This document shows positions 1 through 64,000 of a DNA stretch of 64,000 bases, piece after piece. The DNA is taken from the NCBI GenBank assembly GCA_963791065.1, contig CAWBQN010000001.1, positions 3,756-67,755 on the forward strand. The letters are read 5' to 3'. The stretch comes from an uncultured Bacteroidales bacterium. Its GTDB lineage: Bacteria > Bacteroidota > Bacteroidia > Bacteroidales > VadinHA17. The notes below the pieces were generated by a model. That model did no database searches. It was not told the origin of the DNA and worked only from the letters and a program-made list of their open reading frames with translations. The position numbers were made by a program, and so were the translations under genes. Every line of letters begins with the position of its first letter. Position 1 is the stretch's first letter.

Positions 1-1282
1 AGGGGAGATGTCGCGCAGCGACAGAGGGGTCCTCTCTCACCACGAATCTGACTGTACTTCTGGTTCTCTGCTCCAAAAGTATCTCGCGTCCTTCGGTTAT
101 ACAATCAAGTGCTTCCGATGTGTAGTGCCTTACAGACAGCATTTCTACATTTTCATTATATATAGCTGAGTATTCAACTTTAAGATCGCTTATAAGAGAA
201 TCGACCTTTGGCCGTTCATCATCAACGCAAACATCTATGCTGACAGCACTTGCCTCTACAAGATTTACTTTTATGCCATGAGTGGTAAAAGTATGAAAGA
301 TCCTGCCCAGGTTATCGCCCATCACAAATGAAAAGTCTTTTGGGAGAATTGAGATAAGTATCTGATCCTCTTTCTTAATATAAACCGGCATAATTTCCCT
401 AAGGGTTGCGTCTGATTTAATAACAGTACCAGTCACCAGGGGTGTGAGGAAGGATCGTACATACAGGGGTATGTTTTTATTGTGCAATGGCTTGATTGTT
501 TTCGGATGAATCACTTTTGCACCAGAAAAACTCATTTCAACGGCTTCTTTATATGATATCTCATCAAGCTTCCGTGCATTCTGAAACCATTGTGGATCGG
601 CATTAAGAATACCCGGAACATCTTTCCATACCACAACACATTCTGCATCAAGCATGTTGGCAATGATTGCAGCAGTATAATCTGATCCTTCCCTTCCGAG
701 AGTTGTGGTAAAACCGGTAACTGTTCCTCCTATGAAGCCCTGAGTAACATAAATGCTTTCCTTTCTGAAATCAAAGATGCTTCGCAATCTGTTTGTGCTT
801 TCATTCCAGAGTACATTTGCATCCCTGTACCTGTCGTCAGTAAGCAGGTTTTCTCTTATATCGCACCAGCAGACATGTGGTAAGCTTTTGCTCAGATATT
901 CTGCAACTATAATTGTTGACCATATTTCTCCAAAGGATACAATCTGGTCATACTCAAAATCGTATTGCCCTTTAGATGTTCCTAACAAATAGTCGTGCAG
1001 CTGCATAAAAGGGAGATCTATCTTTCCTTTGGCTTCTGAATTTGGTCCGAAAAGATCCGTAATAACTGATAAATGGCTTGAATAAATTTCATCCAGAAGA
1101 TCATTATAAATATTCTCACTTTTCAGCCATGCCTTCAGAACTTTCTCAAGTGCATTTGTGGTTTTTCCAAAGGCAGAGACAACAATAACCAGATTATCAG
1201 ACTCCTTCTTAACAATATTCTCAAGATTCCTTATTCCTTCTGCATCTTTAACTGATGCCCCGCCGAATTTATAAACCTTCAT
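1..1282 (-). CDS. lysC: aspartate kinase; 3' end runs off the window
   Basis: Own minus-strand translation from the ATG at 1282: MKVYKFGGASVKDAEGIRNLENIV..VVSAFGKTTN..TLGREGSDYTAAI..VWKDVPGILNADP. Open to position 1 with no stop. Absent from the ORF track because it is edge-truncated. Confidence 0.85.
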   Translation of the reverse strand, partial: MKVYKFGGASVKDAEGIRNLENIVKKESDNLVIVVSAFGKTTNALEKVLKAWLKSENIYNDLLDEIYSSHLSVITDLFGPNSEAKGKIDLPFMQLHDYLLGTSKGQYDFEYDQIVSFGEIWSTIIVAEYLSKSLPHVCWCDIRENLLTDDRYRDANVLWNESTNRLRSIFDFRKESIYVTQGFIGGTVTGFTTTLGREGSDYTAAIIANMLDAECVVVWKDVPGILNADPQWFQNARKLDEISYKEAVEMSFSGAKVIHPKTIKPLHNKNIPLYVRSFLTPLVTGTVIKSDATLREIMPVYIKKEDQILISILPKDFSFVMGDNLGRIFHTFTTHGIKVNLVEASAVSIDVCVDDERPKVDSLISDLKVEYSAIYNENVEMLSVRHYTSEALDCITEGREILLEQRTRSTVRFVVREDPSVAARHLP

Positions 1283-1380
1283 GATTCCATAATTTGGGAT
1301 AAAATTAAGATTTCCAGTCTATAACACAATTGCTGATATCAAATTCTTTCGTGAAATGCTGAAATCCTTTAACCACAAGC

Positions 1381-1552
1381 TGGAGATCCCTCGCTGACGC
1401 TCGGGATGACACGGCTTTAGTTTGGCATAAGGCAAGAAGTGGCGATTCGCAGCAGGATGTCTAAAATTCTGATTGGTGCCTCGAATCGCCACTTCTTGCC
1501 CCTTGTTGTCCCTGGATAAAGTGTCATCCCGAGCGTCAGCGAGGGATCTCCA
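1381..1552. repeat. family A nested inverted-repeat element, copy 1 (about 172 nt)
   Basis: The outer arm 1381-1412 (TGGAGATCCCTCGCTGACGCTCGGGATGACAC) is perfectly complementary to 1521-1552. The inner arm 1431-1449 (GGCAAGAAGTGGCGATTCG) is perfectly complementary to 1482-1500. A homologous copy lies at 38460-38627. Confidence 0.85.
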
Positions 1553-1640
1553 TCTTAATTAACAGTGTTATCTAGATATCGGTATGGTAAATGAACAAAC
1601 GTTAATTAATATTGTAACTGGTTTATCAGGTTGCATCAGT

Positions 1641-2657
1641 ATGGAGAATTACAAGGTAACTACTCTTAATGATTTTATTACTCTGAGACAGAAGGATTTT
1701 CCATATGCAAAAGGAGAGCTTTCCAGTCTGCTGACCCATATCGGCACTGCCGCCAAAATGGTGAATAAAAAGATTAATAAAGCGGGACTGGTTGATATCA
1801 TCGGAAGTGCCGGAGAAGTAAACATCCATGGGGAGAATCAACAGAAGCTCGATGTTTATGCTGATGAAGTATTTATTGGCGCGCTTCTATCCAGCGGGGA
1901 ATGTTGCGGTGTCGCTACAGAAGAGAATGAGAATGAAATTGTATTTTCAGAAACATTTGCATCAAAGGGGAAATATATAGTTTGTATGGATCCCCTCGAT
2001 GGTTCGTCTAATATTGATTTTAATGTCTCAGTAGGAACAATTTTTTCAATCTACAGGAGATTGTCACAACGCGGAGAAAAGGTAAGAAATGAAGATTTTC
2101 TTCAGGAAGGATCAAAACAGGTTGCAGCGGGCTATATTGTCTATGGTTCATCTACAATGCTTGTTTATTCAACAGGCAATGGAGTAAACGGATTTACCCT
2201 GGATCCTTCAATCGGTGAATTTTGTCTCTCTCATCCCTGCATTAAGACACCTGAAGACGGATCGATATACTCAGTGAATGAGGGTAACTATATACATTTT
2301 CCTGACGGAGTAAAAAAGTATATTAAATATTGCCAGGAGAAAGATAAAAAAACCGGCAGACCATATTCATCGAGATATATAGGTTCACTTGTTTCAGATT
2401 TCCACAGAAATCTGCTCAAAGGGGGTATTTTTCTTTATCCGCAAAATGAAAATGCCCCGGGCGGAAAATTAAGACTTGTTTATGAATGTAATCCAATTGC
2501 ATTCATTGCATCACAGGCAGGTGGTACAGCTACCGATGGCAAACGGGATATATTGGAGATAACCCCATCCGCTCTTCATCAACGGTCACCGTTTTATGCA
2601 GGGTCAATAAACATGGTAAGAATGGTTCAGGAATTTCTCAATGCAAATCGCAGATGA
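1641..2657 (+). CDS. fbp: fructose-1,6-bisphosphatase class 1
   Basis: ORF 1584..2657. Motifs [36 protein letters not shown] and NEGN fit class I FBPase. Compared with Bacteroides-type N termini, the ATG at 1641 ([13 protein letters not shown]) is the likelier start. Confidence 0.92.
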
Positions 2658-2692
2658 TCCTTTTCTGAATATTATCTCAACAACAAAGCCAT

Positions 2693-2700
2693 TATCTTTG
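2693..2700 (+). promoter_or_regulatory. candidate Bacteroidota -7 promoter box (TAnnTTTG) for mfd
   Basis: TATCTTTG lies 45 nt upstream of the mfd ATG. Confidence 0.4.
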
Positions 2701-2744
2701 CGAATTCATTTTGCAGTATTAATTTCGTCCCCTTAATTGTCTTC

Positions 2745-5700
2745 ATGAAAGAAAACCAGATCAGCGATCACTATAAAACCCATCCGGTTCTTCCGGGTCT
2801 GGTTGAAATAATTAATGCCGACAAGCTAAAGAAGATCCGCATTGAAGGACTTTCAGGTTCATCAAGAGCAATGGTTTTGTCATCAGTCTTTAATAAAACC
2901 CAGACAACCCATCTTGCTATTATCCCTGAGAAAGAAGATGCTGCCTATTTTTATAATGATCTGGTTTCAATCCTGGGCGACGAATCCGTCTTCTTCTTCC
3001 CGTCTACATATAAAAGATCGGTCCAGTATGAGCAAACCGAACCCGCAAATATTGTTCTTCGCACCGAAGTCCTTAATCACCTGGCTTCAGGAAAAAGGAA
3101 GGGAATTATAGTAACCTATCCTGAATCGGTTATGGAAAAAGTGGTAAGCAGAAAAAATCTTAAGAAAAACACTTTCAATATTGGTAAAGGAGATAAAATA
3201 TCTCTGGAGTTTCTGGAAGAGATGCTGCGTGAATATAATTTCACAAGAACCGATTTTGTTTACGAACCCGGGCAATATTCGATAAGGGGCAGCATTGCCG
3301 ACGTATTCTCTTACTCAGCCGACCTGCCTTACAGGATAGACTTTTTTGGTGAGGAGGTAGAAACAATCAGATCATTTAATACCGATGATCAACTCTCTGT
3401 GAGTATTCATAAACAAATCTCCATTATACCAAATATACAGGACATTTCAATTGAGGAGGTCAATGATTCCTTTACTGACTTCTTACCTCCGTCGTCAGTG
3501 ATCTGGATCGAAGATGCTGATTATATAAAGGAGAAGATCAACAATATTTATTTTCAGACTTCCCAAAGAGAAGAATCGGGGCAGATCGCCGACAAAAAGG
3601 ATATTGTATTGACGGGTAATCGTTTTCTCGATAATTGCTTGCAGTTCAGGATTATTGAGTATGGAAAACATAGCTTGTTTGAACCTGATTCCACACTTGA
3701 ATTCCATACAGAATCTCAACCTGTTTTTAATAAGAATTTTGAACTGCTAACCGGAAAGCTGTTATCGAACAATGCAGAAGGCTATGAGACTTATATTATT
3801 TCTGAGAGCGAATCTCAGATTGAAAGGTTAAGGGAAATCTTTGCAGAAATCAATCCTGAAGCTCACTTTAATTCACTGTTGCTAAATCTCCACAGCGGAT
3901 TTACGGATCACGATCTGAAAATTTCGGTATTTACTGACCATCAGATATTTGACAGGTATCATAAATTCAGGATACGCGGGTATTTTACACGAAAAGAGAG
4001 TATTTCAGTTAAAGAACTTACAGGCTTGAATCCGGGAGATTATGTTGTTCATATCGATCATGGGATCGGTAAATTCGGTGGACTGGAGAAAATTGAGGTT
4101 AACGGCAAGATACAGGAAGCTATTAAGCTTGTTTACAGGGATAATGACATACTTTATGTGGGGATTCATTCTCTTTACAGAATATCAAAATACAAAGGAA
4201 AAGATAATTCCGAGCCAAAAATTTACAAACTTGGATCAGGTGCATGGCAGAAATTAAAGCAGACCACCAAATCGAGAGTTAAGGATATTGCAAAAGATCT
4301 TATTCACCTGTATGCGAGAAGAATGGCCTCTGCCGGCTACTCTTTTTCTCCTGATTCATATCTCCAAAGAGAACTTGAAGCTTCATTTATCTACGAGGAT
4401 ACTCCTGATCAGCTTACTGCTTCAACTGCTGTTAAAAATGATATGGAAGCGCCACATCCCATGGACAGGCTCGTTTGTGGTGATGTAGGTTTCGGCAAAA
4501 CTGAAATAGCTATCAGGGCTGCGTTTAAATCGGTTTCCGACAGCAAGCAGGCTGCGGTACTTGTGCCAACAACCATTCTAGCCTTTCAGCATTATAAGAC
4601 ATTTACTAACAGGCTAAAGGGATTTCCCTGTAACGTTGAGTATATCAGCCGTCATAAGAAGCCCGCTGAACAGAAAAAAATTCTTTCACAATTATCTGAA
4701 GGCAAAATAGATATTATTATTGGTACCCATAAACTCGTGGGTCAGGATGTTAAATTTAAGGACCTTGGTCTGCTGGTAATTGACGAAGAACAGAGATTTG
4801 GAGTCTCAGTAAAGGAAAAGCTTAAAAAGATAAAAGCAAATGTCGATACACTTACTCTGACAGCGACCCCGATTCCAAGAACACTTCAGTTTTCACTGAT
4901 GGGAGCCCGTGATCTTTCGATAATTAATACTCCTCCTCCCAACAGGATGCCGATTGTGACTGAATTACACGGGTTTAATGAAGAGATAATAAAGGAAGGC
5001 ATTGAATATGAAGTGTCAAGAAACGGGCAGGTTTTCTTTATTCATAACAGGGTCGAAAATATCAAACTGATTCAGGCCCAGATAAACAGGATCTGCCCGA
5101 ATGTTAAAACTGCAATTGTGCACGGCCAGATGGATGGAACCCATATCGAAAATGTTATGTTTGATTTTATCCAGGGCGATTATGATGTCCTACTTGCTAC
5201 AACTATTATCGAATCGGGGCTTGACATTCCCAATGCCAATACTATTTTCATAAATGATGCTCACCACTTTGGTCTGTCAGAACTGCATCAGCTAAGAGGC
5301 AGGGTAGGACGATCAAACAAAAAGGCATTTTGTTACCTGCTGGCTCCACCGTTGAGCACTCTCACCCATGAAGCCAGGCGAAGACTAAAGGCGATAGAAG
5401 AATTTTCGGAACTCGGCAGCGGTTTTAATATTGCAATGCAGGACCTTGATATAAGAGGCTCGGGAAATCTTCTGGGCGGCGAACAAAGCGGATTCATTGC
5501 GGATGTTGGATTTGAAACTTATCAGCGCATACTCAATGAAGCCCTGCTTGAATTAAGAGATTCGGAGTTCGGAGATTCTAGATCATCCGAAGACAATGTA
5601 CAAATTAGCAGGAATCCAGTACAGGAAAAACAATACATATCTGATTTTCAAATTGATACTGATCTTGAGATTATGTTTCCCGATGAATATATTTCAAATA

Positions 5701-6155
5701 TTTCAGAACGGATCAGGTTATATAAGGAGCTGAATGAGATCAATTCGGAAGAAGCATTATGTTCTTTTGAAAAGAGACTGATTGACAGATTTGGCAAAAT
5801 TCCACCACCTGCACAGTCGCTTCTCGATATTGTAAGAATAAAGTGGATTGCCATTAAGATTGGTATTGAAAAGATCCTGTTAAAGAATAATCTTCTCATC
5901 GCAAATTTTGTTTCTGATCCAAATTCCCAGTTCTACAGGAGCTCACTTTTTGTTTCAATAATGAATTATGTAAACAGGAAACAAAAGAAGATGAGTATGA
6001 AACAAAAAGCTTCAAAACTGAGCCTCACAATCAATGATGTAAGCTCCGTAAAAACAGCAATTCAGGTTCTGAATGAAATACTGGAGTCTCACCAGGGAGG
6101 CCCGCAAACGCCCCTGATAACTAATGGCCCCCCAACCCCCGTAAAAGGGAGCTAA
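2745..6155 (+). CDS. mfd: transcription-repair coupling factor Mfd
   Basis: 1136 aa. It has the CarD-like region GDYVVHIDHGIGKF, DEAD/helicase motifs GDVGFGKTE and VIDEEQRFG, and the TRG region. The last roughly 20 codons (GGPQTPLITNGPPTPVKGS) read into repeat B1. Confidence 0.95.
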   Translation: MKENQISDHYKTHPVLPGLVEIINADKLKKIRIEGLSGSSRAMVLSSVFNKTQTTHLAIIPEKEDAAYFYNDLVSILGDESVFFFPSTYKRSVQYEQTEPANIVLRTEVLNHLASGKRKGIIVTYPESVMEKVVSRKNLKKNTFNIGKGDKISLEFLEEMLREYNFTRTDFVYEPGQYSIRGSIADVFSYSADLPYRIDFFGEEVETIRSFNTDDQLSVSIHKQISIIPNIQDISIEEVNDSFTDFLPPSSVIWIEDADYIKEKINNIYFQTSQREESGQIADKKDIVLTGNRFLDNCLQFRIIEYGKHSLFEPDSTLEFHTESQPVFNKNFELLTGKLLSNNAEGYETYIISESESQIERLREIFAEINPEAHFNSLLLNLHSGFTDHDLKISVFTDHQIFDRYHKFRIRGYFTRKESISVKELTGLNPGDYVVHIDHGIGKFGGLEKIEVNGKIQEAIKLVYRDNDILYVGIHSLYRISKYKGKDNSEPKIYKLGSGAWQKLKQTTKSRVKDIAKDLIHLYARRMASAGYSFSPDSYLQRELEASFIYEDTPDQLTASTAVKNDMEAPHPMDRLVCGDVGFGKTEIAIRAAFKSVSDSKQAAVLVPTTILAFQHYKTFTNRLKGFPCNVEYISRHKKPAEQKKILSQLSEGKIDIIIGTHKLVGQDVKFKDLGLLVIDEEQRFGVSVKEKLKKIKANVDTLTLTATPIPRTLQFSLMGARDLSIINTPPPNRMPIVTELHGFNEEIIKEGIEYEVSRNGQVFFIHNRVENIKLIQAQINRICPNVKTAIVHGQMDGTHIENVMFDFIQGDYDVLLATTIIESGLDIPNANTIFINDAHHFGLSELHQLRGRVGRSNKKAFCYLLAPPLSTLTHEARRRLKAIEEFSELGSGFNIAMQDLDIRGSGNLLGGEQSGFIADVGFETYQRILNEALLELRDSEFGDSRSSEDNVQISRNPVQEKQYISDFQIDTDLEIMFPDEYISNISERIRLYKELNEINSEEALCSFEKRLIDRFGKIPPPAQSLLDIVRIKWIAIKIGIEKILLKNNLLIANFVSDPNSQFYRSSLFVSIMNYVNRKQKKMSMKQKASKLSLTINDVSSVKTAIQVLNEILESHQGGPQTPLITNGPPTPVKGS

Positions 6156-6224
6156 TTCCCACAATTTTAGAAAATTATACTCAAAAATCGTGGATTAACC
6201 CCCCTTTAGGGGGGCAGGGGGGCG
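6126..6224. repeat. family B C-run/G-run mini-hairpin element, copy 1
   Basis: GGCCCCCCAACCCCCGTAAAAGGGAG, then an AT-rich spacer, then AACCCCCCTTTAGGGGGGCAGGGGGGCG. Same architecture as 25043-25143, 38311-38395, 44859-44930 and 59351-59425. Confidence 0.7.
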
Positions 6225-6246
6225 AAATATTTTTTACTTTTGCATT

Positions 6247-6969
6247 ATGAATCTTATAGTTGACATAGGAAATACCAGTACAAAACTCGCGGTCTTTGAT
6301 GGTAAGACAAAGCTGTCTCAAGCCCGGATCGATGAATTGACCTGTGAAGAGATTGAGAAGGACCTGAGCGGATTAAAGATACAAAAAGCTATTGTCTCAA
6401 CTGTCAGAAGGCTATCTCCGCTGATATCCGAGCTTTTCTTTTCCAATATCCCGCTCGTTCATGTACTTTCATATAAATCGCTGCTGCCTTTCAAAATTGA
6501 TTATGACACTCCGGAGACACTGGGACCGGATCGCATAGCAGCAGTAGCAGGAGCTTTCAATATGTTTCCGGGCGAGGAGGTACTTGTGATTGATGCCGGC
6601 ACTGCTATTACATTTGATTTTCTCTCGGGCTCAGTGTATAAAGGAGGCAATATTTCTCCCGGTTTAACAATGAGATTCAAAGCCTTAAACAAATTTACAT
6701 CTAAATTACCGTTGATTTCATCAATTGAGAGCTTCACTTTTCCCGGGCGAAATACCACTGACGCAATATTGGCCGGAGTGATTACCGGGATCACTTATGA
6801 AATAAATGAGTATATTCGCACGTTTGAGAATAAACATGCTGATTTCAAAATTATACTTACAGGCGGGGACAGTGAATTTCTTAAGAACAAAATCAATTAT
6901 CATATTACATATATGCCTGATATTGTGATTGATGGTTTAAATTATATTCTGGAATACAATGCGAAATAA
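6247..6969 (+). CDS. coaX: type III pantothenate kinase
   Basis: 240 aa. MNLIVDIGNTSTKLAVF and GPDRIAAVAGA are typical CoaX/Baf motifs. Confidence 0.9.
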   Translation: MNLIVDIGNTSTKLAVFDGKTKLSQARIDELTCEEIEKDLSGLKIQKAIVSTVRRLSPLISELFFSNIPLVHVLSYKSLLPFKIDYDTPETLGPDRIAAVAGAFNMFPGEEVLVIDAGTAITFDFLSGSVYKGGNISPGLTMRFKALNKFTSKLPLISSIESFTFPGRNTTDAILAGVITGITYEINEYIRTFENKHADFKIILTGGDSEFLKNKINYHITYMPDIVIDGLNYILEYNAK

Positions 6970-8239
6970 GCTTATACCTATCATTTATATTTCTCTGTTT
7001 GTCTTTGCCTCCACAGCATCAGGGCAGAAACTTATCAATACACCTTATTCAAGATTTAACCTGGGCACTCTTCAACCTGAAGGATCATTCAGGAGTCTGG
7101 GGATGGGTAATGTCGGAACTGCCATGAGAGACAACAGCTCGATATACTTCTCGAATCCCGCATCGTACAGCAGCCTCGATACATTATCGTTTATTTTTGA
7201 TTTTGGTCTTGATTATGGCAGGAATACATTATCTGACGGAACCTCAAAATTTTCATCCGAAGATGTGACATTTCATCATCTCATTATGGCTTTCCCTCTG
7301 TCCAGAGGCTGGGGACTTGCTTTAGGTATCATTCCAGTGAGTTCAGGATATTATCAAATCACCCAGACTGTTACTTCGGCTGATCCGGGATATGATCCAA
7401 GCGTTGGTAATTACACTATAAATCACGATGGCGACGGAGGTATCACCAAATTTTTCATAGGTTCAGGGCTTCGGATCACCAGGAACTTTTCAATTGGAGC
7501 CAATATGACATTCCTATCAGGGATGCTGAAAAGAGACAATTCGTTTATTTTTTCTGATTTTTATAATGTCTTCAATAATAAGAGTGAAGAGAATTTGCAG
7601 ATTAACGGTATTGGTTTTGATTACGGGATACAATATACAGCTTCCCTTAAAAATAATTACTTTCTTAATATCGGTGTCTCACTTAGTGGCGGTACTAATT
7701 ATCCTTCAAAATATAGCCAGATATCAGTAAGATATACCGCATTTGGAATAACCGATACTGTCTCATATGTACCATCTAACTCTGCAAAAACCTTTATTCC
7801 TTCCACTATAGGTCTTGGTGTTTCATTCGGTAAGAAAAATAAATTTACAACAGGTTTAGACTACGTGACAACAAATTGGTCGGCTTCAAAAATTCCGGGC
7901 TCCACAGGTTATGCAGCCGACACCAGGACGCTGCGTTTGGGAGCTGAATACATCCCTGACAAATTTTCTAATTATAGCTATATAAGCAGAATCGAATATC
8001 GTATTGGTGGTCATATTGGAGATAATTATTTAATTATCAATGGGTCACAGCTGAAGGAATATGGTGCAAGCTTAGGGATCGGCCTTCCGCAAAAATTAGG
8101 TACAAAGACGAATCTGTTCGTCGATTTTACCAGGAGGATGGGCTCTGCAACCAACAGTTTTCACTCTGAAGACTATCTTACAGCAGGGATAAGCATTAAC
8201 TTTTATGACTTCTGGTTCGTCAAAAGGAAGTATGATTAG
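6959..8239 (+). CDS. predicted outer-membrane beta-barrel protein of unknown function
   Basis: 426 aa with a signal peptide (..FASTASGQ). It has an N-terminal GMGNVGTAM..NPAS motif typical of Bacteroidota OM barrels and an alternating beta-strand pattern. It overlaps the end of coaX by 11 nt. Confidence 0.6.
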   Translation: MRNKLIPIIYISLFVFASTASGQKLINTPYSRFNLGTLQPEGSFRSLGMGNVGTAMRDNSSIYFSNPASYSSLDTLSFIFDFGLDYGRNTLSDGTSKFSSEDVTFHHLIMAFPLSRGWGLALGIIPVSSGYYQITQTVTSADPGYDPSVGNYTINHDGDGGITKFFIGSGLRITRNFSIGANMTFLSGMLKRDNSFIFSDFYNVFNNKSEENLQINGIGFDYGIQYTASLKNNYFLNIGVSLSGGTNYPSKYSQISVRYTAFGITDTVSYVPSNSAKTFIPSTIGLGVSFGKKNKFTTGLDYVTTNWSASKIPGSTGYAADTRTLRLGAEYIPDKFSNYSYISRIEYRIGGHIGDNYLIINGSQLKEYGASLGIGLPQKLGTKTNLFVDFTRRMGSATNSFHSEDYLTAGISINFYDFWFVKRKYD

Positions 8240-8294
8240 GAATTTCCGAGGTTATGATAATTAATCTGACGGATAAGAATATCACCTGGATTAT

Positions 8295-8861
8295 ATGAGT
8301 AACTCTTCATTAAATTACAGAATCCACCCGGCTGCTATCGCATTACTTATTCTAAGCATGACTTTTCATTCTTGTGAAAGCAAGATGCCTGTCCTTCCAA
8401 AATCGGACCTGCTTACACTTCCTTCGCTTACTTCAAGGGACTTTACCACCGTTCTGGATGACTCAGGACGTGTTCAGCTAATTATGAGTTCACCTCTGCT
8501 TGAGCAATACGAAAAAGCAGATCCTCCGTATTCTGAATTCAGGGAGGGAATAAAGGTGGTGGTTTACAATGGCAAGGACACTCCGCAGGTAAGAGTTACT
8601 GCAAAATATGCCAAATGTACGAACAATAATCTGTGGGAACTCAGAGATAGTGTTGTGGTTGTTAATGAACAAAATGAAAAGCTTGAGACTGAACTTTTAT
8701 TCTGGAACCAGGAGAAAGATCTTATCTATACTGACAGGTTTGTTAAGATAACCACTGAAAATGAGGTGATGCAGGGAATAGGTTTCGAATCTGATTCCCA
8801 TCTGACTAAAAGAAAGATAAAGAAAGTCACTGCTGATATCTATCCACCGGATGAGAAATAG
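8295..8861 (+). CDS. lptC: LPS export periplasmic protein LptC-like
   Basis: 188 aa with an N-terminal anchor or lipobox (..TFHSC). The OstA/LptC-like beta-jellyroll sequence includes LFWNQEKDLIYTDRFVKITTEN. The coaX-barrel-lptC-hemolysin gene order is typical of Bacteroidota. Confidence 0.6.
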   Translation: MSNSSLNYRIHPAAIALLILSMTFHSCESKMPVLPKSDLLTLPSLTSRDFTTVLDDSGRVQLIMSSPLLEQYEKADPPYSEFREGIKVVVYNGKDTPQVRVTAKYAKCTNNNLWELRDSVVVVNEQNEKLETELLFWNQEKDLIYTDRFVKITTENEVMQGIGFESDSHLTKRKIKKVTADIYPPDEK

Positions 8862-9039
8862 CTCGCTGCTTGCTCTTGAAATTATCTGGATTGCTACAGG
8901 TATTCTTTGTATAGCTGCGGGAATCAGGTCCGCGATTATAAGCGGAAGCAGTAAAATCCCTATCTTTGCAGTAATGGCTCTGATCTGTTTCGTCTTCGCA
9001 TGGCTAAGACACCGGCAAAGGAAAAAGAGCCAGATTTGA
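8851..9039 (+). CDS. small two-TM membrane protein (hypothetical)
   Basis: 62 aa with two hydrophobic helices and a basic tail (RHRQRKKSQI). It fills the lptC-to-hemolysin gap and overlaps the lptC stop. Confidence 0.35.
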   Translation: MRNSSLLALEIIWIATGILCIAAGIRSAIISGSSKIPIFAVMALICFVFAWLRHRQRKKSQI

Positions 9040-9042
9040 TGT

Positions 9043-10302
9043 ATGAATGTTATTCTGATAATACTTCTTGCTATAATTTTGTCAGCTTTCTTTTCCGGTA
9101 TGGAAATCGCTTTTGTAGCGTCCAACAGATTGCGGATTGAACTTGACAGGAAACAGGGAGTATTTGGTTCAAGCATTATAAAATTATTCACAGACAATCC
9201 CGGTCAGTATATTGCAACAATGCTGATAGGGAATAATTTTTCACTGGTTATTTATGGTCTGGTTTTTTCTAAAATACTTGGAGCATTACTCACACCACTG
9301 CTGAACTCAGATCTTCTTGTACTTATAATAAACACGATCCTTTCAACTGCTATCATCCTGCTTGTAGCAGAGTTTCTGCCCAAGACAATTTTCATTATCT
9401 CACCTAATTTTTTCCTAAAGTTTCTGAGTGTACCTACTTTGATCTTCTTCTTCCTGTTTTACCCGGTAAGCAAATTTACACTCGCAGCTTCAAATCTTTT
9501 CATCAGGATATTTTTCAAAATTAAACCGGGAGAAAAAAAACAGGAGAATCTTGTTTTCAGCAAGGTCGATCTCGACCATTTTGTTAACCTCAGCAGTCAG
9601 AGTAAAGAGGAATCGGAGCCTGATCATCGTGATATCAGGATATTCCAGAATGCCCTTGATTTTTCAAATGTAAAACTAAGAGAGTGCATGATCCCAAGGA
9701 CTGAAATCGAGGCGGTTGAGCTCGGAACTTCTGTGGCGCAGCTGAAAGAGAAATTCGTCGAAACCAGACTTTCCAGGATACTTATTTACCAGGATACAAT
9801 TGACAATATTAGCGGTTATTTTGAACTGAAAGATATCTTCAGAAATCCTTCAGATATAAAATCTATGATACGGAAGCTCGCAATTGTACCTGAAACGATG
9901 CCAGCCAATAAACTCCTCAAGCTTTTCGTGGATGAGAAAAAGAATATTGCGCTTGTGGTGGATGAATTCGGAGGAACATCAGGTATGGTAACCATAGAGG
10001 ATGTTCTGGAAGAGATAGTGGGTGATATCGAAGACGAACACGATACCACTGACCTGGTTGAGAAGAGTACCGGTGTTAACGAATATATTCTTTCCGGACG
10101 TTTCGAGATTGATTACCTTAATGAAAAATATCACCTCAATCTGCCTGAGGCTGATGATTATGAAACACTTGCCGGCATGATTCTTTTTTATCATGGCAGT
10201 ATCCCCGTAAACAATGATGTCATCCGGATCAACAATATCACAATCAAAGTTCTAAAGGCTTCAACTACAAGGCTTGAGCTGGTGAATCTGAAAATAGAAT
10301 AA
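9043..10302 (+). CDS. CNNM/DUF21-CBS-CorC_HlyC hemolysin-family protein (GldE-like)
   Basis: 419 aa with four N-terminal TM helices and a CBS pair (ECMIPRTEIEAVE..). The CorC/HlyC C-terminal domain includes DEFGGTSGMVTIEDVLEEIVGDIEDEHD. Confidence 0.85.
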   Translation: MNVILIILLAIILSAFFSGMEIAFVASNRLRIELDRKQGVFGSSIIKLFTDNPGQYIATMLIGNNFSLVIYGLVFSKILGALLTPLLNSDLLVLIINTILSTAIILLVAEFLPKTIFIISPNFFLKFLSVPTLIFFFLFYPVSKFTLAASNLFIRIFFKIKPGEKKQENLVFSKVDLDHFVNLSSQSKEESEPDHRDIRIFQNALDFSNVKLRECMIPRTEIEAVELGTSVAQLKEKFVETRLSRILIYQDTIDNISGYFELKDIFRNPSDIKSMIRKLAIVPETMPANKLLKLFVDEKKNIALVVDEFGGTSGMVTIEDVLEEIVGDIEDEHDTTDLVEKSTGVNEYILSGRFEIDYLNEKYHLNLPEADDYETLAGMILFYHGSIPVNNDVIRINNITIKVLKASTTRLELVNLKIE

Positions 10303-10385
10303 AAAGACCATTACATCCAAACACCAGAATAATTTTAGTGCTAATTCATCCAGTAAGGAATCCTGTCAAATATTGATTTTTAAAA

Positions 10386-10416
10386 ACAAAGGCAACCCTG
10401 ATTGGGTTGCCTTTGT
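10386..10416. terminator. rho-independent terminator hairpin (best on the minus strand)
   Basis: ACAAAGGCAACCC-TGATT-GGGTTGCCTTTGT. On the minus strand it is followed by TTTTTAAAAA. It lies between the convergent hemolysin gene and the last PUL1 gene. Confidence 0.65.
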
Positions 10417-10481
10417 TGTAAAGCTTATTAAAATTGGTTATTGCTTAGTGTGAGGTCCAGTCTCAGCAACATTCGTCAATA

Positions 10482-11153
10482 TTAGACACTATTCTGGTAT
10501 ACAATATAGTGACCAACCATTGTACCTGTTGTTGGATCAATCGTTCCTGATTCAATTGCCTGACATCCTCCTCTAAATGAGTAAGTGGCATGGAGTAGGT
10601 ATTCGCTGTAAAATCAAGCGTGAAAAGTCCCGAGCCAACCGAATCCCAATAATTATCAATTTCCAGTATATTAGCACTGGCCTTGGAAAGGTAACATGAT
10701 AGACCGTGAAGTCTTCAGCTGGTTCAAGGCCGAAAATCTCCTACGAAAGATTCCTATTGGTTCAAAGACGGTAAAACTCCAGGTCGGACCGAATGTTCTT
10801 ATACCGTTAGCATCTGTCATCGTCACATGCCAATAATAAGTCACTCCGGGCACAACGGGAACGTTAAGAGTGAGGGCGCTTAAGCCTGCTGAATAAAGGG
10901 GAGGTGTTGCAGAAGTCCCAAAATACACATCCGCAATAATAGGATCGCTGTCAGCGTTTGTTGATTCCCAGGTTAAATCGACAGTTGTTCCGGTAGTATG
11001 AATAGTAGCTTCATTCTCAGGAGCTACGACAACTGGTTCTGTGAAAGCATAGAAAGCTTTGAATGGTACCGGTGCTTCTTTCTTACAACTTTGCAGTGCA
11101 ATCATGCCTGTCAGAACAAACAATGTTGCTAAGAATATAATTTTTCTTTTCAT
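10482..11153 (-). pseudogene. PUL-associated surface lipoprotein, 3' third broken by frameshifts
   Basis: The ORF 10671..11153 has a lipobox (ALQSC) and an Ig/FN3-like sequence. After ..WSFTVFEP the track frame turns into junk. Manual translation continues in other frames (EPAEDFTVYHVTF, then SANILEIDNYWDSVGSGLFTLDFTANTYSMPLTHL, then GGCQAIESGTIDPTTGTMVGHYIVYQNSV*) to a stop at 10482-10484. Confidence 0.6.
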
Positions 11154-11181
11154 AATTTATTTTTTTAATTAGATCAAAAGG

Positions 11182-12033
11182 TTATTGTCTTACTAAGACC
11201 TCATGAATTTCTCTATTTCCGCCAGCACCTTCATAGTAATAGTTAACAGTAAAGGTTTTGGTAGCAGGATCATATGCATTTATCCAACCTGAACCAACCT
11301 TTAACGGCTGTGTTGAACTCTCTGCGCCAGAAATCGTAACCGTATTATCATCGTTTATAGTAAAAACAACCTTATAATCGCCCTGATCACCCAGATCACC
11401 TATAGTTGTCGAAACAGATTTGCAGTCTTCTGTTTTCAGCTCTTTAATCTCATCAATTACTCTTACACCAGCGGTTGGATGAACAAATGTTCCTGTTGAG
11501 TGATATGTCCCCTGATAAGGGTTAGATATTGGCAATACCATAAGCCGTGATCCCTGGCCGATAGGATCGGCTGGAATTACACCACCAGTTGCGTCAACAA
11601 TTGAAATAGGAGCCATGAACTGATCACATGCGTTCAACGTTTGAGCATTCCAGATAGTGACATAAGCATACGCGTTTCTTGTTCCGGCCTTAATCAAAAT
11701 GCTGGGAGTCCGAATGAAGATATTGGGGTACAACTTATAACTTGTTTTGTTTAGTCTGTTATATCCGGCTCTGGCTGAGTCATTTACTGCTAAAGTAAGT
11801 GTTATATCCTGGGTTGGAACCTTGTCAGTAGCAATATTGACCATGAACTTGAATGTAACAGAATCGGGAACCGGCAGCAGAGGAAAGGTAGCCTTTCCCC
11901 CATTCCATACCTCGGCATACATTTTTCCTTTAAGGGAATCGGTCCAATCTATCCCGACTTTATCTTTCAGGCAGGAATTAAAAAGAAGAGTCGCTGCGAG
12001 AAAGGATACTATTATTAAGATATTTTTTCTCAT
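11182..12033 (-). CDS. PUL surface lipoprotein (DUF1735-like N-terminal domain)
   Basis: 283 aa with a lipobox (LFNSC). It lies directly downstream of the SusD-like gene. The VTFKFMVNIA..ITLTLAVND..AGYNRLN..YKLYP pattern resembles DUF1735. Confidence 0.65.
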   Translation of the reverse strand: MRKNILIIVSFLAATLLFNSCLKDKVGIDWTDSLKGKMYAEVWNGGKATFPLLPVPDSVTFKFMVNIATDKVPTQDITLTLAVNDSARAGYNRLNKTSYKLYPNIFIRTPSILIKAGTRNAYAYVTIWNAQTLNACDQFMAPISIVDATGGVIPADPIGQGSRLMVLPISNPYQGTYHSTGTFVHPTAGVRVIDEIKELKTEDCKSVSTTIGDLGDQGDYKVVFTINDDNTVTISGAESSTQPLKVGSGWINAYDPATKTFTVNYYYEGAGGNREIHEVLVRQ

Positions 12034-12077
12034 ATTTTTTGATTTAAAATCGTTTGTAATTTATGGCACATTCAATG

Positions 12078-13610
12078 TTAACGTGACTGCCAGAAAATCT
12101 TTTTGGTAAACAAATCATCAGTAGTCGAAACATTCTGGAGAATCACATTATCGTTGTTTGTGCTAATCTCAGTCTGTGGATAAAGCAGTCTTACGGGAGG
12201 TGTTGCATTCTTCTTCAAATTATCCTCTGTAAAATGAATTCCTGTACCATCAGGGAAGCCCGCTCTTCTGTAGTCTGTCCAGACTGTCATTGGGCTAAGT
12301 CCGTCTAACGCACACCATTTCTGAGTAAGTATAATCCTCAGTTTATTTGAGGCAGCATCAAAATTAACCATAGGTAACGTAGTTTGTGCCAGATAAGCAA
12401 CAGCGTCAGCTTCTGTTAAGGGCGTATAAGTTGAAGCATCCAAAGCAGATTTTTGGCCTTCATACAGAATTGAGGCTGTCACGGCAGCTTCATATAATGC
12501 TTTTGGATCTCCTGTGATTAATCCTCTCTGGGCAGCTTCAGCCTGGATGAAAAGACTTTCGATATCAGTCAGAATAGGTGAATCCTGATTGTACGCCCTC
12601 AACATTCCCGGCCCAATTTGAGATGCAGTACCGGCCTGTGTTAGTGTATTAGCACCAAAATAACTTCCTAAGATAGTCGTACCGGAAGAAGCCCGAAAGA
12701 ACCTGAGTTTACGCGGGTCATTATTGTTGATCAGAAAATTACATGCATCCTGTCCCGCAGCATAATAATTAAGTCCATCAGCTTGTTGTGAGCCATCCTG
12801 CTTGTAAAAACGTTCCCAGAATGGGTTCATTTTACCAGCTGACTGTAAATATCCCGGGTTAAGCCATGCACCTTCACCTGCACCGATATATCCAACAGAA
12901 GCAGTTTGGGAAATTTCACCGGCAATATAAGAAGTTCTACCTGACATATCTGATTGATTTATCAGCATTCTGAGTTTTAGCGTATTGGCAAATTTTGCCC
13001 ATGCTGTCATATCACCATTGTAAATAATATCCTTAGCTCCAACTGCCTCAGCGGTAGCCGAAGTAGTGGCTATTAAGTTCATTGCTGTGTCGAGTTGAAC
13101 AACGAGGTCCTCATAGATTGCCTGTTGATCATCGTACTTGGGTTTCAGAATACCCTTATCAGCCTTCAGAGCCTCAGAATACGGAACATTACCATAAGCG
13201 TCTACAAGGTTCTGATAAACATAAGCTTTCATAATCTTGGCAATTGCCCTGAAGGATCTTTGTTTTGGATCGGTAGATGATTTTTCGATATAATCATAGT
13301 TCTGCAGGTTAGTATAAGCGCTGCTCCAGTTACCCTGGAAGTGTGTATTAAGCAGGTTATATTGTGTCATACTTGCATCCTGGGCGTAACCAGCACTTAT
13401 TGACCATAAGCCATACCATTCATAAACGAATGCATAATTGCCGGGAGTATTCATAAGTATAGAAGTATAATTGAGAGCTGCCGGCAAGATAAAACTTGCA
13501 GGGACAGCTGACGCATTGTTAGGGTTTACTTCGTCTACGCTAAGAAAATCTTTTTTGCAGGCGCTCCCTAAAACAAGCAGGGCAGTTAATAATATAAATA
13601 GTTTCTTCAT
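12078..13610 (-). CDS. SusD/RagB-family nutrient-binding lipoprotein
   Basis: 510 aa with a lipobox (LGSAC) and a TPR-like SusD sequence. It lies immediately downstream of the SusC-like gene. Confidence 0.9.
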   Translation of the reverse strand: MKKLFILLTALLVLGSACKKDFLSVDEVNPNNASAVPASFILPAALNYTSILMNTPGNYAFVYEWYGLWSISAGYAQDASMTQYNLLNTHFQGNWSSAYTNLQNYDYIEKSSTDPKQRSFRAIAKIMKAYVYQNLVDAYGNVPYSEALKADKGILKPKYDDQQAIYEDLVVQLDTAMNLIATTSATAEAVGAKDIIYNGDMTAWAKFANTLKLRMLINQSDMSGRTSYIAGEISQTASVGYIGAGEGAWLNPGYLQSAGKMNPFWERFYKQDGSQQADGLNYYAAGQDACNFLINNNDPRKLRFFRASSGTTILGSYFGANTLTQAGTASQIGPGMLRAYNQDSPILTDIESLFIQAEAAQRGLITGDPKALYEAAVTASILYEGQKSALDASTYTPLTEADAVAYLAQTTLPMVNFDAASNKLRIILTQKWCALDGLSPMTVWTDYRRAGFPDGTGIHFTEDNLKKNATPPVRLLYPQTEISTNNDNVILQNVSTTDDLFTKKIFWQSR

Positions 13611-13630
13611 ATTTTTTTTATTTTAGCTAC

Positions 13631-16600
13631 TTAGAAAGTAAGTTTAACACTAAACCCGTAAATCCTTGTAGGAGGAGTCTGATATTCATTAGTATATCCA
13701 ACAGCATTGCTGGTTCCACTCTGGTTATTGAATTCAGGATCGGTCCAAACATTTGATCTCGGACGCAACATAATAAGGTTTCTGCCTACGATACCTACCT
13801 GGGCTTCTTTTATAAAACCGCCCAAAATATTTTTGACAGGTACATTATAATTTAAGGAAATTTCTCTCAGCTTCCAGAAAGCAGCACTTGTCAGGAATGT
13901 ACTCTGGGTACTGTAAAGTGTACTTCCATACCACATCGTACGGGCAGCATTCTTTGTAATAACATTTGTGTTTGGACGATAAGTTGCTGGAGTTTTAACA
14001 CTTCCATCATCATTCAATACCGCTTGTGTGACCCTTATAACAGAATTTGGAATAACAAAATTCTGTCTGCCGTTCTGCGCTGAGAACCATGAAGTACCGG
14101 TGAAATCAAGGGCCTGACCAACAATATTATCAATTACGTTGCCACTTCTGTATTCCGCAACAATATTTAATACAAATCCTTTATAATTAAATGTATTTGT
14201 TAAGCCGAGATTATGATTGGGGTTACCGTGTCCCATGACTTTCGTAGCAGGGTCACTAAGTGGGAAACCTGTCTGTGCATCAACAACTATGTGACCTTGA
14301 GGATCTCTAAGAAAATCAGTAACTTTTATTGCTGGGAACTGCTGACCGACTATTGCATAAGAAACACTTGCAGTATTATTTACATCGGTAATTGCTAATT
14401 CATTCAGTCCGGGAAGGATTGAAATTACCTTGCTTGTGTTGTATGAATAGCTGACCACCATATTCCAGTTAAATTCTCCAATATCAACCAGTGGGTTCAG
14501 TTTAAGGTCAACTTCAGCTCCTTCAGTCTGCAGCTCTCCTGCATTTATATAAGCACTTGCGTAACCGGTCGCATAAGATATTGTTGCAGGAATTGTCTGA
14601 TCTTTCGTGTTTGACTTATAAAGATTGACATCGAGACCAATTCTGCTTTTAAAGAAACCAAGTTCAACACCGGCTTCAATTTCCTGTGTAAGTTCAGGCT
14701 TAAGTAATGGGTTACTCAATGTCGTGCTCAATCTGTACCCGCCGTTGGATCCATATGGAAATCCTGCTCCGGTAGCAAATGAAGGAAGAGTTGCATACCA
14801 GTTTGTCAGAGAGATCTGACCGGTTTTTGACCAGCTGCCTCTAACTTTCGCAAAATTCAGAACTGAATTGTCCTTAAGAACGGGAATTGCGTCAGTCAGT
14901 ACAACGCTTAAATCTATTGCCGGATAAAAGAATGAACGATTAGTTTTTATTAATCTTGAATCCCAGTCATTTCTTCCAGCAGCATGAAGGAATACAAAGT
15001 CCTTATATCCCAGGGTAAAATCACCAAAAAGACCGATTGAATTACGATTTTGTTGGTTTTCATTAGCACCATTACCATCGGCTCCAATTTCACCCAGACG
15101 ATTACTAACATTATATAAGAATGGTATTACTATGGAGTTATTGCCAACATATAGATACCTGTATTTATTCATATACATTGCGTTTCCAAGAATCAGCTTA
15201 CCAGAAAAATCACCAACTTTATGATTCAGCTGGACAAGGAAGTCGCCCGTAAGCACTGTCTGATTGGAAATATTATCATATGATATTCCGGCAAAGGGTG
15301 ATCCTGTTGCATTATGTGATGCCCCCCACGGGTCAGATTTCATATAATCATTATATATTATCCCATCTCTGAAGAAGGTAGCGTTTGTACCGGAATAGAC
15401 CAAACCGGCACGGTATGAAACCGCGATCCAGGGTGCAGGATTTAAGGAAATAAGCGCAGAACCCAGCATGTTATCTACCCTCGTATCATATCTCGAATAA
15501 ATTGTCTGCCAGTAAGGATTAGGATAATAAGCGTTGAAATATCCATTATGATTTGCAAACTTATTATTATTAACGTCTTTATAATTTGTAAGATCAACCT
15601 GGGCTGGAGTATTTAACACGTTCCAGTAAACAGGTCTCCCCTGGAAAGGTTCCGTACCTGATGTACTTGTGTTGGTTTGTGTATAACCAATTGTGTAATC
15701 AGCATGGAATATTCCCGTAGTTCTCGAACCGGCAACCCGGATCCCTGTTCTTCTGTTCTTATCACCCGGAATAGTACCTGTTGAGTTCACATCCTGAGCA
15801 GAAAGATAGAAACTGTTTTTGTCATCACCCACAGAATATGAAATGTCATTCTGGGTGGTGATACCTGTATTAAAAAACTTTTCTTTTCCGTTCTTAACGT
15901 TGCTGTACTTTACAGTCTGGTATGAACCATCAACCAGAACACCTCCAAGTATTACCTCTTGGCCATTAAATTCAGGCCCAAATTGCTGGTTTTCATAAGC
16001 TGTATAGGGATCAGTGTTACGATCGGGGCCAAGCCAGAAGGTATAGTTCGGATTATAGTTGGCGGTATCTTCACTTGAACCTGATCCAAACCTGGTCTGA
16101 AGTTTTGGCAGATAAGATACCTGTTCAAATGTCGTGGTATTGCTTATTTTAATAACAGGCACATTTCCGGAACCTCTTCGCGTAGTTACTACCAAAACAC
16201 CGTTTGAAGCATCATTTCCATAAAGAGAAGAGGCGCTTGCACCTTTCAGTATGTCAACGTTTGCGATGTCATTAGGGTTTATTGAGTTCAGATAACTTGC
16301 ACTTACCGGAATTCCATCGAGTACAACCAGAGCCTGGTTACTCGCCAGGAAGTGACGGTTTCCTCTAAGAGTGATCCTTGTATCGGGGTTAACTCCGTTG
16401 TTAACAGTGTTGATCTGCAGACCTGATACTTTTCCAGTCAAACCGTTCACCACGTTACTAACACCACCTTGTGTAAGCTGTTTATCAGATACTTGAGCAG
16501 TAGCAACACCTAGTTCTTTAGCCTGCCTCTTGATACCAAAGGCCGTTACAACAACTTCATTCAAACCCAGAAGATCGGGTTCCATTATAACATCAATTAC

Positions 16601-16873
16601 TTTACGTCCCCCGATTTCAATTTCCTGTTTTTTCATCCCGATATAGGAGAAAACCAGGGTGGTAGCATTCTGTGGTACTGTAAGTGAATATTTTCCATTC
16701 ACATCTGTAAGGGCACCAACAGTAGTACCTTTAACAGTAATAGTTACACCAGGAATTGCACCTTCCCCTTGAACTGAAGAGGTAACCGTACCTGTAATGA
16801 CTATTGTCTGTGCAAATAAAGTGTAACCACTTATAAACACAGACAAAACAATCAGCAGAAATAGTTTCTTCAT
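13631..16873 (-). CDS. SusC/RagA-family TonB-dependent outer-membrane transporter
   Basis: 1080 aa with a signal peptide. It has a CarboxypepD_reg-like N terminus (TGTVTSS..GEGAIPGVTITVKGT), a plug (VVVTAFGIKRQ, DILKGASASSLYG) and a C-terminal ..YGFSVKLTF. Confidence 0.95.
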   Translation of the reverse strand: MKKLFLLIVLSVFISGYTLFAQTIVITGTVTSSVQGEGAIPGVTITVKGTTVGALTDVNGKYSLTVPQNATTLVFSYIGMKKQEIEIGGRKVIDVIMEPDLLGLNEVVVTAFGIKRQAKELGVATAQVSDKQLTQGGVSNVVNGLTGKVSGLQINTVNNGVNPDTRITLRGNRHFLASNQALVVLDGIPVSASYLNSINPNDIANVDILKGASASSLYGNDASNGVLVVTTRRGSGNVPVIKISNTTTFEQVSYLPKLQTRFGSGSSEDTANYNPNYTFWLGPDRNTDPYTAYENQQFGPEFNGQEVILGGVLVDGSYQTVKYSNVKNGKEKFFNTGITTQNDISYSVGDDKNSFYLSAQDVNSTGTIPGDKNRRTGIRVAGSRTTGIFHADYTIGYTQTNTSTSGTEPFQGRPVYWNVLNTPAQVDLTNYKDVNNNKFANHNGYFNAYYPNPYWQTIYSRYDTRVDNMLGSALISLNPAPWIAVSYRAGLVYSGTNATFFRDGIIYNDYMKSDPWGASHNATGSPFAGISYDNISNQTVLTGDFLVQLNHKVGDFSGKLILGNAMYMNKYRYLYVGNNSIVIPFLYNVSNRLGEIGADGNGANENQQNRNSIGLFGDFTLGYKDFVFLHAAGRNDWDSRLIKTNRSFFYPAIDLSVVLTDAIPVLKDNSVLNFAKVRGSWSKTGQISLTNWYATLPSFATGAGFPYGSNGGYRLSTTLSNPLLKPELTQEIEAGVELGFFKSRIGLDVNLYKSNTKDQTIPATISYATGYASAYINAGELQTEGAEVDLKLNPLVDIGEFNWNMVVSYSYNTSKVISILPGLNELAITDVNNTASVSYAIVGQQFPAIKVTDFLRDPQGHIVVDAQTGFPLSDPATKVMGHGNPNHNLGLTNTFNYKGFVLNIVAEYRSGNVIDNIVGQALDFTGTSWFSAQNGRQNFVIPNSVIRVTQAVLNDDGSVKTPATYRPNTNVITKNAARTMWYGSTLYSTQSTFLTSAAFWKLREISLNYNVPVKNILGGFIKEAQVGIVGRNLIMLRPRSNVWTDPEFNNQSGTSNAVGYTNEYQTPPTRIYGFSVKLTF

Positions 16874-16905
16874 ACGATAGTAGTTTTAGGTTTTAATTTA
16901 ACAGC

Positions 16906-16913
16906 CAAATATA
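16906..16913 (-). promoter_or_regulatory. candidate TAnnTTTG -7 box for the intact susC-like gene
   Basis: The minus strand reads TATATTTG about 32 nt upstream of the ATG at 16873. The same box and spacing occur upstream of the decayed paralog (24122-24129). Confidence 0.45.
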
Positions 16914-17257
16914 TGTGAACTTTATTAATTCTCCAAAATAAACAATTTTATTTTAGAATATTTTAAGGATGTATTCTCCGATTGTGCATATCTGCTATTT
17001 ATGCGGGTTAGAAATCATTTTTATATTTTATCATTTCCTGATCGATCATTCCAATCGGCATTTCTTATAAATGATGAAAAAACCAACACGCCAGTTGCGT
17101 GTCTCTAAACTGGTTCCTAAATATTTAACCAGATCTCTTTAGGGATGTACTTTTGTTAAGGTGTTTTAGAGCATCAGAAGATTGTTCACCTGCTGTTCCT
17201 GTTCATCTGCCACGCATGCCAGTTAACAAATTGCATGTTCAGACGAATAATTAACAC

Positions 17258-17290
17258 AAAAAGAGGCTGCTCAAATGAGTCAGCCTCTTT
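17258..17290. terminator. orphan terminator-like hairpin
   Basis: AAAAAGAGGCTGCTC-AAAT-GAGTCAGCCTCTTTT has T-runs on both strands (TTTTTGTGTT on the minus strand). No annotated gene ends next to it. Confidence 0.4.
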
Positions 17291-17367
17291 TAATAAAAAT
17301 TATATTTTATCATTCTAACTTTCATTATGTTTCCTTTAAAGATACCTTTGACTTCAAAAGTTAAACT

Positions 17368-18060
17368 ATGAATACTTTCCCTTTATTCTTAGGTCTGCTT
17401 GCTATTCAAATCTGCACATTTGGTCAGACACCGCAAACAATCAAATTGAATAATAATAAATTATCCTTAGAGGATGTCAAGCCTGAACTTCAGTTTATTT
17501 TCCCTGATTTCCAGAAGGGCAGTGTTATTTTAAAGAACCATACTGAGATTAAGTGTCAGCTCAATTATAATTTTCTATTGGATGAGGTAATGTTTATTGA
17601 CGAAAACGGAAAGAAAATGGCACTTGCAAATCCTCAGGATGTGTTACTGGTTTATATTGCTGACCGGATGTTTATACCGACTACAAAGGGATATTACGAA
17701 ATAATTGTGCGGGGAGGAGTCAGCCTGGTTTATAAATGGAATTGCAGAATTACTGATAAAGGGAAACAGGGTGCACTTGGAATAACAACGGATGCACCAT
17801 CAGTTGTTCAAATGAATCGGATATCTTTCGATGCAAGGGAATGGAAACTGGATGTCGATAAAGAGGCTATTATTGCCGTTGAAGTGATACCTTACCTTAA
17901 AATAAAATCAAAATTAATCCCGCTAAAAAGCGCGAAAGATTTTTTGAAAGCAATTCCGGGAAAGAAATCTGAAATAAAGAAATATATAGATCAAAATCCG
18001 GTTGATTTCAAGAAAGAAGCAGATCTTAAAAGATTGACGCTCTATTGCAATTCATTATAA
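17368..18060 (+). CDS. secreted hypothetical protein
   Basis: 230 aa with a signal peptide (..ICTFGQ). I recognised no domain. Confidence 0.55.
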   Translation: MNTFPLFLGLLAIQICTFGQTPQTIKLNNNKLSLEDVKPELQFIFPDFQKGSVILKNHTEIKCQLNYNFLLDEVMFIDENGKKMALANPQDVLLVYIADRMFIPTTKGYYEIIVRGGVSLVYKWNCRITDKGKQGALGITTDAPSVVQMNRISFDAREWKLDVDKEAIIAVEVIPYLKIKSKLIPLKSAKDFLKAIPGKKSEIKKYIDQNPVDFKKEADLKRLTLYCNSL

Positions 18061-18120
18061 GTACCATCAGGTACAGGGATTCCAGGTAAAATTATAATTA
18101 TACTCTTAATCTTTAAAAAA

Positions 18121-18152
18121 ATATGGCCGCCCCGAAAAGAGGACGGCCATAT
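18121..18152. terminator. bidirectional terminator hairpin
   Basis: ATATGGCCG-(loop)-CGGCCATAT is flanked by A7 upstream and ATAAATTT downstream. It lies between convergent genes. Confidence 0.55.
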
Positions 18153-18174
18153 AAATTTGTATGTCTTGGTACTA

Positions 18175-19062
18175 TCAGTTTTTAGTAATAGTATAAGCAA
18201 AATCTCCAAAACTACCCTCAGTAACGGTTATAGTAAATGTCATATCGAAGGTAGCAGTACAAGTATTATAGATACCTTTCCCTTCATATGCTATATTGTG
18301 ATAAGGAGGTCCCCAACCTGTGACAGATGCAAGAACTGTTTTGTCAGCAGTGACTTCATCAGTTAGTGGATCCAGATGCATTACAAGCGGGCCTTTGTCT
18401 TCAACAGATCCGTCAATTGTTTCCAGACCAACAACATACAGTTTGTTAGGATCAACAGGATCCGCAGTTATTGTAATATTGCCATCAACCCCAAAGTCAG
18501 CACACACAGCATGAAAACTGCCGACTGTTAAAGCAGGATCCAATGGGCAAGCTACAGTATATTTTACACTTAAGCTGGAACCAGGGAGGTTAACAATAGA
18601 GGAATTACTTGATGCATATAAAGTATCGTTTCCTTTTACAATTGTACCATCCGGCAGTGTCATATCGACATAGAACTTAAAATAATCTCCAAGCTGCAAC
18701 TGTTTTATACTATCCAGTCCGGGAAGTAAATCTACCAGTGCAGGGAGGTTAAAATCCACAGTTGTTGGAAACGTGGTGATATCTGATTTGACCAAACCGC
18801 TGTATACCTGGCTGTTGTTCATAGAAACCATCAGATCCATGCTTTTCGGCTTATCTTTATAATAAACATCAACAATGACACTTCCGTTAAAGCCGGCTAA
18901 ATTAAGAAAAGAAATATTTTGATCTTTGGTTTTATCTTTAGTAACTAACGGAATAACTGCAAGTTGAAGGTTTGGCATAGGCAATTTGGGATCCTTTTGA
19001 CAAGTTGTAAAGAACAAAACCCCTACTATACCCAATGTTAAAATTTTGAGTTTGTTTTTCAT
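18175..19062 (-). CDS. PUL-associated surface lipoprotein (hypothetical)
   Basis: 295 aa with a lipobox (FFTTC). It lies directly downstream of the decayed SusD-like gene. Confidence 0.6.
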   Translation of the reverse strand: MKNKLKILTLGIVGVLFFTTCQKDPKLPMPNLQLAVIPLVTKDKTKDQNISFLNLAGFNGSVIVDVYYKDKPKSMDLMVSMNNSQVYSGLVKSDITTFPTTVDFNLPALVDLLPGLDSIKQLQLGDYFKFYVDMTLPDGTIVKGNDTLYASSNSSIVNLPGSSLSVKYTVACPLDPALTVGSFHAVCADFGVDGNITITADPVDPNKLYVVGLETIDGSVEDKGPLVMHLDPLTDEVTADKTVLASVTGWGPPYHNIAYEGKGIYNTCTATFDMTFTITVTEGSFGDFAYTITKN

Positions 19063-19123
19063 TTTAAATAAATTTTAAGTTACGAATCATAAATAATTAT
19101 TGTAATACTTGTAACTCGAAAAA

Positions 19124-20841
19124 TTAATGTATATCATAAAACACCTTAAATGTTCCCGGATCTTTCTGAGCCGGCGCATTTGGATTGATACTCAAATCCG
19201 AAGTAGGCCATACTACGGTCCAGGGAACCGGATTTGTAAGTGTCACAGGAATTACAAATCCATCTGGAGAAATAACCTCTCCACCTGGAGCCTGAGTCTG
19301 ATCTAATGGATTAAATACAATAGGATACCCTGTTCTGCGATGATCTGTCCAGGTATCAACATTGCATCCAAATTGTGAAATCCACTTTTCAGTCATAATT
19401 AATTCAAGCTGCCTGTCTGTAGACCCAGCAGTATATAATGCCATTACGTCGGTAATGTATTGTTGAACAAGCCATCCGGTAGTTGCTGCAGCCGGTGGAA
19501 CCGGAGCAGTGGCTGTTGGGTCCCACATCGAAGCTGGAGTAGCCTGTGTAATCTGTGCTGTCGACGGAGCAACTTTCGAAACAACATGATCTACTTGCTT
19601 AAAAGAGGCTTCCAGTGCCTGTTGAAAATAAGCAGGAGCAACATCAGGTATAAGACCGACATTTGCCAACTCAGCCTGAATGTATAATCTGTCAGCATAG
19701 GTTATGAAGCGATATGGAGCGCTGACCGGTTCCGTGAGGTCCGGTAACTTTAACATGGCCACCATCGTCGTAACGGCCCCCAACAGGATAAACACCAAAA
19801 ACTGACATGGAACCATCAGTGGCATGATCGCGGTTTTTACTTATCGAACCAAAGAAGATACTTACAAATCCGCCATCGCGGTATTCGGTAGGATTACCTT
19901 CACGTGTAGACTGAGTGGCAGACAACTGATTGTAATAATAATATGGGATACGGGGATCTTTTATGCCGGTAAATATTTCGGGGTTTTGTCCTTTTAAAAT
20001 CCGGAACATCCATGGGCTCATATAATAGGATCTCTGTCCTGCTTCATAGTCGAGGTAGCCAGGATTTCTTTCATCAGGACTTGATTTGAATCCATATTGA
20101 AATTCAAAATCTTCTCCGCTTTGAATCAGATCGCCCTCTGCAACCAGTGCAGCTACTTCAGCAGACACATCCTGAACCAGACGTACCTGGTTATAAAGCT
20201 TTAATTTAATTGTATTGGCTGCACGGATCCATTTTGCCTTATTGCCGGCATAGATTATATCCTCACCTGCCGGAACAACCTTGTTTAGTGCCGTGGTATT
20301 GTTCAGATCAGCCAAACCATCGTCAAACATCGCAAAAATTTGAGGATAGATGTCTGCGCTTTTATCCCATTTTGGATAAGCAACCTTAGATGAAGATGAT
20401 AATTTATTTGCCTCAGAAAATGGAATATCACCCCAGATGTCAACCATCTGACTAAATGTATATGCTTTTAATATTTTAGCTATACCTGAGTAGGTAACAT
20501 TCTCATCGGCTTCGGCCTGACTGATCATAAGTTCAAGGTCCTGTAAAGGTCCAGTATAAAGGAAAGTCCCAGGGACTAGCTGTATAGTATGAACTCCCGG
20601 TTATACCATATTGGTCAGGGTTTTCACGCGTAGTCACCTGGTGCATATAAACAGCTGTGATATTTGTTAAACCGCCATTTACACTTAATCCGTCTGCTAT
20701 ACTTTTTTCAACATGAGTCAGTAACAAACCCAGTGTAGCTTTTGATGGATTATTTGGATCTGTGTTTATATCCAGAAAATTTTTTGTACATCCTGCTAAC
20801 AGTACTATTAGTGCTAACAGTAATTTTTTATATTTTTCCAT
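19124..20841 (-). pseudogene. SusD/RagB-family gene split by at least 2 frameshifts
   Basis: Three consecutive, overlapping ORFs (20533..20841 with lipobox LLAGC, 19692..20528, 19124..19825) together reconstruct one SusD-like protein. Confidence 0.8.
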
Positions 20842-20879
20842 ATTTATCTTATTTATATTATTAGACTTTTAGATAGAGA

Positions 20880-23800
20880 CTAGAATGTAATTTTTAAATT
20901 CACACCAAATCTTCTTGAAGTAGGCGCACACGAAAGATCGATACCCTGTACATTACTTGAACCATAATTATTAATCTCAGGATCGAAATTCGTATGAGTA
21001 GGAACATTGGGAGCAAAATACCATAAATTACGGCCTGTTACACTAATGTTGATTCTGCCAATTTTTGCTTTTTGTATCCATTTTTTTGGAAGATCATATC
21101 CAATAGAGACTTCTCTTAAACGATAAACAGTAGCATCATATATGTTAAATTCAGCGGCTGAATTTATAGCAAAAGTAGTTTCAGTACCTCCACCATAAAA
21201 ATATAAATCATTTGTAGTAATCCCTGTACGGTTTGCAATTGGATTCCCATTACCATCCAGCAGAAGGTCTCCCTGGGCATTTCCATAAACACCTGGAATT
21301 ATCCAGCTATGTTCCCTGTCTTCGGTATCTTTGGTAACGCCCCTGCCTAATAAAGAAGCAATAGTCACACTGTAGACGTCCCCACCTTGTCTCCAATCCC
21401 ATAAAGCACTCAGAGTAAACCCTTTATATGAGATAGTATTTGTTATACCCATAATGAAATCGGGATTTGGATCACCGATAATTTTCTCATCCGGCAGCTA
21501 AATAAGGGAATCCGGTAACCGGATCAATAATCATATTGACCGTTATGCATCTCTTAAAGCATAGCTACCTCTGAAAGATCCATAGCCATAACCGGGTTCA
21601 ATAACCGGAGTAACACCAGATTCCCAAATCAGCCAGGTTAAGCCTTTCAACTCCCTGATATTAAGGATACTACTTCACTTTTATTTTTTGTAAAAGAGGT
21701 GTAAATTTCCCATTTTAAGCCACTGGGTAATTGGAGAGGAACCAGGTTTAAACCAATTTCAATACCTTTGTTTCTCATTGATCCAAAATTCAGATACCTG
21801 ATAATAATAACCCACTTGCACTTGGTACTGGAACAGGAGCAATCATATCATTTGAAAGTTTATTATACCAGGTAAAATCTAACCCAATGCGTCCATTAAA
21901 AACTGAAGTTCAGTACCTAATTCAGTTTCAGCGGATCTTTCAGGTTTCAAGACTCGGGTTATTCCTGGGTATTGGGAGTAGTAAGTGTAAATTTCCCACC
22001 AAAAGGATCGCCAAGATAAAATACGTTTGTCAAGGAATAAGGATCTGCATCATTTCCTACCTGTGCATAGCTGGCACGGATTTTACCTAAACTTAATATA
22101 TCACTCTTTATCCCCAGAGCATCAGTAAAAATGAAAGAAGTACTGACTGCAGGATAGAAATAACTTCTGTTTGATACCGGAAGAGTTGATGACCAGTCAT
22201 TACGTCCAACAAGGTTCAGGATATAACCAGTTCTTATAAGAAAGGGAAATATCAGCAAAAACAGCATATAACCGTCTTTGTGTGAAATACCACCGAGCTA
22301 ATGGTACCAGATCTCTTGTATTGGTGATATTATAAATTCCGGGAACCATGATTACCTTGCCATCGTAAGCCTGTCTTTTTGTTGTCCGCTGGTTCACATT
22401 ATGACCCAAAATAGCTTTTATACTGAAATCCTCACCTAACTGATGAGCAAGAGTTAACAATAAACTTGATTCAATTTCGCGCTTATTATAGTTATCTTCC
22501 TTGATTTCACCTGTCGTTGCAGCAGCTCTTGAACCAATATCAGTAACTTCCCTGCGGTTCAGCTGAATATTATTCATCCCTAAAGAATAAGAAAGGTTCA
22601 ACCAGCTGTTAAAGTTATAATCCATATTAATTCCGGCCACTGTTCTGTCGGTATTGGTTGTTATAGTATTATGTCTGTAAGACCATAATGGATTATCAAA
22701 CTGGTTGCCAAGAGCAGAAACGGGCCATCCATTTACCGGGATTTTCAAAAGGCAATTTCATATCCCAGTCTCTCCCTAAGAAAAGAGAACGGGCGAATGA
22801 AGAAGCAGCACCGGTAAACTGGTTTTCACCGAAGAACCCACCCACCTGCTTTGTACTGGAAAATGAAAGATTTCCACCAACATTAAGGCCATTATTAAGT
22901 TTACTTCTGCCCCCTACACTTACACTGTATCTGTCAAAGTTAGATTCGGGAATATAACCATCCTGGTTTAAAGCTGAAGCAGTTGAACTGAACGAATTTT
23001 TTGCATCGCCTCCTGAAATGGAAAGAGAGTTTTCATATATAGTACCTGTCTTGAATAAATCCTTGACGTTATTAGGTTGTGCCTGGTATTTCATATTACC
23101 CGATGAAGGAAATAATTTTGGAAATGCATTCAGGTAATCGGGCCATACAGGAATTGAATCCTGTGAATCAAAACGTGATCCCCATGAACCATTCGAGTTT
23201 GCATAGGTGAAATTGGATCCATTGCCGTATGTGTTCTGATAATCGGGCAAATTGGCAATAGTCTCTTTTGCTATTGATGTATTAACAGTAACTTCAAGAC
23301 CTCTTGTTCCTTCTCCGCCTTTTCCTGATTTTGTAGTAATAAGAAGTACCCCATTGGAGGCTCTTGATCCATACAAAGCAGCAGCAGCGGAACCTTTCAG
23401 TACTGTAAGGGTTTCAATGTTATTCGGATCTAATGTACTTAAGCCGCTGGAATAAGCACCCCCTGTACCGGTTGTTTGACTTGAGGTTGCAACCTGGTCA
23501 TTGCTGTAAGGTACACCATCAACAACAATCAGAGGTTGGTTATTACCAAAAAATGAGGAACTACCGCGGATAGTGATATTTGAAGCAGCTCCCGGAGCTC
23601 CCTGTCCAACACGGATATCAACACCAGGAACTTTCCCCTGCAATGCTTTCAGCATATCTGGTTCAGATTTTTCCTGTGTCTTATCGGCACTGACTGTGAC
23701 TACAGAATAGCCCACAGATTTTGCGGAACGCTGAATACCAACAGCTGTAACAACAACTTCATCCAAACCAAGAAGATCGGGTTCCATAGCAACATCAATT

Positions 23801-24076
23801 ACTTTTCGGCCCCGGATTTCAACTTCCTGTCTTTTCATCCCAATATAGGAGAAAATAAGGGTTGTAGCACTCTGTGGAGCCTCAAGTGAAAATTTTCCAT
23901 TCACATCTGTAATGCGCACCGAGAGTTGTGCCTTTAACAGTTATAGTTACCCCGGGAATTGCACCCTCCCCCTGAACAGAAGAGGTAACCGTACCTGTAA
24001 TGATTATTGTCTGCGCCATCAAAGTGAAACCACTTACAAACACAAACGAGACAATCAGCAGAATAAGTTTCTTCAT
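20880..24076 (-). pseudogene. SusC/RagA-family TonB-dependent transporter gene split by many frameshifts
   Basis: Fragments 23882..24076, 22696..23919, 22200..22748, 21959..22267 and 20880..21452 are collinear with the intact SusC paralog. Manual translation of 21453-21958 gives further in-order pieces (LKPERSAETELGTELQF, RIGLDFTWYNKLSNDMIAP, NFGSMRNKGIEIGLNLVP) in shifting frames. Confidence 0.85.
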
Positions 24077-24121
24077 ACGAGTTAAGATTTAGGTTTAGTA
24101 AATCAAATAGGTTTAGGATAT

Positions 24122-24129
24122 CAAATATA
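24122..24129 (-). promoter_or_regulatory. candidate TAnnTTTG -7 box for the decayed susC-like gene
   Basis: The minus strand reads TATATTTG about 45 nt upstream of the ATG at 24076. Confidence 0.4.
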
Positions 24130-24444
24130 TATAATTTAGCATACAATAACAAATTTTTAATTTGTAATTGAAAGTAAAATGTCATTTTAATGAAATAGTT
24201 TACAAGCAAAATTGCTCTAATAAATCGATTCTGACATTTTATTATGAATAATGTTATAATTGATTTTTTGTTTCCTGGTGCGATTATGAGACATAACGAA
24301 TTTTTTAAAATCGCATCAATTGGAATTATTTAACCGGTTGGTTCAGAGACATGCTTTTGCTTAAGATTTCATACACAATACTTCTGGGTTCTTCTGAAAA
24401 GTATTTTATTTGAATTATTTATCAAACTACTTAAACTATGTAAT

Positions 24445-25029
24445 TTACTTCTTTAATTTATTGCTTTTTCTTAATTCAGCTGCCGCTATGCATAAATCTT
24501 TATACATTTTTTCTCCAATGGCCCGTATTAATGGCTCTTTCAGAAATTCATAAACATATATACTGCCGCGGTTACCTTCTATGCGTGCCGATGAACAAAT
24601 CGAAAGCTCTTCATAATTAACGGCCCTGAAGTCTGAATAATTTTTAATCCTCACTGGAAAAAGGTGGCACGACAGAGGCTTTCTGAAGGAGATTTTGCCT
24701 TCCGCCCAGGCTTGCTCTATCCCGCACAGGTAGATATCATCCTTCTTATTCGTATAGGCACACTCCTCATTACCGATCAGTGGAGTCACCTGATCGTTCT
24801 CAAAATCAGTTACGCTCGTGCCTTTCTCTTCAATTGCAGAAATACCTTCAGGCCTGAGATATGGTTTTACTTTTTCCAGAATATCATCAAGAATCTGTGC
24901 CTCATCAGCGCTCAACGGAGCACCCGAGTCACCATAGCGGCAGCAATTTCCAAAGCACTTTGGCAGATTGCACCTGAATTTTTTTTCGAGGATATCGAAA
25001 CTGAATATGGTATCGTTGATTCGTAACAT
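24445..25029 (-). CDS. Cys-rich DUF3109-like protein
   Basis: 194 aa. The cysteine pattern (CNLPKCFGNCCRYGDSGAPL.., ..ECAYT.., CGIE, SCHLFPVR) is what I recall for the Bacteroidota DUF3109 family. Confidence 0.65.
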   Translation of the reverse strand: MLRINDTIFSFDILEKKFRCNLPKCFGNCCRYGDSGAPLSADEAQILDDILEKVKPYLRPEGISAIEEKGTSVTDFENDQVTPLIGNEECAYTNKKDDIYLCGIEQAWAEGKISFRKPLSCHLFPVRIKNYSDFRAVNYEELSICSSARIEGNRGSIYVYEFLKEPLIRAIGEKMYKDLCIAAAELRKSNKLKK

Positions 25030-25042
25030 ATAAATTTATTTG

Positions 25043-25143
25043 CCTCTCCCTAAATCCCTCCCCCAGGGGGGAGGGACTTAAGTGATTGATTAATTGTTTA
25101 CTACTCCCCTTCTCCCTTGGGAGAAGTGGTTGGAGGATTAGGT
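25043..25143. repeat. family B C-run/G-run mini-hairpin element, copy 2
   Basis: CCTCTCCCTAAATCCCTCCCCCAGGGGGGAGGGA, then a spacer, then CTCCCCTTCTCCCTTGGGAGAAGTGGTTGGAGGATTAGG. It fills the whole gap between two genes. Confidence 0.7.
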
Positions 25144-25146
25144 AAA

Positions 25147-26667
25147 TTATACAAGCACTTTCCCTGTCATATCCTTTGGTATCGGAATACCCATTATAGT
25201 GAGAAGGGTAGGTGCAACATCAGCAAGGATACCTTCGTTGATCTTTTTATAATCATCAGTTATAAGAATGATAGGAACAGGGTTCAATGAATGTGCGGTA
25301 TTTGGCGATCCGTCTTCATTAAGAGCCTTGTCGGCATTGCCATGATCTGCAATTACAAGGATATCATATCCAGCAGTCCGTGCAGCTTTTATCACCGCTC
25401 CGGCACACTCGTCAACAGTTGCGATAGCTTTCTTAATGGCGTCATAAATCCCGGTATGACCAACCATATCGCCATTGGCAAAGTTCAGGCATATGAAATC
25501 GAACTTTTTTGTCTCGACAGCCTTAATCACTGCCTCAGTAACAGCATATGCGCTCATCTCGGGCTGGAGGTCGTAGGTAGCAACTTTCGGAGAAGGAATC
25601 ATGATCCTCTCCTCGTTTTTGAACCTTTCTTCTCTTCCGCCTGAGAAGAAGAAAGTAACATGAGCATATTTTTCAGTCTCGGCAATTCTCAGCTGGTGTT
25701 TCCCTGCAGCTGCAAGCACTTCTCCTATTGTATTTTCAGCATTGTCCTTTGGATATAGAATATTCAATCCGGTAAATGTTGCATCATATGGCGTCATTGT
25801 GCAATAGTACAAAGGTATGGTCTTCATCCCGCACTCCGCCATATCTTTCTGAGTCAGTACAATCGTGAGCTCTTTTGCCCTGTCATTTCTGAAATTGAAA
25901 AAAACAACTACATCACCTTCTTTTATCGTCCCTACCGGCTTGCCGTGATCATCCGTAACCACCACCGGTTTCATGAATTCATCGGTAACCCCTTCATTAT
26001 ATGATTCCTGCATCCCATCAATAATATTGGCTGTCGGTGCTCCTTTACCGCTGACAATAAGATCATACGCTTCTTTAATCCGTTCCCATCTCTTATCGCG
26101 ATCCATGGCATAGAACCTGCCGATGAATGAGGCAACCTTTCCATTGGATTTTTTCAAATGCTCCAGCAGATTCTTCATATAGACGATTCCACTTCGCGGA
26201 TCGGTGTCGCGACCATCGCCAAATCCATGGATGAACACATTTTTCAATCCATAATCCTTTGTCATATCGCAAAGATGGTAGAGGTGCTTGTCAAGGGAAT
26301 GAACGCCGCCATCGGAAAGCAATCCCATAAAATGTACCTGCTTGTTTTTATCGCGCGCATAAGAGAAAGCATCAACCAGAACCTTATTTTTCTTAATTTC
26401 GCCAGTCTTGCATTCCTTGTTTATCTTAACCAGATCCTGATAAATGATTCGGCCAGCGCCGATATTCAGATGCCCCACTTCAGAATTTCCCATTTGTCCT
26501 TCAGGCAATCCGACATCTTCACCCGAGGCATGAAGCCTGGAATTCGGAAATTTTTTTTTATAATATGTCAGTTTAGGTGTGGGCACCTGGCTGATGACAT
26601 CGGCTTTGGATCCATCGCCTATTCCCCAGCCATCAAGTATCATCAGAAAAGTCTTTCTATTCTTCAT
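25147..26667 (-). CDS. gpmI: 2,3-bisphosphoglycerate-independent phosphoglycerate mutase
   Basis: 506 aa with [21 protein letters not shown] and ADHGNAD motifs. Confidence 0.95.
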
Positions 26668-26831
26668 ATATGAATTCTAAATAATGACTAAACAAAAATA
26701 AAGTACCCATGTTCCGGGTACAAAATCGGGGACAAATTTAGACAAAATTGCCAAATCAGGACAAAGATTGATTAAAAAGACCAATTAACAGGAATGTAGT
26801 CTGGAATATCCGAACTCTGGTCTCCCAACCG

Positions 26832-29800
26832 CTATTTATTACTTGATGTAATTGGTTCCGCTTTAATATTAAAACTCTTTTCCGGACATGCCTTTTCTTG
26901 GGGGATATCCTTACCAACATAATTATTCCACTCTTCCCGGGTCAGATTCCTGGAAACCAATTTGCAGATCCCCTGAACCAGGTAGTCCGCATGCGTGGGT
27001 CTGCCAAGTATGTCATTGCTCCCACCGGATTCTCCCGATATGATCATCTGGCCATCGGGACTGAATTGCATTACAATGACGATCCCTTCATAACCGGCCA
27101 TAGTGATGGGTGGTTCTGTCATATTAACCGGATCTTTTATATTGAATATCTTAATTTTCTTATCATTCCCCGAGATTGCCATCTGCTTTAATGTTGTATT
27201 AAACCGGATATCTTTAATTTCTGAACCGTCAGCATTGACTTCAGATATTTTTTTGTGAAGACTGATATCCCATAATTCGACTTTACCATTTGAATCACCC
27301 AAAGCCAGAAGGTTGTTTTCAGGATTGAATCTTACAACTCTGATGTTTTTACCGCTTGTCTCAATTCTGAAATTATCAGACGAATGGTCGGGATCCCAGA
27401 CAACAACATTGCCATCAGTGCTTATACCGGCAAGATAATTCCCTTTCGAGGAGAGGTCAATGGATGATATTTCCATTGACCCTGTCGCAACATTGATGCT
27501 CGTCCGGGCAGCGATATCCCACCTAAGCACTTTCCCGTCGAGTGCAGCTGAATAGAGAAATTTTCCGTCATATGAAAAGATGAGCGATTTGACGCCTCCC
27601 TTATGACCGGTCATTTCATATGCTGAATTATCACCTTTTAAAGGGATCATTCTGATAGTTGAGTTTGAACTTCCACAAGCAAGCCAGGAGGCATCGGGAC
27701 TGACTGCCAGAACCTCAATAATATCATTTCCTGAATAAATAACCTGAAAAGTCTGATCTTTTTTCTCAAGTGACCATTTAAGTACCTGTCCATCGTTTCC
27801 GGAAGTAAAAAATTCGTTTCTTCCGGGAACAAATGCAATACTTTTAATATCACCGTTATGTCCTTTAAAAGACTTAAAGGTTAGAGAACCATATTGTAAA
27901 GCAACATTGTACAGCCCAGCATAAATATCGGCATCATTATCCAATCCATTGTTATTTTTATTAAACAGGTATGCCTGATAGGCCAGGAGTGTCTGAAGAT
28001 CCTTCTGGCCCGCCATCTGCAAAGATCTGAGTGACATAGACTTCCCAATAGAAAGTAATCTCAGCCGCCTGTCTCCTTTGCTTTTTTCTTCGGCAAGGTC
28101 TTTTGACAGAAGTGCTTCATGGATATTTTTTTTTGCAATGGATTTTTCGTGGTCCGCTTCAATTTTCTGTTTTATTGCTGTCGCAGCAGCCTTTATCGCA
28201 TTTGCAGCTGTCGAATCTGAAACTGTCTTTTGCAGCATCGCTAGCTGTGATGTTGAATCAGCCCTGGCTTTCTCCTTAACTGCCTGATTTTTTTGACTTT
28301 CAGCAATAATGATTTTCTTTTCTGCAGATGACCTCTTAAAATGTTCCAACAGTACGAAGGCTAAAACTACAATAATTGCCATTCCGAGAAATCTGGTAAT
28401 CAACCTGGTCCTTTTCTGTTTCCTTTTCTCAAAGATGATTTTATTTTGTTCTTCTATATTATATGCTTTTTCGCTTGTACGAAGGTATACCATTGCCCTT
28501 TCGAATGCAGGATTGTATTGAACAGCCCAGGAGACCGTTGGTTTGTCTTTATCGCGCCATGCAAGTGCGTTCAACAGATCGGGGGGTCTGTACAGGCCAG
28601 TCTTTCCCTGCTGATAGAGCGCAGACGCTTCAGAAAGCCGCAAATATATCTGCATTGAAGAAGCTTCACTGTCTATCCATTCTTTCAGCCGGTCCCACAA
28701 AAAGATCAGACATTCGCTCTGAAGATCGATTATAGTCCTGTTATTCAGAACTTCGTCCTCTCCCGGGGTAATAAATGATCCTGGCCTTGCCCTGAACTTT
28801 TCAACCACATGTGTTAATTCATCTTCAGTGCATCCGGCAACCGATCTGATTGTTTCAATATCAGAAGGATGCCGTAAACCCTTATTGTCCAAACCTTTCC
28901 GGGTGATGGTTTTAAACATTATAGCACAGATCTCTTTTCCTCTCTGGTTTAATCCCTCATAAACCTCATTGGAATGGTATGTAACTGCATTCCTTATTGT
29001 ACCAGCTGCGTTGTAGTCCGTGCTGCTGACCACTTTCTCTTTGTCGTCAAGTTTATGCCAGTGTTCCCATGTCCTCATCATAGCATGCTGCAGTACCGGC
29101 AGCTTGCCTGACATGCCATTCAGGTCACTTATAATAGTCATTACGAGTTCAGGGTCAATTTTTGCCTTTGAAAAATTTACCGGACCCTCAATTACCTCCT
29201 TTAAACTTTCCGAACCCATTTCAGAAACCAGATAATTGCTGTTATTAATCAGCTTTGTCAGTCCCTTGTAATGCGAGCATTCTCCCAGGTATTCAGAACG
29301 CAGCGTAATAATTATGAAAACATTTTGTGCAGGGTTGATGATTGAGTTTATAATGAATTCAACAAATCTTTTTGCATTTGTACGGGAGCTATCAGAATCC
29401 CCGGGTAAAATATATCTGAAAAGTTCATCAAACTGATCGACTACCAGAAGAATATTGTCATCATGATTCGCCGTAATTTTCCTGGCAACATCAGAGAAAC
29501 CATCCGTACTGTCCGAAAGTAAATGTAAAATAATCTCTCTATCAGTGCTTTTATCGGCTGATTCTGATATTACTTTTGAGAAAGCTCCGGCCATGTTTCC
29601 GAAAGGGTCACTATCAGGATTGAATGAGAGGATCTTCCATGTTGAAGATTTGCCGTGTTTTAGATCCCTGATTTTCGGAAGTACTCCTGCATATATCAGG
29701 GATGATTTGCCGATTCCCGAGGTACCGATAACTGTGATATACCTGTTTTTCAGCAATTTTGTAATGATCTCATTACTTTCATTCTCTCTCCCGAAGAAGA

Positions 29801-29876
29801 GATTGCTGTCTTCGGGAGTAAAGGGCCTCAACCCCGGAAAAGGATTGAAATCTTTGATGTCTCTATTTGGTACCAT
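26832..29876 (-). CDS. STAND P-loop NTPase (nSTAND1-like) - TM helix - coiled coil - WD40 propeller protein
   Basis: 1014 aa. It has NPFPGLRPFTPEDSNLFFGRE, Walker A GTSGIGKSS, Walker B-like LLVVDQFDELF, and TLRSEYLGEC. One TM helix spans aa 492-512. Seven WD40 blades run from FKGHNGDIKSIAF to the tail NLTREEWNNYVG. Confidence 0.85.
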   Translation of the reverse strand: MVPNRDIKDFNPFPGLRPFTPEDSNLFFGRENESNEIITKLLKNRYITVIGTSGIGKSSLIYAGVLPKIRDLKHGKSSTWKILSFNPDSDPFGNMAGAFSKVISESADKSTDREIILHLLSDSTDGFSDVARKITANHDDNILLVVDQFDELFRYILPGDSDSSRTNAKRFVEFIINSIINPAQNVFIIITLRSEYLGECSHYKGLTKLINNSNYLVSEMGSESLKEVIEGPVNFSKAKIDPELVMTIISDLNGMSGKLPVLQHAMMRTWEHWHKLDDKEKVVSSTDYNAAGTIRNAVTYHSNEVYEGLNQRGKEICAIMFKTITRKGLDNKGLRHPSDIETIRSVAGCTEDELTHVVEKFRARPGSFITPGEDEVLNNRTIIDLQSECLIFLWDRLKEWIDSEASSMQIYLRLSEASALYQQGKTGLYRPPDLLNALAWRDKDKPTVSWAVQYNPAFERAMVYLRTSEKAYNIEEQNKIIFEKRKQKRTRLITRFLGMAIIVVLAFVLLEHFKRSSAEKKIIIAESQKNQAVKEKARADSTSQLAMLQKTVSDSTAANAIKAAATAIKQKIEADHEKSIAKKNIHEALLSKDLAEEKSKGDRRLRLLSIGKSMSLRSLQMAGQKDLQTLLAYQAYLFNKNNNGLDNDADIYAGLYNVALQYGSLTFKSFKGHNGDIKSIAFVPGRNEFFTSGNDGQVLKWSLEKKDQTFQVIYSGNDIIEVLAVSPDASWLACGSSNSTIRMIPLKGDNSAYEMTGHKGGVKSLIFSYDGKFLYSAALDGKVLRWDIAARTSINVATGSMEISSIDLSSKGNYLAGISTDGNVVVWDPDHSSDNFRIETSGKNIRVVRFNPENNLLALGDSNGKVELWDISLHKKISEVNADGSEIKDIRFNTTLKQMAISGNDKKIKIFNIKDPVNMTEPPITMAGYEGIVIVMQFSPDGQMIISGESGGSNDILGRPTHADYLVQGICKLVSRNLTREEWNNYVGKDIPQEKACPEKSFNIKAEPITSSNK

Positions 29877-30085
29877 AATCTTAACTGGAAATATGACGAG
29901 CGTCGCTTATTGTTCACTTGACTCGATAAATTTTAATATCTCATACGAATTATCGGGGTACTGAAAATGATATTCTTCAACTGCATCTAATGGCAAAAAG
30001 TAATAAGAAAGAGGGTGACTCAAATGTCCTTGCAAGCCCATCGATAACCCCATCATATGCTATATGTACTTCATTCCTCTGCCCG

Positions 30086-32947
30086 TTATCCATCCATGAC
30101 CCATATTATATGGCCCCCGGAGGATCCAGGGAAATCCCTTTCAAAATTTTTGCTGTACTGCATTTCGGAGGCAACCTGCAGCAGGTCATCCTCTGTAATA
30201 CCTCTGAGATATCTTGTCAGAAAGAGTAACTTTTCGAAGAGATATTCTTTTTTATCAGTCGTCCCGTTTACTATGTTATCGAGCCGCGTTTTCATTGAAT
30301 CCGGAATTCTCCCCGAAACCGAACTATACAACCCAGGATCTGTGCGTGCCATCAGGTTTGCAGCTTCTTCCTGAATTAATTCTTCCGGACTGAAAAGCAG
30401 GGCGGTTACAGATTCAGCCATATCGTTGCCTTCAATCTTGCTGATGCTCCTTAGCGTACAAGCTTTAGTCCATAAACTGAGCCGATTATAATCACAGTTA
30501 ATTATATCTTCAAGAAGCTTTTTCCGGGCCGGCACTTCCCCAGGGTATAAGTAAAAGAGCTCCTTTAGCCGATCTTCATCATACAAAACATTAAGGAGAG
30601 AAATCAATTTTGAGCGAATCGACTCTGACACAATCAGAGATGTCATTTCAACAGCATTGGTGAAACTTTCTTCAGTTTTCTTCTCAACATTCTCCCTTAT
30701 TCTTTCCATGACCCTGGAATCATATGTGAGTGAAAGCAAATCAAAAAGAAACTTGTACCACCTGTCTGTTTCCCGGATTATCTTTTCGAGAAGAAAATTA
30801 TCTTCATCCCTTTCAAATGCGACCCTGGCTGAAATATTCCACGCAATGATCCCGATAATATCGGAGATAAGTTGATGCAGGCGGTTCTTATCTTCCCCGG
30901 ATGGCCGGAACTTACAGTCAATAAGACATTTAATAGCAACCTCTTTTAACTGTCTTGAATTTGCCCATAGCCTGGAAAACAAGAATTCCATAGTCTCCTT
31001 TGTGCAGTTTTTGCCCAGGAGCCTGAGGACTATTTTGCTTAACCTGACATTTCCTGAGGTTTTAAGATAATATCTCATCAATACATTTTCAGAATAATTG
31101 CCAAAACTCTTAAGGACTTCGGCAGAATCATTTGCCAAACCAGGTACAATAAGGCATTCACATACTTCGGATAATAAATCACTTAACCTGAATTTCCCAA
31201 TCATGTAAATTGCCAGTCGCTTTGATTCGATCGATTTATCCCTTAAAAGTCTCAGGACCTCTGTTGTCTGAGGCATTCTGGTTCCTGCAAGCATCATTAT
31301 CGCATCATTGATCTTATCATCGCCATTATCCGAAGAAGCTGAATTCTTTTTAAGAAGCTCAACAACATCAGCAGAGTGTTGTCTGACTTCTTCATCCAGC
31401 CCTGAATTATTTGAAGCTTTTTTCAAAAATGGCAGAAGATTAATATCCTTCTTTGAATAGGCATAATCAATTACTTCTTCAAAATAAAACTTATTCGAAA
31501 CTGTACCCAGGACCGAATAATTACCTGAAATAAGACTGAAATAATCCGTTTTAAAATCGAGACGGGCAGAAAACCTGTTATTCAGGGCATTCTGTTTTTT
31601 TGGTCTGTCAATTGACGATACATCCGGAATATCCGTTTCAGTTACTTTTAAAATGGAATTCCTGTACTCTATGAATAATCTGAAAGCTGTTACTATCCAA
31701 ATTATTGAAATTATTAAAAGAATTATTGAGAAATGAACAATTTTAATGAATCCAAACAGGCCAGGAATTATCAGAATAATCCCCGAGATCAACATGGCAG
31801 TTTCATTGAAGGTGCCATTCATTACCGATTGCAGGCCAAGACTCAATTCCTCCTTTATTGACTGATAAAAGACTTTAAATGAAGCGATTTCCATAGAATC
31901 CTTCAATGACTTTGAGAAAATCCTGCTAAGGGCCAGAAGAACGAAGAATATTAAAAATCCGCCTGATGCAACAGGTGTATTACCCGTGATTAGTCCGCTT
32001 ATAACTGCCAGTGCAGTGATCAATGCAATAAGTAACGGAGGGATCAGGAGGCAATACCGAAGTCCGTAGTTACGCATAACGAATGGATAACCAACCAGTT
32101 TAAAAAACAAAAGGATGATCATCATGCCTCCGGTCAAAAAGCCAAGAAAGCCTGCCATATCCTCCGCTACAGGATATTCTACCCTTGTAACTGCCATAAA
32201 TGAATATTGTATGAAAAAGACAGCTAAGACGGAAAGACCGGCAAATATAACCAGCATTCTTATTAAAGGATCTTTTCGTAAATGAACGAGTTGAGTTATC
32301 GCTTTGTCAGGCTCTTCAGGAAAACCATCGTTCTCAATTTCAGACAGGCCGGATCTTGTAAGTGTCAGGCGCTGAATAACTGCTGCAACTAAAACAGAGG
32401 AAGCACTAATCAGTAAGAGATCGCGGGATTGTAATTTAAATATCATCAGGACAGGTACAACAAAAGAAATTATCATTATTCCGCTGATAAGACCAATATC
32501 AGGGAGCCGGAAGATTTTATTCTCATGTTGCCCCGCTGCCAGCCTGTCTGTTGTTCCCCGAAATACTGACAGCATCATAAAATTGAGTGGTCCCAGCAAA
32601 ATAAAAACCAGGAATGTCATCCATTTTTGCGGTGAGAATATCAGGAGGCACCAGAGGAAAAAAGTAACCACTCCTGCTATCATAAGATTAAGGAATGCAA
32701 GGTTACTGAAATGTATTATTCTCTGAAGCCTTGAATAAAGTAATGTGATTAAAATGCCGGCAAAACCGGAAACCATATATCCGCGTGCCATCATCTTTTC
32801 ATCAAAAGTCGTGAGTAACAAAGAGTGGGCGGTTATGTCAAAAGCTCCGATAAAAATCCCAAGGAAAACCGATTGTGTCAGAAGCATTGATATCATTGAC
32901 CCCTCGCCTGATCGAGTTTGAGGGAGAGTACGTAACTTATCTCTCAT
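30086..32947 (-). CDS. polytopic membrane protein (MFS/nucleotide-transporter-like, about 12 TM) fused to HEAT/ARM-like repeats; the C-terminal module appears frameshifted
   Basis: 953 aa. The N-terminal 440 aa are TM-rich (..SVFLGIFIGAFDITAHSLLL..). The C-terminal 500 aa are an alpha-helical repeat. The last 50 aa look like the start of a cNMP-binding-type domain, which continues out of frame to 29907. Confidence 0.7.
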   Translation of the reverse strand: MRDKLRTLPQTRSGEGSMISMLLTQSVFLGIFIGAFDITAHSLLLTTFDEKMMARGYMVSGFAGILITLLYSRLQRIIHFSNLAFLNLMIAGVVTFFLWCLLIFSPQKWMTFLVFILLGPLNFMMLSVFRGTTDRLAAGQHENKIFRLPDIGLISGIMIISFVVPVLMIFKLQSRDLLLISASSVLVAAVIQRLTLTRSGLSEIENDGFPEEPDKAITQLVHLRKDPLIRMLVIFAGLSVLAVFFIQYSFMAVTRVEYPVAEDMAGFLGFLTGGMMIILLFFKLVGYPFVMRNYGLRYCLLIPPLLIALITALAVISGLITGNTPVASGGFLIFFVLLALSRIFSKSLKDSMEIASFKVFYQSIKEELSLGLQSVMNGTFNETAMLISGIILIIPGLFGFIKIVHFSIILLIISIIWIVTAFRLFIEYRNSILKVTETDIPDVSSIDRPKKQNALNNRFSARLDFKTDYFSLISGNYSVLGTVSNKFYFEEVIDYAYSKKDINLLPFLKKASNNSGLDEEVRQHSADVVELLKKNSASSDNGDDKINDAIMMLAGTRMPQTTEVLRLLRDKSIESKRLAIYMIGKFRLSDLLSEVCECLIVPGLANDSAEVLKSFGNYSENVLMRYYLKTSGNVRLSKIVLRLLGKNCTKETMEFLFSRLWANSRQLKEVAIKCLIDCKFRPSGEDKNRLHQLISDIIGIIAWNISARVAFERDEDNFLLEKIIRETDRWYKFLFDLLSLTYDSRVMERIRENVEKKTEESFTNAVEMTSLIVSESIRSKLISLLNVLYDEDRLKELFYLYPGEVPARKKLLEDIINCDYNRLSLWTKACTLRSISKIEGNDMAESVTALLFSPEELIQEEAANLMARTDPGLYSSVSGRIPDSMKTRLDNIVNGTTDKKEYLFEKLLFLTRYLRGITEDDLLQVASEMQYSKNFERDFPGSSGGHIIWVMDG

Positions 32948-33097
32948 AGATGGCCCCGTTACAAATTATAACATACTAAATTAACATTTTAAATTGACAG
33001 AGTAATCAATCCTTCTACATTTTGAACCATTATTTATTGAATTAAATTATGGTGATACTGAATGAGATACCTCTTTCTGTTCTGTGCCGGAATGTAT

Positions 33098-33624
33098 TCA
33101 GATGTTTAGCCTGGATTTAACAAGAGAAACTAACAGGTTGATATCAAGATCAATTCCCTGAATGATTATGTCGGACCTGTCGTACCATTTTTCGCGATCC
33201 CTAAGCTTTTCCTCAATGAAATCAATGAGGTTCTTTTCATCTAAATCTTTTATTAATGGTCTTTTGCCTTTTGAATCTGAAAGCCGGCTCCTAGCTCAGC
33301 CGGTGTAAGCTTAAGGTACAGGGTAAGCCCCGTCTTAAGCATGAAATTCATATTGTCGCTGTGGCACGGTGTACCGCCACCGGTAGAAATAACCGTGTCT
33401 GACCCGGTTTTCAGGTTTCTGAGCAGCTTAGTTTCAATTTCGCGGAAATAATTCTCACCATCCTGCGAAAAAATTTCCGGGATGGTTTTTCCGGTATGTT
33501 CTTCAATTTTTTTATCAAGGTCGATAAATGACCAGCCTATATGAGAAGCAATCTTTTTTCCTGCGGTTGATTTTCCGCTCCCCATAAAGCCGATTATGTA
33601 TAAAATATGGTTCCGGGCTGTCAT
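33098..33624 (-). pseudogene. aroK: shikimate kinase interrupted by a 1-nt frameshift near 33292
   Basis: ORF 33253..33624 has IIGFMGSGKST and ISTGGG, then loses the frame after LKLTPAEL. The adjacent frame continues as SRLSDSKGKRPLIKDLDEKNLIDFIEEKLRDREKWYDRSD... to a stop at 33098-33100. Confidence 0.8.
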
Positions 33625-36230
33625 AGCTCAAGCTTCATCTGTGCAGGATCGTTGTGGATGGCCGGTGGCTGAGCTTCTTCCTCCGGTTTCACTTCTTTAT
33701 GTATCTCAACCTCCTTTTTAATAATGGGTTCAATCTCCTGGATATTCTCCACCAGGTAGCTGGTCATCCTTTTCCCTTTGGCTTTGTAGCTTTTAATGCC
33801 AATGAATTCAGCAACTTCAATTATCTCATTATCCCTGCTCTTATGCTTGCCTCCAAAATAAATTTCAAAGCGCGGATATTCTACTTCCGTCATACTGATG
33901 AGCTTTGATTCGGGATTTTCATTAATGAAACACAGTGGTTTTTCGGACTCTTCAATAATAAATCGTTTCACATAATAATACTTCTGTTCTGCATCCCAGT
34001 AAATTACCGAATATACTTTTCCGGGCCTGAATTTTTCAATTATAAGTATATTATCTTCAAAATGATTTGAAAGATCGAAACCTGCAACTCTGAAATAGCC
34101 GTTTTTAGTAATTACAAGTATTTTATCATCGGCGCTGAATTCACCCAGAAATGGTCCCCGGCCGTCAACATTAAGTCTGAAGACCGCATCATCAAACCAT
34201 ATCTTTCGTCCTCCAAGAGTTGAAAGACCTTTTTCTTTAAGACTTATTTTTTGAACAGCGTTTTTTGTAAGGATATTGCCCATAGACGATTTCCCCTTTA
34301 TATTGAGCTGCCCGAAATCAAATTCGAATACAAGTTTCTTAAGCCTTGCTTTCGGTTTGTGATGAACTTTTATTACTTCAGCTTCACCATTTGGGTTAGC
34401 ACTTAAATATACAATTTTTGAACCCGGTGTTCCTCTTGTGAGATTATACTCTTTATCGCGTGTGAGGCCTGAAATTGCGCACCGTTTTGTGAGTAACGGC
34501 CCATCCTTTCCATCCTGATATACTATATTGTAGATTGTGCGCTCATCATTTTTAAGAAAGATCTGTGCATAAAGAATATCATTCCCGACAAATACCTTAT
34601 CGGCCACTTTTGTTATCAGGTAAACGCCATCTTTTCTGATAACAATAACATCGTCAATATCAGAGCAATCGCAAATAAATTCATCTTTTTTCAAACCGGT
34701 GCCGATAAATCCTTCCTTATAATTGATATAGAGCTTCGCATTATTTGCCACTACCTTGGTAGCTTCAATTGTATCAAAGCTTCTTAACTCCGTTTTTCTC
34801 TCCCTGCCTTTACCGTATTTTTTCTTTATCTGTCGGAAATAGTTGATTGTGAACGGAATAATATTCCTGAGATGATTCTTGACCTCTTCAAGCTCGGTTT
34901 CAATTCCTTTTATATGTTCATCAGCTTTTTTTACATCGTATCTTGAGATCCTTTTGATCTTTATTTCAGTAAGCTGAATAATATCTTCCCTTGTAACTTC
35001 CCGTAACAAAAGTTTTTTGAAAGGATCAAGCCCTTTATCTATTGCAACAATTACAGCTTCCCATGTTTCACATTCTTCAATATCGTGATAGATCCTCTCC
35101 TCAATGAATATCTTTTCGAGTGATGACATATGCCATTCCTCCTGCAGTTCACCGAGTCTTATCTCAAGTTCTTTTTTAAGGAGGTCAACGGTCCTGTCAG
35201 CTGAATGTTTCAGTATAGAGCTGACACCCATAAACGAAGGTTTATCATCGACTATAACACAGGTATTCGGTGAGATTGAATATTCGCAGTCGGTAAGGGC
35301 ATAAAGTGCGTCGATTGTTTTGTCGGGCGAAACGCCTGCCATTAAATGAACGACAATTTCCACATTTGCCGAGGTATTATCATCGATCTTTCTGATCTTG
35401 ATTTTCCCTTTTTCATTTGCCTTGATAATTGATTCTATGAGAGAACTGGTTGTCTTCCCGAATGGGATCTCTGTTATGATAAGAGCCTTTTTTTCAACTT
35501 TCTCGATCTTTGCCCTGACTTTAATTACTCCGCCGCGTTGTCCATCGTTATACTTTGATACATCCACCATTCCTCCTGTCGGAAAATCAGGATAGATAAT
35601 AAATTCCTTGCCCTGCAGATAGTCAATAGTGGCGTCGATGAGTTCATTGAAGTTATGCGGAAGAATTTTTGAAGCCAATCCTACAGCTATGCCTTCAACA
35701 CCAAGTGCCAGAAGCAACGGAAATTTCACAGGAAGTGTCACAGGTTCTTTATTCCGGCCATCATATGATAATTTCCACTCGGTTGTCTTAGGATTAAACA
35801 CCACCTCGAGCGCAAATTTTGAGAGCCGGGCTTCAATATATCGTGGTGCGGCGGCTCCATCACCTGTGAGCAGGTTCCCCCAGTTACCCTGAGCATCGAC
35901 CAGGAGGTCTTTTTGTCCCAGCTGAACAAGTGCATCACCTATTGAAGCATCTCCATGAGGATGGAATTGCATGGTATGCCCTATGATATTTGCCACCTTA
36001 TTGTACCGCCCGTCATCCATTCGTTTCATTGAATGAAGTATCCGGCGCTGCACCGGTTTCAATCCATCGTGCAGGTGCGGTACGGCTCTTTCAAGAATAA
36101 CATAAGAAGCATAATCAAGGAACCAATCCTGATACATGCCCGACAGGGCTGTTACTGAATGAAGCGCTACAGGTCCCGGCGGAACGATTTCTTTTCCCTC
36201 AATGTTGCTGATTTCAATATCTTCATCCAT
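33621..36230 (-). CDS. parC: DNA topoisomerase IV subunit A (GyrA/ParC family)
   Basis: 869 aa. It has DGLKPVQRRIL and the catalytic AAPRYIEARL region. It is paired with the upstream ParE-size B subunit, and its stop overlaps the aroK start (ATGA). Confidence 0.88.
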   Translation of the reverse strand: MDEDIEISNIEGKEIVPPGPVALHSVTALSGMYQDWFLDYASYVILERAVPHLHDGLKPVQRRILHSMKRMDDGRYNKVANIIGHTMQFHPHGDASIGDALVQLGQKDLLVDAQGNWGNLLTGDGAAAPRYIEARLSKFALEVVFNPKTTEWKLSYDGRNKEPVTLPVKFPLLLALGVEGIAVGLASKILPHNFNELIDATIDYLQGKEFIIYPDFPTGGMVDVSKYNDGQRGGVIKVRAKIEKVEKKALIITEIPFGKTTSSLIESIIKANEKGKIKIRKIDDNTSANVEIVVHLMAGVSPDKTIDALYALTDCEYSISPNTCVIVDDKPSFMGVSSILKHSADRTVDLLKKELEIRLGELQEEWHMSSLEKIFIEERIYHDIEECETWEAVIVAIDKGLDPFKKLLLREVTREDIIQLTEIKIKRISRYDVKKADEHIKGIETELEEVKNHLRNIIPFTINYFRQIKKKYGKGRERKTELRSFDTIEATKVVANNAKLYINYKEGFIGTGLKKDEFICDCSDIDDVIVIRKDGVYLITKVADKVFVGNDILYAQIFLKNDERTIYNIVYQDGKDGPLLTKRCAISGLTRDKEYNLTRGTPGSKIVYLSANPNGEAEVIKVHHKPKARLKKLVFEFDFGQLNIKGKSSMGNILTKNAVQKISLKEKGLSTLGGRKIWFDDAVFRLNVDGRGPFLGEFSADDKILVITKNGYFRVAGFDLSNHFEDNILIIEKFRPGKVYSVIYWDAEQKYYYVKRFIIEESEKPLCFINENPESKLISMTEVEYPRFEIYFGGKHKSRDNEIIEVAEFIGIKSYKAKGKRMTSYLVENIQEIEPIIKKEVEIHKEVKPEEEAQPPAIHNDPAQMKLEL

Positions 36231-36262
36231 AGATTAACTCACACTTCATTATCGCTTTTCCA

Positions 36263-38107
36263 CTACTTATCCTCTTCCACAATATCTTCTTCTATCCTCA
36301 GATTTTCAATTATGAAATCCTGCCTGTCAGGTGTATTTTTACCCATAAAGAATTCCAGGAAACCATTCACAGAATCGTTCTTCTTCATTCTTACCGGTTC
36401 GAGCCTCATATCTTTTCCAATGAAATTTTTGAACTCATCAGGAGAGATCTCACCGAGGCCTTTAAATCGTGTAATCTCGGGAGCCGGACCAAGGGCTTTA
36501 AGGGCTTTGGCTTTCTCGTCCGGTGAATAACAATACCTTGTATCCTTTTTGTTTCTTACCCTGAAGAGAGGGGTCTGGAGGATATAAACATGACCCTTTC
36601 TTACGAGGTCGGGAAAGAATTGAAGGAAAAAGGTCAGCAGCAGAAGCCTTATATGCATACCGTCGACGTCAGCATCGGTAGCTACCACTACGTTATTGTA
36701 CCTGAGATTTTCGATTCCGTCTTCAATATTAAGTGCAGCCTGCAGGAGGTTAAATTCCTCATTCTCGTAAACAATTTTTTTCGTAAGGCCGAAAGAGTTC
36801 AGAGGTTTCCCACGAAGGCTGAAGACTGCCTGTGTCTCCACGTTTCTCGATTTGGTAATCGATCCGCTTGCTGAATCGCCTTCCGTTATAAAAATTGTCG
36901 AATCAAGCTTATTTGCATCATTCGTATTATAATGTATACGGCAATCCCGAAGCTTTTTATTATGCAGACTCACTTTCTTTGCTCTGTCTCTTGCCAGCTT
37001 TTGGATCGACGAAATAGCTTTCCTCTCTTTTTCGGAGTCCTGAATTTTTTTAAGTATTATCCGGGCTGTTTCAGAATTTTTATGCAGGAAATCGTCTAAC
37101 TGCTTCTTTATGAATTCACTAATAAAATTTCTGACTGAAGGGCCCTCCGGCCCCATATCTTTTGATCCCAGTTTTGTCTTTGTTTGTGATTCAAAGATCG
37201 GCTCTTCAACTTTTATACTTATAGCTGCAATTATTGATGAACGGATGTCCGAAGCGTCATAATCTTTTTTATAAAAGTCGCGGATCGTCTTAACGATCGC
37301 TTCCCTGAAGGCAGTCAGGTGTGTGCCTCCCTGTGTTGTATTCTGGCCGTTGACAAAACTGTAATAATCTTCACCGTACTGAAGGCCATGGGTAAACGCG
37401 ATCTCAATATCTTCTCCCTCAAGATGGATGATAGGGTACAGACCCTCCTTGTTCATATTCTCATTAAGAAGATCTACCAGACCATTGCGTGAGAGAAACT
37501 TATTGCCATTAAAGTTGATCACGAGTCCGGAGTTAAGGTATACATTGTTTTTAAGCATCGTATCCACATACTCCGATATGTAATAGTAGTTGCCGAACAG
37601 TTCCTCATCGGGCCGGAAGATCACCTCAACTCCATTTTCTTCAGTTGTCGGCTGAAGTGGATGATCGGCTAATGTTCTTCCGTGCTCAAACTCAATGACT
37701 TTGATCTGTCCGTCACGTATGGACCGTATTACAAATTTACTGGATAAGGCGTTTACGGCCTTTACACCTACTCCGTTAAGGCCCACTGATTTTTTAAAAG
37801 CTTTTGAATCATATTTTGCCCCGGTATTCATCTTGGATACAGCATCAAGCACCTTTCCGAGAGGAATTCCCCTTCCCCAGTCACGAACACTGACCTCCTT
37901 CCCATTGATGGATACATCAATTTTTTTTCCGTATCCCATCATATACTCATCAAGGGCATTATCCATTACTTCCTTGAGAAGCACATAAACACCATCATCC
38001 TGTGAAGACCCATCACCCAGTTTCCCGATATACATACCGGGTCTCAGGCGGATGTGCTCTCTCCACTCAAGAGTTTTAATATGTTCTTCCGTATACCCAA
38101 CTGACAT
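36263..38107 (-). CDS. parE: DNA topoisomerase IV subunit B (GyrB/ParE family)
   Basis: 614 aa with [16 protein letters not shown], a GHKL ATPase domain, a Toprim domain ([10 protein letters not shown]) and PLRGK-like SLRGKPLN. Its short length fits ParE rather than GyrB. Confidence 0.88.
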
Positions 38108-38124
38108 CTTGCAGAAATTTTGCG

Positions 38125-38132
38125 CAAATATA
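38125..38132 (-). promoter_or_regulatory. candidate TAnnTTTG -7 box for parE
   Basis: The minus strand reads TATATTTG about 18 nt upstream of the parE ATG. Confidence 0.4.
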
Positions 38133-38310
38133 ACGATTTACAGCAGTCGTTTTAAGTCAATTTTTCAACAATTGAGGTGAATTACAGTTCAGGAAATGCC
38201 GCAATCCTGCAGCAGCTAAAATATTTAGCTGATTAAATGATAATTACAATTTCATGAAAAATGTTGATAAATGCATGAAAGAACATTTCACTCTAAAATC
38301 TAATGAACTC

Positions 38311-38395
38311 ACCCCCCGTCCCCCTTCTAATTCTTAGAGAGGGGGTGTAATGCATTGAATACTAATTAATTTCCCCCTCCCTCTTTACGAATTAG
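38311..38395. repeat. family B C-run/G-run mini-hairpin element, copy 3
   Basis: ACCCCCCGTCCCCCTTCTAATTCTTAGAGAGGGGGTG, then a spacer, then TTTCCCCCTCCCTCTTTACGAATTAG. Confidence 0.6.
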
Positions 38396-38459
38396 CTATT
38401 CTTTATACACATCGTTAATGTAAATTGGAATTATCAGAATTAATTACTGGTCATTTGCA

Positions 38460-38627
38460 GGAGATTCCTCACTTCGTTCGGAATGACAATTTTTTTAAGT
38501 GGTTAAGGGAAGAAGCGGCGATTCGACCAAAAATTAGAATAAATTATGCAATTATCTTCGAATCGCCGCTTCTTCCTCCCTGTTCCTCAGATAAAACGTG
38601 TCATCCCGAACGAAGTGAGGGATCTCC
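38460..38627. repeat. family A nested inverted-repeat element, copy 2 (about 168 nt)
   Basis: The outer arms are 38460-38488 and 38599-38627 (29 nt, 2 non-Watson-Crick positions). The inner arms 38508-38526 and 38558-38576 are perfect (19 nt). It is homologous to 1381-1552. Confidence 0.85.
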
Positions 38628-38901
38628 AAGATGCTTCACGAAAATTTATCATATTAAGCCCCTTCAGGGCTTGATATTAGAGAGTTATGCCAACACCTGG
38701 CTGGCGCCGGAGGCTATTTATAATTGGCTCTTTCAGAGCCAAGCCAATGAAAGACGTGTATAGAGAATAGCTTTTAAAGGAAGTGAAACGTATCGGGCTT
38801 AAATTCAATACATTACATCTAGTTTTGTACTTGACTCTCTCCATATTCTACTGTATTCAACTCCTTAGGTTGATGGCTAAGGGGTTAAAGGTGTGAATCC
38901 A

Positions 38902-40299
38902 TTAATACTCCAGTCCTGCTTCTTTCCTTAGATTTTCAACCGACTTGTCTTTCTTATTATTCTGCAACATCATGTACAGGTAGACCGGTATACCGGCCAG
39001 CATTAATATAAACCCGTACATAACCACTTTTGCCCCTGTACCATAAATTGCATAAATAGAATATCCAAACGCCAGCAATGCAAAAAAGGAATTCTTCAGG
39101 AAACTGAAAAAATTAAAATCTGTTGAATGGTTCTTCAGAAGAACAATATCGGCTGCAGCTGAAAAAGCATAGGCAGGTAAAAAAGCCAGGGTTGCCAGTA
39201 ATAACATAAAATTGAATGCTGAACTCAGTGTACCCATATAGTTCAAAACAAGAAGGATATTCGCTGCCAGACCACTTATTATAAGTGACGTGACCGGCGT
39301 AAGATATTTAGGATGAATTTTGGCAAACATGGGTGGGAAAAGTCTATCCTTTGAGGCGCCATAAGCACTTCTTGCAGTGGTCAGTATCCAGCCTGAAGAT
39401 GCGCCAAGTGCTGATATAATTGCTCCTAAAGCAATAAAGTTTCCACCCCAGGTTCCACCGGTCGCTTTGTTAATAATATCTGCAAGAGGAGCATTTGAAC
39501 TTGCTAAAGTCGATTGATCGAGCACCCCCATTCCCACAATTGAAACGATCACATAAACTGTCGCAGCAATCAGGGTACCATAAATTGTGCTCCTTCTGAT
39601 GTTTTTTTTCGGATCCTTAATTTCTCCGGCCGGAACTGTTGCACTCTCGATGCCAATAAAAGCCCAGAGCGCAATTGCAATTGCTGCTGGTAAAGTATTC
39701 ATACCTGACACTTTAGTGCTTGAAACTGTTGTGAGCATTGCCGGATTAAAATGCAGGGCAGCAATCACAACAAATACTACCAGTGCACCTACTTTCAGGA
39801 TTGTGGTTATTACGCTTACCCTTCCTGCACCTTTAACTCCCAGAATATTTATTACAGTGAAAAACCACAATACACCCGAAGTGATTAAAAACGCTAATAA
39901 TGGAGTTGCAGCACCAGGAACAAAATATGTGAAATAAAGCATGAAAGCTGTAATGATCGCTGCATTGCCCACCCAGGCTCCAATCCAGTATGTCCAGGCT
40001 ATCAAAAATCCTGCAAAATCGCCAAATGCGGCCCTCGTGTAAACTATTGGGCCGCCTGTCCTTGGAATTGCTGTGCCAAGACTGGCAAAGCTTAAGGCAA
40101 TCAATAAAGATCCCACGGAAGTAATTATCCAGGCAATAATGGAAGTTTTTGGATTCGATGCAGCCGCTAATGAGGCAGCAGATGTAAAGATCCCTGATCC
40201 TATACAATTTCCAACAACAATAGCTACTGCAGCTGTGAGACCTAACTCCCTCTTTAATTCAATGTTGTCTGATTTCTTCTCAAATTTGATATTACTCAT
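38902..40299 (-). CDS. APC-superfamily amino acid/polyamine permease
   Basis: 465 aa with about 12 TM helices and the N-terminal VGNCIGSGIF signature. Confidence 0.85.
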   Translation of the reverse strand: MSNIKFEKKSDNIELKRELGLTAAVAIVVGNCIGSGIFTSAASLAAASNPKTSIIAWIITSVGSLLIALSFASLGTAIPRTGGPIVYTRAAFGDFAGFLIAWTYWIGAWVGNAAIITAFMLYFTYFVPGAATPLLAFLITSGVLWFFTVINILGVKGAGRVSVITTILKVGALVVFVVIAALHFNPAMLTTVSSTKVSGMNTLPAAIAIALWAFIGIESATVPAGEIKDPKKNIRRSTIYGTLIAATVYVIVSIVGMGVLDQSTLASSNAPLADIINKATGGTWGGNFIALGAIISALGASSGWILTTARSAYGASKDRLFPPMFAKIHPKYLTPVTSLIISGLAANILLVLNYMGTLSSAFNFMLLLATLAFLPAYAFSAAADIVLLKNHSTDFNFFSFLKNSFFALLAFGYSIYAIYGTGAKVVMYGFILMLAGIPVYLYMMLQNNKKDKSVENLRKEAGLEY

Positions 40300-40359
40300 C
40301 CAATTAAGTCTTATAGATAATTACCTGAATAGACATAAAAAGAATTCAATTTGTTTCCA

Positions 40360-42162
40360 TCAATCCAAAATTCCCATCTGCCTCATGAGAAAAACAGCAT
40401 TCATCTTTTGTGTAATACCATCATGAAGCTTATAATCAAAACTGATATTTTCACCATCGATTTCAATTTCGAAACATTTATTGATTATCACACCAGGGTA
40501 ATCGGATTCGAGATTGCCAAGTGAAGTATCATGAGTGGCTATCAGTCCTGTACCGCCTCCTGCAATTATCCTCTGAAGAAATAGTTTTGATCCTGTACTT
40601 TTATCCGCTGAATTTGTCCCCTTCAATATTTCATCGAGAATAAAAAACACCGGTTCACCATTTTCAATCTTCGACTTCAGCATGTTAAGTCTTCTGAGTT
40701 CCGCGTAAAAATATGATTCGTTGTCAGATAGAGAATCAATTGTCCGCATACTTGTAAAGAGTTTCCCGGGAATGAATTTCATATCCTTTGCACAAACCGG
40801 AGCGCCGGTCATTGCAAGAATATAGTTTATGGCAATGGTCCTCAGGAAAGTGCTTTTCCCTGCCATATTTGCACCAGATATAATGCAAACTGTTCCATTT
40901 TTCCCCAGAGAGAAATTGTTACACACTCTTTTGGTTTCATCGATAAGCTGATGGCCGAGATCGGTTGCTGAAAACATGTCGGAATTCCCCGATTCTTCCG
41001 GGTAGGCAAAGGCAGGATTATTAAATGCATAGTTGCCAAGACTAATATATGCATCAACTTGCCCGACCATTTCAAGCCAGACCGGGAAAAGCGTTCTGTA
41101 TTCCGATTTCCATTTTTCCAGCCTGCTGATACTCTGATAATCCCATAAAAGCAATCCGTTGAGAATAACACCGACTAGCTGGTTATTCCTGGTATCAAAA
41201 GCCTGGATAAGTCTGCCCAGCTTTCTGACAGAGTAAGCTGCTGAAGCAGTTTCCCCGGATATATTCAATTTGATTTTATTTAATTCAGTGGAAGAAAACG
41301 ACTCATCTTCAAATGCCATTAACAAACCGTACATCGATTGGAGGAAGTTAAATTTCTTTGTCAAAGCATTGTGGACCTCATTTATTTTTTTCAGCCCCAC
41401 CGTAATATACAGGAGATTGATAAGAAAGATTAAAATAAATATTTGGTATGGTAAGATTCCCGTAATCAATAGTAAAAGAGTAGCTATTGCTGACACCGGA
41501 AGTGCAATATTCAGAAATTCCTTAATGGATGAAGGGCGTATGCCCTCCGTTGTACCGATCCATTGAAGCAACTCCGTTATATCATTCTTTTCAAGAGGTG
41601 TTCCCATTCCGGAAGCCATGAACTGGTGCCTCCATTTGTCTTTTACAGCTAGTTCACTGATCGCCTTCTGGCGAAGAGCAAAATTGCCGGCAAGTTTAAA
41701 AGGATCTGATAACCAGCCCGCAAGAATATCCCTCCCATATCCTGTAACGGTTCTGTTCAGGTATTGAAAAAGTGATGATGCACCGAATAGATCGACATCA
41801 AAAGAAAAGTCATGTCTGATATCAATATATGAACTGCCTTCATCAAAGGCAGAAAAATTACCTGAAAGAGCCTCTGCTTCATTTTGATTTATCTGAATAA
41901 GATTTCGCAGGAATTCTTTACGTTTGGAATGATCAGAAAAGAGTTTTATCAGCCAGAGGAACAATACGATTAACAGGATCATTAGAATTATTCCGGCAAA
42001 TACACTTTTTGAGAAAGCTATCCATGCAAGGATCAATCCTCCTGTGAATACGACAAACCTGGAAGCCGAAAGCAATAGCAGTATTTTGTCTTCAGTTTTT
42101 TCGAGATGCCAATAGACTGACGCTGAACTAAGATATCTTTCTTTGAGCTCATTTTTCCCCAT
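40360..42162 (-). CDS. membrane-anchored MutS-family ATPase paralog (no mismatch-binding domain)
   Basis: 600 aa. TM helices lie at aa 35-75 and 215-250. It has a MutS core-like region and a domain V ATPase (ISGANMAGKSTFLRTI, FFILDEILKGTNS, THD). Confidence 0.8.
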   Translation of the reverse strand: MGKNELKERYLSSASVYWHLEKTEDKILLLLSASRFVVFTGGLILAWIAFSKSVFAGIILMILLIVLFLWLIKLFSDHSKRKEFLRNLIQINQNEAEALSGNFSAFDEGSSYIDIRHDFSFDVDLFGASSLFQYLNRTVTGYGRDILAGWLSDPFKLAGNFALRQKAISELAVKDKWRHQFMASGMGTPLEKNDITELLQWIGTTEGIRPSSIKEFLNIALPVSAIATLLLLITGILPYQIFILIFLINLLYITVGLKKINEVHNALTKKFNFLQSMYGLLMAFEDESFSSTELNKIKLNISGETASAAYSVRKLGRLIQAFDTRNNQLVGVILNGLLLWDYQSISRLEKWKSEYRTLFPVWLEMVGQVDAYISLGNYAFNNPAFAYPEESGNSDMFSATDLGHQLIDETKRVCNNFSLGKNGTVCIISGANMAGKSTFLRTIAINYILAMTGAPVCAKDMKFIPGKLFTSMRTIDSLSDNESYFYAELRRLNMLKSKIENGEPVFFILDEILKGTNSADKSTGSKLFLQRIIAGGGTGLIATHDTSLGNLESDYPGVIINKCFEIEIDGENISFDYKLHDGITQKMNAVFLMRQMGILD

Positions 42163-42166
42163 TACA

Positions 42167-42943
42167 TCAAATTATTAAGCCCTTTATCATGAACTGACTT
42201 CTGCTGTTATACAGGTCAGAACCTGTCTGATCAAAATTCCAGGTCCATTCCTCATTGAACCGGCTTTCGGGAAGATCGGTCAGCAAGGTCGCCATAGTCT
42301 TCGTACTCCCCGATTTATTGGTGATAACTTCAGCATAATCAGTGATAAGAACAGATTTATGTTTCCTGAGAAAATCAATATGCTTCTTCTGAATTGTGCT
42401 TTTGAAAAGGCTCAGTTCTTCTTCTGCAATTTTTGATCTTTTTTTTAAAAGATCTATCAGAAGAGATTCGAGCTGTGTAAGAATATTGAGTGAAATGACC
42501 ATACCCGGATCATCGCAAGGTTTATATTCTTCAACATTTATATTCTTAAGGCTTGACACCTTCCTGAAGAACGAATTCTGCCGGGTCATCTGCCAAACCT
42601 CTTCGATGAGTCCTCCTGTAAGATCCTGCTCTATCAACTCTACATTTTTATATCTGTTTACCTGGCTGGCCACGTCCGGAGGATGAACAATATCGATCAG
42701 GCACACCTTCCTGGTTCGCTCGAGCAGCTCCGCTAAAGGCAGATCAAGTAACCAGCCGCTGCCAAGAACTGTTACCTTTTCAGGCCTATATAAGTCCATT
42801 CCTCTTATTATCAGACTTCTACAGCGTTCCAGGTGGTTTTCCCATCCGCCTTCCTGATTTACATGATGAATTATAAGTCCTTTCTGATAGTTGTAATAAC
42901 CCATCCTGTTCAACATCCTGCGATATGATATGCTGTGACTCAT
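42167..42943 (-). CDS. hypothetical Rossmann-like protein (possible class I SAM-methyltransferase-like)
   Basis: 258 aa. VTVLGSGWLLDLPL and MVISLNILTQLE loosely resemble methyltransferase motifs I and III. It is tightly packed, with a 4-nt overlap upstream and a 4-nt gap downstream. Confidence 0.45.
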   Translation of the reverse strand: MSHSISYRRMLNRMGYYNYQKGLIIHHVNQEGGWENHLERCRSLIIRGMDLYRPEKVTVLGSGWLLDLPLAELLERTRKVCLIDIVHPPDVASQVNRYKNVELIEQDLTGGLIEEVWQMTRQNSFFRKVSSLKNINVEEYKPCDDPGMVISLNILTQLESLLIDLLKKRSKIAEEELSLFKSTIQKKHIDFLRKHKSVLITDYAEVITNKSGSTKTMATLLTDLPESRFNEEWTWNFDQTGSDLYNSRSQFMIKGLII

Positions 42944-43686
42944 TGTTGTTTATTCCGCGCCCTTAATTCCTTCAGTTCAGAGGTCATAAACAGACTAAGT
43001 TTCTTTGCAAGATCTTCCGGAATATCAGTTCCAAAATTAGCAGGATAAATCGGATCCAATACCTTTATTGTGATATGATGACCACTTCCGAAAATAAGAC
43101 CGTGCTTTGGAAGGATGCCCCCGGTTCCATCAACCAGCACAGGAAGTATTGGAACGCCGGCTTGTAATGCAAGCTGAAAAGCCCCTCTTTTGAAGAAACC
43201 TATTTCATTATCGGGTGAGCGTGTCCCTTCCGGAAATATCATTATTGAAATTTCTTTTTTAAGACAGTCGAATGACTTCTCGAGCATCTCTGCTTTGCTT
43301 TCCTCGTTTCCACGGTCCACTATTATATAGTCAGCCATTTTCAGGTACCAGCCAATCACCGGAACTTTGAAATTCTCAATTTTTGAGACCCATTTAAATT
43401 TATATCTGAGACAGTTAATTAACAGAATATCAAGCAACGACTGATGATTGGAGATTATTACGTATGTGGCTCCTTTCATTGTCTTGCCTCTTCCCTGCAT
43501 ATGGATAGTCCATATCGGCATAAGGTAAGAAATAATCAGGCTTTGTTGCATCAGAAAACAATGGATAATTGCTCTGTTCCTGTCAAAAGGAAGCGTCAGC
43601 AACCAGACCGCCAGGGTCAGAGGGAAAGTAATTACAACATAGCATATGCCTATGAACCAAACGATTATCGATTTTAAGATGTCCAT
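42940..43686 (-). CDS. plsC: 1-acyl-sn-glycerol-3-phosphate (lysophospholipid) acyltransferase
   Basis: It has the NHQSLLD (HX4D) and FPEGTRS motifs and an N-terminal TM helix. I prefer the start at 43686 (MDILKS). The track extension to 43770 merely translates the heptamer array (TQKHRGAHRSTEKD). Confidence 0.82.
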   Translation of the reverse strand: MDILKSIIVWFIGICYVVITFPLTLAVWLLTLPFDRNRAIIHCFLMQQSLIISYLMPIWTIHMQGRGKTMKGATYVIISNHQSLLDILLINCLRYKFKWVSKIENFKVPVIGWYLKMADYIIVDRGNEESKAEMLEKSFDCLKKEISIMIFPEGTRSPDNEIGFFKRGAFQLALQAGVPILPVLVDGTGGILPKHGLIFGSGHHITIKVLDPIYPANFGTDIPEDLAKKLSLFMTSELKELRARNKQQ

Positions 43687-43701
43687 GTGAAGTCTATCTT
43701 T

Positions 43702-43736
43702 CTCTGTGGATCTATGTGCACCTCTGTGTTTCTGTG
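43702..43736. repeat. family D heptamer array, solo (CTCTGTG-type x4)
   Basis: CTCTGTG, CTATGTG, CTCTGTG and TTCTGTG sit at 10/10/8-nt spacing. On the minus strand this reads as a CACAGAG-type array ending 15 nt upstream of the plsC-like ATG. Confidence 0.75.
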
Positions 43737-43818
43737 TCAGTTCATATATTTTTGTTATACAGATGTTCAAATAGATACGCCGGGAAGTTATTACAAAGTT
43801 CAGGAGTAAAATAACAAA

Positions 43819-44769
43819 TTAAAAGAAACCAAAGATCTCCTCCCCGGTTAAAAAAATATTTTCCCCCCTGAAAAATTCCGATAAATCCTCAACCATATGC
43901 CGGCAGCCGATAATTTTTTCTGCTGCATCTTTTAACTGGTCACTGCCTTCAATTGTGCAATTCCTTATTATACCACCCTTAACAAACATGCTGCATGTAT
44001 GATGAACATTATTCAGGTCAAAGCAATTATTAAAGGTGTAGTCAGGACCATATCCCCAGTTCCATTCCCACGTCTTATATTTTGAATCAACAATAGTTTT
44101 TGCCCCGGATATTTCAGCATGAGTCAGATCATAAGGGACATTGCCCGGAAAATTCCTGATGAAGTAGTTCATCATTTCCGATCTTAGTTCGTTTATATCC
44201 CGCAGGCAATCAAGTTTTTCACTCAGGTTAGCAACCGATGAGGGGTTTGAGACAACGGCCCTGCTGATATAGTGAGAAGGATCTTTCCTTATCGAATTCC
44301 TTAGCATTTCCAGAGAAGTACTGAAAAGTAAAGTTCCATGGTGAAGTACCCTGTTGCCATGAATATGTTCAGCATTTCCTGAAATTTTAAATCCATCCAC
44401 CTTAAGATCATTTTTCCCTTCAAAGCTTGCTTTAACCCCCATAGATGTTAAAAAATCTATAACCGGCTGAGAATACTTCCGGAAATCAACCTGCTTCCCA
44501 TGTTCACTCTCGCTGATAAAACTGAAATTCAGGTTTCCGCTATCGTGAAATACCGTTCCTCCTCCTGAGATCCTTCTGATTACAGGAATCTGATTTTCAT
44601 AAACAAACTTCGTGTTTACCTCCCTGTGGCCCGATTGATGCTTTCCTATAATCACAGAAGGGCTATTGACATAGAGCAGAAGATATTCCTCCTTATGGCT
44701 TTTAAGAAGAAGTTCTTCAATAGCCAGGTTAAAGAACGGGTCGGTGGTATCCAGATTTATGCAATGCAT
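43819..44769 (-). CDS. lplA: lipoate-protein ligase A
   Basis: 316 aa with RRISGGGTVFHDSGNLNFSF and ..KISGNA.. motifs. Confidence 0.88.
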   Translation of the reverse strand: MHCINLDTTDPFFNLAIEELLLKSHKEEYLLLYVNSPSVIIGKHQSGHREVNTKFVYENQIPVIRRISGGGTVFHDSGNLNFSFISESEHGKQVDFRKYSQPVIDFLTSMGVKASFEGKNDLKVDGFKISGNAEHIHGNRVLHHGTLLFSTSLEMLRNSIRKDPSHYISRAVVSNPSSVANLSEKLDCLRDINELRSEMMNYFIRNFPGNVPYDLTHAEISGAKTIVDSKYKTWEWNWGYGPDYTFNNCFDLNNVHHTCSMFVKGGIIRNCTIEGSDQLKDAAEKIIGCRHMVEDLSEFFRGENIFLTGEEIFGFF

Positions 44770-44829
44770 TAATTCTGTTTATTTAACTTTTAGCCCCAAT
44801 GGGGTTGTTGAAAAAGTTAATTTATAATT

Positions 44830-44965
44830 GTAGAGGGTGTCTTAAAAGTTGCTTTTTTACCCCCAAGCCCCCCAGGGGGGATGTGAAGCTATCTGATATT
44901 CAATAAGTTTCCCCTAAGGATTTAGGGGTGAATATTTGAGAGAGAACTTTTGAGACACCCTCTAC
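44830..44965. repeat. GTAGAG...CTCTAC long hairpin (family C-like) with family B copy 4 (44859-44930) in its loop
   Basis: GTAGAGGGTGTCTTAAAAGTT (44830-44850) pairs with AACTTTTGAGACACCCTCTAC (44945-44965), 20 of 21 positions. The loop contains ACCCCCAAGCCCCCCAGGGGGGA...CCCCTAAGGATTTAGGGG. Confidence 0.75.
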
Positions 44966-45011
44966 TAAAAATCTATAGTATTAAACTCTAATTAAAATAA
45001 GGTAGATAAAT

Positions 45012-45040
45012 GTAGAGACAGGTCTGAGACCTGTCTCTAC
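45012..45040. terminator. family C 29-nt palindrome, probable terminator after the PAP2 gene
   Basis: GTAGAGACAGGTCTGAGACCTGTCTCTAC is identical to 62131-62159. It starts 7 nt after the PAP2 gene stop (minus strand). Confidence 0.7.
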
Positions 45041-45046
45041 CAAAAT

Positions 45047-45631
45047 CTACGAAGTTAAACTCTTATTAAAATAAGGACTGTATTTAAGTATCTTATTGTC
45101 AGTCAGGGTATAAAGGTTATAAATACCCCATCCTGTTAATGCTCCTACTATTGAGCCGCACAACACATCACCCGGATAATGAACACCAAGGTAGATCCGG
45201 CTGTATCCGATTAGAAGCGCCCAGACAATTATACTTATTGAATACCACCTCCTTTTTATAAAAAGCAGGCTCAGCAGGGCAACATTAAATGAGTTCGAGG
45301 CATGAGAGGAAACAAAGCTGTAAAGTCCTCCGCATTCGCCATCTACCAGGTGGACAATTCCCATAATGGCGGGAGTGTGGCATGGCCGCAACCGGTGGGT
45401 AAGATTTTTTAAAAGAACTGATACCTGGTCAGACACTGTTATAGCCAGGATAATAAAAAGGAGTATAATAAGGAACTTTCTCTTGTAGGTGACTGCCAGA
45501 TAAATAAGAATAGCCAGGTATAGCGGTGCCCATATTAATTTCTCACTGAGTGCATGCATCACCTGATCTAGGAATGGTGAATTTAAGGAATTGATAAATA
45601 ACAAAAGGTGCTGGTCGAGTTGTTCAAGCAT
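45047..45631 (-). CDS. PAP2-family phosphatase (undecaprenyl-diphosphatase/lipid phosphatase-like)
   Basis: 194 aa with the KNLTHRLRP, SSH and SRIYLGVHYPGD acid-phosphatase motifs and several TM helices. Confidence 0.85.
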   Translation of the reverse strand: MLEQLDQHLLLFINSLNSPFLDQVMHALSEKLIWAPLYLAILIYLAVTYKRKFLIILLFIILAITVSDQVSVLLKNLTHRLRPCHTPAIMGIVHLVDGECGGLYSFVSSHASNSFNVALLSLLFIKRRWYSISIIVWALLIGYSRIYLGVHYPGDVLCGSIVGALTGWGIYNLYTLTDNKILKYSPYFNKSLTS

Positions 45632-45639
45632 TTTTAATA

Positions 45640-46632
45640 TCAGTCGTAGTTAAGAACTTTCCATATCATGTCCTTTAAGGTAACAATCCCCTCTCCTGTC
45701 AGGGAAGAGATAAATACTCTGGGAATATCAGGCAGATCCAGTCTTATTTCCTTTATAAGCTCCTCATCAAGCATATCTGTTTTTGAGATTGCAAGCACCC
45801 TTTTCTTATCGAGAAGCTCAGGATTGTACATTTTTAATTCATTAAGAAGGATCTCATATTCCTCATTTATGTTTTTACTGTCAGCGGGTACCATAAAAAG
45901 AAGCATAGAGTTTCTTTCAATATGTCTCAAAAACCTTATACCCAGACCCTTGCCTTCATGTGCTCCTTCAATTATTCCGGGAATATCTGCCATTACAAAA
46001 GACTTATCATCTCTGTAGCTCACTATTCCAAGATTGGGTACCAGGGTAGTAAACGCATAATCGGCAATTTTGGGTTTGGCTGCAGAGACTACTGAGAGTA
46101 GAGTAGATTTCCCCGCGTTCGGGAACCCGACAAGTCCTACATCGGCAAGTATTTTAAGTTCAAGGATAAATTCAGATTCGATACCTGGTTCTCCGGGTTG
46201 GGCATATCGCGGAGTCTGATTGGTCGGGGATTTGAAGTGAACATTTCCCTGTCCTCCCCGTCCCCCTTTTGCCAGGATCTTCTCCTCACCGTTTTTTGTT
46301 ATTTCAAATATTGTTTCTCCGGTCTCACTGTTTTTTGCTATGGTTCCAAGAGGCACCTGGACAATCACGTCTTTTCCTTCAGCTCCTGTTGATTGTTGCC
46401 GTCCACCGCCAACTCCGTTATCAGCAAAAATGTGACGCTTATATTTCAGGTGAAGAAGTGTCCACATCTGATCATTCCCTCTCAGGATAATGTGTCCTCC
46501 CCTTCCTCCGTCACCTCCGTCGGGGCCACCTTTAGGTTCAAATTTTTCCCTGCGGAAATGTGCTGATCCGGCGCCTCCGTTACCTGAACGGCAATAGATT
46601 TTTACGTAATCGACAAAGTTTGAACCGGACAT
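45640..46632 (-). CDS. obg: GTPase Obg/CgtA
   Basis: 330 aa with a glycine-rich Obg fold ([10 protein letters not shown]), GFPNAGKST and a [10 protein letters not shown]-domain. Confidence 0.95.
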
Positions 46633-46649
46633 ATATTATTATTATTATT

Positions 46650-46721
46650 CTCTGTGGCTCTCTGTGTCTCCTCTGTGGCCCTCTGTGTAACAAAAAAGAA
46701 CTCACACAGAGTTACACAGAG
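46650..46721. repeat. family D back-to-back heptamer arrays (CTCTGTG x4, spacer, CACAGAG x2)
   Basis: CTCTGTG occurs at 46650, 46660, 46671 and 46681. Then come TAAC-A6GAACT and CACAGAG at 46705 and 46715. CTCTGTGTAAC and GTTACACAGAG can pair. Confidence 0.8.
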
Positions 46722-46725
46722 ATAA

Positions 46726-47301
46726 TTAAATTAATTTTTTCATAAAATCAGAAAGTCTCTCGAAAATATCATCAATTGAGCCCATTCCATTTACCGGCTG
46801 ATATAGCCCTTTCTGACTGCAGTACTTTATAATTGGTTCTGTTTTCTCTTTATAAACATCAATCCTGTTTTCAATTACTACCGGGTCTTTGTCATCGGGC
46901 CGTCCGGATAGCTCAGCTCTGGCTATCAGTCTCTTTACCAGCTCATCGTGATCGACATCAAGAACAAGCATCTGATCTATCTTCATACCGCGTTCATGCA
47001 GCATCTTTTCGAGTGAAACCGTTTGAGCAACGGTCCTGGGAAAGCCATCAAAGAGAAATCCGGCCGAACCTGTACTATGATCTATCTTATAGGCAATCAT
47101 TTCAATTACAACTTCATCAGGGACAAGTTCACCTTTTGACATAATAAGGCTCATTTTTTTACCCAGTTCAGTTCCGCCTTTAATTTCTGCACGAAGCATA
47201 TCACCTGTTGAAAGATGAAGAAGATTGAATTTTTCAGCTAACCTGACTGACTGAGTGCCCTTTCCCGAGCCCGGAGGGCCAAAAATCAAGAAATTAACCA
47301 T
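46726..47301 (-). CDS. adk: adenylate kinase
   Basis: 191 aa with GPPGSGKGTQ and a short (zinc-less) lid. Confidence 0.95.
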   Translation of the reverse strand: MVNFLIFGPPGSGKGTQSVRLAEKFNLLHLSTGDMLRAEIKGGTELGKKMSLIMSKGELVPDEVVIEMIAYKIDHSTGSAGFLFDGFPRTVAQTVSLEKMLHERGMKIDQMLVLDVDHDELVKRLIARAELSGRPDDKDPVVIENRIDVYKEKTEPIIKYCSQKGLYQPVNGMGSIDDIFERLSDFMKKLI

Positions 47302-47338
47302 AGAATATAAATTAAAGATGTGTAATATATGTTGCTAA

Positions 47339-47941
47339 TTAGTCGGAACCGAAGTCGAAGTCGAAGATTTTCAATGCTTCTGTCTTCGGCTTCAGTCCTT
47401 GATTTAACTGTATCAGTGCATAAACTGAAGGGAGATTACGTCCAAAACCATCATAATCGAGGCCATATCCGACAACAAAATCATTTGGTATTTCGAAACC
47501 GATATAATCGAGGTGAATGTTCTTGGTATAAGCAGCAGGCTTGAATAGCATTGCAGCAACTTTCACCTCAGTCGCTTTCCTTATCACCAGCTCATCAACA
47601 ATCCTTTCCAAAGTATTACCTGTATCGACTATATCCTCAACAATAACAATTGTCTTGTTTTTAATATCTTCATTCCAGCCGATAAGTTCCTTAATTGATC
47701 CTGAGGAGCTGGTACCCTGGTAAGAAGCCAGTTTCACGAATGAAATTCTTGCCGGAAAGTCAATATGTCTGAAAAGATCAGCAGCAAAAAGAAAGGCACC
47801 ATTCAGAATACCCAGAAAGACCACCTCCTTGTCTCTCAGATCGGCATTCACTTCTTGTGCAAGCTCTTCAATTCTCTTATGTATTGCCCTTTCAGTTAAA
47901 TATTCCCTGAATCGTTTATCCAGGATCCGTATTTCTTTCAT
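47339..47941 (-). CDS. hpt: hypoxanthine phosphoribosyltransferase
   Basis: 200 aa with the PRPP motif IVEDIVDTGNTL and GYGLDYDG. Confidence 0.9.
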   Translation of the reverse strand: MKEIRILDKRFREYLTERAIHKRIEELAQEVNADLRDKEVVFLGILNGAFLFAADLFRHIDFPARISFVKLASYQGTSSSGSIKELIGWNEDIKNKTIVIVEDIVDTGNTLERIVDELVIRKATEVKVAAMLFKPAAYTKNIHLDYIGFEIPNDFVVGYGLDYDGFGRNLPSVYALIQLNQGLKPKTEALKIFDFDFGSD

Positions 47942-47991
47942 TAAGCAATATTTGAACTGTTTACCGGTGCGAAAATATGAAAATAATAGCT

Positions 47992-47999
47992 TATTTTTG
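47992..47999 (+). promoter_or_regulatory. candidate TAnnTTTG -7 box for purE
   Basis: TATTTTTG lies 34 nt upstream of the purE ATG. Confidence 0.4.
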
Positions 48000-48032
48000 T
48001 CCTTATCAGGAAGTTAAATTAAAATATTTTAA

Positions 48033-48539
48033 ATGGAACCGATAGTAAGCATTATAATGGGAAGCACATCCGACCTGCCTGTTATGGAAAAAGCAGCAGA
48101 GATACTGAATAGTTTCCGGATCCCATTTGAGATGAATGCACTCTCAGCACACAGGACACCTGAAGAGGTTGAAAAATTTGCAAAAAATGCTGAGGCCAGA
48201 GGAATTAAAGTGATCATCGCAGCTGCAGGAATGGCTGCGCATCTTCCTGGTGTGATTGCATCCATGACCCCTCTGCCGGTCATCGGTGTACCTATCAAAG
48301 CTTCACTTGAGGGCCTTGATTCAATCTTCTCCATTCTTCAGATGCCTCCCGGGATACCTGTAGCTACGGTTGGAGTAAATGCTGCTCAGAATGCCGGGAT
48401 CCTTGCAGCGCAGATCATTGCTACCGGTGACAGGGAAGTTATGTCAGCTGTTGTAAAATATAAAGAATCGCTCAAAAAAAAGATCGTTGAGGCTAATGAG
48501 GAACTGAAGGGCGTAAAATATCAATATAAAACCAATTAA
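48033..48539 (+). CDS. purE: 5-(carboxyamino)imidazole ribonucleotide mutase
   Basis: 168 aa with IIMGSTSD, AHRTP and GMAAHLPGV motifs. Confidence 0.95.
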   Translation: MEPIVSIIMGSTSDLPVMEKAAEILNSFRIPFEMNALSAHRTPEEVEKFAKNAEARGIKVIIAAAGMAAHLPGVIASMTPLPVIGVPIKASLEGLDSIFSILQMPPGIPVATVGVNAAQNAGILAAQIIATGDREVMSAVVKYKESLKKKIVEANEELKGVKYQYKTN

Positions 48540-48552
48540 TATTCATTTTTTT

Positions 48553-48667
48553 TTAACCGCAAAGGTCGCAATCCCGAGAACTCGGGATGCGCAAAGGACG
48601 CAAAGAACTAATTTATAATATCTTGACTTTGCGTACTTTGCGTCTCCTTGGCGTGCTTTGCGGTTAA
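48553..48667. repeat. family E inverted heptamer-array shell without cargo (CGCAAAG / CTTTGCG)
   Basis: The termini TTAACCGCAAAG...CTTTGCGGTTAA form a 12-nt perfect inverted repeat. The left half carries CGCAAAG-type units and the right half CTTTGCG-type units at 9-11-nt spacing. An internal hairpin ATCCCGAG-AA-CTCGGGAT lies at 48571-48588. Confidence 0.8.
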
Positions 48668-48726
48668 TTCTTTAATTTTTCTTTTTACATTATTTAAATA
48701 TTTTTTATCTTAGTGGTGGAATATTT

Positions 48727-49554
48727 TTGAAACAGTTGAGCTCGCTGCTGAAAATATCTGTTTCTTATTTACTATTTTCTTTCTCTTTAACTGCCTCGGG
48801 CGGCGATCCTTATCGTCCTTCAGCCGGAGCCAGCGAAGCAGGAACAGGATATGTATGCATTATGAAGAGTGGTTTCTGGTCCTCATTCCACAACCAGGCA
48901 AATCTGTCAAATAATAATTCATACGCTGTTGGATTTAACTATGAGGACAGATTCAATATCAGAGAGCTTGGAACCCGTACAGCCGGGTTGATCATTCCGG
49001 CAGGGAAAGCTTCTCTCGGAGCGATTTATTCACATTTCGGATACACCGATTTTCAAAGGGACATGACAGGCCTGGCCTGTGGACTGAAACTTTCGGATAA
49101 AATATCTGCCGGGGTACAGGTGGACTATTATTCAGAAAGAACCTCCGGAGAGTATGATAATAATCAATTCATTACTTGTGAAGCAGGTCTGCTTATAATT
49201 CCTTCTGAAAACACAAGGTTAGGTATTCACATTTTTAATCCTGTCCCAAATTCCATCAGGAAATTTAGCCTGCCGATGTCTCTAAGGATTGGTGCTGGAA
49301 CTTATCTGAATAAATCACTTTTTGCAGGGGCTGAAGCCGAAATGAGCTCAGGAAGAAAATTATCGATCAGGACTGGTTTTGAATATGAAGTTGTCAAAAA
49401 ATTCTGGCTAAGAGGAGGATTCAGCAGCCCTGGCAATTCATTCAGTTTCGGATTCGGATGGCAGGTGAAAATTGTGCAGATCGATATCAGTTTTATGACA
49501 CACGAAAAGCTTGGTGTAACACCTTCTGTATCATTGATTTTTAAAATAAAATGA
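48727..49554 (+). CDS. predicted outer-membrane beta-barrel protein (PorV/PorQ-like N-terminal motif)
   Basis: 275 aa with a TTG start in the track and a signal peptide. It has SAGASEAGTGYV..FHNQANLS and alternating beta strands, and ends ..SLIFKIK. Confidence 0.55.
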   Translation: MKQLSSLLKISVSYLLFSFSLTASGGDPYRPSAGASEAGTGYVCIMKSGFWSSFHNQANLSNNNSYAVGFNYEDRFNIRELGTRTAGLIIPAGKASLGAIYSHFGYTDFQRDMTGLACGLKLSDKISAGVQVDYYSERTSGEYDNNQFITCEAGLLIIPSENTRLGIHIFNPVPNSIRKFSLPMSLRIGAGTYLNKSLFAGAEAEMSSGRKLSIRTGFEYEVVKKFWLRGGFSSPGNSFSFGFGWQVKIVQIDISFMTHEKLGVTPSVSLIFKIK

Positions 49555-49608
49555 AATCCATTAACCGCAAATTAAGTAATAAAATCAAATTCTATTTTGA
49601 AGAACTTA

Positions 49609-49645
49609 CACAGAGAGACACAGAGAATCACAGAGTTACACAGAG
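49609..49645. repeat. family D heptamer array, 5' flank of the GxxExxY gene (CACAGAG x4, exact 10-nt period)
   Basis: CACAGAG occurs at 49609, 49619, 49629 and 49639. The array ends 17 nt before the ATG at 49663. Confidence 0.85.
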
Positions 49646-49662
49646 AATATAAAAATAATATT

Positions 49663-50034
49663 ATGGAATTGAATGAAATCACAAGAAGAATTATAGGATG
49701 TGCAATTGAAGTACATAAGAGCCTCGGACCAGGATTGCTTGAATCAGCATATGAGGAATGTCTCTCCTATGAACTTATTAAAAACGGATTGAATATTAAA
49801 AGGCAACAACCAACTCCTGTAGTGTACAAAGATATAAAACTGGAATGTGGTTACAGGATCGATATTTTAGTAGAGAATTCCGTAGTTGTTGAACTAAAAG
49901 TCGTTGACGAATTTAATCCAGTTCATGAAGCTCAGATTCTTACTTATATGAAGTTTTCAAACAAATCAATTGGTTTATTGATCAACTTTAATGTTACGGT
50001 TTTAATAAATGGAATCAAAAGATATAGATTTTGA
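49663..50034 (+). CDS. GxxExxY protein (small PD-(D/E)XK-fold family)
   Basis: 123 aa from the ATG at 49663: [34 protein letters not shown].. (G-LL-E-SA-Y), ..[16 protein letters not shown]. The track start at 49597 only translates the heptamer array. Confidence 0.85.
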
Positions 50035-50076
50035 ATCTGTGGTTCTCTGTGGATACTCTGTGCAACTCTGTGTAAC
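50035..50076. repeat. family D heptamer array, 3' flank of the GxxExxY gene (CTCTGTG-type x4 + TAAC)
   Basis: ATCTGTG at 50035 and CTCTGTG at 50045, 50056 and 50066 start immediately after the stop codon. This array is the reverse complement of the 5' array. Confidence 0.85.
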
Positions 50077-50116
50077 CAAAGATATCTTCTTTATTTCTAG
50101 TAAATTATCTCAATTA

Positions 50117-52087
50117 ATGACAAAGCATGTAATAATTATTTTTCTAATTCTATTCCCGTCAGTTGCTATTGGTCAGGAAACAACTAATTCAGAATTGATC
50201 ATCAGTATTGCAGAAGAACTCGCCGCAGATGACTCCGATCCCGACGCGGTTACTGCCTTTGTAGATAAGCTAAATGAACTCACTGAGAATCCTGTAAAAA
50301 TCAACTCTTCGAGTGAAAATGAAATATCCCGGTTATTCTTCCTTTCTGATTTCCAGGTAAAAGCTCTTGCAGAATATACTCATTCTTCAGGACCGGTCGT
50401 CTCGGTATATGAAATTGCTGCAATCCCCGGATTTGACAGGGAAACGGTGGAGATGATCATTCCTTTCATCACTCTTGAGAATAAGCTGGTGATTGATTCA
50501 GATTCTGTCCGGTGGAGAAACACCTTGATATCAAATTTCTCACTGAAATCAGGAAATAACAATTCAGCTTATTTAGGCACATTATGGAAAATCCTGACAA
50601 AATACAAATTCACTGCCACCGGATTTTCAGGAGGAATGACGATTGAGAAAGATCCGGGAGAAAAGCTGCTTTCCGGCACTCCTCCTCTCCCCGATTTCTT
50701 ATCGGCATACCTTTCATATAAAGGAAGAGGAGTGATTAAAAGAATCATTGTCGGCGACTATTCCGCCAGATTCGGACAGGGTTCAAATTTAAACACCGGT
50801 ATCCGCAGAGGAGTTTCTCTTACAACTCCGGGCTATATGTCGGCCAGCGATGAGATTGTTCCCTATTCCTCAACCGAAGAAAACAGGTTTCTAAGAGGTA
50901 TTGCAGCTGAGCTTTCCCTCAGAAGTCTTGGAATATCAGTATATTTTTCAAAAAACTTCTCTGATGCTACAATTAACACTCCATCAGACCCGCAGAATAA
51001 TTTCATTGAAAGTCTATACGCTGGAGGACTCCACAACACACCCTCACTTCTCAAAAAAAAAGATGCGGTTTCTATAGTATCTTATGGATTATCATGTTCG
51101 TACAACTTTAATAATCTGAAGGTTGGGCTGGCGTGGACAGAAAACCGGCTCTCACTTCCCATATTAGTGACAATAATTGATCCTGAAAAGATCTACTCTT
51201 TTACAGGCCACAGTAACAGTCTCTATACCGTCTATTACAATAGTTTTATCAGGAAGATCCTGCTTTTTGGTGAATTATCGTTAAATAATTATAACAGGAT
51301 CGCTCTCATTCAGGGAATGTCTTTCAGGCCGTCAGACAGGTTATCAATCAATCTTCTGTTCAGAAACTATAGTGCCGGTTATACAACTTTCTATGGCCAG
51401 GGACCCGGATCCGGTTCAAAGACCAGCAACGAATGCGGGATACTGGGAAATTTTACATTCGAAGCTGCCAGACATCTGTTCATAAGCGCCGGATGTGACG
51501 TTTATAATTTCCCGTGGCTAAAGTACCGGTGCAGTGCTCCTTCTCGTGGAGTAAAGAAAGAACTAAAAGTCAGATATTTACCGACAGAAAAACTCATTTT
51601 TGATGCTTCATACGATTACCGGTTCTCTATGGCAGATAGTGCAGAAGGTCAGGGAATCCCGGCTCAAATGATGCTTATAACCAGCAGTTTAAGAGCATGT
51701 GCCCGTTATATTGTTAATGACAATCTGACTCTCGGTACAAGAGCCGACTTTAAAAAAGCTGATCCTTCGGGAAGCAAAGGTATGATGCTGTTTCAGGAAT
51801 TAAGTTACCGTTTTACGAAGATTCCGGTTACGGTCTGGGCCAGGTTTTGCCTTTTCAATACTACCAGCTGGGATTCCAGAATATACACATATGAAAATGA
51901 TCTGTTATACAGCTACAGTATACCTGCCTTATCAGGAGAAGGAAGCCGGAGCTATTTTATGGTCAAATGGTCAGTCAGAGGCCGGGCAGAGCTAAGAATA
52001 AAATACGCGATTACCTCTCTGATATCGAATGATAAATCATCTCCGGATACCGATGAAATTAAAATGCAGTTCAGGGTTGCGTTTTAG
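50117..52087 (+). CDS. helix-hairpin-helix domain protein with a large predicted OM beta-barrel
   Basis: I prefer the start at 50117 (MTKHVIIIFLILFPSVAIGQ, a signal peptide). It has a ComEA-like HhH (FQVKALAEYTHSSGPVVSVYEIAAIPGFDRETVEMI), then about 500 aa of beta-strand-rich sequence ending ..MQFRVAF. Confidence 0.6.
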   Translation: MTKHVIIIFLILFPSVAIGQETTNSELIISIAEELAADDSDPDAVTAFVDKLNELTENPVKINSSSENEISRLFFLSDFQVKALAEYTHSSGPVVSVYEIAAIPGFDRETVEMIIPFITLENKLVIDSDSVRWRNTLISNFSLKSGNNNSAYLGTLWKILTKYKFTATGFSGGMTIEKDPGEKLLSGTPPLPDFLSAYLSYKGRGVIKRIIVGDYSARFGQGSNLNTGIRRGVSLTTPGYMSASDEIVPYSSTEENRFLRGIAAELSLRSLGISVYFSKNFSDATINTPSDPQNNFIESLYAGGLHNTPSLLKKKDAVSIVSYGLSCSYNFNNLKVGLAWTENRLSLPILVTIIDPEKIYSFTGHSNSLYTVYYNSFIRKILLFGELSLNNYNRIALIQGMSFRPSDRLSINLLFRNYSAGYTTFYGQGPGSGSKTSNECGILGNFTFEAARHLFISAGCDVYNFPWLKYRCSAPSRGVKKELKVRYLPTEKLIFDASYDYRFSMADSAEGQGIPAQMMLITSSLRACARYIVNDNLTLGTRADFKKADPSGSKGMMLFQELSYRFTKIPVTVWARFCLFNTTSWDSRIYTYENDLLYSYSIPALSGEGSRSYFMVKWSVRGRAELRIKYAITSLISNDKSSPDTDEIKMQFRVAF

Positions 52088-52097
52088 AGGTGAGTGC

Positions 52098-53816
52098 TTA
52101 TGAGACAGGCGTTTTAATATCCCTTATGTTAAGCTGAAGGTTTTTGTTTCCTCTGAACTCATTCATCTCCAGTGAATAACAAATATCAAACGGATTCCCG
52201 CCTTTAATGTATTCAAAATGATTGGCCTGGCTGAAAGCTATAGCAGAAAAGCTTTTCTGACCCGTCGATTCGTGGCACAGATCTAGCTTAAGATGTTCTC
52301 CGCTCGATCCGACCATACGACCAGAACCTGTATCAAATACATTCCGGGAAACAAAAACCGGCGACATGTTTTCAGGACCGAAAGGTTGAAACTGGCTCAT
52401 CGTTTTGAAAAAGTCTTCATTTATTTCGGAAAATGACAGTTGCGTGTCAATAAAAATACGCGGTACAAGCTGTTCCTCGGTTATTGTACTGTTCACATAG
52501 TGCTCGAATCTATCCATGAATGGCCTGATATTCTCCTTTTTCAGGGTCAAACCCGCAGCAAACATATGTCCTCCAAAACTCTCGAGAAGGTCGCTGCAAG
52601 CCTCAATTGCCTGGTAGAGATCATAGCCCTGGACCGATCTGGCTGAACCTGTCGCAAATCCGTTTGATTCCGTAAGAATAACAGTAGGTCTGTAATACGT
52701 TTCTATTAATCGTGAAGCTACAATTCCTATCACTCCCTTCTTCCATGTAGGGTTAAAAAGCACTGTTGTTCTGGAATTTACAGTTCGCTGATCTTCTGCG
52801 ATCATTCGCATTGCCTCTGTAGTTATTATCCGGTCAACACTTCTTCTTTCAATATTGAAGTTATTGATCTCTTTGCTTATTCCGTTGGCAAGGCGGGTAT
52901 CGCTCGATACCAGAAGATCAACAGCTTTGCTACCGGTCTCCATCCTGCCTGCAGCATTAATTCTTGGACCAATTTTAAAGACAACATCTTCAATTGTAAG
53001 CGATTTCGTTACTTCAGATTCCCTGATTATTTCCCTCAATCCGGTCCTGGGACATTCATTTAACCTCTTTAGTCCAAAATATGCCATCACCCTGTTTTCT
53101 CCGGTAATCGGGACGATATCCGATGCAATTGAAACAGCAACGAGATCGAGATAATGTGATATCTTACTGAAGGGAATACCATGTACCCTCGAATAAGCAT
53201 GGACCAGTTTGAAACCTACACCGCAGCCCGACAGATCTTTATAAGGATAACTGCAGGAGGGTTGTTTTGGGTCAAGCACAGCCAATGCTTTAGGGATTTC
53301 TTCTCCCGGGTAATGATGGTCGCAGATTATAACATCGAGCCCTTTCGAACGGGCATATTTTACTTTTTCAACTGCTTTAATTCCGCAGTCAAGCGTGATA
53401 ACAACTTTACAATTATTCTGATATGCGAAATCGATGCCCTGTATAGATACTCCGTAACCTTCTTTGTATCTGTCGGGTATATAATATTCTACGTTGGAGT
53501 ACTGATCCTTCAGAAAAGAGTACATCAGAGCGACAGCTGTTGTGCCATCCACGTCATAATCACCATAAACGAGTATACGTTCATTCTTTTTAACAGCCGC
53601 AGATATTCTGTCAACAGCAATATTCATGTCTTTCATAAGGAAAGGATCATGAAGATAATCGAGACTTGGATTGAAGAAAGCATTCGCCTCATCAGCTGAT
53701 GATATGTTACGCTGAACCATCAGATTTGCAAGAGATTCAGATACTCCCAGAGCTCGCGCCAGTTGTTTTATTACTGCAGGGTCTCCCATTTCCTTCACAA
53801 CCCATCTTTTTTCCAT
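52098..53816 (-). CDS. recJ: single-stranded-DNA-specific exonuclease RecJ
   Basis: 572 aa with DHH motifs (GDYDVDGTT, LDCG, CDHH) and a DHHA1 domain (GGHMFAAG). Confidence 0.93.
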   Translation of the reverse strand: MEKRWVVKEMGDPAVIKQLARALGVSESLANLMVQRNISSADEANAFFNPSLDYLHDPFLMKDMNIAVDRISAAVKKNERILVYGDYDVDGTTAVALMYSFLKDQYSNVEYYIPDRYKEGYGVSIQGIDFAYQNNCKVVITLDCGIKAVEKVKYARSKGLDVIICDHHYPGEEIPKALAVLDPKQPSCSYPYKDLSGCGVGFKLVHAYSRVHGIPFSKISHYLDLVAVSIASDIVPITGENRVMAYFGLKRLNECPRTGLREIIRESEVTKSLTIEDVVFKIGPRINAAGRMETGSKAVDLLVSSDTRLANGISKEINNFNIERRSVDRIITTEAMRMIAEDQRTVNSRTTVLFNPTWKKGVIGIVASRLIETYYRPTVILTESNGFATGSARSVQGYDLYQAIEACSDLLESFGGHMFAAGLTLKKENIRPFMDRFEHYVNSTITEEQLVPRIFIDTQLSFSEINEDFFKTMSQFQPFGPENMSPVFVSRNVFDTGSGRMVGSSGEHLKLDLCHESTGQKSFSAIAFSQANHFEYIKGGNPFDICYSLEMNEFRGNKNLQLNIRDIKTPVS

Positions 53817-53820
53817 CTTT

Positions 53821-54531
53821 CTACTCCTTAATCCAATTTAAATCAAAAACTTCCTGCAGATGCATTTTTACTTTGCTTTTAACGGCTTCAATGTCCTGGG
53901 CGGTTCCCAACTCTTTCCGGAGTGATGTAACACCTTTATCGGTAAAACCGCAAGGGTTGATATTGTTAAAGTAGCTTAGATCTGTATTTACATTGAATGC
54001 AAAACCATGCATAGTTACGTACTTACTGGCTTTAACTCCGATTGCACAGATCTTCCTTGCCTTGCCTGGAACTTCAGGGTCAAACCAGACACCGGTACCT
54101 CCTTCAAGTCTTGATGCCTCAATTCCAAATTCATTTACTGTTCTGATGATTGACTCTTCCAGTCTGTAAATATACTCTTTAAGGCCGACTTTAATCAGAT
54201 CAAGATCAAAAATCGGATAACCTACAATCTGACCTGGACCATGATAAGTTATATCTCCTCCCCTGTCTATCCTGTAAAAAGAAGCATCTTTCGCTTTCAG
54301 TTGGATCAGATCGAGGAGCAGGTTGTTTTCTGATCCGCTTTTTCCAAGTGTATACACATGAGGGTGCTCGACAAAAATAAGTGTACCGGGGGGATTGGTC
54401 TGACCGGAATTGGCATCAATGTTTCCCTGCTTTTTGCCTTCAATAAGCCTGGTAAAAATATCTGTCTGATAGTCCCAGGTCTCTTTATAATCCATTTGCC
54501 CAATATCCTTATATATAACGCTATAGCTCAA
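53821..54531 (-). CDS. lipB: lipoyl(octanoyl) transferase
   Basis: 236 aa with RGGDITYHGPGQ and KICAIGV motifs. Confidence 0.92.
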   Translation of the reverse strand: MSYSVIYKDIGQMDYKETWDYQTDIFTRLIEGKKQGNIDANSGQTNPPGTLIFVEHPHVYTLGKSGSENNLLLDLIQLKAKDASFYRIDRGGDITYHGPGQIVGYPIFDLDLIKVGLKEYIYRLEESIIRTVNEFGIEASRLEGGTGVWFDPEVPGKARKICAIGVKASKYVTMHGFAFNVNTDLSYFNNINPCGFTDKGVTSLRKELGTAQDIEAVKSKVKMHLQEVFDLNWIKE

Positions 54532-54570
54532 TTTAAAATTATTGTTAAAGTCAGGCTAATATAATTAATT

Positions 54571-55425
54571 TTATCCAGCCTTTATATGATTTTCTGCATG
54601 AAATGATGATCGCACAAGGGGTCCGCATTCTACATAATCAAAACCAATCTTTAGGGCCGAAACCCTGTATTCTTCAAATTTTTCCGGCATAATATACTCA
54701 ACCACATCCATATAACCTGACAGTGGTTGGAGATACTGGCCAATAGTCAGAATTTTACAACCTGAATCATGCAGATCATTAATAGTTTGTGTGACCTCTG
54801 CCTCCGTTTCTCCAAGTCCTAACATTAAGCCTGACTTGGCTATATTGCCCTGATCTGATACATATCTTAAAACATCGAGGCTCCTGTCGTACCTTGCTTT
54901 TGTCCGAATTACAGGAGTAAGACGCTTAACCGTTTCGACATTATGTGAGATCACCTCTGGCCGTGCATCAATTATCTTCTGAATGAGTTCATGCTTCCCG
55001 TTAAAATCAGGGATTAATGTTTCGATCGTAGTACCCGGATTGATTGTTTTGATATATCTTATTGTTTCTGCCCATGCAGATGCTCCGCCGTCAGGAAGAT
55101 CATCCCGATCTACCGATGTGATAACACAATGACTTAGTTTCATCTTTCTTACCGATAGAGCCAGGCGTTCCGGTTCTTCCTGATCAGGAGGAAGAGGTCT
55201 TCCTGTTTTTGTCGCACAGAACTTGCATGCCCTTGTGCATATATCACCGAGTATCATGAATGTGGCAGTGCCCCTGTTCCAGCATTCACCAATATTCGGA
55301 CAGTTTCCGCTGGTACATATCGTATGAAGATGATTCTCTGCAACAATATGCTTGACCATGGAATAGGTTTCCCCGCTGGCTCTCTGCATTTTTAGCCAAT
55401 CGGGAAGCCGCCTTCTATTTTGCAT
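54571..55425 (-). CDS. lipA: lipoyl synthase
   Basis: It has the radical-SAM CTRACKFC cluster and the N-terminal CPNIGEC cluster. The track ORF reaches 55509. The ATG at 55425 (MQNRRRLPDWLK) fits other LipA N termini better. Confidence 0.92.
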   Translation of the reverse strand: MQNRRRLPDWLKMQRASGETYSMVKHIVAENHLHTICTSGNCPNIGECWNRGTATFMILGDICTRACKFCATKTGRPLPPDQEEPERLALSVRKMKLSHCVITSVDRDDLPDGGASAWAETIRYIKTINPGTTIETLIPDFNGKHELIQKIIDARPEVISHNVETVKRLTPVIRTKARYDRSLDVLRYVSDQGNIAKSGLMLGLGETEAEVTQTINDLHDSGCKILTIGQYLQPLSGYMDVVEYIMPEKFEEYRVSALKIGFDYVECGPLVRSSFHAENHIKAG

Positions 55426-55534
55426 GTGAATTTTCATTATTTTGAAGGGGTCAAAGTTACAAAAAATTCCCTGCTTTTGAATTTTACCTTGTGCAGCTTT
55501 GAGGTTCATATCTTATTTTGTACACAAAAAAACT

Positions 55535-55542
55535 TATATTTG
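55535..55542 (+). promoter_or_regulatory. candidate TAnnTTTG -7 box for fucI
   Basis: TATATTTG lies 45 nt upstream of the ATG at 55587. It sits inside the TTG-initiated N-terminal extension of the track ORF, which argues for the 55587 start. Confidence 0.45.
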
Positions 55543-55586
55543 TTAACTTCAATTTAAGTCTCAATTTTATAAAAATATTAATTCTA

Positions 55587-57389
55587 ATGGCGAATACTCA
55601 GTTAAAGATGATCAATAATTATCAGACAGTTATAGGTGAATTCCCTAAAGTCGGAATTCGTCCGGTTATTGATGGAAGAATGCGCGGAGTCAGGGAATCT
55701 CTTGAGGACCAGACAATGAATATGGCAAAAAATGCTGCAAAACTGTTATCATCAAACCTGAAATATCCCAATGGGAAACCCGTCGAATCTGTAATCGCTG
55801 ATACGTGTATAGGAGGTGTTGCCGAAGCAGCAATGTGTGCTGAAAAATTCAGCAGGAACGGTGTAGGCATAAGCTTAACTGTAACTCCATGCTGGTGCTA
55901 CGGAAGTGAAACTATTGATATGAACAGCGATATCCCAAAAGCGATCTGGGGGTTTAATGGTACTGAGAGACCGGGGGCAGTGTACCTTGCTGCAGCACTG
56001 GCAGGGCATACGATGAAAGGGTTACCAGCTTTCGGGATTTATGGACACGATGTACAGGATTCAGGCGATCAGACGATACCTGAAGATGTCAGTGAAAAGA
56101 TTCTGAGGTTTGTGCGTGCTGGTCTGGCTGCATCGGTGATGAAGGGTAAATCGTACCTCTCAATGGGGTCAGTCTCAATGGGTATAGCCGGTTCAATCGT
56201 ACGTGAAGATTTTTTCCAGGAATATCTTGGAATGCGCAATGAATATGTTGATATGAGTGAGTTCAACAGAAGATTGGATGAGGAGATCTATGACAAAAAA
56301 GAAGTTGAAAAAGCGCTTGAATGGACAAAGAAAAACTGCAGGGAAGGCAAAGATCTTAATCCTGCTCCTAAGTCAAGAAAACAAAAGGATAAAGAATGGG
56401 AAACTGTCGTTAAGATGACACTCATTGCCCGCGACCTGATGGTCGGTAATCCCAGACTGAAAAAGCTTGGCTTTGGTGAAGAAGCATTCGGACATAATGC
56501 AATCCTGGCAGGTTTTCAGGGTCAGCGGCAATGGACTGATCACATGCCAAATGGCGACTTCCTTGAGGCAATTCTTTGCTCATCATTCGACTGGAATGGG
56601 ATCAGACCTCCATATCTTGTTGCCACTGAGAATGATGCTATGAATGGTGTACCTATGCTCTTTGGATATCTTCTCACAAATACAGCCCAGATGTTCTCTG
56701 ATATCCGTACTTACTGGAGTCCTGAAGCAATTAAGAGAGTCACGAAAATAAAACCTGAAGGCCTTGCATCAAACGGTGTTATTCATCTCATCAATTCAGG
56801 TGCTTCAGCATTAGATTTCTCAGGCAGACAAACGAAGAAAAATGAGTCGTGTATAAAACCATTCTGGGAAATCACAGGAAAAGATGCAGCTGCTTGTCTC
56901 AGCGCTACCAGCTGGCCACCGGCAAATACCGGTTATTTCAGAGGAGGAGGTTTCTCTTCACAGTTTGATACAAAAGGCATTATGCCTATTACCATTTCAC
57001 GTGTAAACCTTGTGAAAGGATTGGGCCCGGTTCTGCAACTGGCAGAAGGCTGGACCGTTGAACTGCCCGGAAAGATGAATAAGATACTCACTGACAGGAC
57101 TGATCCGACATGGCCGACGACCTGGTTCGCGCCACGACTCACTGGAGAAGGACCTTTTACTGATGTGTATTCAGTTATGTCAAACTGGGGTGCAAACCAT
57201 AGCGCATCGAGTTATGGACATATCGGAGCCGATCTTATCACCCTGGCCTCGATCCTGAGAATCCCTGTTTGTATGCATAACGTGGCTGAAGAAAAAGTGT
57301 TCCGGCCTAGCTCCTGGAACGCCTACGGTATGGATAAAGAAGGATCTGATTACAGGGCATGTCAGACTTATGGGGCACTTTACAAATAA
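55587..57389 (+). CDS. fucI: L-fucose isomerase
   Basis: Near-collinear with E. coli FucI as I recall it: [71 protein letters not shown]. Confidence 0.95.
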
Positions 57390-57403
57390 ACAATTTTGCT
57401 TTT

Positions 57404-57853
57404 ATGGATTCACCTCAGGAAATCAGGAAAATAGAAATTGAACAGGAGACCCTCGACCATCTGAATACTACACGGAAATGGGCAATGTTTCTAGCAATTA
57501 TCGGCTTCATCTTCCTGGGATTGTTAATTGTTATTGGCGCACTCGCAGGCACTTTTCTGACAGCTTTTAGCTCCGGTAACAAAGGTCTTGGAACCGGTGA
57601 CTCCCTCATGCTCATACCTGTTCTGCTTGTTGTTGTGATACTCTTTTTCCCGGTTCTTTTCTTATTCCGTTTTTCAAAGCACGCTTCACGTGCAATACAA
57701 AACCTTGATAAACTGCGACTTCATAAAGCAATAAAAAACCTGAGATTCTATTTTGGATATACCGGGGTTCTGATAATTATTATTTTCATATTTTATATTA
57801 TCGCTCTGATTGTTACAGGATCTTCCCTGGCCTTTTTAAAAGGACTGGGGTAA
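57404..57853 (+). CDS. small four-TM membrane protein (hypothetical)
   Basis: 149 aa from the ATG at 57404. Hydrophobic helices follow ..TRKWAMFLAIIGFIFLG... It is embedded between fucI and fucK. Confidence 0.55.
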   Translation: MDSPQEIRKIEIEQETLDHLNTTRKWAMFLAIIGFIFLGLLIVIGALAGTFLTAFSSGNKGLGTGDSLMLIPVLLVVVILFFPVLFLFRFSKHASRAIQNLDKLRLHKAIKNLRFYFGYTGVLIIIIFIFYIIALIVTGSSLAFLKGLG

Positions 57854-57937
57854 TCGCAGGTTTCGTAAGTTCTTTTCCCTGTTAACCATTCAAATATGGG
57901 ACAGGCTTCTTTTTTTCTCTAGATTAACTCCTGACTA

Positions 57938-59380
57938 ATGCCAAAAGGTGATATTGTAATTGTTTTTGATTGTGGCGCAACTAACATACGGGTAATAGCA
58001 ATCAACAGTAAAGGGGAAATCCTTGCGTCGGAAAGTTCTGCTAATGGTCCAAGATCCGATCCCTTTTTTGATTCATACAAGATATGGGATATAAGAGATA
58101 TATGGGAGAAGTTGTGCCGGGCCTCACAAAAAGTGATCAGCCGGATTAATGCCAGTCATATTGCCGGAGTTACAGTAACTACTTTTGGTGTTGACGGAAC
58201 CCTCTTTGACAGAAACGGGAATATGTTGTATCCTGTTATTTCATGGCAGTGTGAAAGGACCAATTCTATACTTAAGAACATAGACAAATATATTCCTCTC
58301 AATGATTTATATTGCGAGAGCGGAGTCCTTCCCTTCTCTTTTAATACAATCAATAAGCTCATCTGGTTTATGGAACAAAAGCCTGAGCTTGTTGAAAAAA
58401 GCAGTACATTTCTATTCATGCCTTCTATATTTTCATTTCTGCTGACCGGTTCCATGGTTAATGATATGACTATGGCAGGAACATCAATGCTGACAAATCT
58501 AGGTACCAGGGGCATTTCGGAAAATATATTGGGTAAAATCAAATTCCCCTTCGAAAAAATAGGGACGCCAGTTGAAGCAGGTACTGTAACCGGCAAGGTC
58601 AGTTCCAAAGCCTCTTCGTTGACATCATTGCCGGTGGGTACACCTGTAGTGGCTACGGGTCATGACACTCAATTTGCGATCTTCGGATCGGGTGCTGAAA
58701 GAAACCAGCCGGTCCTCAGCTCAGGAACCTGGGAAATTCTTATGGTACGATCTGAAACTTTCAGTTCAGGAAGGGAGCAAATGGAAATGGGAATAACAAC
58801 CGAATTTGATTCAATTCCCGGATTGTTTAACATTGGTAACCAGTGGATCGCATCAGGGATTCTTGAGTGGGCACGAAGGACTTTATATCACGATATAAAG
58901 GATGATGTTTATGATGTTATGATTTCCGGAGCTGAAAGGGTACCGCCTGGTTGTAATGGAGTCAAAATCATTCCGGATTTCTATCAGGAGTCAAAAGGCA
59001 GACCTGCAGGTCAGATACTCGGTCTGACAATGGAGTCTACGCGTGATGAAATATTCCGGGCAATACTTGAAGCACTTGCTAAACGGCTGGCTGAAGCAAA
59101 GAGCTCTCTTGAAAATGCAGGTGGATTTAAAACTGAAAGCATCCTGTGTGTTGGCGGAGGTTCAAGGAACAGGCTCTGGAACCAGTTAAAAGCTAATTTT
59201 GCAGGTGTTCCTCTTAAAATTATTGAGCAGAAAGAAACTACTGTCCTTGGCGCTTCATTATTTGTCCAGGCTGCCTGTGGAAATGCAGCATCACCCGAAG
59301 AGGCAAGAACAGCTATTAACTATAAAACAGAGATCATTGAACCAGAAAATACCCCCCTGTCCCCCAATTGGGGGGTTTAA
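57938..59380 (+). CDS. fucK: L-fuculokinase (FGGY carbohydrate kinase)
   Basis: 480 aa. FDCGATNIRVIA, VTTFGVDGTLFD..LYPVISWQC and ATGHDTQFAIFGSGAE..PVLSSGTWEILMVRS closely parallel E. coli FucK. The last roughly 9 codons and the stop lie in repeat B5. Confidence 0.9.
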   Translation: MPKGDIVIVFDCGATNIRVIAINSKGEILASESSANGPRSDPFFDSYKIWDIRDIWEKLCRASQKVISRINASHIAGVTVTTFGVDGTLFDRNGNMLYPVISWQCERTNSILKNIDKYIPLNDLYCESGVLPFSFNTINKLIWFMEQKPELVEKSSTFLFMPSIFSFLLTGSMVNDMTMAGTSMLTNLGTRGISENILGKIKFPFEKIGTPVEAGTVTGKVSSKASSLTSLPVGTPVVATGHDTQFAIFGSGAERNQPVLSSGTWEILMVRSETFSSGREQMEMGITTEFDSIPGLFNIGNQWIASGILEWARRTLYHDIKDDVYDVMISGAERVPPGCNGVKIIPDFYQESKGRPAGQILGLTMESTRDEIFRAILEALAKRLAEAKSSLENAGGFKTESILCVGGGSRNRLWNQLKANFAGVPLKIIEQKETTVLGASLFVQAACGNAASPEEARTAINYKTEIIEPENTPLSPNWGV

Positions 59381-59425
59381 AGAATCTGGATAAACGAAAA
59401 GCCCCCCATTTGGGGGGTTAGGGGG
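59351..59425. repeat. family B C-run/G-run mini-hairpin element, copy 5
   Basis: ACCCCCCTGTCCCCCAATTGGGGGG, then a spacer, then GCCCCCCATTTGGGGGGTTAGGGGG. Confidence 0.7.
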
Positions 59426-59480
59426 TAGAAATAGGGAAATAAAAAAGTAATATCATATATTAGCTAATAAATCTTAAAAA

Positions 59481-60332
59481 ATGGAAACGTCCTACTTCAA
59501 CGGCAAAATACTTCCGAAAGATGAAATTAAAATTAGTCCCGATGACCGAGGGTTTCTATTTGCAGATGGCATCTATGAAGTTGTGAGATGGTACGAAGGA
59601 TTTTTCTACGACATTGAGAGTCATGTTACCAGGCTTAAAAGAAGTCTTAGAGAGCTGAGAATTAACTGGCGCGATGCTGACCTGTTCCCTTCAGTTGCGA
59701 AGGAACTTATTAAGCTTAACGGTCTTGAGAAGCAGCCTGCAATGGTATATCTCCAGGTTACAAGGGGCGCTGCCCGACGCACTCATCATTTTCCTAATCC
59801 GGACGTTTCTCCCACATCTTATGCCTGTGCATGGGGATTTGCTCCTGATGTTAAATCGAGAGAGTCTGGAATTAAAGTCATGCTGAAGGAAGATATCCGG
59901 TGGACCAGGTGCGATATCAAATCAGTTGCCCTCTTACCGAATACTATGAGTTTTCAGGAGGCACATGAAAACGGATTGAAAGAATGCATTTTTGTACGAA
60001 ACGGTTTACTTACTGAAGGAACTCACTCAAATGTCTTTTTTGTGATAGATGGAACCCTTTATACGCATCCTGAATCGAATCATGTCCTGTCAGGAATTAC
60101 ACGAAAGAATATTTTAAGGATCGCAGAGCAAGCCGGAATTAAAATCAGGGAGGAAGCTGTGCAGGAAAACAGGATCAGATTTATCCAGGAAGCATTTATT
60201 ACAAATACCTCATCAGAAGTCACACCTGTAACAGAGCTCGGGGGAAACACCCTTGGATCAGGTGCCCCCGGCCCGGTCACAAGATTAATAAGCGATAAAT
60301 TTGATAATGAGATAAAAGCATTAAAAGGCTGA
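59481..60332 (+). CDS. class IV (fold type IV) PLP aminotransferase, D-amino-acid/branched-chain type
   Basis: 283 aa with RGFLFADGIYEV, a catalytic-Lys region (CDIKSVALLPN) and ..TNTSSEVTPV... Confidence 0.82.
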   Translation: METSYFNGKILPKDEIKISPDDRGFLFADGIYEVVRWYEGFFYDIESHVTRLKRSLRELRINWRDADLFPSVAKELIKLNGLEKQPAMVYLQVTRGAARRTHHFPNPDVSPTSYACAWGFAPDVKSRESGIKVMLKEDIRWTRCDIKSVALLPNTMSFQEAHENGLKECIFVRNGLLTEGTHSNVFFVIDGTLYTHPESNHVLSGITRKNILRIAEQAGIKIREEAVQENRIRFIQEAFITNTSSEVTPVTELGGNTLGSGAPGPVTRLISDKFDNEIKALKG

Positions 60333-60363
60333 ATATCACAGTATCTCAAATGCATGTATTTTT

Positions 60364-60371
60364 TATCTTTG
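60364..60371 (+). promoter_or_regulatory. candidate TAnnTTTG -7 box for lysS
   Basis: TATCTTTG lies 20 nt upstream of the lysS ATG. Confidence 0.4.
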
Positions 60372-60390
60372 AAAAAACTTACAAAACGGT

Positions 60391-62115
60391 ATGAGCGATA
60401 TTAACTTAAGCGAACAGGAGCAGATCAGAAGGACCTCCCTGGATGAACTCAGAAAAATTGGTGTAAATCCCTATCCGGCCCCGGAGTACAAAACCAATGT
60501 TTTTGCACTGGATATTCTTGAAAATTATACACCTGAAAAAAACAATTTTCAGGAAGTCTGTCTTGCCGGCAGATTAATGAGCAGACGAATCATGGGAAAT
60601 GCTTCATTTGCAGAACTAATGGACTCTTCAGGAAGAATACAAATCTATCTTCGTCGTGATGATATCTGCCCGGGGGAAGATAAAACAATGTACAATACCG
60701 TATTTAAGCACCTTCTCGATAATGGTGACATTATTGGCATAAAAGGTCATGTTTTTAAAACCCAGATGGGAGAAACGACTGTTCATGTCGATGAGTTTAC
60801 AGTTCTGTGTAAATCAATCCGCCCGCTTCCTATAGTCAAAGAGAAAGACGGAATTGTTTTCGATGCAGTAACGGATCCTGAAATGAGATACCGGCAGAGG
60901 TATGTCGATCTTATTGTCAATCCTCACGTTCGCGATGTGTTCAGAAAAAGAACACAGATAATTAATTCAATGCGCGAGTTGTTCAATTCAAAGGGTTACC
61001 TTGAAGTTGAAACACCAATTCTTCAGCCTATTCCCGGGGGTGCTGCAGCAAGACCTTTTATCACTCACCACAACACTCTCGATATGCCTCTCTATCTGAG
61101 AGTTGCAAATGAACTTTACTTAAAACGGCTCATTGTTGGCGGTTTTGAAGGCGTTTATGAATTTGCCAAGGATTTCCGTAATGAAGGGATGGACCGGAAT
61201 CATAATCCTGAATTCACTGTAATGGAGATCTATATCGCCTATAAAGATTATAACTGGATGATGACCTTTACCGAGGAGATAGTAAAGAAAGCTGCCCTTG
61301 ATCTCCATGGTAAGACTGAAATTATGTATGGAGATAAACTCATAAACCTCAATCCTCCGTTTAAAAGGATCAGTATGACTGATTCCATAAAGGAAAATAC
61401 AGGCATTGATATATCAGGTATGGATGAAGCCGGACTCAGGGGAATCTGTGATAAACTTGATGTCCCAACTACAGTTACGATGGGCAAAGGGAAGCTGATA
61501 GACGAGCTATTTGGTGCCAAATGTGAACATAACTATATTCAGCCTACTTTTATAATTGACTATCCTACAGAGACATCACCTCTCACAAAAATGCATCGCA
61601 GCAAACCGGGTGTGACTGAACGGTTTGAACTGATGATAAATGGAAAGGAGATCGCTAATGCCTATTCCGAGTTAAATGATCCTATCGATCAGATGGAAAG
61701 ATTCCAGGACCAGCTCAGGTTATCAGAAAAAGGCGATGATGAGGCGATGTTCATTGATCTTGATTTTATAAGAGCTCTTGAATATGGAATGCCACCCACC
61801 TCAGGAATGGGAATAGGGATCGACAGACTGACTATGCTACTTACAAACCAGCCATCTATACAGGATGTCTTGTTATTTCCCCAGATGAAACCTGAAAAGA
61901 AACTGATAACCGATCCGGATGAAAAATATCTTGAAAAGGGAATCCCTTCAGAATGGATTGATCCCCTGAAAAAGCTTGGCTTCACAACAGTAGCCAGGCT
62001 CATGGAAGTTGAAAAGGCCGGAAAACTCGCCAATGATCTGAATGGCATCAACAAGAAAAATAAGCTTGGACTTCCAGGATTGAGTCCACAGTCGGTTGAA
62101 GAATGGTTGAAATAG
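60391..62115 (+). CDS. lysS: lysine--tRNA ligase, class II
   Basis: 574 aa with an OB anticodon-binding domain and class II motifs (FRNEG, ..GIGIDRL..). It has the roughly 70-aa C-terminal extension seen in Bacteroidota LysS. Confidence 0.95.
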
Positions 62116-62130
62116 AATTATGTTAAAAGT

Positions 62131-62159
62131 GTAGAGACAGGTCTGAGACCTGTCTCTAC
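62131..62159. terminator. family C 29-nt palindrome, bidirectional terminator between convergent genes
   Basis: GTAGAGACAGGTCTGAGACCTGTCTCTAC is identical to 45012-45040. It lies between the lysS stop (62115) and the ABC gene stop (62168). Confidence 0.7.
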
Positions 62160-62167
62160 CATTAATG

Positions 62168-64000
62168 TTAATTCTCAGATTCTTTAATTCGCAAATTCTC
62201 AATAAAAATTATCAGCTTTTGTAAAAGATTGTAATACAAGCAAGTATAGAGACTAAGAGTCACTATCCATAATACCAGCAAATCGAACCAGAAGGTATCA
62301 ATCTCGACATGCCCAATCTGTTTATAAGGTGCATACAGCTGAGCACGGCCATAATTTGAAAGAGGCTTCATATAGCCTGGCTCATATTTCTGAATTATTT
62401 TATTTTCTGTTTCAGTGTACTGATCAATCCTTCCCCTGTCCAGAACCACATTAACCAGTTGTTTATTTTCATAATGGTTCTCCAGATTCGCTAACCCTTC
62501 GTTCCCAATTTTATCCTCGATTGATCTGCTTGCAGAATCCTCGAGCTGCATGTACTCCTTGAACTTCAGCAGGAAATGGCTTTCTAGTCTGTCAAGGTAC
62601 AATTTAGTTGCCTTCATACTTGTGGTATCAAACGTATTGATATTGAGGGGAATTTTTTGATCTTCCGGTACATTATTAATTCCGGCAATACCCGATAGCC
62701 AGTTTATGTAATAGTTGAGTTTACTGATATTATTGATATTATCATCTCTGTATAATATGCTGTCTTTATATTTATCCGTCTTCCAGAGATCATCCTGCAA
62801 TGCTTTTATAAGAAATAATGCATAATAGTAGTTCTGGCTTTTCCCCATCTTGTATTTAAAAAAATCTCTTTCATACCTGTTGTTTTTAAATTGTTCCACA
62901 GCCAGAGCCTCAAATGACCAGCGTGCAGCCATCATATCGCCTATAACCGGCACAAATTCACCTGAAGTAAGGCTTCCCCGATGAAGCTTGTCGAACTTTA
63001 CAAGGACCCCGCTGAATAATAGCTGAGGAATAATTATAAATGGGATCAGGATATAAATTGTTATGACTGAATTGAAAGCTGATGAGATGTTCAATCCAAG
63101 CATATTAGCAAAACAGGATGTAGTAAATAGTACTAGCCAGTAGGGCAGAGTCATACCCTTAATTTCCAATATGTAATTGCCTATCAGAATAAATGAGAGC
63201 GTCTGAATTGCAGAAATCATGAACATTATCATAACCTTTGAATTCAGGTAGCTGAACCAGCTCAGATTCAGAAATGATTCCCTTTTCAAAATTTTTCTAT
63301 CCTTTACTATCTCCTCCGCACTTATTATTAAACCCAGGAATAGAGAGGTTATCACACACATAAAAAGATATGAAGGCAGGTTTTCGTTGTCTCTGAATAT
63401 GTATTGATCCCCGCCGGTATATTTAGTAAAATATGACAGCAGAAAGGCCAGAAAAGGTGCTCCAAGCAGGCTTATTATAACATACTGCCGGTTAGCCAGC
63501 TTCGACAGGAAGTCCCTTATAAAAAAAATCTTTGACTGTTTTAAGAGACCTGGTATGCTGTAGAAATTTTCAGGAAGGATCTTCTTCTCTCTAATTGCTT
63601 TGTTGCCGGTTTTATCAGAATCCTCACGGTACATTTCTGCCCACTCCTGTGGTGAGACCTTTCTTATGTGTGTGTGTTTCCCATTCTCATTGATAACCTT
63701 TGCTTCTATTATCTGAAGTAACTGGTCGGAGTTTACATTCCCGCACGTTACACACTGATCTTCATGAGCATTGGCATAGCTCGCCCTGGTTTTGAAATAA
63801 ACTATTGCCTCAGATGGATTTCCATAAAAAATCAGATATCCTCCCCTGTCAATGACCATAATTTTATCAAACATTTTGTAAATGTCGGACCCGGGCTGAT
63901 GGATATTTATAATTACAAGTTTACCTCTGTCCGTCTGCTCTTTAAGCAGATTCATAACTATCTCTGAGTCGACAGAAGATAATCCTGATGTCGGTTCATC
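62168..64000 (-). CDS. ABC transporter, fused ATPase-permease (ABCG-like); 5' end runs off the window
   Basis: The frame stays open upstream of the track ORF to the window edge (..DEPTSGLSSVDSEIVMNLLKEQ.. is the Walker B/D-loop region), followed by IHQPGS. The C-terminal half is an ABC-2-type permease with 6 TM helices. Confidence 0.85.
   Translation of the reverse strand, partial: DEPTSGLSSVDSEIVMNLLKEQTDRGKLVIINIHQPGSDIYKMFDKIMVIDRGGYLIFYGNPSEAIVYFKTRASYANAHEDQCVTCGNVNSDQLLQIIEAKVINENGKHTHIRKVSPQEWAEMYREDSDKTGNKAIREKKILPENFYSIPGLLKQSKIFFIRDFLSKLANRQYVIISLLGAPFLAFLLSYFTKYTGGDQYIFRDNENLPSYLFMCVITSLFLGLIISAEEIVKDRKILKRESFLNLSWFSYLNSKVMIMFMISAIQTLSFILIGNYILEIKGMTLPYWLVLFTTSCFANMLGLNISSAFNSVITIYILIPFIIIPQLLFSGVLVKFDKLHRGSLTSGEFVPVIGDMMAARWSFEALAVEQFKNNRYERDFFKYKMGKSQNYYYALFLIKALQDDLWKTDKYKDSILYRDDNINNISKLNYYINWLSGIAGINNVPEDQKIPLNINTFDTTSMKATKLYLDRLESHFLLKFKEYMQLEDSASRSIEDKIGNEGLANLENHYENKQLVNVVLDRGRIDQYTETENKIIQKYEPGYMKPLSNYGRAQLYAPYKQIGHVEIDTFWFDLLVLWIVTLSLYTCLYYNLLQKLIIFIENLRIKESEN

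What the first reader, a model, noticed from the sequence alone, without database searches (positions are those of the whole stretch)
1381..1552. Nested-hairpin element of about 170 nt, present twice, with compensatory changes that preserve both stems
Seen, copy 1 (1381-1552): a 32-bp perfect outer stem and a 19-bp perfect inner stem.

Seen, copy 2 (38460-38627): a 29-bp outer stem with 2 non-Watson-Crick positions, and a 19-bp perfect inner stem.

The copies are clearly homologous. They share the termini GGAGAT(C/T)CCTC...CGG(G/A)ATGACA, the inner AAGAAG(T/C)GGCGATTCG, and similar spacers ending ..GATAAA.

Where the copies differ, the partner arm changes in step:
- Outer block: GCTGACGCT/AGCGTCAGC in copy 1 versus ACTTCGTT/AACGAAGT in copy 2.
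- Inner stem: T:A in copy 1 versus C:G in copy 2.

The central loops are unrelated. I found no obvious target-site duplication.

Inference: selection, or a copying mechanism, maintains the fold rather than the sequence. This argues for a structured RNA or a hairpin-DNA (REP/BIME-like) element rather than a classical TIR-MITE. Copy 1 sits in the divergent lysC/fbp promoter region and copy 2 upstream of parE, so effects on expression are possible.
Basis: partly seen in the sequence, partly recalled or inferred. Interest (0 to 1): 0.62.

Follow-up and report, generated by a model that had tools for sequence, protein, structure and literature searches.

The report
Nested REP-like hairpin DNA repeat
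The two ~170-base nested hairpins are copies of a selfish palindromic DNA repeat family (REP/REPIN/BIME-like) of an uncultured Bacteroidales genus, not an RNA gene, and their "compensatory" changes come from paired inverted hairpin units and an inner stem whose two arms evolve in concert.

Summary
Both copies exist as described and fold far better than shuffles (z about -14).

They are two of about 26 copies in this 4.35-Mb Bacteroidales genome. The same composite occurs in 13 of 25 genomes of the genus.

Each copy has two inverted 29-30-nt palindromic units (GGAG-ATYCC-TC-apex-TC-GGRAT-GACA) around a conserved 19-25-bp inner hairpin.
- The unit alone occurs in 33 of 301 sampled genomes of the order. 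Its own 5-bp foot covaries.
- The inner stem shows strong covariation: 11 of 19 pairs have double changes, with 0/500 shuffles as high.
- The long outer stem is not conserved. About half of the composites pair unlike units.
- Loops and interiors occur in both orientations.

These features point to a DNA-level repeat, not a structured RNA. No Rfam family matched, and copy 1 lies upstream of both neighbouring promoter blocks.

IS200-like Y1 (HUH) transposase elements are tied to the family. One inserts at the same unit position in all five copies. Another carries homologous subterminal hairpins, and its terminal inverted repeats (TIRs) bound the MITE-like shells around most copies, including copy 2.

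Mobilisation by a Y1 enzyme is inferred, not shown. This is a new member of a known kind, of moderate interest.

The parts
1381..1552 (.). Copy 1: 'bare' composite (unit - spacer - inner hairpin - spacer - inverted unit). The palindrome extends to 1377-1556.
1382..1411 (+). Copy 1, left unit: GGAG-ATCCC-TC-GCTGACGC-TC-GGGAT-GACA.
1431..1500 (.). Copy 1, inner hairpin: arms 1431-1449 and 1482-1500 (perfect 19 bp), loop 1450-1481.
1522..1551 (-). Copy 1, right unit. Same subtype as the left unit, inverted; the TGTC tag faces inward.
38460..38627 (.). Copy 2: composite with the ACTTCGT apex in both units.
38460..38488 (+). Copy 2, left unit: foot ATTCC/GGAAT.
38508..38576 (.). Copy 2, inner hairpin: arms 38508-38526 and 38558-38576 (perfect 19 bp). 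A private T:A to C:G double change relative to the other ACTTCGT-type copies.
38599..38627 (-). Copy 2, right unit: foot ATCCC/GGGAT. Both foot bases are changed together, which produces the two mismatches of the long outer stem.
38396..38770 (.). 375-nt TIR-bounded MITE-like shell that hosts copy 2. The TIRs are 38396-38412 (CTATTCTTTATACACAT) and 38754-38770. The left part matches the type-A shell (96% over 48 nt). The right part is collinear with the left end of the type-2 Y1 element.
38656..38741 (.). Three small hairpins of the shell, matching in order those of the type-2 Y1 element end: 38656-38672 (AAGCCC..GGGCTT), 38696-38713 (degenerate GCTGGCGC-apex hairpin) and 38725-38741 (GGCTC..GAGCC).

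Best explanation
What it is. The element is a dispersed, non-coding, DNA-level palindromic repeat of the REP/REPIN/BIME kind.

Building block. The basic module is a 29-30-nt imperfect hairpin unit, 5'-GGAG | ATYCC | TC | apex | TC | GGRAT | GACA-3'. It has a 5-bp foot, a conserved 2x2 TC/TC mismatch and a variable small apex stem-loop. The unpaired tags are GGAG and GACA (TGTC on the other strand).

Composite. Two units in inverted orientation, with their TGTC tags facing inward, flank a conserved 19-25-bp inner hairpin. That gives the ~170-nt nested hairpin. The long outer stem exists only because the two units are inverted copies of each other.

What is shown:
- The family is multi-copy and patchy among related genomes.
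- Copies occur bare, inside TIR-bounded shells, in tandem arrays and truncated.
- The unit foot and the inner stem keep their pairing through many double changes.
- Loops and interiors flip.
- IS200-like Y1 elements are physically tied to the units.

What is inferred:
- The composite is copied as single-stranded DNA by an HUH/Y1 (IS200/IS605-type, subclass 1.2) transposase. The enzyme would recognise the unit hairpin plus its tag, as RAYT enzymes are thought to do for REPINs, and would insert without target duplication.
- Arm complementarity persists for two reasons. Only copies with intact hairpins are re-copied, and inverted repeats correct each other in place. Correction would act through template switching or gene conversion between the arms, as in quasipalindrome correction (established in E. 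coli; my own knowledge).
- Any effect on neighbouring genes is incidental.
For: 1. Family.
- About 26 composites in G000 carry the inner hairpin (covariance model R1 gives 51 hits on two strands).
- The strict pattern gave 62 hits, about 58 of them judged genuine units. The looser pattern gave 84 hits, many of them chance; 47 of these flank an inner hairpin with the tag facing it.
- Tandem unit arrays lie at C13:33073-35071 and C19:45187-45440.
- Type-B copies are a median 98% identical, which indicates recent amplification.

2. Distribution.
- The composite is in 13 of 25 genomes of the genus and essentially absent from 16 other families.
- The unit is in 33 of 301 genomes and 25 of 208 genera of the order. 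The reversed-pattern control gave 0.

3. Insertion.
- Copy 1 is absent from the orthologous lysC-fbp spacer of six same-genus genomes, where other repeats sit.
- No target-site duplication was found.

4. Unit hairpin.
- With both foot positions left free, 71 of 71 units are C/G or T/A.
- In 58 distinct units from other genomes, the two foot pairs are Watson-Crick in 54/58 and 55/58 (Fisher 1e-11 and 4e-10, not corrected for phylogeny).
- All four foot variants occur, plus ATTGC/GCAAT.
- The foot pair is kept even when the two units of one composite differ (copy 2, C19:45049, G007f/g).

5. Inner stem.
- 39 distinct sequences are 97.5% paired.
- 11 of 19 pairs and 41 cells show double changes, with 0/500 shuffles as high. 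Slid controls are 39-55% paired.
- 48 copies carry about 20 different stems and only 8 mismatches in total.

6. DNA-level behaviour.
- The loop is inverted in 2 of 10 type-B copies.
- In type A, C2:9196 has its spacers swapped relative to the flanks.
- C18:371458 was not classified by the script; its loop, read as the reverse complement, resembles that of C2:9196, so I judge it inverted.

7. Y1 link.
- There are seven Y1_Tnp genes.
- All five type-1 copies interrupt a unit at ...GCTGGCGC^TCGGGAT..., in two different composite subtypes.
- The joined flanks restore a canonical unit.
- The same junction is seen in other species (L009, L030, G007e).
- The type-2 element (C13:52727-53483) has inverted subterminal hairpins ACCCCCAGC-GCCA-GCTGGGGGT. 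I count 17 of 22 bases identical to the unit, including the apex (my own alignment of the sequences shown).
- Its 17-nt TIR bounds the type-A and type-B shells.

8. Literature.
- REPINs show the same logic, including compensatory changes and a 'clover' versus long-hairpin fold (PMC3116915).
Against: - No Y1 gene is flanked on both sides by canonical units.
- Neither type-1 nor type-2-like genes co-occur with composite copy number across the genus. G005, G019 and G002 have type-1 but no composites. G006 has about 16 composites but no type-1.
- In other unit-rich genomes no Y1 gene lies beside the units, and G316 has units but no Y1 gene at all.
- The literature reports subclass 1.2 Y1 enzymes without REPs (PMC6006769).
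- The literature also reports CGTC/TGTC-tagged REPs without a dedicated transposase (PMC3733652).
- The isolated unit hairpin is thermodynamically weak: -3.9 and -1.5 kcal/mol as DNA, no better than shuffles.
- No clean filled-versus-empty site pair was obtained.
- Transcription could not be examined.
- The shuffle and Fisher tests do not correct for shared descent among copies.
Confidence: 0.7

Rival explanations
1. Structured non-coding RNA. The nested hairpin is a transcribed RNA, such as an sRNA, an mRNA stabiliser or terminator, or a transposon-associated guide-type RNA. Its fold would be selected at the RNA level.
For: - Very stable predicted folds.
- Strong covariation in the inner stem and the unit foot.
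- REPs elsewhere can act in mRNA (PMC3733652).
Against: - No Rfam family reaches threshold in the window.
- Perfect 19-32-bp helices and complete tolerance of unrelated or inverted loops are atypical of functional RNAs.
- G.U (8) is about as frequent as A.C (7) among mismatches.
- The long outer stem is absent in heterodimer copies.
- Copy 1 sits between divergent genes, upstream of both conserved promoter-proximal blocks.
- No terminator-like T tract is present.
- Copies occur in both orientations and in tandem unit arrays.
Confidence: 0.07
2. Ordinary TIR-MITE. The repeat would be moved by cut-and-paste by a DDE transposase that recognises the terminal inverted repeats. These could be the GGAGATCCCTC ends of the composite or the CTAATCTTTCATCACAT ends of the shells.
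For: - Most copies lie in TIR-bounded shells of 290-375 nt.
- One shell (C2:9196) is flanked by a 9-nt direct repeat, TTACGAAGT.
Against: - Bare composites have no target-site duplication.
- Other shells have no consistent duplication. Their flanks are inverted, not direct.
- Within 6 kb, the only coding elements bounded by these TIRs are the type-2 Y1 element and a shell that carries the type-1 IS. No DDE gene was found.
- The unit is an internally pairing hairpin with covariation, which a double-stranded TIR does not need.
Confidence: 0.08
3. Host-maintained structural site. The units would be binding or processing sites for a host protein, in the way REPs bind gyrase or IHF in E. coli, or landing pads for mobile elements. 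They would spread mainly by recombination and duplication, not by a dedicated transposase.
For: - The unit is distributed across the order without an adjacent transposase.
- The tags and the TC/TC mismatch are conserved.
- The unit is the specific insertion site of the type-1 IS.
- CGTC-type REPs are reported to lack a transposase.
Against: - Presence is patchy and copy number ranges from 0 to about 26 within one genus.
- Near-identical recent copies lie at unrelated loci.
- Copy 1 is absent from orthologous spacers.
- Truncated and nested copies occur.

All of these are typical of selfish amplification.
Confidence: 0.15

Closest known systems
REPINs (REP doublets forming hairpins) with RAYT transposases, Pseudomonas and E. 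coli (Bertels & Rainey 2011, PMC3116915)
   Same: - Short palindromic units are arranged mostly as inverted doublets with a spacer.
- Both a long-hairpin fold and a 'clover' fold are possible.
- Compensatory changes are common.
- Higher-order tandem clusters occur.
- Copy number is patchy between relatives.
- Y1/HUH genes are in the picture.
   Different: - The tags are GGAG and TGTC, not GTAG.
- A sequence-conserved inner hairpin replaces a loosely conserved spacer.
- No single-copy RAYT is flanked by the units.
- The linked Y1 proteins score as IS200-like (54-55 bits), not as RAYT (20-23 bits against a cut-off of 80).
- About half of the doublets are heterodimers.
CGTC-tagged REP superfamily (Di Nocera et al. 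2013, PMC3733652); includes Neisseria dRS3 and Rickettsia RPE-4/6
   Same: By the paper's text definition:
- An unpaired terminal tag, with TGTC an accepted variant.
- A stem of 8-9 positions that starts with A-T and T-A.
- A loop of 4-5 nt (here TGGC).
- A short unpaired tail.
- Frequent dimers, some with structured spacers.
- Found in Bacteroidetes.
- No dedicated transposase known.
   Different: - The tail is CTCC, not CCA.
- Two central stem positions are mismatched (TC/TC).
- The tags face inward ('TT' dimers, which are rare in CGTC families).
- The figure with the family consensus is not held, so sequence-level membership is untested.
BIMEs of E. coli (mosaics of REP/PU units with conserved extra-PU motifs)
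   Same: - Mosaic, modular combinations of inverted palindromic units, conserved inter-unit motifs and variable parts.
- Unit subtypes are combined as homo- or heterodimers.
   Different: - The sequences are unrelated and the phylum is different.
- A host-protein binding role (IHF, gyrase; my own knowledge) was not examined here.
TIRtrons / TIRYT (Y1 transposase genes flanked by long TIRs that are themselves members of repeat families; Di Nocera 2013, PMC3733652)
   Same: - The type-2 Y1 element (C13:52727-53483) is bounded by a 17-nt TIR.
- That TIR also bounds 20 or more gene-less shells, including the one around copy 2.
- The element carries inverted subterminal hairpins.
   Different: - The protein belongs to Quentin's subclass 1.2 (148 aa, Y---Q--HH), not to the HTH-bearing subclass 2.1 where most TIRYTs fall (PMC6006769).
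- The shells additionally carry the nested REP-like composite.
REP-targeting insertion sequences (IS1397/ISKpn1 into E. coli/Klebsiella REP loops; IS110-family elements into Pseudomonas or Neisseria REPs). My own knowledge, not checked here.
   Same: The type-1 IS sits at one exact position of the unit (apex/3'-foot junction, GC^TC) in all 5 of its copies and in other species.
   Different: Here the targeting element is an IS200-like Y1 element, not an IS3- or IS110-family element. Its left end starts with a mimic of the displaced unit half (TACTAATGACA against TCGGGATGACA).

Membership tests
REP / REPIN | Short (20-40 nt) imperfect palindrome, many dispersed extragenic copies | tested here: met
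   - About 58 units of 29-30 nt in G000.
- 71 strict matches in 10 related genomes.
REP / REPIN | Units occur mainly as inverted doublets with a spacer and can form one long hairpin | tested here: met
   - 47 units flank an inner hairpin in the inverted arrangement.
- Folds.
REP / REPIN | Compensatory changes keep the hairpin | tested here: met
   - Inner stem: 11 of 19 pairs have double changes, with 0/500 shuffles as high.
- Unit foot: 54/58 and 55/58 Watson-Crick.
REP / REPIN | GTAG tag next to the hairpin foot | tested here: not met
   The tags are GGAG (5') and GACA (3'), which reads TGTC on the other strand.
REP / REPIN | A cognate, usually single-copy RAYT gene flanked by the same REPs | tested here: inconclusive
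   - No Y1 gene has canonical units on both sides.
- Type-1 interrupts a unit.
- Type-2 has homologous but distinct hairpins.
- Y1 genes do not co-occur with the repeat.
CGTC-tagged REPs (Di Nocera 2013) | Unpaired terminal CGTC tag (TGTC or CCTC allowed) | tested here: met
   TGTC lies directly before the foot, as in TGTC-ATCCCGAGC-GCCA-GCGAGGGAT-CTCC.
CGTC-tagged REPs (Di Nocera 2013) | Stem of 8-9 bp that starts with complementary A/T at positions 1 and 2; loop of 4-5 nt | tested here: inconclusive
   - There are nine stem positions starting A-T and T-A, and a 4-nt loop in GCTGGCGC-type units.
- Positions 6-7 are TC/TC mismatches.
- ACTTCGT-type units have a 3-nt loop.
CGTC-tagged REPs (Di Nocera 2013) | Short unpaired tail near CCA; head-to-head dimers predominate | tested here: not met
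   - The tail is CTCC.
- The tags face inward, which is the 'TT' class in that paper's terms.
CGTC-tagged REPs (Di Nocera 2013) | Match to the published family consensus (Figure 2 of the paper) | not testable with these tools
   Figures are not held. Only the text was read.
TIR-MITE moved by a DDE transposase | Target-site duplication and a DDE transposon with the same TIRs | tested here: not met
   - No target-site duplication at bare copies.
- Flanks of the shells are inverted, not direct, except in one case.
- No DDE gene lies between TIR pairs within 6 kb.
Rfam RNA families | Covariance-model hit at the gathering score | tested here: not met
   0 matches in the 64-kb window.
Y1 HUH transposases, subclass 1.2 (Quentin 2018). 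Applies to the linked proteins, not to the repeat. | About 148 aa, HuH motif [DNE]H[IV]H, Y---Q--HH motif, Bacteroidetes/Cyanobacteria | tested here: met
   - Type-1: DHIH, WQ, YILNQKKHH, 148 aa.
- Type-2: NHIH, YVKNQQYHH, 148 aa.
- Compared with Table 1 and the text of the paper.
- PF01797 scores 62-79 bits.
TIRtron / TIRYT. Applies to the type-2 element and the shells. | Y1 gene flanked by TIRs that are members of a repeat family in the same genome | tested here: met
   - The TIR CTAATCTCTCGTCACAT / ATGTGATATAAGATTAG lies at C13:52727-53483.
- The same TIR bounds about 20 shells.

The most novel reading that the evidence does not exclude
The unit may be a TGTC-tagged member of the CGTC REP superfamily. 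The enzyme that moves that superfamily has been an open question since 2013. In this genus its partners may be subclass-1.2 Y1 HUH enzymes, a subclass described as lacking REPs and IS-like ends. Two roles are proposed:
- A type-2 'TIRtron', whose subterminal hairpins are homologous to the unit, would mobilise the composites and shells.
- The type-1 element would use the unit apex as a sequence- and structure-specific integration site in single-stranded DNA.

If so, this would give CGTC-type REPs a testable transposase. It would also show a three-hairpin (clover) substrate for an HUH enzyme.
Probability: 0.2. Interest if true: 0.65.

Novelty: new member of a known kind. Interest (0 to 1): 0.4.

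Why it matters
- It removes a false lead. The nested hairpin is not a new riboregulator of lysC, fbp or parE. The ORFs that run through it are most likely spurious: window 1319-1492 on the minus strand, and 38425-38763 on the plus strand.
- It documents a REP/REPIN-like system in soil and peat Bacteroidales, with clean natural covariation data on two hairpin modules.
- It shows a unit-specific IS200-like insertion.
- It points to a link with Y1 subclass 1.2 and with TGTC-tagged REPs. Both are poorly understood groups, and the link can be tested with simple ssDNA binding and cleavage assays.
- For assembly and annotation, the family explains contig breaks. For example, contig C18 starts inside a unit.

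Tried and rejected
- Rfam at gathering thresholds on the whole window: no hit.
- Conspecific empty site: two exact-flank scans of metagenome contigs found nothing. Orthologous spacers in six same-genus genomes are too diverged and hold other repeats, so exact insertion boundaries could not be read.
- REP-RAYT style co-occurrence:
  - Y1 genes are nearly ubiquitous (35 of 41 genomes).
  - Type-1 presence does not track unit or composite counts.
  - No Y1 gene lies next to units in nine unit-rich genomes of other families.
- Stability of the isolated unit hairpin: not better than shuffles. The case for the unit stem therefore rests on covariation only.
- Target-site duplications: none at bare copies; one 9-nt repeat at a single shell (C2:9196); otherwise inverted GC-rich flanks.
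- A longer transposon bounded by the shell TIRs: none within 6 kb apart from the Y1 elements.
- Exact unit strings in the paper library: only chance hits in unrelated papers.
- Considered and rejected without tests: CRISPR (the 56-nt arrays have identical 'spacers'), attC sites, and snap-back palindromes of the whole element (spacers and linkers are not palindromic).
Full report
**1. Observation**

Both copies are in the sequence as described.

Copy 1:
- The outer arms 1381-1412 and 1521-1552 are exact reverse complements (32 bp).
- The palindrome runs on to 1377-1556 with one mismatch.
- The inner arms 1431-1449 and 1482-1500 are a perfect 19 bp.

Copy 2:
- The outer arms 38460-38488 and 38599-38627 are 29 bp, with mismatches at arm positions 7 and 23.
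- The inner stem 38508-38526 / 38558-38576 is a perfect 19 bp.

Folding:
- Predicted folds are -120.3 and -89 kcal/mol.
- The z-scores are -14.2 and -13.5, and no shuffle did as well.
- Chance is excluded.

- An aspartokinase-like gene runs leftward from 1282.
- An FBPase gene runs rightward.
- A GyrB/ParE-type gene and an amino-acid permease lie around copy 2.

**2. It is a family, not a pair**

The window is contig C1:3756-67755 of a 4.35-Mb, 27-contig, 40% G+C genome. Relatives are named 'Bacteroidales bacterium' MAGs from fen, peat and soil.

BLAST, motif and hairpin scans found 25 composites with the inner motif, plus a diverged one at C6:284540. A covariance model of the inner hairpin (R1) gives 51 hits on two strands, about 26 loci.

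The arms are copies of one 29-30-nt unit, GGAGATYCCTC - apex - TCGGRATGACA. There are about 58 units in the genome. The apex types are:

| Apex | Units |
|---|---|
| ACTTCGT | 20 |
| GCTGGCGC | 16 |
| GCTGACGC | 4 |
| GCTAACGC | 4 |
| 38-nt apex, itself an ATTCCTC...TCGGAAT core | 10 |

Subfamilies:
- Type A has the ACTTCGT apex in both units. Copy 2 belongs here.
- A GCTGRCGC homodimer group includes copy 1, C19 and three copies on C13.
- Type B has 10 copies of about 203 nt. One unit has an 8-nt apex and the other has the 38-nt apex.

Tandem arrays of the unit also occur: a 56-nt period at C13:33073-35071 and a 102-nt period at C19.

**3. What is conserved is not the long outer stem**

With both foot positions left free in the search pattern, all 71 units found in ten genomes have C/G or T/A.

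Across the order, the unit occurs in 33 of 301 sampled genomes (25 of 208 genera). The reversed-pattern control found none. In 58 distinct units from those other genomes, the two variable foot pairs are Watson-Crick in 54/58 and 55/58 (Fisher 1e-11 and 4e-10, uncorrected for descent). The foot variants ATTCC/GGAAT, ATCCC/GGGAT, ATCCT/AGGAT and ATTCT/AGAAT all occur, and ATTGC/GCAAT occurs in this genome.

The apex is free to vary:
- It can be GC..GC or AC..GT.
- It can be a 7-bp extra stem such as GTCCGCC/GGCGGAC.
- It can be a long palindrome.

The TC/TC mismatch and the tags GGAG and GACA stay fixed.

The pairing is within a unit. In copy 2, C19:45049, G007f and G007g the two units of one composite carry different foot variants. 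Each unit stays self-complementary while the long outer stem takes two mismatches.

About half of all composites are heterodimers: all type-B copies, and G007a, c, d, G016a and G003a. A continuous 29-32-bp outer helix is therefore not a conserved feature.

**4. The inner stem really does covary**

Forty-eight copies from nine or more genomes carry about 20 different inner stems of 17-25 bp. Together they have only 8 mismatches.

On 39 distinct sequences:

| Measure | Observed | Control |
|---|---|---|
| Cells paired | 97.5% | 89.7% in shuffles; 39-55% when the partner is slid |
| Pairs with double changes | 11 of 19 | shuffle mean 3.2; 0/500 shuffles as high |
| Cells with double changes | 41 | shuffle mean 4.7; 0/500 shuffles as high |

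Private double changes exist: copy 2 has T:A to C:G, C17:51072 has C:G to T:A, and copy 1 has G:C to C:G.

Among the non-standard cells, G.U (8) is no commoner than A.C (7). Neither strand therefore looks like a selected RNA.

**5. DNA-level signatures**

- With type B oriented by its asymmetric units, the 33-nt loop is in one orientation in eight copies and in the reverse complement in two.
- With type A oriented by its flanks, C2:9196 has its two spacers swapped.
- The script left C18:371458 unclassified. Its loop, read as the reverse complement, resembles that of C2:9196, so I judge it inverted.
- Loops are unrelated between subfamilies and can be as short as 4-8 nt (G003a-c, SPRUCE188).
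- Truncated and internally deleted copies exist.
- Type-B copies are a median 98% identical.
- The composite model finds from 0 to about 26 loci per genome in 13 of 25 genomes of the genus. It finds nothing convincing in 16 other families.
- Copy 1 is missing from the orthologous lysC-fbp spacer of six same-genus genomes. Those genomes carry a different (CTCTGTG/CACAGAG) repeat there, or nothing.
- The alignment places copy 1 between the two conserved promoter-proximal blocks. It also shows that fbp probably starts at 1641.
- No target-site duplication flanks bare copies here or in relatives.

**6. Shells**

Most copies lie inside larger TIR-bounded elements:
- Type A is about 330 nt (CTACCCTTTATACACAT...).
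- Type B is about 296 nt (CTAATCTTTCATCACAT...).

Copy 2 lies in a 375-nt shell, window 38396-38770:
- Its left part is 96% identical to the type-A shell.
- Its right part is collinear, hairpin by hairpin, with the left end of a Y1 element.

Copy 1 is bare. Conserved orthologous sequence reaches to within a few bases of its left end, so there is no room for a shell.

**7. Y1 transposases**

The genome has seven PF01797 genes.

Type-1 element (about 880 nt, 148-aa protein):
- It has five copies: three intact, one with a stop codon and one truncated.
- It always interrupts a unit at GGAGATCCCTCGCTGGCGC^[IS]^TCGGGATGACA.
- It does so in two different composite subtypes, and the joined flanks restore a normal unit.
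- The same junction occurs in other species (L009, L030, G007e).
- It is found only in GC-apex units, never in the 20 ACTTCGT units.
- I read it as an IS200-like element that integrates at the apex/3'-foot junction of the unit.
- Its left end begins with TACTAATGACA, a mimic of the displaced TCGGGATGACA.

Type-2 element (C13:52727-53483):
- It is bounded by the shell TIR.
- It carries inverted subterminal hairpins ACCCCCAGC-GCCA-GCTGGGGGT. By my own alignment, 17 of 22 bases are identical to the unit, including the whole apex, and the hairpin is fully paired (-11.8 kcal/mol).
- Relatives in the genus have the same layout, with apex variants that also occur in units, such as GCTGCGC and GCGAAGC.
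- A gene-less derivative lies at C5:34284-34725.

Classification:
- Both proteins fit Quentin's subclass 1.2 (148 aa, Y---Q--HH). That subclass is described as low-copy, lacking IS200-type ends and lacking REPs (PMC6006769).
- NCBIfam scores them as IS200-like (54-55 bits) and not as RAYT (20-23 bits against a cut-off of 80).

**8. Limits of the transposase link**

- Neither type co-occurs with the repeat. G005, G019 and G002 have type-1 and no composites. G006 has about 16 composites and no type-1. Type-2-like genes are almost everywhere.
- In unit-rich genomes of other families, no Y1 gene lies beside the units.
- The isolated unit folds weakly.
- 'Mobilised by a Y1 HUH enzyme on single-stranded DNA' is therefore an inference. 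It rests on architecture, homology of the hairpins, shared TIRs, lack of duplications and the absence of any other candidate. I put it near 45%.
- I hold the broader statement, a DNA-level REP/REPIN/BIME-like selfish repeat, at about 80%.

**9. Comparison with what is known**

- REPINs have the same logic, including common compensatory changes and alternative long-hairpin and 'clover' folds (PMC3116915).
- By its text definition, the unit resembles the CGTC/TGTC-tagged REP superfamily. That superfamily occurs in Bacteroidetes and 'apparently lacks a dedicated transposase' (PMC3733652). The tail and the dimer orientation differ, and the consensus figure could not be read.
- The type-2 element with its shells fits the TIRtron/TIRYT concept of the same paper.
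- No paper in the library contains the unit sequence.
- Earlier notes from this scan describe other REP/RAYT-like and nested-hairpin systems in Bacteroidales. I used them only as context.

**10. Not done**

- Conspecific empty sites were not found.
- A phylogeny-aware covariation test and biochemical tests were not run.

**Verdict**

The RNA alternative is unsupported. The 'compensation' has two sources:
- real concerted evolution, in the inner stem and the unit foot;
- an artefact of pairing two identical units, in the outer block.

This is a new member of a known kind.

Noticed in passing
window 45008-45042 and 62127-62161: A 35-nt hairpin repeat, AAATGTAGAGACAGGTCTGAGACCTGTCTCTACCA, with a 13-bp stem. 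There are two copies 17 kb apart, 97% identical. This is another small palindromic repeat family (D9/I3).
   Followed up: no
window 16533-16893 and 23735-24096: A direct repeat of about 360 nt at 85-86% identity, 7.2 kb apart (D1/D2). It probably reflects paralogous genes.
   Followed up: no
window about 38300-38350: CTCACCCCCCGTCCCCCTTCTAATTCTTAGAGAGGGGGTGTAATGCA is a further dispersed repeat. Nearly the same sequence lies beside the type-A element at G000 C2:9196. Different repeat families cluster next to each other.
   Followed up: partly
Orthologous lysC-fbp spacers: L100 (G007), L102 (G016), L103 (G010): In place of copy 1, relatives carry back-to-back CTCTGTG/CACAGAG heptamer arrays. This is the repeat type that earlier notes describe at window 46633-46725 and 49561-50117. 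The spacer is therefore a hot spot for different repeat families.
   Followed up: partly
G000 C13:33073-35071 and C19:45187-45440: - On C13, head-to-tail arrays of the 30-nt unit have an identical 26-nt spacer (56-nt period). The pattern occurs three times, and each array ends in a composite.
- On C19, the unit plus a 72-nt spacer is repeated three times.
   Followed up: partly
G000 C17:309335-309676 (L007): A third, divergent Y1 gene (30% identical to type-1) follows a ComM/Mg-chelatase-like gene. About 30 nt of that gene's 3' end is duplicated on both sides of the insert.
   Followed up: no
Flanks of the TIR shells, for example G000 C5:202587-202882, C17:4484-4772 and C18:35614-35909: Outside the TIRs lie inverted GC-rich motifs (CCCCTCCTTTTGAAGG ... 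CCTTCAAAAGGAGGGG, or CCCCCTAAAG ... CCCCCTTTAGGGG). They form a fourth nesting level. This is either a longer terminal repeat or insertion into small GC hairpins.
   Followed up: partly
window 1584-1643: The mechanical ORF for FBPase starts at 1584. Orthologues align only from the ATG at 1641 (ATGGAGAATTACAAGGTAACTAC). A conserved non-coding block at 1591-1623 looks like the promoter region.
   Followed up: partly
window 1319-1492 (minus strand) and 38425-38763 (plus strand): ORFs of 57 and 112 codons run through the repeats. They are most likely spurious, and gene callers could annotate them as hypothetical proteins.
   Followed up: no
L122 (G005 C19:91000-93000) and L015: Type-1-like Y1 genes in composite-free genomes sit among arrays of small GC hairpins (GCCCC-TGAC-GGGGC, AGGCC-GTA-GGCCT, GCTCC-TAC-GGAGC). 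These hairpins also occur inside the type-1 element ends here. They may be the REP-like partners of that enzyme.
   Followed up: no

Follow-up and report, generated by a model that had tools for sequence, protein, structure and literature searches.

The window analysed here, a 64,000-nt stretch of DNA from an uncultured Bacteroidales bacterium, encodes a STAND protein that we read as a receptor-type switch seated in the inner membrane, its WD40 propeller exposed to the periplasm, and acting through the product of the adjacent gene, a partner combining an NTT/TLC-type membrane domain with a HEAT solenoid; we give this reading about an even chance (a probability of roughly 0.5). The results behind it are the domain identities, the conservation of the transmembrane (TM) helix, the obligate linkage and co-variation of the two genes, purifying selection, the non-island context and the reduction of a larger operon. 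The features concerned are listed in table 1.

An earlier note on this DNA had described the STAND gene as a 1014-aa open reading frame (ORF), without its strand; the ORF is indeed there, starts with ATG and is encoded by the minus strand. The motifs listed for the protein all occur in the translation at the residues given for them, the TLRSEYLGEC and LPVLQHAMMRTW blocks are present, and the tail reads NLTREEWNNYVG. The stretch NPFPGLRPFTPEDSNLFFGRE (aa 11–31), which had been described as a leader, is likewise present but is not a separate element: it is the first motif of the nSTAND1 domain, because the match to the Pfam family PF20703 spans aa 12–424. This match, which scores 273.9 bits where the gathering cut-off is 27.1 (E=4.4e-81), covers positions 1–374 of the 379 in the profile, and full-length Apaf-1/apoptosome chains are the best PDB fold matches of the protein in Foldseek (E~1e-17), so that the proposed assignment to the nSTAND1-type STAND NTPases is confirmed by profile and fold alike. 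The Walker A residues G51, G54, G56, K57 and S59 and the Walker B residues D147, Q148 and F153 are invariant among 32 orthologues; the family consensus of the latter block is DQFEELF, and GxxxxGK[ST] was found in 120/120 homologues. The AF2 model, with a pLDDT of ~80–90 over aa 30–500, predicts the architecture expected of a STAND protein, i.e. an NTPase core with helical/winged-helix modules.

The helices modelled in the part of the protein that follows (458–537, 557–620, 625–641 and 649–662) agree with the K/E/A-rich helical region noted before, K, E, A and Q together making up 49% of aa 513–605, where long helices are predicted. WD40/beta-propeller models of Pfam match ~aa 660–955, and in an alignment made with the family profile aa 667–956 correspond to a single seven-bladed propeller in 2ymu (E=9e-44); the count of seven blades thus holds, at least roughly, the propeller part of the AF2 model being of low confidence (pLDDT ~50–70; pTM of the model 0.47). 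Each of the top 120 homologues extends over the full length of the protein (1005–1040 aa, 57–91% identity), and the protein of a cultured relative has already been named 'nSTAND1 domain-containing NTPase' by NCBI. Chance cannot explain the ORF, its motifs and its domains.

Table 1. Features of the STAND locus and its partner gene (positions in the window).
Feature	Position	Strand	Basis
STAND gene, intact ORF (nSTAND1-TM-stalk-WD40, 1014 aa)	26832..29876	-	ORF list, translation
nSTAND1 NTPase module (aa 12-424), predicted cytoplasmic	28605..29843	-	Pfam PF20703, AF2, Foldseek
Walker A, GTSGIGKSS (aa 51-59)	29700..29726	-	read in sequence
Walker B block, LLVVDQFDELF (aa 143-153)	29418..29450	-	sequence, orthologue alignment
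Conserved juxtamembrane helical segment (aa 425-489), K/R cluster at its end	28410..28604	-	conservation, charge count
Single predicted transmembrane helix (aa ~490-515)	28332..28409	-	hydropathy, conservation
Helical K/E/A-rich stalk and conserved pre-propeller helices (aa 516-665)	27882..28331	-	AF2, composition
Seven-bladed WD40 propeller (aa 666-960), predicted periplasmic	26997..27881	-	Pfam, family profile
Terminator-like hairpin and T-tract, between STAND stop and iPGM start	26703..26721	-	pattern scan
Partner gene (NTT/TLC-like 12-TM, HEAT solenoid, small C-terminal domain)	29907..32947	-	tblastn, DNA alignment, profile, Foldseek
Partner, 12-helix MFS/NTT-like membrane domain (aa ~13-438)	31634..32911	-	hydropathy, AF2, Foldseek, profile
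Partner, all-alpha HEAT/ARM-like solenoid (aa ~458-928)	30164..31576	-	AF2 (pLDDT ~85-90)

STAND NTPases are canonically cytosolic receptors, as are NLR proteins, and it is on these grounds that the whole protein might be taken for a cytosolic, Apaf-1-like STAND whose hydrophobic segment does not cross the membrane. We regard this as highly improbable. The segment, ~22–25 residues long, is the lone hydropathy peak of the protein (aa 490–515, Kyte–Doolittle 2.66), at the place between NTPase and WD40 repeats where a TM helix had been suggested; a hydrophobic segment occupies the same position in 120/120 orthologues, its hydrophobicity being retained even though the residues themselves change freely (37% identity). 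The note had named a buried helix as the outcome that would speak against a membrane span; AF2 instead places the segment within one continuous, solvent-exposed helix (458–537), outside the NTPase core. A cluster of K/R residues flanks it on one side only: the 15-residue flanks of the window protein hold seven K/R on the N-terminal and four on the C-terminal side, and the means for the 146 nearest 50%-identity representatives that share the segment are 6.4 and 3.1, respectively. The other products of the operon, moreover, are membrane, periplasmic or outer-membrane proteins. The topology was assigned from hydropathy and the positive-inside rule only, and by both the protein appears to be a bitopic N-in/C-out receptor with a single membrane segment. 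It is thus most likely a protein of the inner membrane with the NTPase in the cytoplasm and the propeller in the periplasm, the orientation that had been suggested, although a periplasmic sensor on a STAND NTPase is an extrapolation and as such unproven.

The locus occupies one and the same slot of the core chromosome, ParE-ParC-AroK-(pair)-iPGM-DUF3109, in more than 80 genome or metagenome loci, in agreement with the non-island context recognized before; it does not lie in the variable, mobile or defence-island surroundings of nSTAND1 conflict systems. The hairpin downstream of the STAND gene is suggestive by position only, terminator-like sites in the region not being above chance in total. 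The gene is under purifying selection and evolves in a housekeeping-like manner, with a dN/dS relative to the closest relative (L001, a metagenome-assembled genome (MAG)) of 0.18 overall, 0.10 in the propeller and 0.06 in the juxtamembrane segment. Among the large regions of the protein, conservation is highest in the propeller (75% identity), followed by the juxtamembrane segment (aa 425–489; 70% identity to the window protein), the pre-propeller segment reaching 82% and the stalk being variable (42%); the propeller, at 75–82% identity, is more conserved than the NTPase, at 57–60%.

The gene upstream of the STAND gene is listed as an ORF of 953 aa (30086–32947), and its intact homologues are 1014 aa long. 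Its homology continues in frames -2 and -3 to position ~29910, ~30 nt from the STAND ATG (tblastn and DNA alignment), past two frame breaks that follow codon ~949 and affect the last ~61 codons; one of them is a 5-nt deletion relative to L001. As to the nature of the partner, the profile of its family (A4) matches, over its positions 122–442, two ADP/ATP carriers of solved structure, the plastid AtNTT1 (E=3.6e-11) and the NTT1 of Chlamydia (E=2.7e-10), and the best Foldseek matches of the partner are 9j3l, 9j3m and 9j3n, with TM-scores of 0.62–0.68 on the target (0.68 for 9j3l). Sequence profile and predicted 12-helix fold thus point to a homologue of the NTT/TLC (ATP/ADP-translocase-like) proteins, and the JGI family name is indeed 'ATP:ADP antiporter'. 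The window protein itself has no Pfam family at E<=0.01 and hence no TLC (PF03219) match above threshold, and a precomputed PF03219 tag was found on only one of its homologues. In contrast to the plastid and chlamydial transporters, with which it shares only ~16% identity, the partner continues beyond its membrane domain with a fused HEAT solenoid of ~470 aa (HEAT_2 matches in its homologues are weak) and a small C-terminal domain, and its transport role is putative. Neither the NTT/TLC homology nor the frameshifts at the 3' end had been noticed before.

The STAND gene had also been described as tightly coupled to this membrane/HEAT gene. The two listed ORFs are in fact 209 nt apart, because of the two frameshifts at the 3' end of the partner gene; the linkage as such is nevertheless real across relatives, the partner stop and STAND start overlapping by 1 nt in L002 and the two genes being 29 nt apart in L005. 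Synteny is full in L001–L005 and L009, and in distant Bacteroidales (L006, L007, L008 and L010; 30–44% identity) the two genes lie within 4 kb of each other in a differing wider neighbourhood. Among 80 metagenomic loci anchored on the partner gene, it is followed directly by the STAND gene in 27 and by a PP2C gene (and then the STAND gene) in 44, the remaining nine ending at a contig edge; wherever the flank suffices, the STAND gene is next or one gene away, and it is present in 29/29 long-form loci of this kind. The linkage of the orthologues, a point on which the original proposal could have failed, is thus consistent across the loci compared. Pairwise distances of the two proteins are correlated (r=0.95; partial r given ParC 0.92; reached in 0/2000 permutations), a value that could be inflated by the division into short- and long-form clades, which the slowly evolving ParC misses. 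The STAND and partner genes form a vertically inherited unit that is probably translationally coupled in relatives with both genes intact, and their products may make physical contact.

Comparison of the loci further shows that the pair in the window is the reduced, two-gene form of an envelope operon of six to seven genes, a reduction that the earlier note had missed. The long form, which is ancestral and occurs for instance in Perlabentimonas gracilis, additionally encodes a SiaA-like HAMP-PP2C phosphatase, an outer-membrane (OM) barrel, a propeller lipoprotein and a giant cargo of the type IX secretion system (T9SS; 1838 to >3000 aa, with Por_Secre_tail); no gene for any of these four lies within the window. 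The phosphatase has SiaA as its best NCBIfam match (250 bits, below the equivalog cut-off of 700) and resembles it in its TM-periplasmic domain-TM-HAMP-PP2C architecture; unlike in SiaABCD partner switching, however, the loci showed no genes for SiaB, SiaC or SiaD. Where the flank is long enough, the STAND gene is followed across families by the genes for the OM barrel, the propeller lipoprotein and the T9SS cargo, in this order, and an N-terminal stretch of ~100 aa that is conserved among the barrel proteins could lie opposite the propeller in the periplasm.

These features, together with the role of SiaA as a regulator of biofilm formation and aggregation, are what can be said for the idea that the STAND protein belongs, as a structural or regulatory component, to a trans-envelope machine for a giant T9SS-secreted surface protein, serving its secretion, its anchoring or contact sensing via the OM barrel and the lipoprotein. 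The pair in the window would then be a remnant left after loss of the cargo and kept for a secondary role. We consider this unlikely as the function of the pair, which has outlived at least three independent losses of barrel, lipoprotein and cargo while under purifying selection: in the main short-form clade, in L091 and in L071 (with gene remnants), the reduction kept exactly the STAND and partner genes, whose function therefore cannot depend on the proteins lost. The barrel, furthermore, is not recognized as PorP/SprF by NCBIfam or Pfam. The four missing accessory genes and the two frame breaks of the partner, which would have cost it its C-terminal domain, could also mean that the system is decaying in the source genome and that the STAND ORF is a functionless relic not yet degraded. 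This is very unlikely in our view, given that the ORF retains its full length, undamaged Walker motifs and the dN/dS reported above, and that the short form constitutes an old and diversified clade with both genes intact. Frame breaks also occur in the shikimate kinase gene and a SusC-like gene of the window, and L001 is broken at different places, which argues for an indel-prone assembly rather than pseudogenes. Should the partner frameshifts be genuine and not introduced during assembly, the pair could be compromised in the source genome.

The protein does lack an N-terminal effector, as had been stated: its nSTAND1 domain begins at residue 12 of the polypeptide, leaving no effector or effector-associated domain (EAD) ahead of it (Pfam). 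However, neither this nor the TM span between NTPase and sensor is unusual, the former being shared by 149/150 and the latter by 146/150 of the nearest representatives at 50% identity. Relatives exist in three states: with a TIR domain fused to the protein (L012, a Lentzea protein of TIR-nSTAND1-TM-WD40 type), with a separate gene upstream (a TIR+DUF4062 gene immediately before an effector-less nSTAND1-TM-TPR gene in L011, and a DUF4062-related gene at the same place in L007, L010 and L095) and with neither. The earlier proposal that the output is supplied in trans is thus plausible, and the wider subclade takes in members of conflict type.

It is from such members that an immune role may be argued, i.e. 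that the pair is an abortive-infection or anti-invader system. Its periplasmic propeller would detect a cue derived from an invader, such as envelope-located proteins of a phage or an attacker, and the NTPase would form oligomers; the NTT-like membrane partner would serve as the effector, perhaps by letting nucleotides leak or by damaging the membrane. The nSTAND1 family was defined in predicted conflict systems with TIR, caspase or EAD N-termini (PMC8195603), and in L002 the STAND and partner proteins, at 70% and 61% identity to those of the window, have evolved much faster than the flanking housekeeping genes (94–96%). We nevertheless hold this to be improbable. In PADLOC-DB v2 the STAND protein has only a match of its WD40 region to HEAT-ARM_XIII (1e-13) and a marginal coiled-coil match, neither of them meaningful, and the partner has none. 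The slot is fixed and vertically inherited, and its neighbours are neither mobile nor defence genes; conservation is highest in the supposed sensor, whereas an arms-race receptor should show the opposite; the TIR-like gene has been lost in the lineage of the window; and the partner is a true homologue of transporters and does not belong to the known toxins. Of the earlier designation 'signalling or defence module' we therefore keep the first half and disfavour the second, on account of the PADLOC result, the fixed slot (>80 loci), the purifying selection and the conserved propeller: the two genes look more like a conserved pair for envelope signalling than like typical genes of phage defence, a defence role being less likely.

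Compared with the published nSTAND1 conflict systems, which have N-terminal effectors or EADs, FGS or lectin sensors and mobile contexts (Kaur, Iyer, Burroughs & Aravind 2021, eLife; PMC8195603), the protein has the same NTPase module, Walker A, DQFxE Walker B and a C-terminal repeat 'sensor', but differs in the missing effector, the membrane helix after the NTPase, the highly conserved propeller, the core-chromosome slot and the obligate NTT-like/HEAT partner. With Apaf-1 and other AP-ATPase-WD40 proteins (3shf, 3j2t, 5juy) it shares the order of STAND NTPase and WD40 propeller. Apaf-1, however, is a soluble protein of the cytosol that senses cytochrome c and has two propellers as well as a CARD effector adaptor at its N-terminus, whereas the protein described here has no CARD and a single propeller, separated from the NTPase by TM helix and stalk; their different domain arrangements explain the low global TM-score (~0.2). 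It also resembles Avs and bNACHT or other bacterial NLR-like proteins in joining a STAND NTPase to a C-terminal sensor and in having relatives with a fused or adjacent TIR; these systems, however, are cytosolic, with an effector domain, divergent sensors and a place in defence islands, none of which holds for the present protein (its location being predicted). A parallel in layout is found in the Planctomycetota, which have receptors of kinase-TM-periplasmic WD40/TPR type (PMC11032199). Like these Ser/Thr kinase receptors and the bitopic PknB-type kinases, the protein would have a cytoplasmic nucleotide-using signalling domain, a single span and a periplasmic input array; unlike in them, the cytoplasmic part is a STAND switch ATPase and not a kinase, and the output is therefore presumably oligomerisation or recruitment of a partner rather than phosphorylation.

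The mechanism that we propose for the envelope switch starts from this predicted layout, in which an Apaf-1-like nSTAND1 ATPase in the cytoplasm is connected by the TM helix and a helical stalk of ~110–150 residues to the seven-bladed WD40 propeller in the periplasm, next to a 12-TM NTT/TLC-type membrane protein whose large HEAT solenoid would be cytoplasmic. The conserved propeller would bind a conserved component of the envelope or a conserved partner, and the signal, relayed by stalk and TM helix, would alter the nucleotide state or the oligomerisation of the NTPase; the output would then reach the partner, whose HEAT domain may be engaged and/or whose transporter domain may be gated. The topology, the contact of the two proteins, the direction of signalling and the ligand are inferred features of this model. 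As a more far-reaching and tentative interpretation, the protein may be a transmembrane NLR-like receptor that reads an extracytoplasmic cue and steers a transporter-like partner, and the family to which it belongs a domesticated, core-genome branch within a class of membrane-spanning nSTAND1 proteins that is very large and has so far escaped description. If so, other membrane-spanning nSTAND1 branches, those with TIR effectors, may be periplasm-sensing immune receptors.

The open reading frame described in the earlier note indeed encodes 1014 amino acids, on the minus strand, and every motif reported for the protein was found at the residues assigned to it. Its STAND identity was confirmed by a Pfam search, in which the nSTAND1 domain (PF20703) spans aa 12-424 (273.9 bits against a cut-off of 27.1, E=4.4e-81). 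Since this match starts at aa 12, the supposed leader, NPFPGLRPF...FFGRE, is present but does not constitute a separate element; it is the motif with which the domain opens. Pfam propeller families cover aa ~660-955, with aa 667-956 aligning in the family profile to one seven-bladed propeller of 2ymu. A single hydropathy peak (aa 490-515) precedes a predicted helical stretch (aa 513-605) composed to 49% of K/E/A/Q. Searching the PDB with the NTPase sequence returned no solved structure, only spurious P-loop matches. An AlphaFold2 model (NTPase pLDDT ~80-90, propeller weaker) comes closest in the PDB to full-length Apaf-1/apoptosome chains (E~1e-17) and next to WD40 propellers.

The combination of a missing effector with a transmembrane (TM) helix had been considered unusual, but within the clade it proves to be the norm. 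The 120 best homologues, whose organism-named members are MAGs of Bacteroidales/Bacteroidia, are all full length (1005-1040 aa, 57-91% identity), and all possess a Walker A motif around residue 50 and a hydrophobic segment around residue 490, the latter varying in sequence while keeping its hydrophobicity and the preceding K/R cluster. A search with aa 1-480 against 1.84 billion representatives yielded 43,393 clusters (E<=1e-3), the nearest 150 of which (50%-identity clusters, 35-58% identical to the query) were used for architecture counts. Walker A falls within the first 100 residues in 149/150 of these representatives, which therefore leaves no N-terminal effector, and 146/150 have a hydrophobic segment 380-560 residues past it, with a mean flanking K+R of 6.4 N-terminally and 3.1 C-terminally. 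That the protein is cytosolic, with this helix not spanning the membrane, we consider highly improbable. The same helix occurs out of the phylum, in an nSTAND1-TM-TPR protein from Acidobacteria (locus L011) and a TIR-nSTAND1-TM-WD40 protein from Lentzea (L012). Effector-less nSTAND1 joined to a TM helix and a repeat sensor is, by the clade-wide counts and these out-of-phylum cases, therefore a very large architecture. In the papers searched (PMC8195603; PMC10907252), nSTAND1 figures as an NTPase of conflict systems that carries effectors or EADs; the effector-less membrane architecture is not described there, and literature searches on membrane-spanning STAND/NLR proteins returned nothing directly relevant. 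In the Acidobacteria locus, a separate TIR_2+DUF4062 gene lies directly upstream of the effector-less gene, downstream of which are encoded an outer-membrane (OM) barrel and a multi-TM spermidine-synthase-like/TPR protein; in Lentzea the TIR domain is fused.

Coordinates of the features discussed, in the window and in compared loci (L numbers) of its relatives
Locus	Coordinates	Strand	Feature
Window	26832-29876	minus	STAND gene
Window	30086-32947	minus	Partner (NTT-like/HEAT) ORF as listed
Window	29907-30100		Out-of-frame 3' end of partner gene, two breaks
Window	33101-33624		Shikimate kinase gene, one frame break (intact length 175 aa)
Window	33621-33624		Shikimate kinase start codon overlapping ParC stop codon
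Window	19124-24076		SusC-like gene with at least four frame breaks, plus SusD-like fragments
L002	6263-6266		ParC-AroK junction, kept
L093	5791-6741		IS1595-family transposase
L094	4824-23096		Long-form operon
L095	2814-23063		Long-form operon
L006	4878-20986		Long-form operon
L007	2682-3470		Vut_1 gene
L010	2688-3479		Vut_1 gene
L095	2814-3584		Vut_1 gene
L006	3962-4744		Vut_1 gene
L006	13137-13505		Small OM barrel directly downstream of STAND gene
L007	13052-13432		Small OM barrel directly downstream of STAND gene
L008	13093-13490		TonB-dependent-receptor-like protein directly downstream of STAND gene
L071	6261-6923		PP2C remnant (220 aa)
L071	10808-11572		T9SS cargo remnant
L011	8212-10005		TIR_2+DUF4062 gene
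L011	9875-12838		nSTAND1-TM-TPR gene
L012	9590-13654		TIR-nSTAND1-TM-WD40 gene

The upstream gene, hereafter the partner, encodes a protein with about 12 TM helices, of which the C-terminal half is soluble. The window protein itself has no match in Pfam, NCBIfam or PADLOC; its homologues (1014 aa) bear the JGI name 'ATP:ADP antiporter / ATP/ADP translocase', and the family profile resembles solved NTT1 ADP/ATP carriers (E=3.6e-11 and 2.7e-10). The likeness extends to the fold: modelling an intact homologue (pLDDT 75) gave 12 helices, an alpha-solenoid (aa 458-928) and, at the C-terminus, a small alpha/beta domain, and the top PDB matches of this model are NTT1 structures (TM-score 0.62-0.68 on target), then other MFS transporters. 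The final ~61 codons of the partner are out of frame in the window, and there is a 5-nt deletion at the 3' end relative to L001, a MAG and the closest relative. Because homology continues in frames -2 and -3 to ~29910, the 209-nt gap before the STAND gene is an artefact, and we dropped it as evidence against coupling. In intact relatives the stop and start codons share 1 nt (L002) or are separated by 29 nt (L005). The shikimate kinase and SusC-like genes are broken as well; the STAND gene is intact, as are ParC and iPGM, and a single 614-aa ORF encodes ParE. Breaks in several genes, together with those of L001 at other positions, suggest that assembly indels, rather than real pseudogenization, are the likeliest cause. 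The same breaks could be read as the mark of a relic decaying in the window's genome, which we regard as very unlikely.

The coupling to the partner proposed in the earlier note is upheld far beyond the window. The block permease-ParE-ParC-AroK-partner-STAND-iPGM-DUF3109 is syntenic in the species genomes L001-L005 and L009, and in four distant Bacteroidales loci (L006, L007, L008 and L010; 30-44% identity) the partner lies <=4 kb from the STAND gene, also where the wider surroundings differ. A metagenome scan anchored on the partner gave 80 loci, with the STAND gene following directly in 27, a HAMP-PP2C gene in 44 and a contig edge in nine; where a larger operon (the long form, below) has >2.7 kb of flank, the STAND gene comes after the PP2C gene in 29/29. 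In each of the 80 loci that extends far enough, the STAND gene is the next gene or one gene removed from the partner. Pairwise distances of the two proteins correlate with r=0.95, a value that clade structure may inflate (r with ParC 0.56-0.62), and the partial r of 0.92, likewise open to inflation by clade structure, was reached by 0/2000 permutations. A terminator-like hairpin between the STAND stop codon and iPGM weakly favours a bicistronic unit; promoters of Bacteroidota differ from sigma-70 promoters. ParE-ParC-AroK is a stable syntenic block in the window's lineage, its ParC-AroK overlap being kept in relatives. In one short-form locus on a 4.99-Mb contig (L093), a transposase sits between the shikimate kinase and partner genes. 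In four divergent loci the partner adjoins a gene for Vut_1 (putative vitamin/queuosine-precursor uptake), which may be a further conserved neighbour.

The long form comprises six to seven genes in the order partner - HAMP-PP2C - STAND - OM beta-barrel (~345 aa) - beta-propeller lipoprotein (~417 aa) - giant T9SS cargo (a secreted repeat protein of 1838 to >3000 aa), with a DUF4062-like protein being optional. Found in L094, L095, L006 and many of L029-L092, and in full in the cultured Perlabentimonas gracilis, it seems to be an envelope or surface-sensing operon hitherto undescribed. Loci from Tenuifilaceae/Rikenellaceae encode directly upstream of STAND an extra ~425-aa protein related (E=1e-17) to the TIR+DUF4062 protein of Acidobacteria in its DUF4062 region; DUF4062 we take to be TIR-like. 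Among NCBIfam models the PP2C comes closest to SiaA, a biofilm regulator phosphatase, with a score under the equivalog cut-off. An assignment of the OM barrel to PorP/SprF found no support in Pfam or NCBIfam. The differing proteins encoded directly downstream of STAND in L006, L007 and L008 are alike in the ~100-120 aa that follow the signal peptide; this conserved N-terminal region is a candidate domain for docking to the propeller in the periplasm.

In a neighbour-joining tree, the short form (the partner and STAND pair, as in the window) makes one main clade nested among long-form loci. L091, likewise a clean short form, stands apart from that clade, and L071, a long-clade member, appears to be caught mid-reduction, its intact STAND gene being flanked by remnants of PP2C and T9SS cargo, with no tblastn match to the barrel and lipoprotein genes in the locus. 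The tree and these two loci together indicate that the accessory genes were lost at least three times, the pair being kept each time. The HAMP-PP2C, DUF4062-like protein, OM barrel, lipoprotein and T9SS cargo are all absent from the window by tblastn, so that we gave up the idea of a 'missing' effector encoded at another place in the 64 kb. The giant cargo of the long form would suit a STAND protein serving as a component of a machine dedicated to that surface protein, a rather unlikely reading for a pair kept also where the cargo is absent.

Between the window and L001, dN/dS amounts to 0.18 for STAND, 0.33 for the partner and 0.003 for ParE; within STAND, it is 0.10 in the propeller, 0.06 in the juxtamembrane region, 0.25 in the NTPase and 0.42 in the TM plus stalk. 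Conservation across 32 orthologues, taken as identity to the window protein, is highest in the propeller and pre-propeller helices (75-82%), against 57-60% in the NTPase and 37-42% in the TM/stalk. PADLOC and NCBIfam gave no useful match for either window protein. A defence sensor with the partner as its effector would accord with the conflict-related kinship of nSTAND1, yet we find it unlikely, because the propeller is conserved, the core-genome slot is fixed and defence models do not match. These same three observations argue against an arms-race immune receptor and thus point to a conserved endogenous ligand or partner instead. The name 'High-affinity carbon uptake protein Hat/HatR' attached to some homologues we take as propagated annotation, not evidence.

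We favour, with a probability of about 0.5, a bitopic receptor-type switch with a periplasmic propeller, forming an obligate pair with the NTT-like/HEAT membrane protein. Here we infer the topology, the physical contact between the two proteins and the direction of signalling alike. A topological precedent is provided by kinase-TM-periplasmic WD40/TPR receptors (PMC11032199), which share the layout proposed for the STAND protein.

The STAND protein is a recognisable nSTAND1 member, as the NCBI name of one relative already says. In the searchable literature we found neither the membrane-spanning subclade nor its core-genome behaviour described, and no account of its obligate NTT-like/HEAT partner or of the larger envelope operon. 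STAND/NLR-type ATPases are regarded as cytosolic receptors. Our results indicate a very large, unstudied subclade with its sensor past a membrane helix (146/150 nearest clusters in a family of tens of thousands), and, in one Bacteroidales lineage, a STAND protein locked in a conserved, co-evolving pair with a nucleotide-transporter homologue. Perlabentimonas gracilis, as a cultured carrier of the full operon, could serve for experiments. If the topology and pairing are true, the widespread 'WD40 repeat protein' family would gain a concrete handle, and the STAND signalling principle would reach envelope sensing.

Follow-up and report, generated by a model that had tools for sequence, protein, structure and literature searches.

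We found that a short gene of the GxxExxY family is bracketed by two inverted arrays of a 7-nt motif, and that gene and arrays are linked across loci: the heptamers are specific to protein clades, heptamers and not spacers are under constraint, arrays turn over, and cassettes decay. Gene-less copies of the arrays are dispersed over many bacterial genomes, gut Bacteroides among them. Enzyme gene and repeats together resemble the REP/RAYT elements of proteobacteria and appear to form a system of their own, of which we found no description in the literature on GxxExxY, PDDEXK_3, TIGR04256/PF13366 and CACAGAG repeats. In our favored reading, to which we give about an even chance, the cassette belongs to a repeat family as the member that carries the gene, and this gene encodes an active nuclease that recognizes its own heptamer arrays in a REPIN/RAYT-like manner.

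The cassette and its protein

The window, that is, the whole stretch of DNA analyzed, comprises 64,000 nt, and the main cassette lies in a gap of 562 nt (49555-50116) between two flanking genes, close to the 560 nt given in an earlier note on this DNA. That note had taken both neighbors for outer-membrane protein genes, which we treat as putative; the upstream gene gives only a weak PorV/PorQ-family match under the curated cut-off and the downstream gene carries an HHH_3 domain. The gap contains the following elements:

49557..49571, + strand: TCCATTAACCGCAAA, left-arm remnant of a type-2 (CGCAAAG) cassette, directly after the stop of the upstream gene
49600..49608, + strand: outer flank motif of the left arm, AAGAACTTA, which also precedes the forward array in the orthologous cassettes L021-L025
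49609..49645, + strand: left arm, CACAGAG x4 at an exact 10-nt period with variable 3-nt spacers
49646..49662, + strand: A/T-rich leader of 17 nt from the last CACAGAG to the ATG, by direct reading
49663..50034, + strand: GxxExxY / PDDEXK_3 gene of 123 codons (stop at 50032-50034), assigned by profile matches, conserved residues and a structure model
50035..50076, + strand: right arm, ATCTGTG then CTCTGTG x3, ending in TAAC and beginning directly after the stop codon

Direct reading agreed with the geometry first reported. Upstream, CACAGAG units start at 49609, 49619, 49629 and 49639, and the ORF opens 17 nt after the last of them; downstream, the reverse-complement array follows the stop at once, with units at 50035, 50045, 50056 and 50066 (periods 10/11/10) that end at 50072, A replacing C in the first (ATCTGTG, not CTCTGTG). 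One detail had to be corrected: GTTACACAGAG (49635-49645), formerly given as an outermost unit, is the innermost upstream one, the outermost being CTTACACAGAG. Terminal inverted repeats are present (...TTACACAGAG / CTCTGTGTAA... and TTAACCGCAAAG / CTTTGCGGTTAA), and the AAGAACTTA motif recurs in the ORF-less convergent doublets L141, L218 and L211 as well as in the linker of divergent doublets. Over the window as a whole, exact heptamers number 17 versus 5.3 expected, a count reached in 0 of 100 shuffles, and chains of at least 3 units number 5 versus 0.04 in shuffles. The TCCATTAACCGCAAA sequence opens an intact type-2 cassette in L231 and an internally deleted one in L233, and was also found in L021, L023, L225 and L226; a type-2 cassette once occupied the slot that the CACAGAG cassette holds now.

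Profile searches placed the ORF in the GxxExxY family, as had been proposed, with matches above the curated cut-offs to TIGR04256 (E 2e-45, 153.9 bits against a cut-off of 35) and PF13366 (E 7e-43, 146.1 bits against 22), both covering residues 4-121. Among 33 homologs, G24-L-L-E27-S-A-Y30, D67, E77-L-K79 and Q91-I-L-T-Y95 are invariant or at least 90% conserved, and the predicted PD-(D/E)XK catalytic set E27 / D67 / E77-x-K79 / Q91xxxY95 is intact. The predicted structure has an alpha-beta-beta-beta-alpha-beta core (pLDDT 86), for which a fold search returned lambda exonuclease and Cas4 as the closest, albeit weak, matches (E about 6e-3, TM 0.46), suggesting that the protein belongs to the RecB/lambda-Exo/Cas4-like PD-(D/E)XK branch. 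PDDEXK_3/GxxExxY and a weak Cas4 were its sole Pfam/NCBIfam matches, with no match to an HUH/Y1 tyrosine transposase of the IS200/IS605 superfamily, and the PADLOC search gave Cas4 alone (E 4e-4, 18.7 bits), with no significant match to a defense-system component. The PHROGs phage protein families and a PDB sequence search yielded nothing. As the 123-amino-acid protein is the only ORF of the cassette, no recognized transposase or recombinase is encoded there. PF13366/TIGR04256 comprises 22,809 clusters at 50% identity, and a superfamily survey gives its function as unknown (PMC3424549).

Linkage, heptamer code and age

We asked whether arrays also flank other GxxExxY genes, using 79 loci from different GTDB species and, as controls, windows from the same loci. 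Results showed 2.4 forward units per 110 nt upstream of the gene and 2.2 reverse units per 110 nt downstream, versus 0.05 in control windows, an average of about 2.3 and an enrichment of about 47-fold. At least 2 units stood on both sides in 45 of the 79 loci versus 0.6% of control windows, so that the flanking arrays, a preset test of the earlier proposal, are indeed found at other members of the family. The association is not universal: in some 30% of the subfamily at least one flank has no clear array, and in distant PF13366 members (36-37% identity) arrays are mostly absent and the association fades. The geometry is well defined, with four units in 45 of 52 arrays, variable inter-unit spacers of 2-4 nt, a median of 14.5 nt from the last unit to the ATG (26 loci) and a median of 2 nt from the stop to the first reverse unit. 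Compact convergent pairs enclosed a GxxExxY ORF in 32 cases and an intact small gene of another kind in no case.

The heptamer occurs in several variants (CACAGAG, CACGAAG, CACAAAG and CGCAGAG among others), and across host taxa a given variant goes with the clade of the protein and not with the host (0 of 2000 permutations). Within one MAG, GxxExxY paralogs carry differing variants, and type-2 arms pair with a different GxxExxY clade (L231). The arrangement was confirmed in the cultured Bacteroides finegoldii, whose ortholog is WP_032839887.1, and in cultured Bernardetia, and is kept across classes and phyla, where some taxon labels reflect MAG binning (L027, labeled 'Chloroflexota', has Bacteroidales synteny). 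The period is 10-11 nt in the present subtype and 9 nt in Bacteroides and type-2 arrays; therefore, the phasing of all heptamers on the same helical face, as first suggested, holds for the CACAGAG subtype but not for those arrays. The possibility that these linked repeats merely gathered beside the gene by slippage or through a host factor is hardly credible: intergenic arrays are common in these lineages, most of them far from any GxxExxY gene, but this sits badly with the enrichment at the gene, the fixed geometry, the inverted orientation, the clade tracking that separates paralogs in one MAG, and the breadth across classes and phyla.

The present copy of the gene is old, fixed and vertically inherited. 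Its dN/dS is 0.02-0.034, with dS saturated and equal to that of its neighbors, and purifying selection on it is as strong as on adk or purE. The same saturated dS rules out that the protein owes its high conservation to a recent event of horizontal transfer or gene conversion. Being anciently fixed, the copy shows no recent mobility of the gene, and the label 'self-propagating' used before does not fit it. The family had 0 matches in viral contigs and in 50,697 phage genomes (INPHARED), and on plasmids we found 8 records, mostly on chromosome-like replicons. In nine orthologous cassettes, heptamer positions are 97% conserved versus 46% for the spacers.

Gene-less arrays and alternative explanations

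We also looked at 120 metagenome loci chosen by array pattern alone. The GxxExxY gene was present in 5 of them and absent from 115, and the arrays took the form of 112 singlets and 60 doublets, the latter divergent as often as convergent. Of all arrays, 94% were intergenic, with no preference for any type of intergenic spacer, and singlets showed no strand bias (18 versus 18 upstream of starts, 30 versus 20 downstream of stops). The main class of ORF-less convergent doublets has a 14-16-nt spacer between the arms. BIME-like clusters of alternating orientation with conserved linkers occur in L196, L197, L205 and L210. The window itself holds three further sites:

43702..43736, - strand: type-1 singlet, CACAGAG, CACATAG, CACAGAG and a degenerate fourth unit
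46650..46721, no strand assigned: type-1 divergent doublet in the spacer from the stop of adk to the start of obg, CTCTGTG x4 - TAAC AAAAAA GAACTCA - CACAGAG x2
48553..48667, no strand assigned: type-2 ORF-less convergent doublet, TTAAC-(CGCAAAG)x4 - 21 nt - (CTTTGCG)x4-GTTAA, 9-nt period

The first two are the protein-less copies listed earlier, both of which are present; the type-2 site and the remnant at 49557-49571 are additions to that list. The singlet sits about 15 nt before an acyltransferase ATG. A role of CACAGAG arrays as 5'-UTR elements 15-17 nt before ATGs was considered and dropped, given the absence of strand bias and of spacer-type preference, and a role as intrinsic terminator or sigma-70 promoter found no support. 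In the type-2 doublet the palindrome TCCCGAGAACTCGGGA (48572-48587) interrupts the second unit, and as ssDNA the site folds with -36.9 kcal/mol (z = -9.3).

Arrays turn over between close relatives at adk-obg and purE. Relatives carry 4+4 units at the adk-obg site, while L223 and L224 have an empty 36-nt spacer there. Syntenic relatives thus differ in the presence of both arrays and cassette, as the earlier note had made a test of its proposal: the slot was found empty in some and filled in others, while elsewhere it contained a cassette of the second type or one with an internal deletion. In the empty slots L223, L224 and L232 the neighbor protein is about 60% identical and the spacers are too diverged to align or to mark exact insertion boundaries; candidate target-site duplications (TA/TTAA) are palindromic, hence indistinguishable from inverted termini. 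ORF-less doublets arise by decay of cassettes, as in the truncated L061 and L233. In L226, the cassette slot is filled by a gene of the 23S_rRNA_IVP family (PF05635) without CACAGAG arrays, the only PF05635 gene among the loci examined.

The direction of this decay bears on the possibility that the arrays are independent of the gene and that a selfish, homing-type ORF, whose nuclease cuts an intact convergent doublet, was copied in by repair. Insertion between the arms would explain the snug fit of the ORF, the leader of about 14 nt and trailer of about 2 nt comparing well with the 14-16-nt spacer of ORF-less doublets. Inverted arms would also fit a symmetric oligomer, PD-(D/E)XK homing endonucleases such as I-Ssp6803I exist, one slot was held by two cassette types in succession, and the link between variant and clade is predicted equally well. 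We nevertheless consider this scenario unlikely: it leaves the spread of the arrays unexplained, L061 and L233 show the opposite direction (from cassette to ORF-less doublet), vertical inheritance under housekeeping-level selection is unlike typical homing endonuclease genes, and no filled/empty pair differing by the ORF alone was seen among the loci examined.

The same selection would suit a host function, for instance that of a DNA-binding regulator or nucleoid factor which autoregulates at its flanking arrays and controls or insulates genes at dispersed ones, without making the arrays. Phased tandem sites by a start codon do look like operators or iterons, and the heptamers are kept as sequence. 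On the contrary, a pure DNA binder would not need the invariant catalytic set of a nuclease, arrays are as common after stops and in convergent spacers as before starts, their turnover at adk-obg and purE is unlike a conserved regulon, and their copy number and BIME-like clusters suggest a repeat family. Such a regulon is therefore quite improbable in our opinion.

We give slightly less credit still to an RNA element, in which 5' CACAGAG and 3' CUCUGUG pair in the transcript. The interrupted stem would either be cut, with RNase III as one candidate on the model of rRNA intervening sequences, or stabilize or insulate the mRNA within a host operon, doublets serving as processing or stabilizing hairpins. 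The arms are complementary, doublets fold strongly (z = -3.8 to -9.3), and the gene stands in line with co-oriented neighbors (upstream neighbor co-oriented in 67 of 76 loci versus a 73% background); the gene of the 23S_rRNA_IVP family in the slot of L226 also points this way. However, 0 of 40 variant-bearing mirrored unit pairs are compensated, which rules out a selected RNA or DNA stem between the arms and shows that the unit sequence itself is selected, not its pairing. Moreover, the spacers never pair, most arrays (112 of 172) are singlets, which can make no hairpin, strand bias and spacer-type preference are missing, and T-tract terminators and Rfam families are absent (Rfam at gathering and permissive thresholds found no relevant family in the window or in B. 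finegoldii). The RNA-processed cassette proposed at first finds no support in these data.

According to the repeat-family reading that we favor, the basic unit of the family would be the array of four CACAGAG-type heptamers, recognized by the protein, a predicted active PD-(D/E)XK nuclease of the RecB/lambda-Exo/Cas4 branch that probably acts as an oligomer reading the four tandem sites of each arm. Two-domain fusions hint at a dimer as its building block. The nuclease gene would be housed between two arms of inverted orientation, and the array-only singlets and doublets may be non-autonomous copies or decayed cassettes that are made, maintained or acted on in trans. The enzyme gene would then be the stable, vertical and strongly selected partner and the arrays the part that turns over between related genomes, as for REPIN/RAYT. 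Our inference is that the heptamers are targets which the protein binds or cleaves, and that its action would generate or maintain the arrays. The broader proposal would make this GxxExxY subfamily the enzyme component of a repeat class unrecognized so far, in which a minimal RecB/Cas4-like nuclease reads and generates, mobilizes or maintains four-heptamer arrays under a clade-specific code; we regard it as tentative, with a chance somewhat short of even.

Relation to known systems and implications

The closest described system is REP/REPIN with its RAYT gene and BIME clusters (PMC3116915, PMC3337134, PMC5581495, bioRxiv 10.1101/2021.07.10.451892). In both, an enzyme gene is flanked by its own inverted repeats, whose class matches the enzyme clade; extragenic repeats far outnumber the gene and include doublets and decayed singlets; the gene is inherited vertically and constrained by purifying selection, in contrast to its repeats, which turn over; and alternating-orientation clusters with conserved linkers resemble BIMEs. 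The enzyme differs, being a 123-amino-acid PD-(D/E)XK (RecB/Cas4-like) protein here and an HUH/Y1 transposase in RAYT, as does the repeat: REP is an imperfect palindrome of 20-40 nt tagged by a conserved 5' tetranucleotide (GTAG/CGTC), whereas the present unit combines four non-palindromic 7-nt motifs with variable 2-4-nt spacers. Since a single arm is not self-complementary and makes no hairpin, recognition of an ssDNA hairpin in the manner of RAYT/IS200-IS605 cannot simply be carried over. The hosts belong chiefly to Bacteroidota and allied groups, not to Proteobacteria, and the GxxExxY gene family is often multi-copy. The REP/RAYT parallel drawn in the earlier note thus stands as regards the inverted flanking arrays, the array polymorphism and the different fold, and weakens in distant PF13366 members.

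Like a MITE and its parent transposon, the cassette has two distinguishable inverted ends with several short binding-site-like motifs each, ORF-less convergent versions share its outer flanks (L141, L218, L211), and internally deleted cassettes exist (L061, L233). On the other hand, it has no recognized DDE, HUH or serine/tyrosine recombinase and no demonstrable target-site duplication (the TA/TTAA candidates being palindromic), the gene copy has been immobile over a long period, and divergent doublets, in which the ends abut, occur as often as convergent ones.

Intervening sequences of 23S rRNA in Leptospira and Coxiella carry a four-helix-bundle ORF (PF05635, 23S_rRNA_IVP). They share with the cassette a small ORF bounded by complementary sequences inside a host transcription unit, and a PF05635 gene occupies the same slot in L226; but the cassette lies between protein-coding genes where Rfam finds no rRNA, shows no sign of stem selection (0/40 compensated) or processing, has another protein fold, and the L226 gene is without CACAGAG arrays. 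PD-(D/E)XK homing endonucleases resemble it as small nuclease genes at a site possibly recognized by their own product, with a symmetric recognition architecture, whereas here there is no intron or intein, the gene-less repeat family is large and purifying selection is strong over the long term. Iterons and phased operators likewise have short motifs at about one helical turn (10-11 nt, present subtype), but the arrays lie outside replication origins, are scattered in numerous copies, go with a gene of nuclease fold and have a 9-nt period in other subtypes. CRISPR differs in having repeats of at least about 21 nt with unique spacers of similar or greater length, against four 7-nt units per array with 2-4-nt spacers.

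The heptamer arrays, as a fixed, proposed DNA partner, are the first concrete functional lead for PF13366/TIGR04256, and heptamers that differ from clade to clade suggest that a simple code governs recognition of DNA by the protein. If true, the broader proposal would mean that the REPIN/RAYT way of life was invented a second time with an independent mechanism, in a system widespread in Bacteroidota (including Bacteroides of the human gut), Ignavibacteriota/Chlorobi and Acidobacteriota, phyla in which extragenic repeats have been little studied. It would join REPIN/RAYT, the single well-studied example of an enzyme-plus-repeat system, with another catalytic fold and another repeat design. Arrays are located right where genes of core operons begin or end (adk-obg, purE, radA, fabD-fabG), and close relatives differ in them; in gut Bacteroides they may therefore be relevant to the expression of genes, to the stability of the genome and to the typing of strains.

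Layout of the cassette and of the array sites in the window

Direct reading of the sequence bears out the cassette layout described in the earlier note, a GxxExxY gene between two inverted heptamer arrays. Arrays built on CACAGAG are called type 1 and those built on CGCAAAG type 2.

Array sites and cassette in the window
43702-43736: array site without a protein gene
46650-46721: array site without a protein gene, in the adk-obg spacer
48553-48667: type-2 convergent doublet without an ORF, TTAAC-(CGCAAAG)x4 - 21 nt - (CTTTGCG)x4-GTTAA, 9-nt period
49557-49571: type-2 remnant, right after the stop of the upstream gene
49609, 49619, 49629, 49639: left-arm CACAGAG units
49663-50034: 123-codon ORF, from ATG to end
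50035-50076: right arm ATCTGTG, CTCTGTG, CTCTGTG, CTCTGTG-TAAC, periods 10/11/10

The first two sites, already reported as protein-less arrays, proved to be real; both type-2 sites had been overlooked, and GTTACACAGAG, taken for the outermost upstream unit, is in fact the innermost one. The window's four array sites all fall inside 6.4 kb of its 64 kb (43.7-50.1 kb), with 0 in the remaining 57.6 kb, suggesting local clustering around the cassette.

By profile match the ORF encodes a full-length GxxExxY/PDDEXK_3 protein (PF13366, E 7e-43; TIGR04256, E 2e-45), from a family of 22,809 representative clusters. Little or no variation is seen at G24xxE27xxY30, D67, E77-x-K79 and Q91xxxY95, the residues of the RecB/lambda-Exo/Cas4 motif set. 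A PD-(D/E)XK core is present in the AlphaFold model (pLDDT 86, pTM 0.79), and the closest PDB structures, lambda exonuclease, an alkaline exonuclease and Cas4 SSO0001, match the model weakly (E about 6e-3); PADLOC returned a weak Cas4 match only, and a PHROGs search with the protein gave no match. Proteins of ~265-295 aa with two matched stretches (P0241-P0247, P0249-P0252) are apparently tandem GxxExxY domain fusions, hinting at a dimeric building block and a functional unit that may be at least a dimer. The longest ORF of the downstream 656-aa gene begins at 50009 (50009-52087 versus 50117-52087), within the GxxExxY gene and right arm, and over-extended or fused gene calls spanning the cassette probably account for several 683-748-aa database entries, one of which (P0174) has a PF13366 match.

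Linkage of the gene to its arrays

The nearest homologs (92-93% identity) all occupy one syntenic slot, adk-hpt-purE-barrel-[slot]-656aa-recJ, where the heptamers are letter-perfect and the spacers vary in sequence and length. Scanning one genome per GTDB species gave 80 further loci (61-91% identity; 79 with full flanks used for counts) from several Bacteroidota classes, Ignavibacteriota, Chlorobi, Acidobacteriota, Spirochaetota and others, some of these labels deriving from MAG binning. Results showed 2.4 C[AG]C[AG][AG]AG units per 110 nt upstream of the gene and 2.2 reverse-complement units downstream, against 0.05 for either in control windows of the same loci. At least two units were present upstream in 56/79 loci (0.6% of control windows), downstream in 53/79 (0.5%) and on both sides in 45/79, and in about 30% of subfamily members one side or both had no clear arrays. 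Four units make up the array in 45/52 cases, with periods of 10 nt (104 cases), 11 nt (33) or 9 nt (11) and median gaps of 14.5 nt from forward array to ATG and 2 nt from stop to reverse array. The array-gene-array arrangement is also found in annotated genomes of cultured bacteria, namely Bernardetia sp. and Bacteroides finegoldii (radA-[TTCAC-F3-GxxExxY-R3-GTGAA]-FAD protein, F and R being forward and reverse units).

Distant family members (36-37% identity) show a weaker association, and array linkage is therefore a trait of the conserved subfamily that does not extend to PF13366 proteins as a whole. One distant gene, in Sphingomonas parapaucimobilis (L228 1995-2423, 36% identity), separates fabD from fabG within the operon for fatty-acid synthesis; its ATG is reached by three CGCGAAG-like units with an 8-nt period, and no array lies downstream. 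Another, in Prevotella nigrescens (L230, 37% identity), has ACAAAT(C/A) repeats on both sides (1870-1952, 2379-2480), direct and not inverted, with a ~10-nt period, in a neighbourhood resembling a tandem array of small genes.

The variants CACAGAG, CACGAAG, CACGGAG, CACAAAG and CGCAGAG group by protein clade and not by host label: proteins with the same variant lie at a mean distance of 0.306, versus 0.357 for those with different variants, a difference reached in 0/2000 permutations, 12/17 minority-variant loci have the variant of their nearest neighbour, and paralogs inside one MAG can differ in variant. At L231, the window's slot in a relative, type-2 arms surround a GxxExxY gene of another clade, whose product shares 57% identity with the window's protein and clusters with the CACAAAG/CGCAGAG clade. 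On the best-supported reading, the GxxExxY protein is a nuclease recognising its own clade-specific arrays, which it would bind and cleave. A homing-type invasion of pre-existing doublets by the gene is unlikely as an account of the same loci. Compact convergent array pairs enclose a GxxExxY ORF in 32 cases and another intact small gene in 0. The gene and its arrays are one unit.

Gene-less arrays and turnover at syntenic sites

Among 120 metagenome loci (711 kb) sampled by DNA pattern alone, only 5 had a GxxExxY ORF. Arrays there formed 112 singlets, 31 convergent doublets and 29 divergent doublets, 217/232 were intergenic, and they occupied tandem, convergent and divergent spacers in proportion to availability. 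With respect to the genes beside them, singlets had no strand bias (before starts 18 vs 18; after stops 30 vs 20). A role of the arrays as operators, or of the protein as regulator, seems improbable. The upstream neighbour is co-oriented with the GxxExxY gene in 67/76 loci versus a 73% background, which fits expression by read-through.

The elements have two distinct ends, AAGAACT-TA-(CACAGAG)4 and (CTCTGTG)4-TAAC, and ORF-less convergent elements at L141, L218 and L211 bear exactly these AAGAACT-TA / TAAC outer flanks. Divergent doublets, the window's adk-obg site among them, read like both ends abutted over a conserved A/T-rich linker. The asymmetric linker of the window's doublet (46688-46704, coding strand tgAGTTCTTttttGTTA) runs the opposite way to those of L016, L007 and L226 (TAAC-aaaaaaat-AAGAACTTA), which implies an inversion between the arms or else an independent insertion. 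Long alternating-orientation clusters at L196, L197, L205 and L210 are reminiscent of BIMEs, the clusters of proteobacterial REP repeats. A convergent doublet in tandem copies (L057 1838-3798, ~336-nt period, interior 157-158 nt) and a dozen CACAAAG/CACGAAG arrays packed around one GxxExxY gene (L205 3210-5860) are higher-order amplifications of the elements.

Three spacers were each found in several states among syntenic relatives. The adk-obg spacer is empty (36 nt, L223/L224) or holds a type-1 doublet in either linker orientation or unrelated G/C-rich repeats; the purE-barrel spacer holds a type-1 divergent doublet, a type-2 convergent doublet, also seen as a CACAAAG version of the window's 48553-48667 doublet, or nothing. 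The cassette slot is empty (L223, L224, L232) or holds a type-1 cassette, an intact type-2 cassette (L231), an internally deleted type-2 cassette (L233) or a PF05635 four-helix-bundle gene (L226). The deleted cassette still has its two arms and the final 17 codons (tblastn 76% identity, E 1e-6), and a second truncated cassette adjoins an intact one at L061; internally deleted cassettes are therefore at least one source of ORF-less doublets. A type-2 cassette once stood in the window's own slot, and its left-arm remnant persists at 49557-49571.

Other elements share these sites. The L226 gene (3062-3421, 119-aa 23S_rRNA_IVP), adjoined by a type-2 arm remnant in a slot identical to the window's 49555-50116, is flanked by GAACTA...TAGTTC-like motifs instead of CACAGAG arrays, and a second small-ORF family seems to use the same insertion niche. 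G/C-rich hairpin repeats unrelated to the heptamers (cccttcccttaaacaataagggaaggg; ccccccaaatgggggg / ccccccatttgggggg) fill the adk-obg spacer in genomes that have no heptamer doublet there (L001 1-175, L014 1-160, L225 556-748), and several repeat families share this spacer as a hot spot. Small G/C palindromes (TCCCGAGAACTCGGGA, tcccgggtactcggga, tcccgatagttatcggga, cccgcttaggcggg, ccccccgatagctatcgggg) sit within or between heptamer units (window 48572-48587, L025 upstream arm, L029 downstream arm, L001 ~1976-2000, L233 slot) and look like a separate, very small insertion element targeting arrays. In Nostoc, small dispersed repeats are located inside heptamer repeats, and the array-inserted palindromes are reminiscent of them.

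Selection and likeness to REPIN/RAYT

Comparing the window with L001, L007 and L012, dN/dS was 0.02-0.034 for the GxxExxY gene, about 0.03 for adk, 0.016-0.020 for purE, 0.09-0.11 for the barrel gene and 0.13 for the 656-aa gene. The dS of the GxxExxY gene (1.3-2.2) is saturated, as in the neighbour genes, which together with its low dN/dS shows a vertically inherited, functional gene; dS saturated like that of the neighbours also rules out its recent transfer. In that period identity was kept at 97% of heptamer positions (489/504) versus 46% of spacer positions (81/177), and among 40 mirrored unit pairs in which a variant occurs, not one had a compensatory change. The conserved feature is each heptamer's sequence, not arm-to-arm pairing, and a stem acting at the RNA level is quite improbable. 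Coincidence is scarcely credible as the reason for the association of gene and arrays. The window has 17 exact heptamers versus 5.3 expected (17 reached in 0/100 shuffles) and 5 chains of at least three units versus 0.04 in shuffles.

No earlier description of the arrangement was found in the open-access literature or Rfam. In organisation and evolutionary behaviour the system is like REPIN/RAYT (PMC3116915, PMC3337134, PMC5581495), whose defining enzyme is an HUH/Y1 transposase and whose defining repeats are palindromic REPs; the GxxExxY protein is not such an enzyme, nor are the heptamer arrays such repeats. The system would work like REPIN/RAYT, but it does not belong to that family. Among the repeats, the cassette with the gene would be the autonomous element, and the GxxExxY protein would make or maintain the array-only copies, or act on them, in trans.
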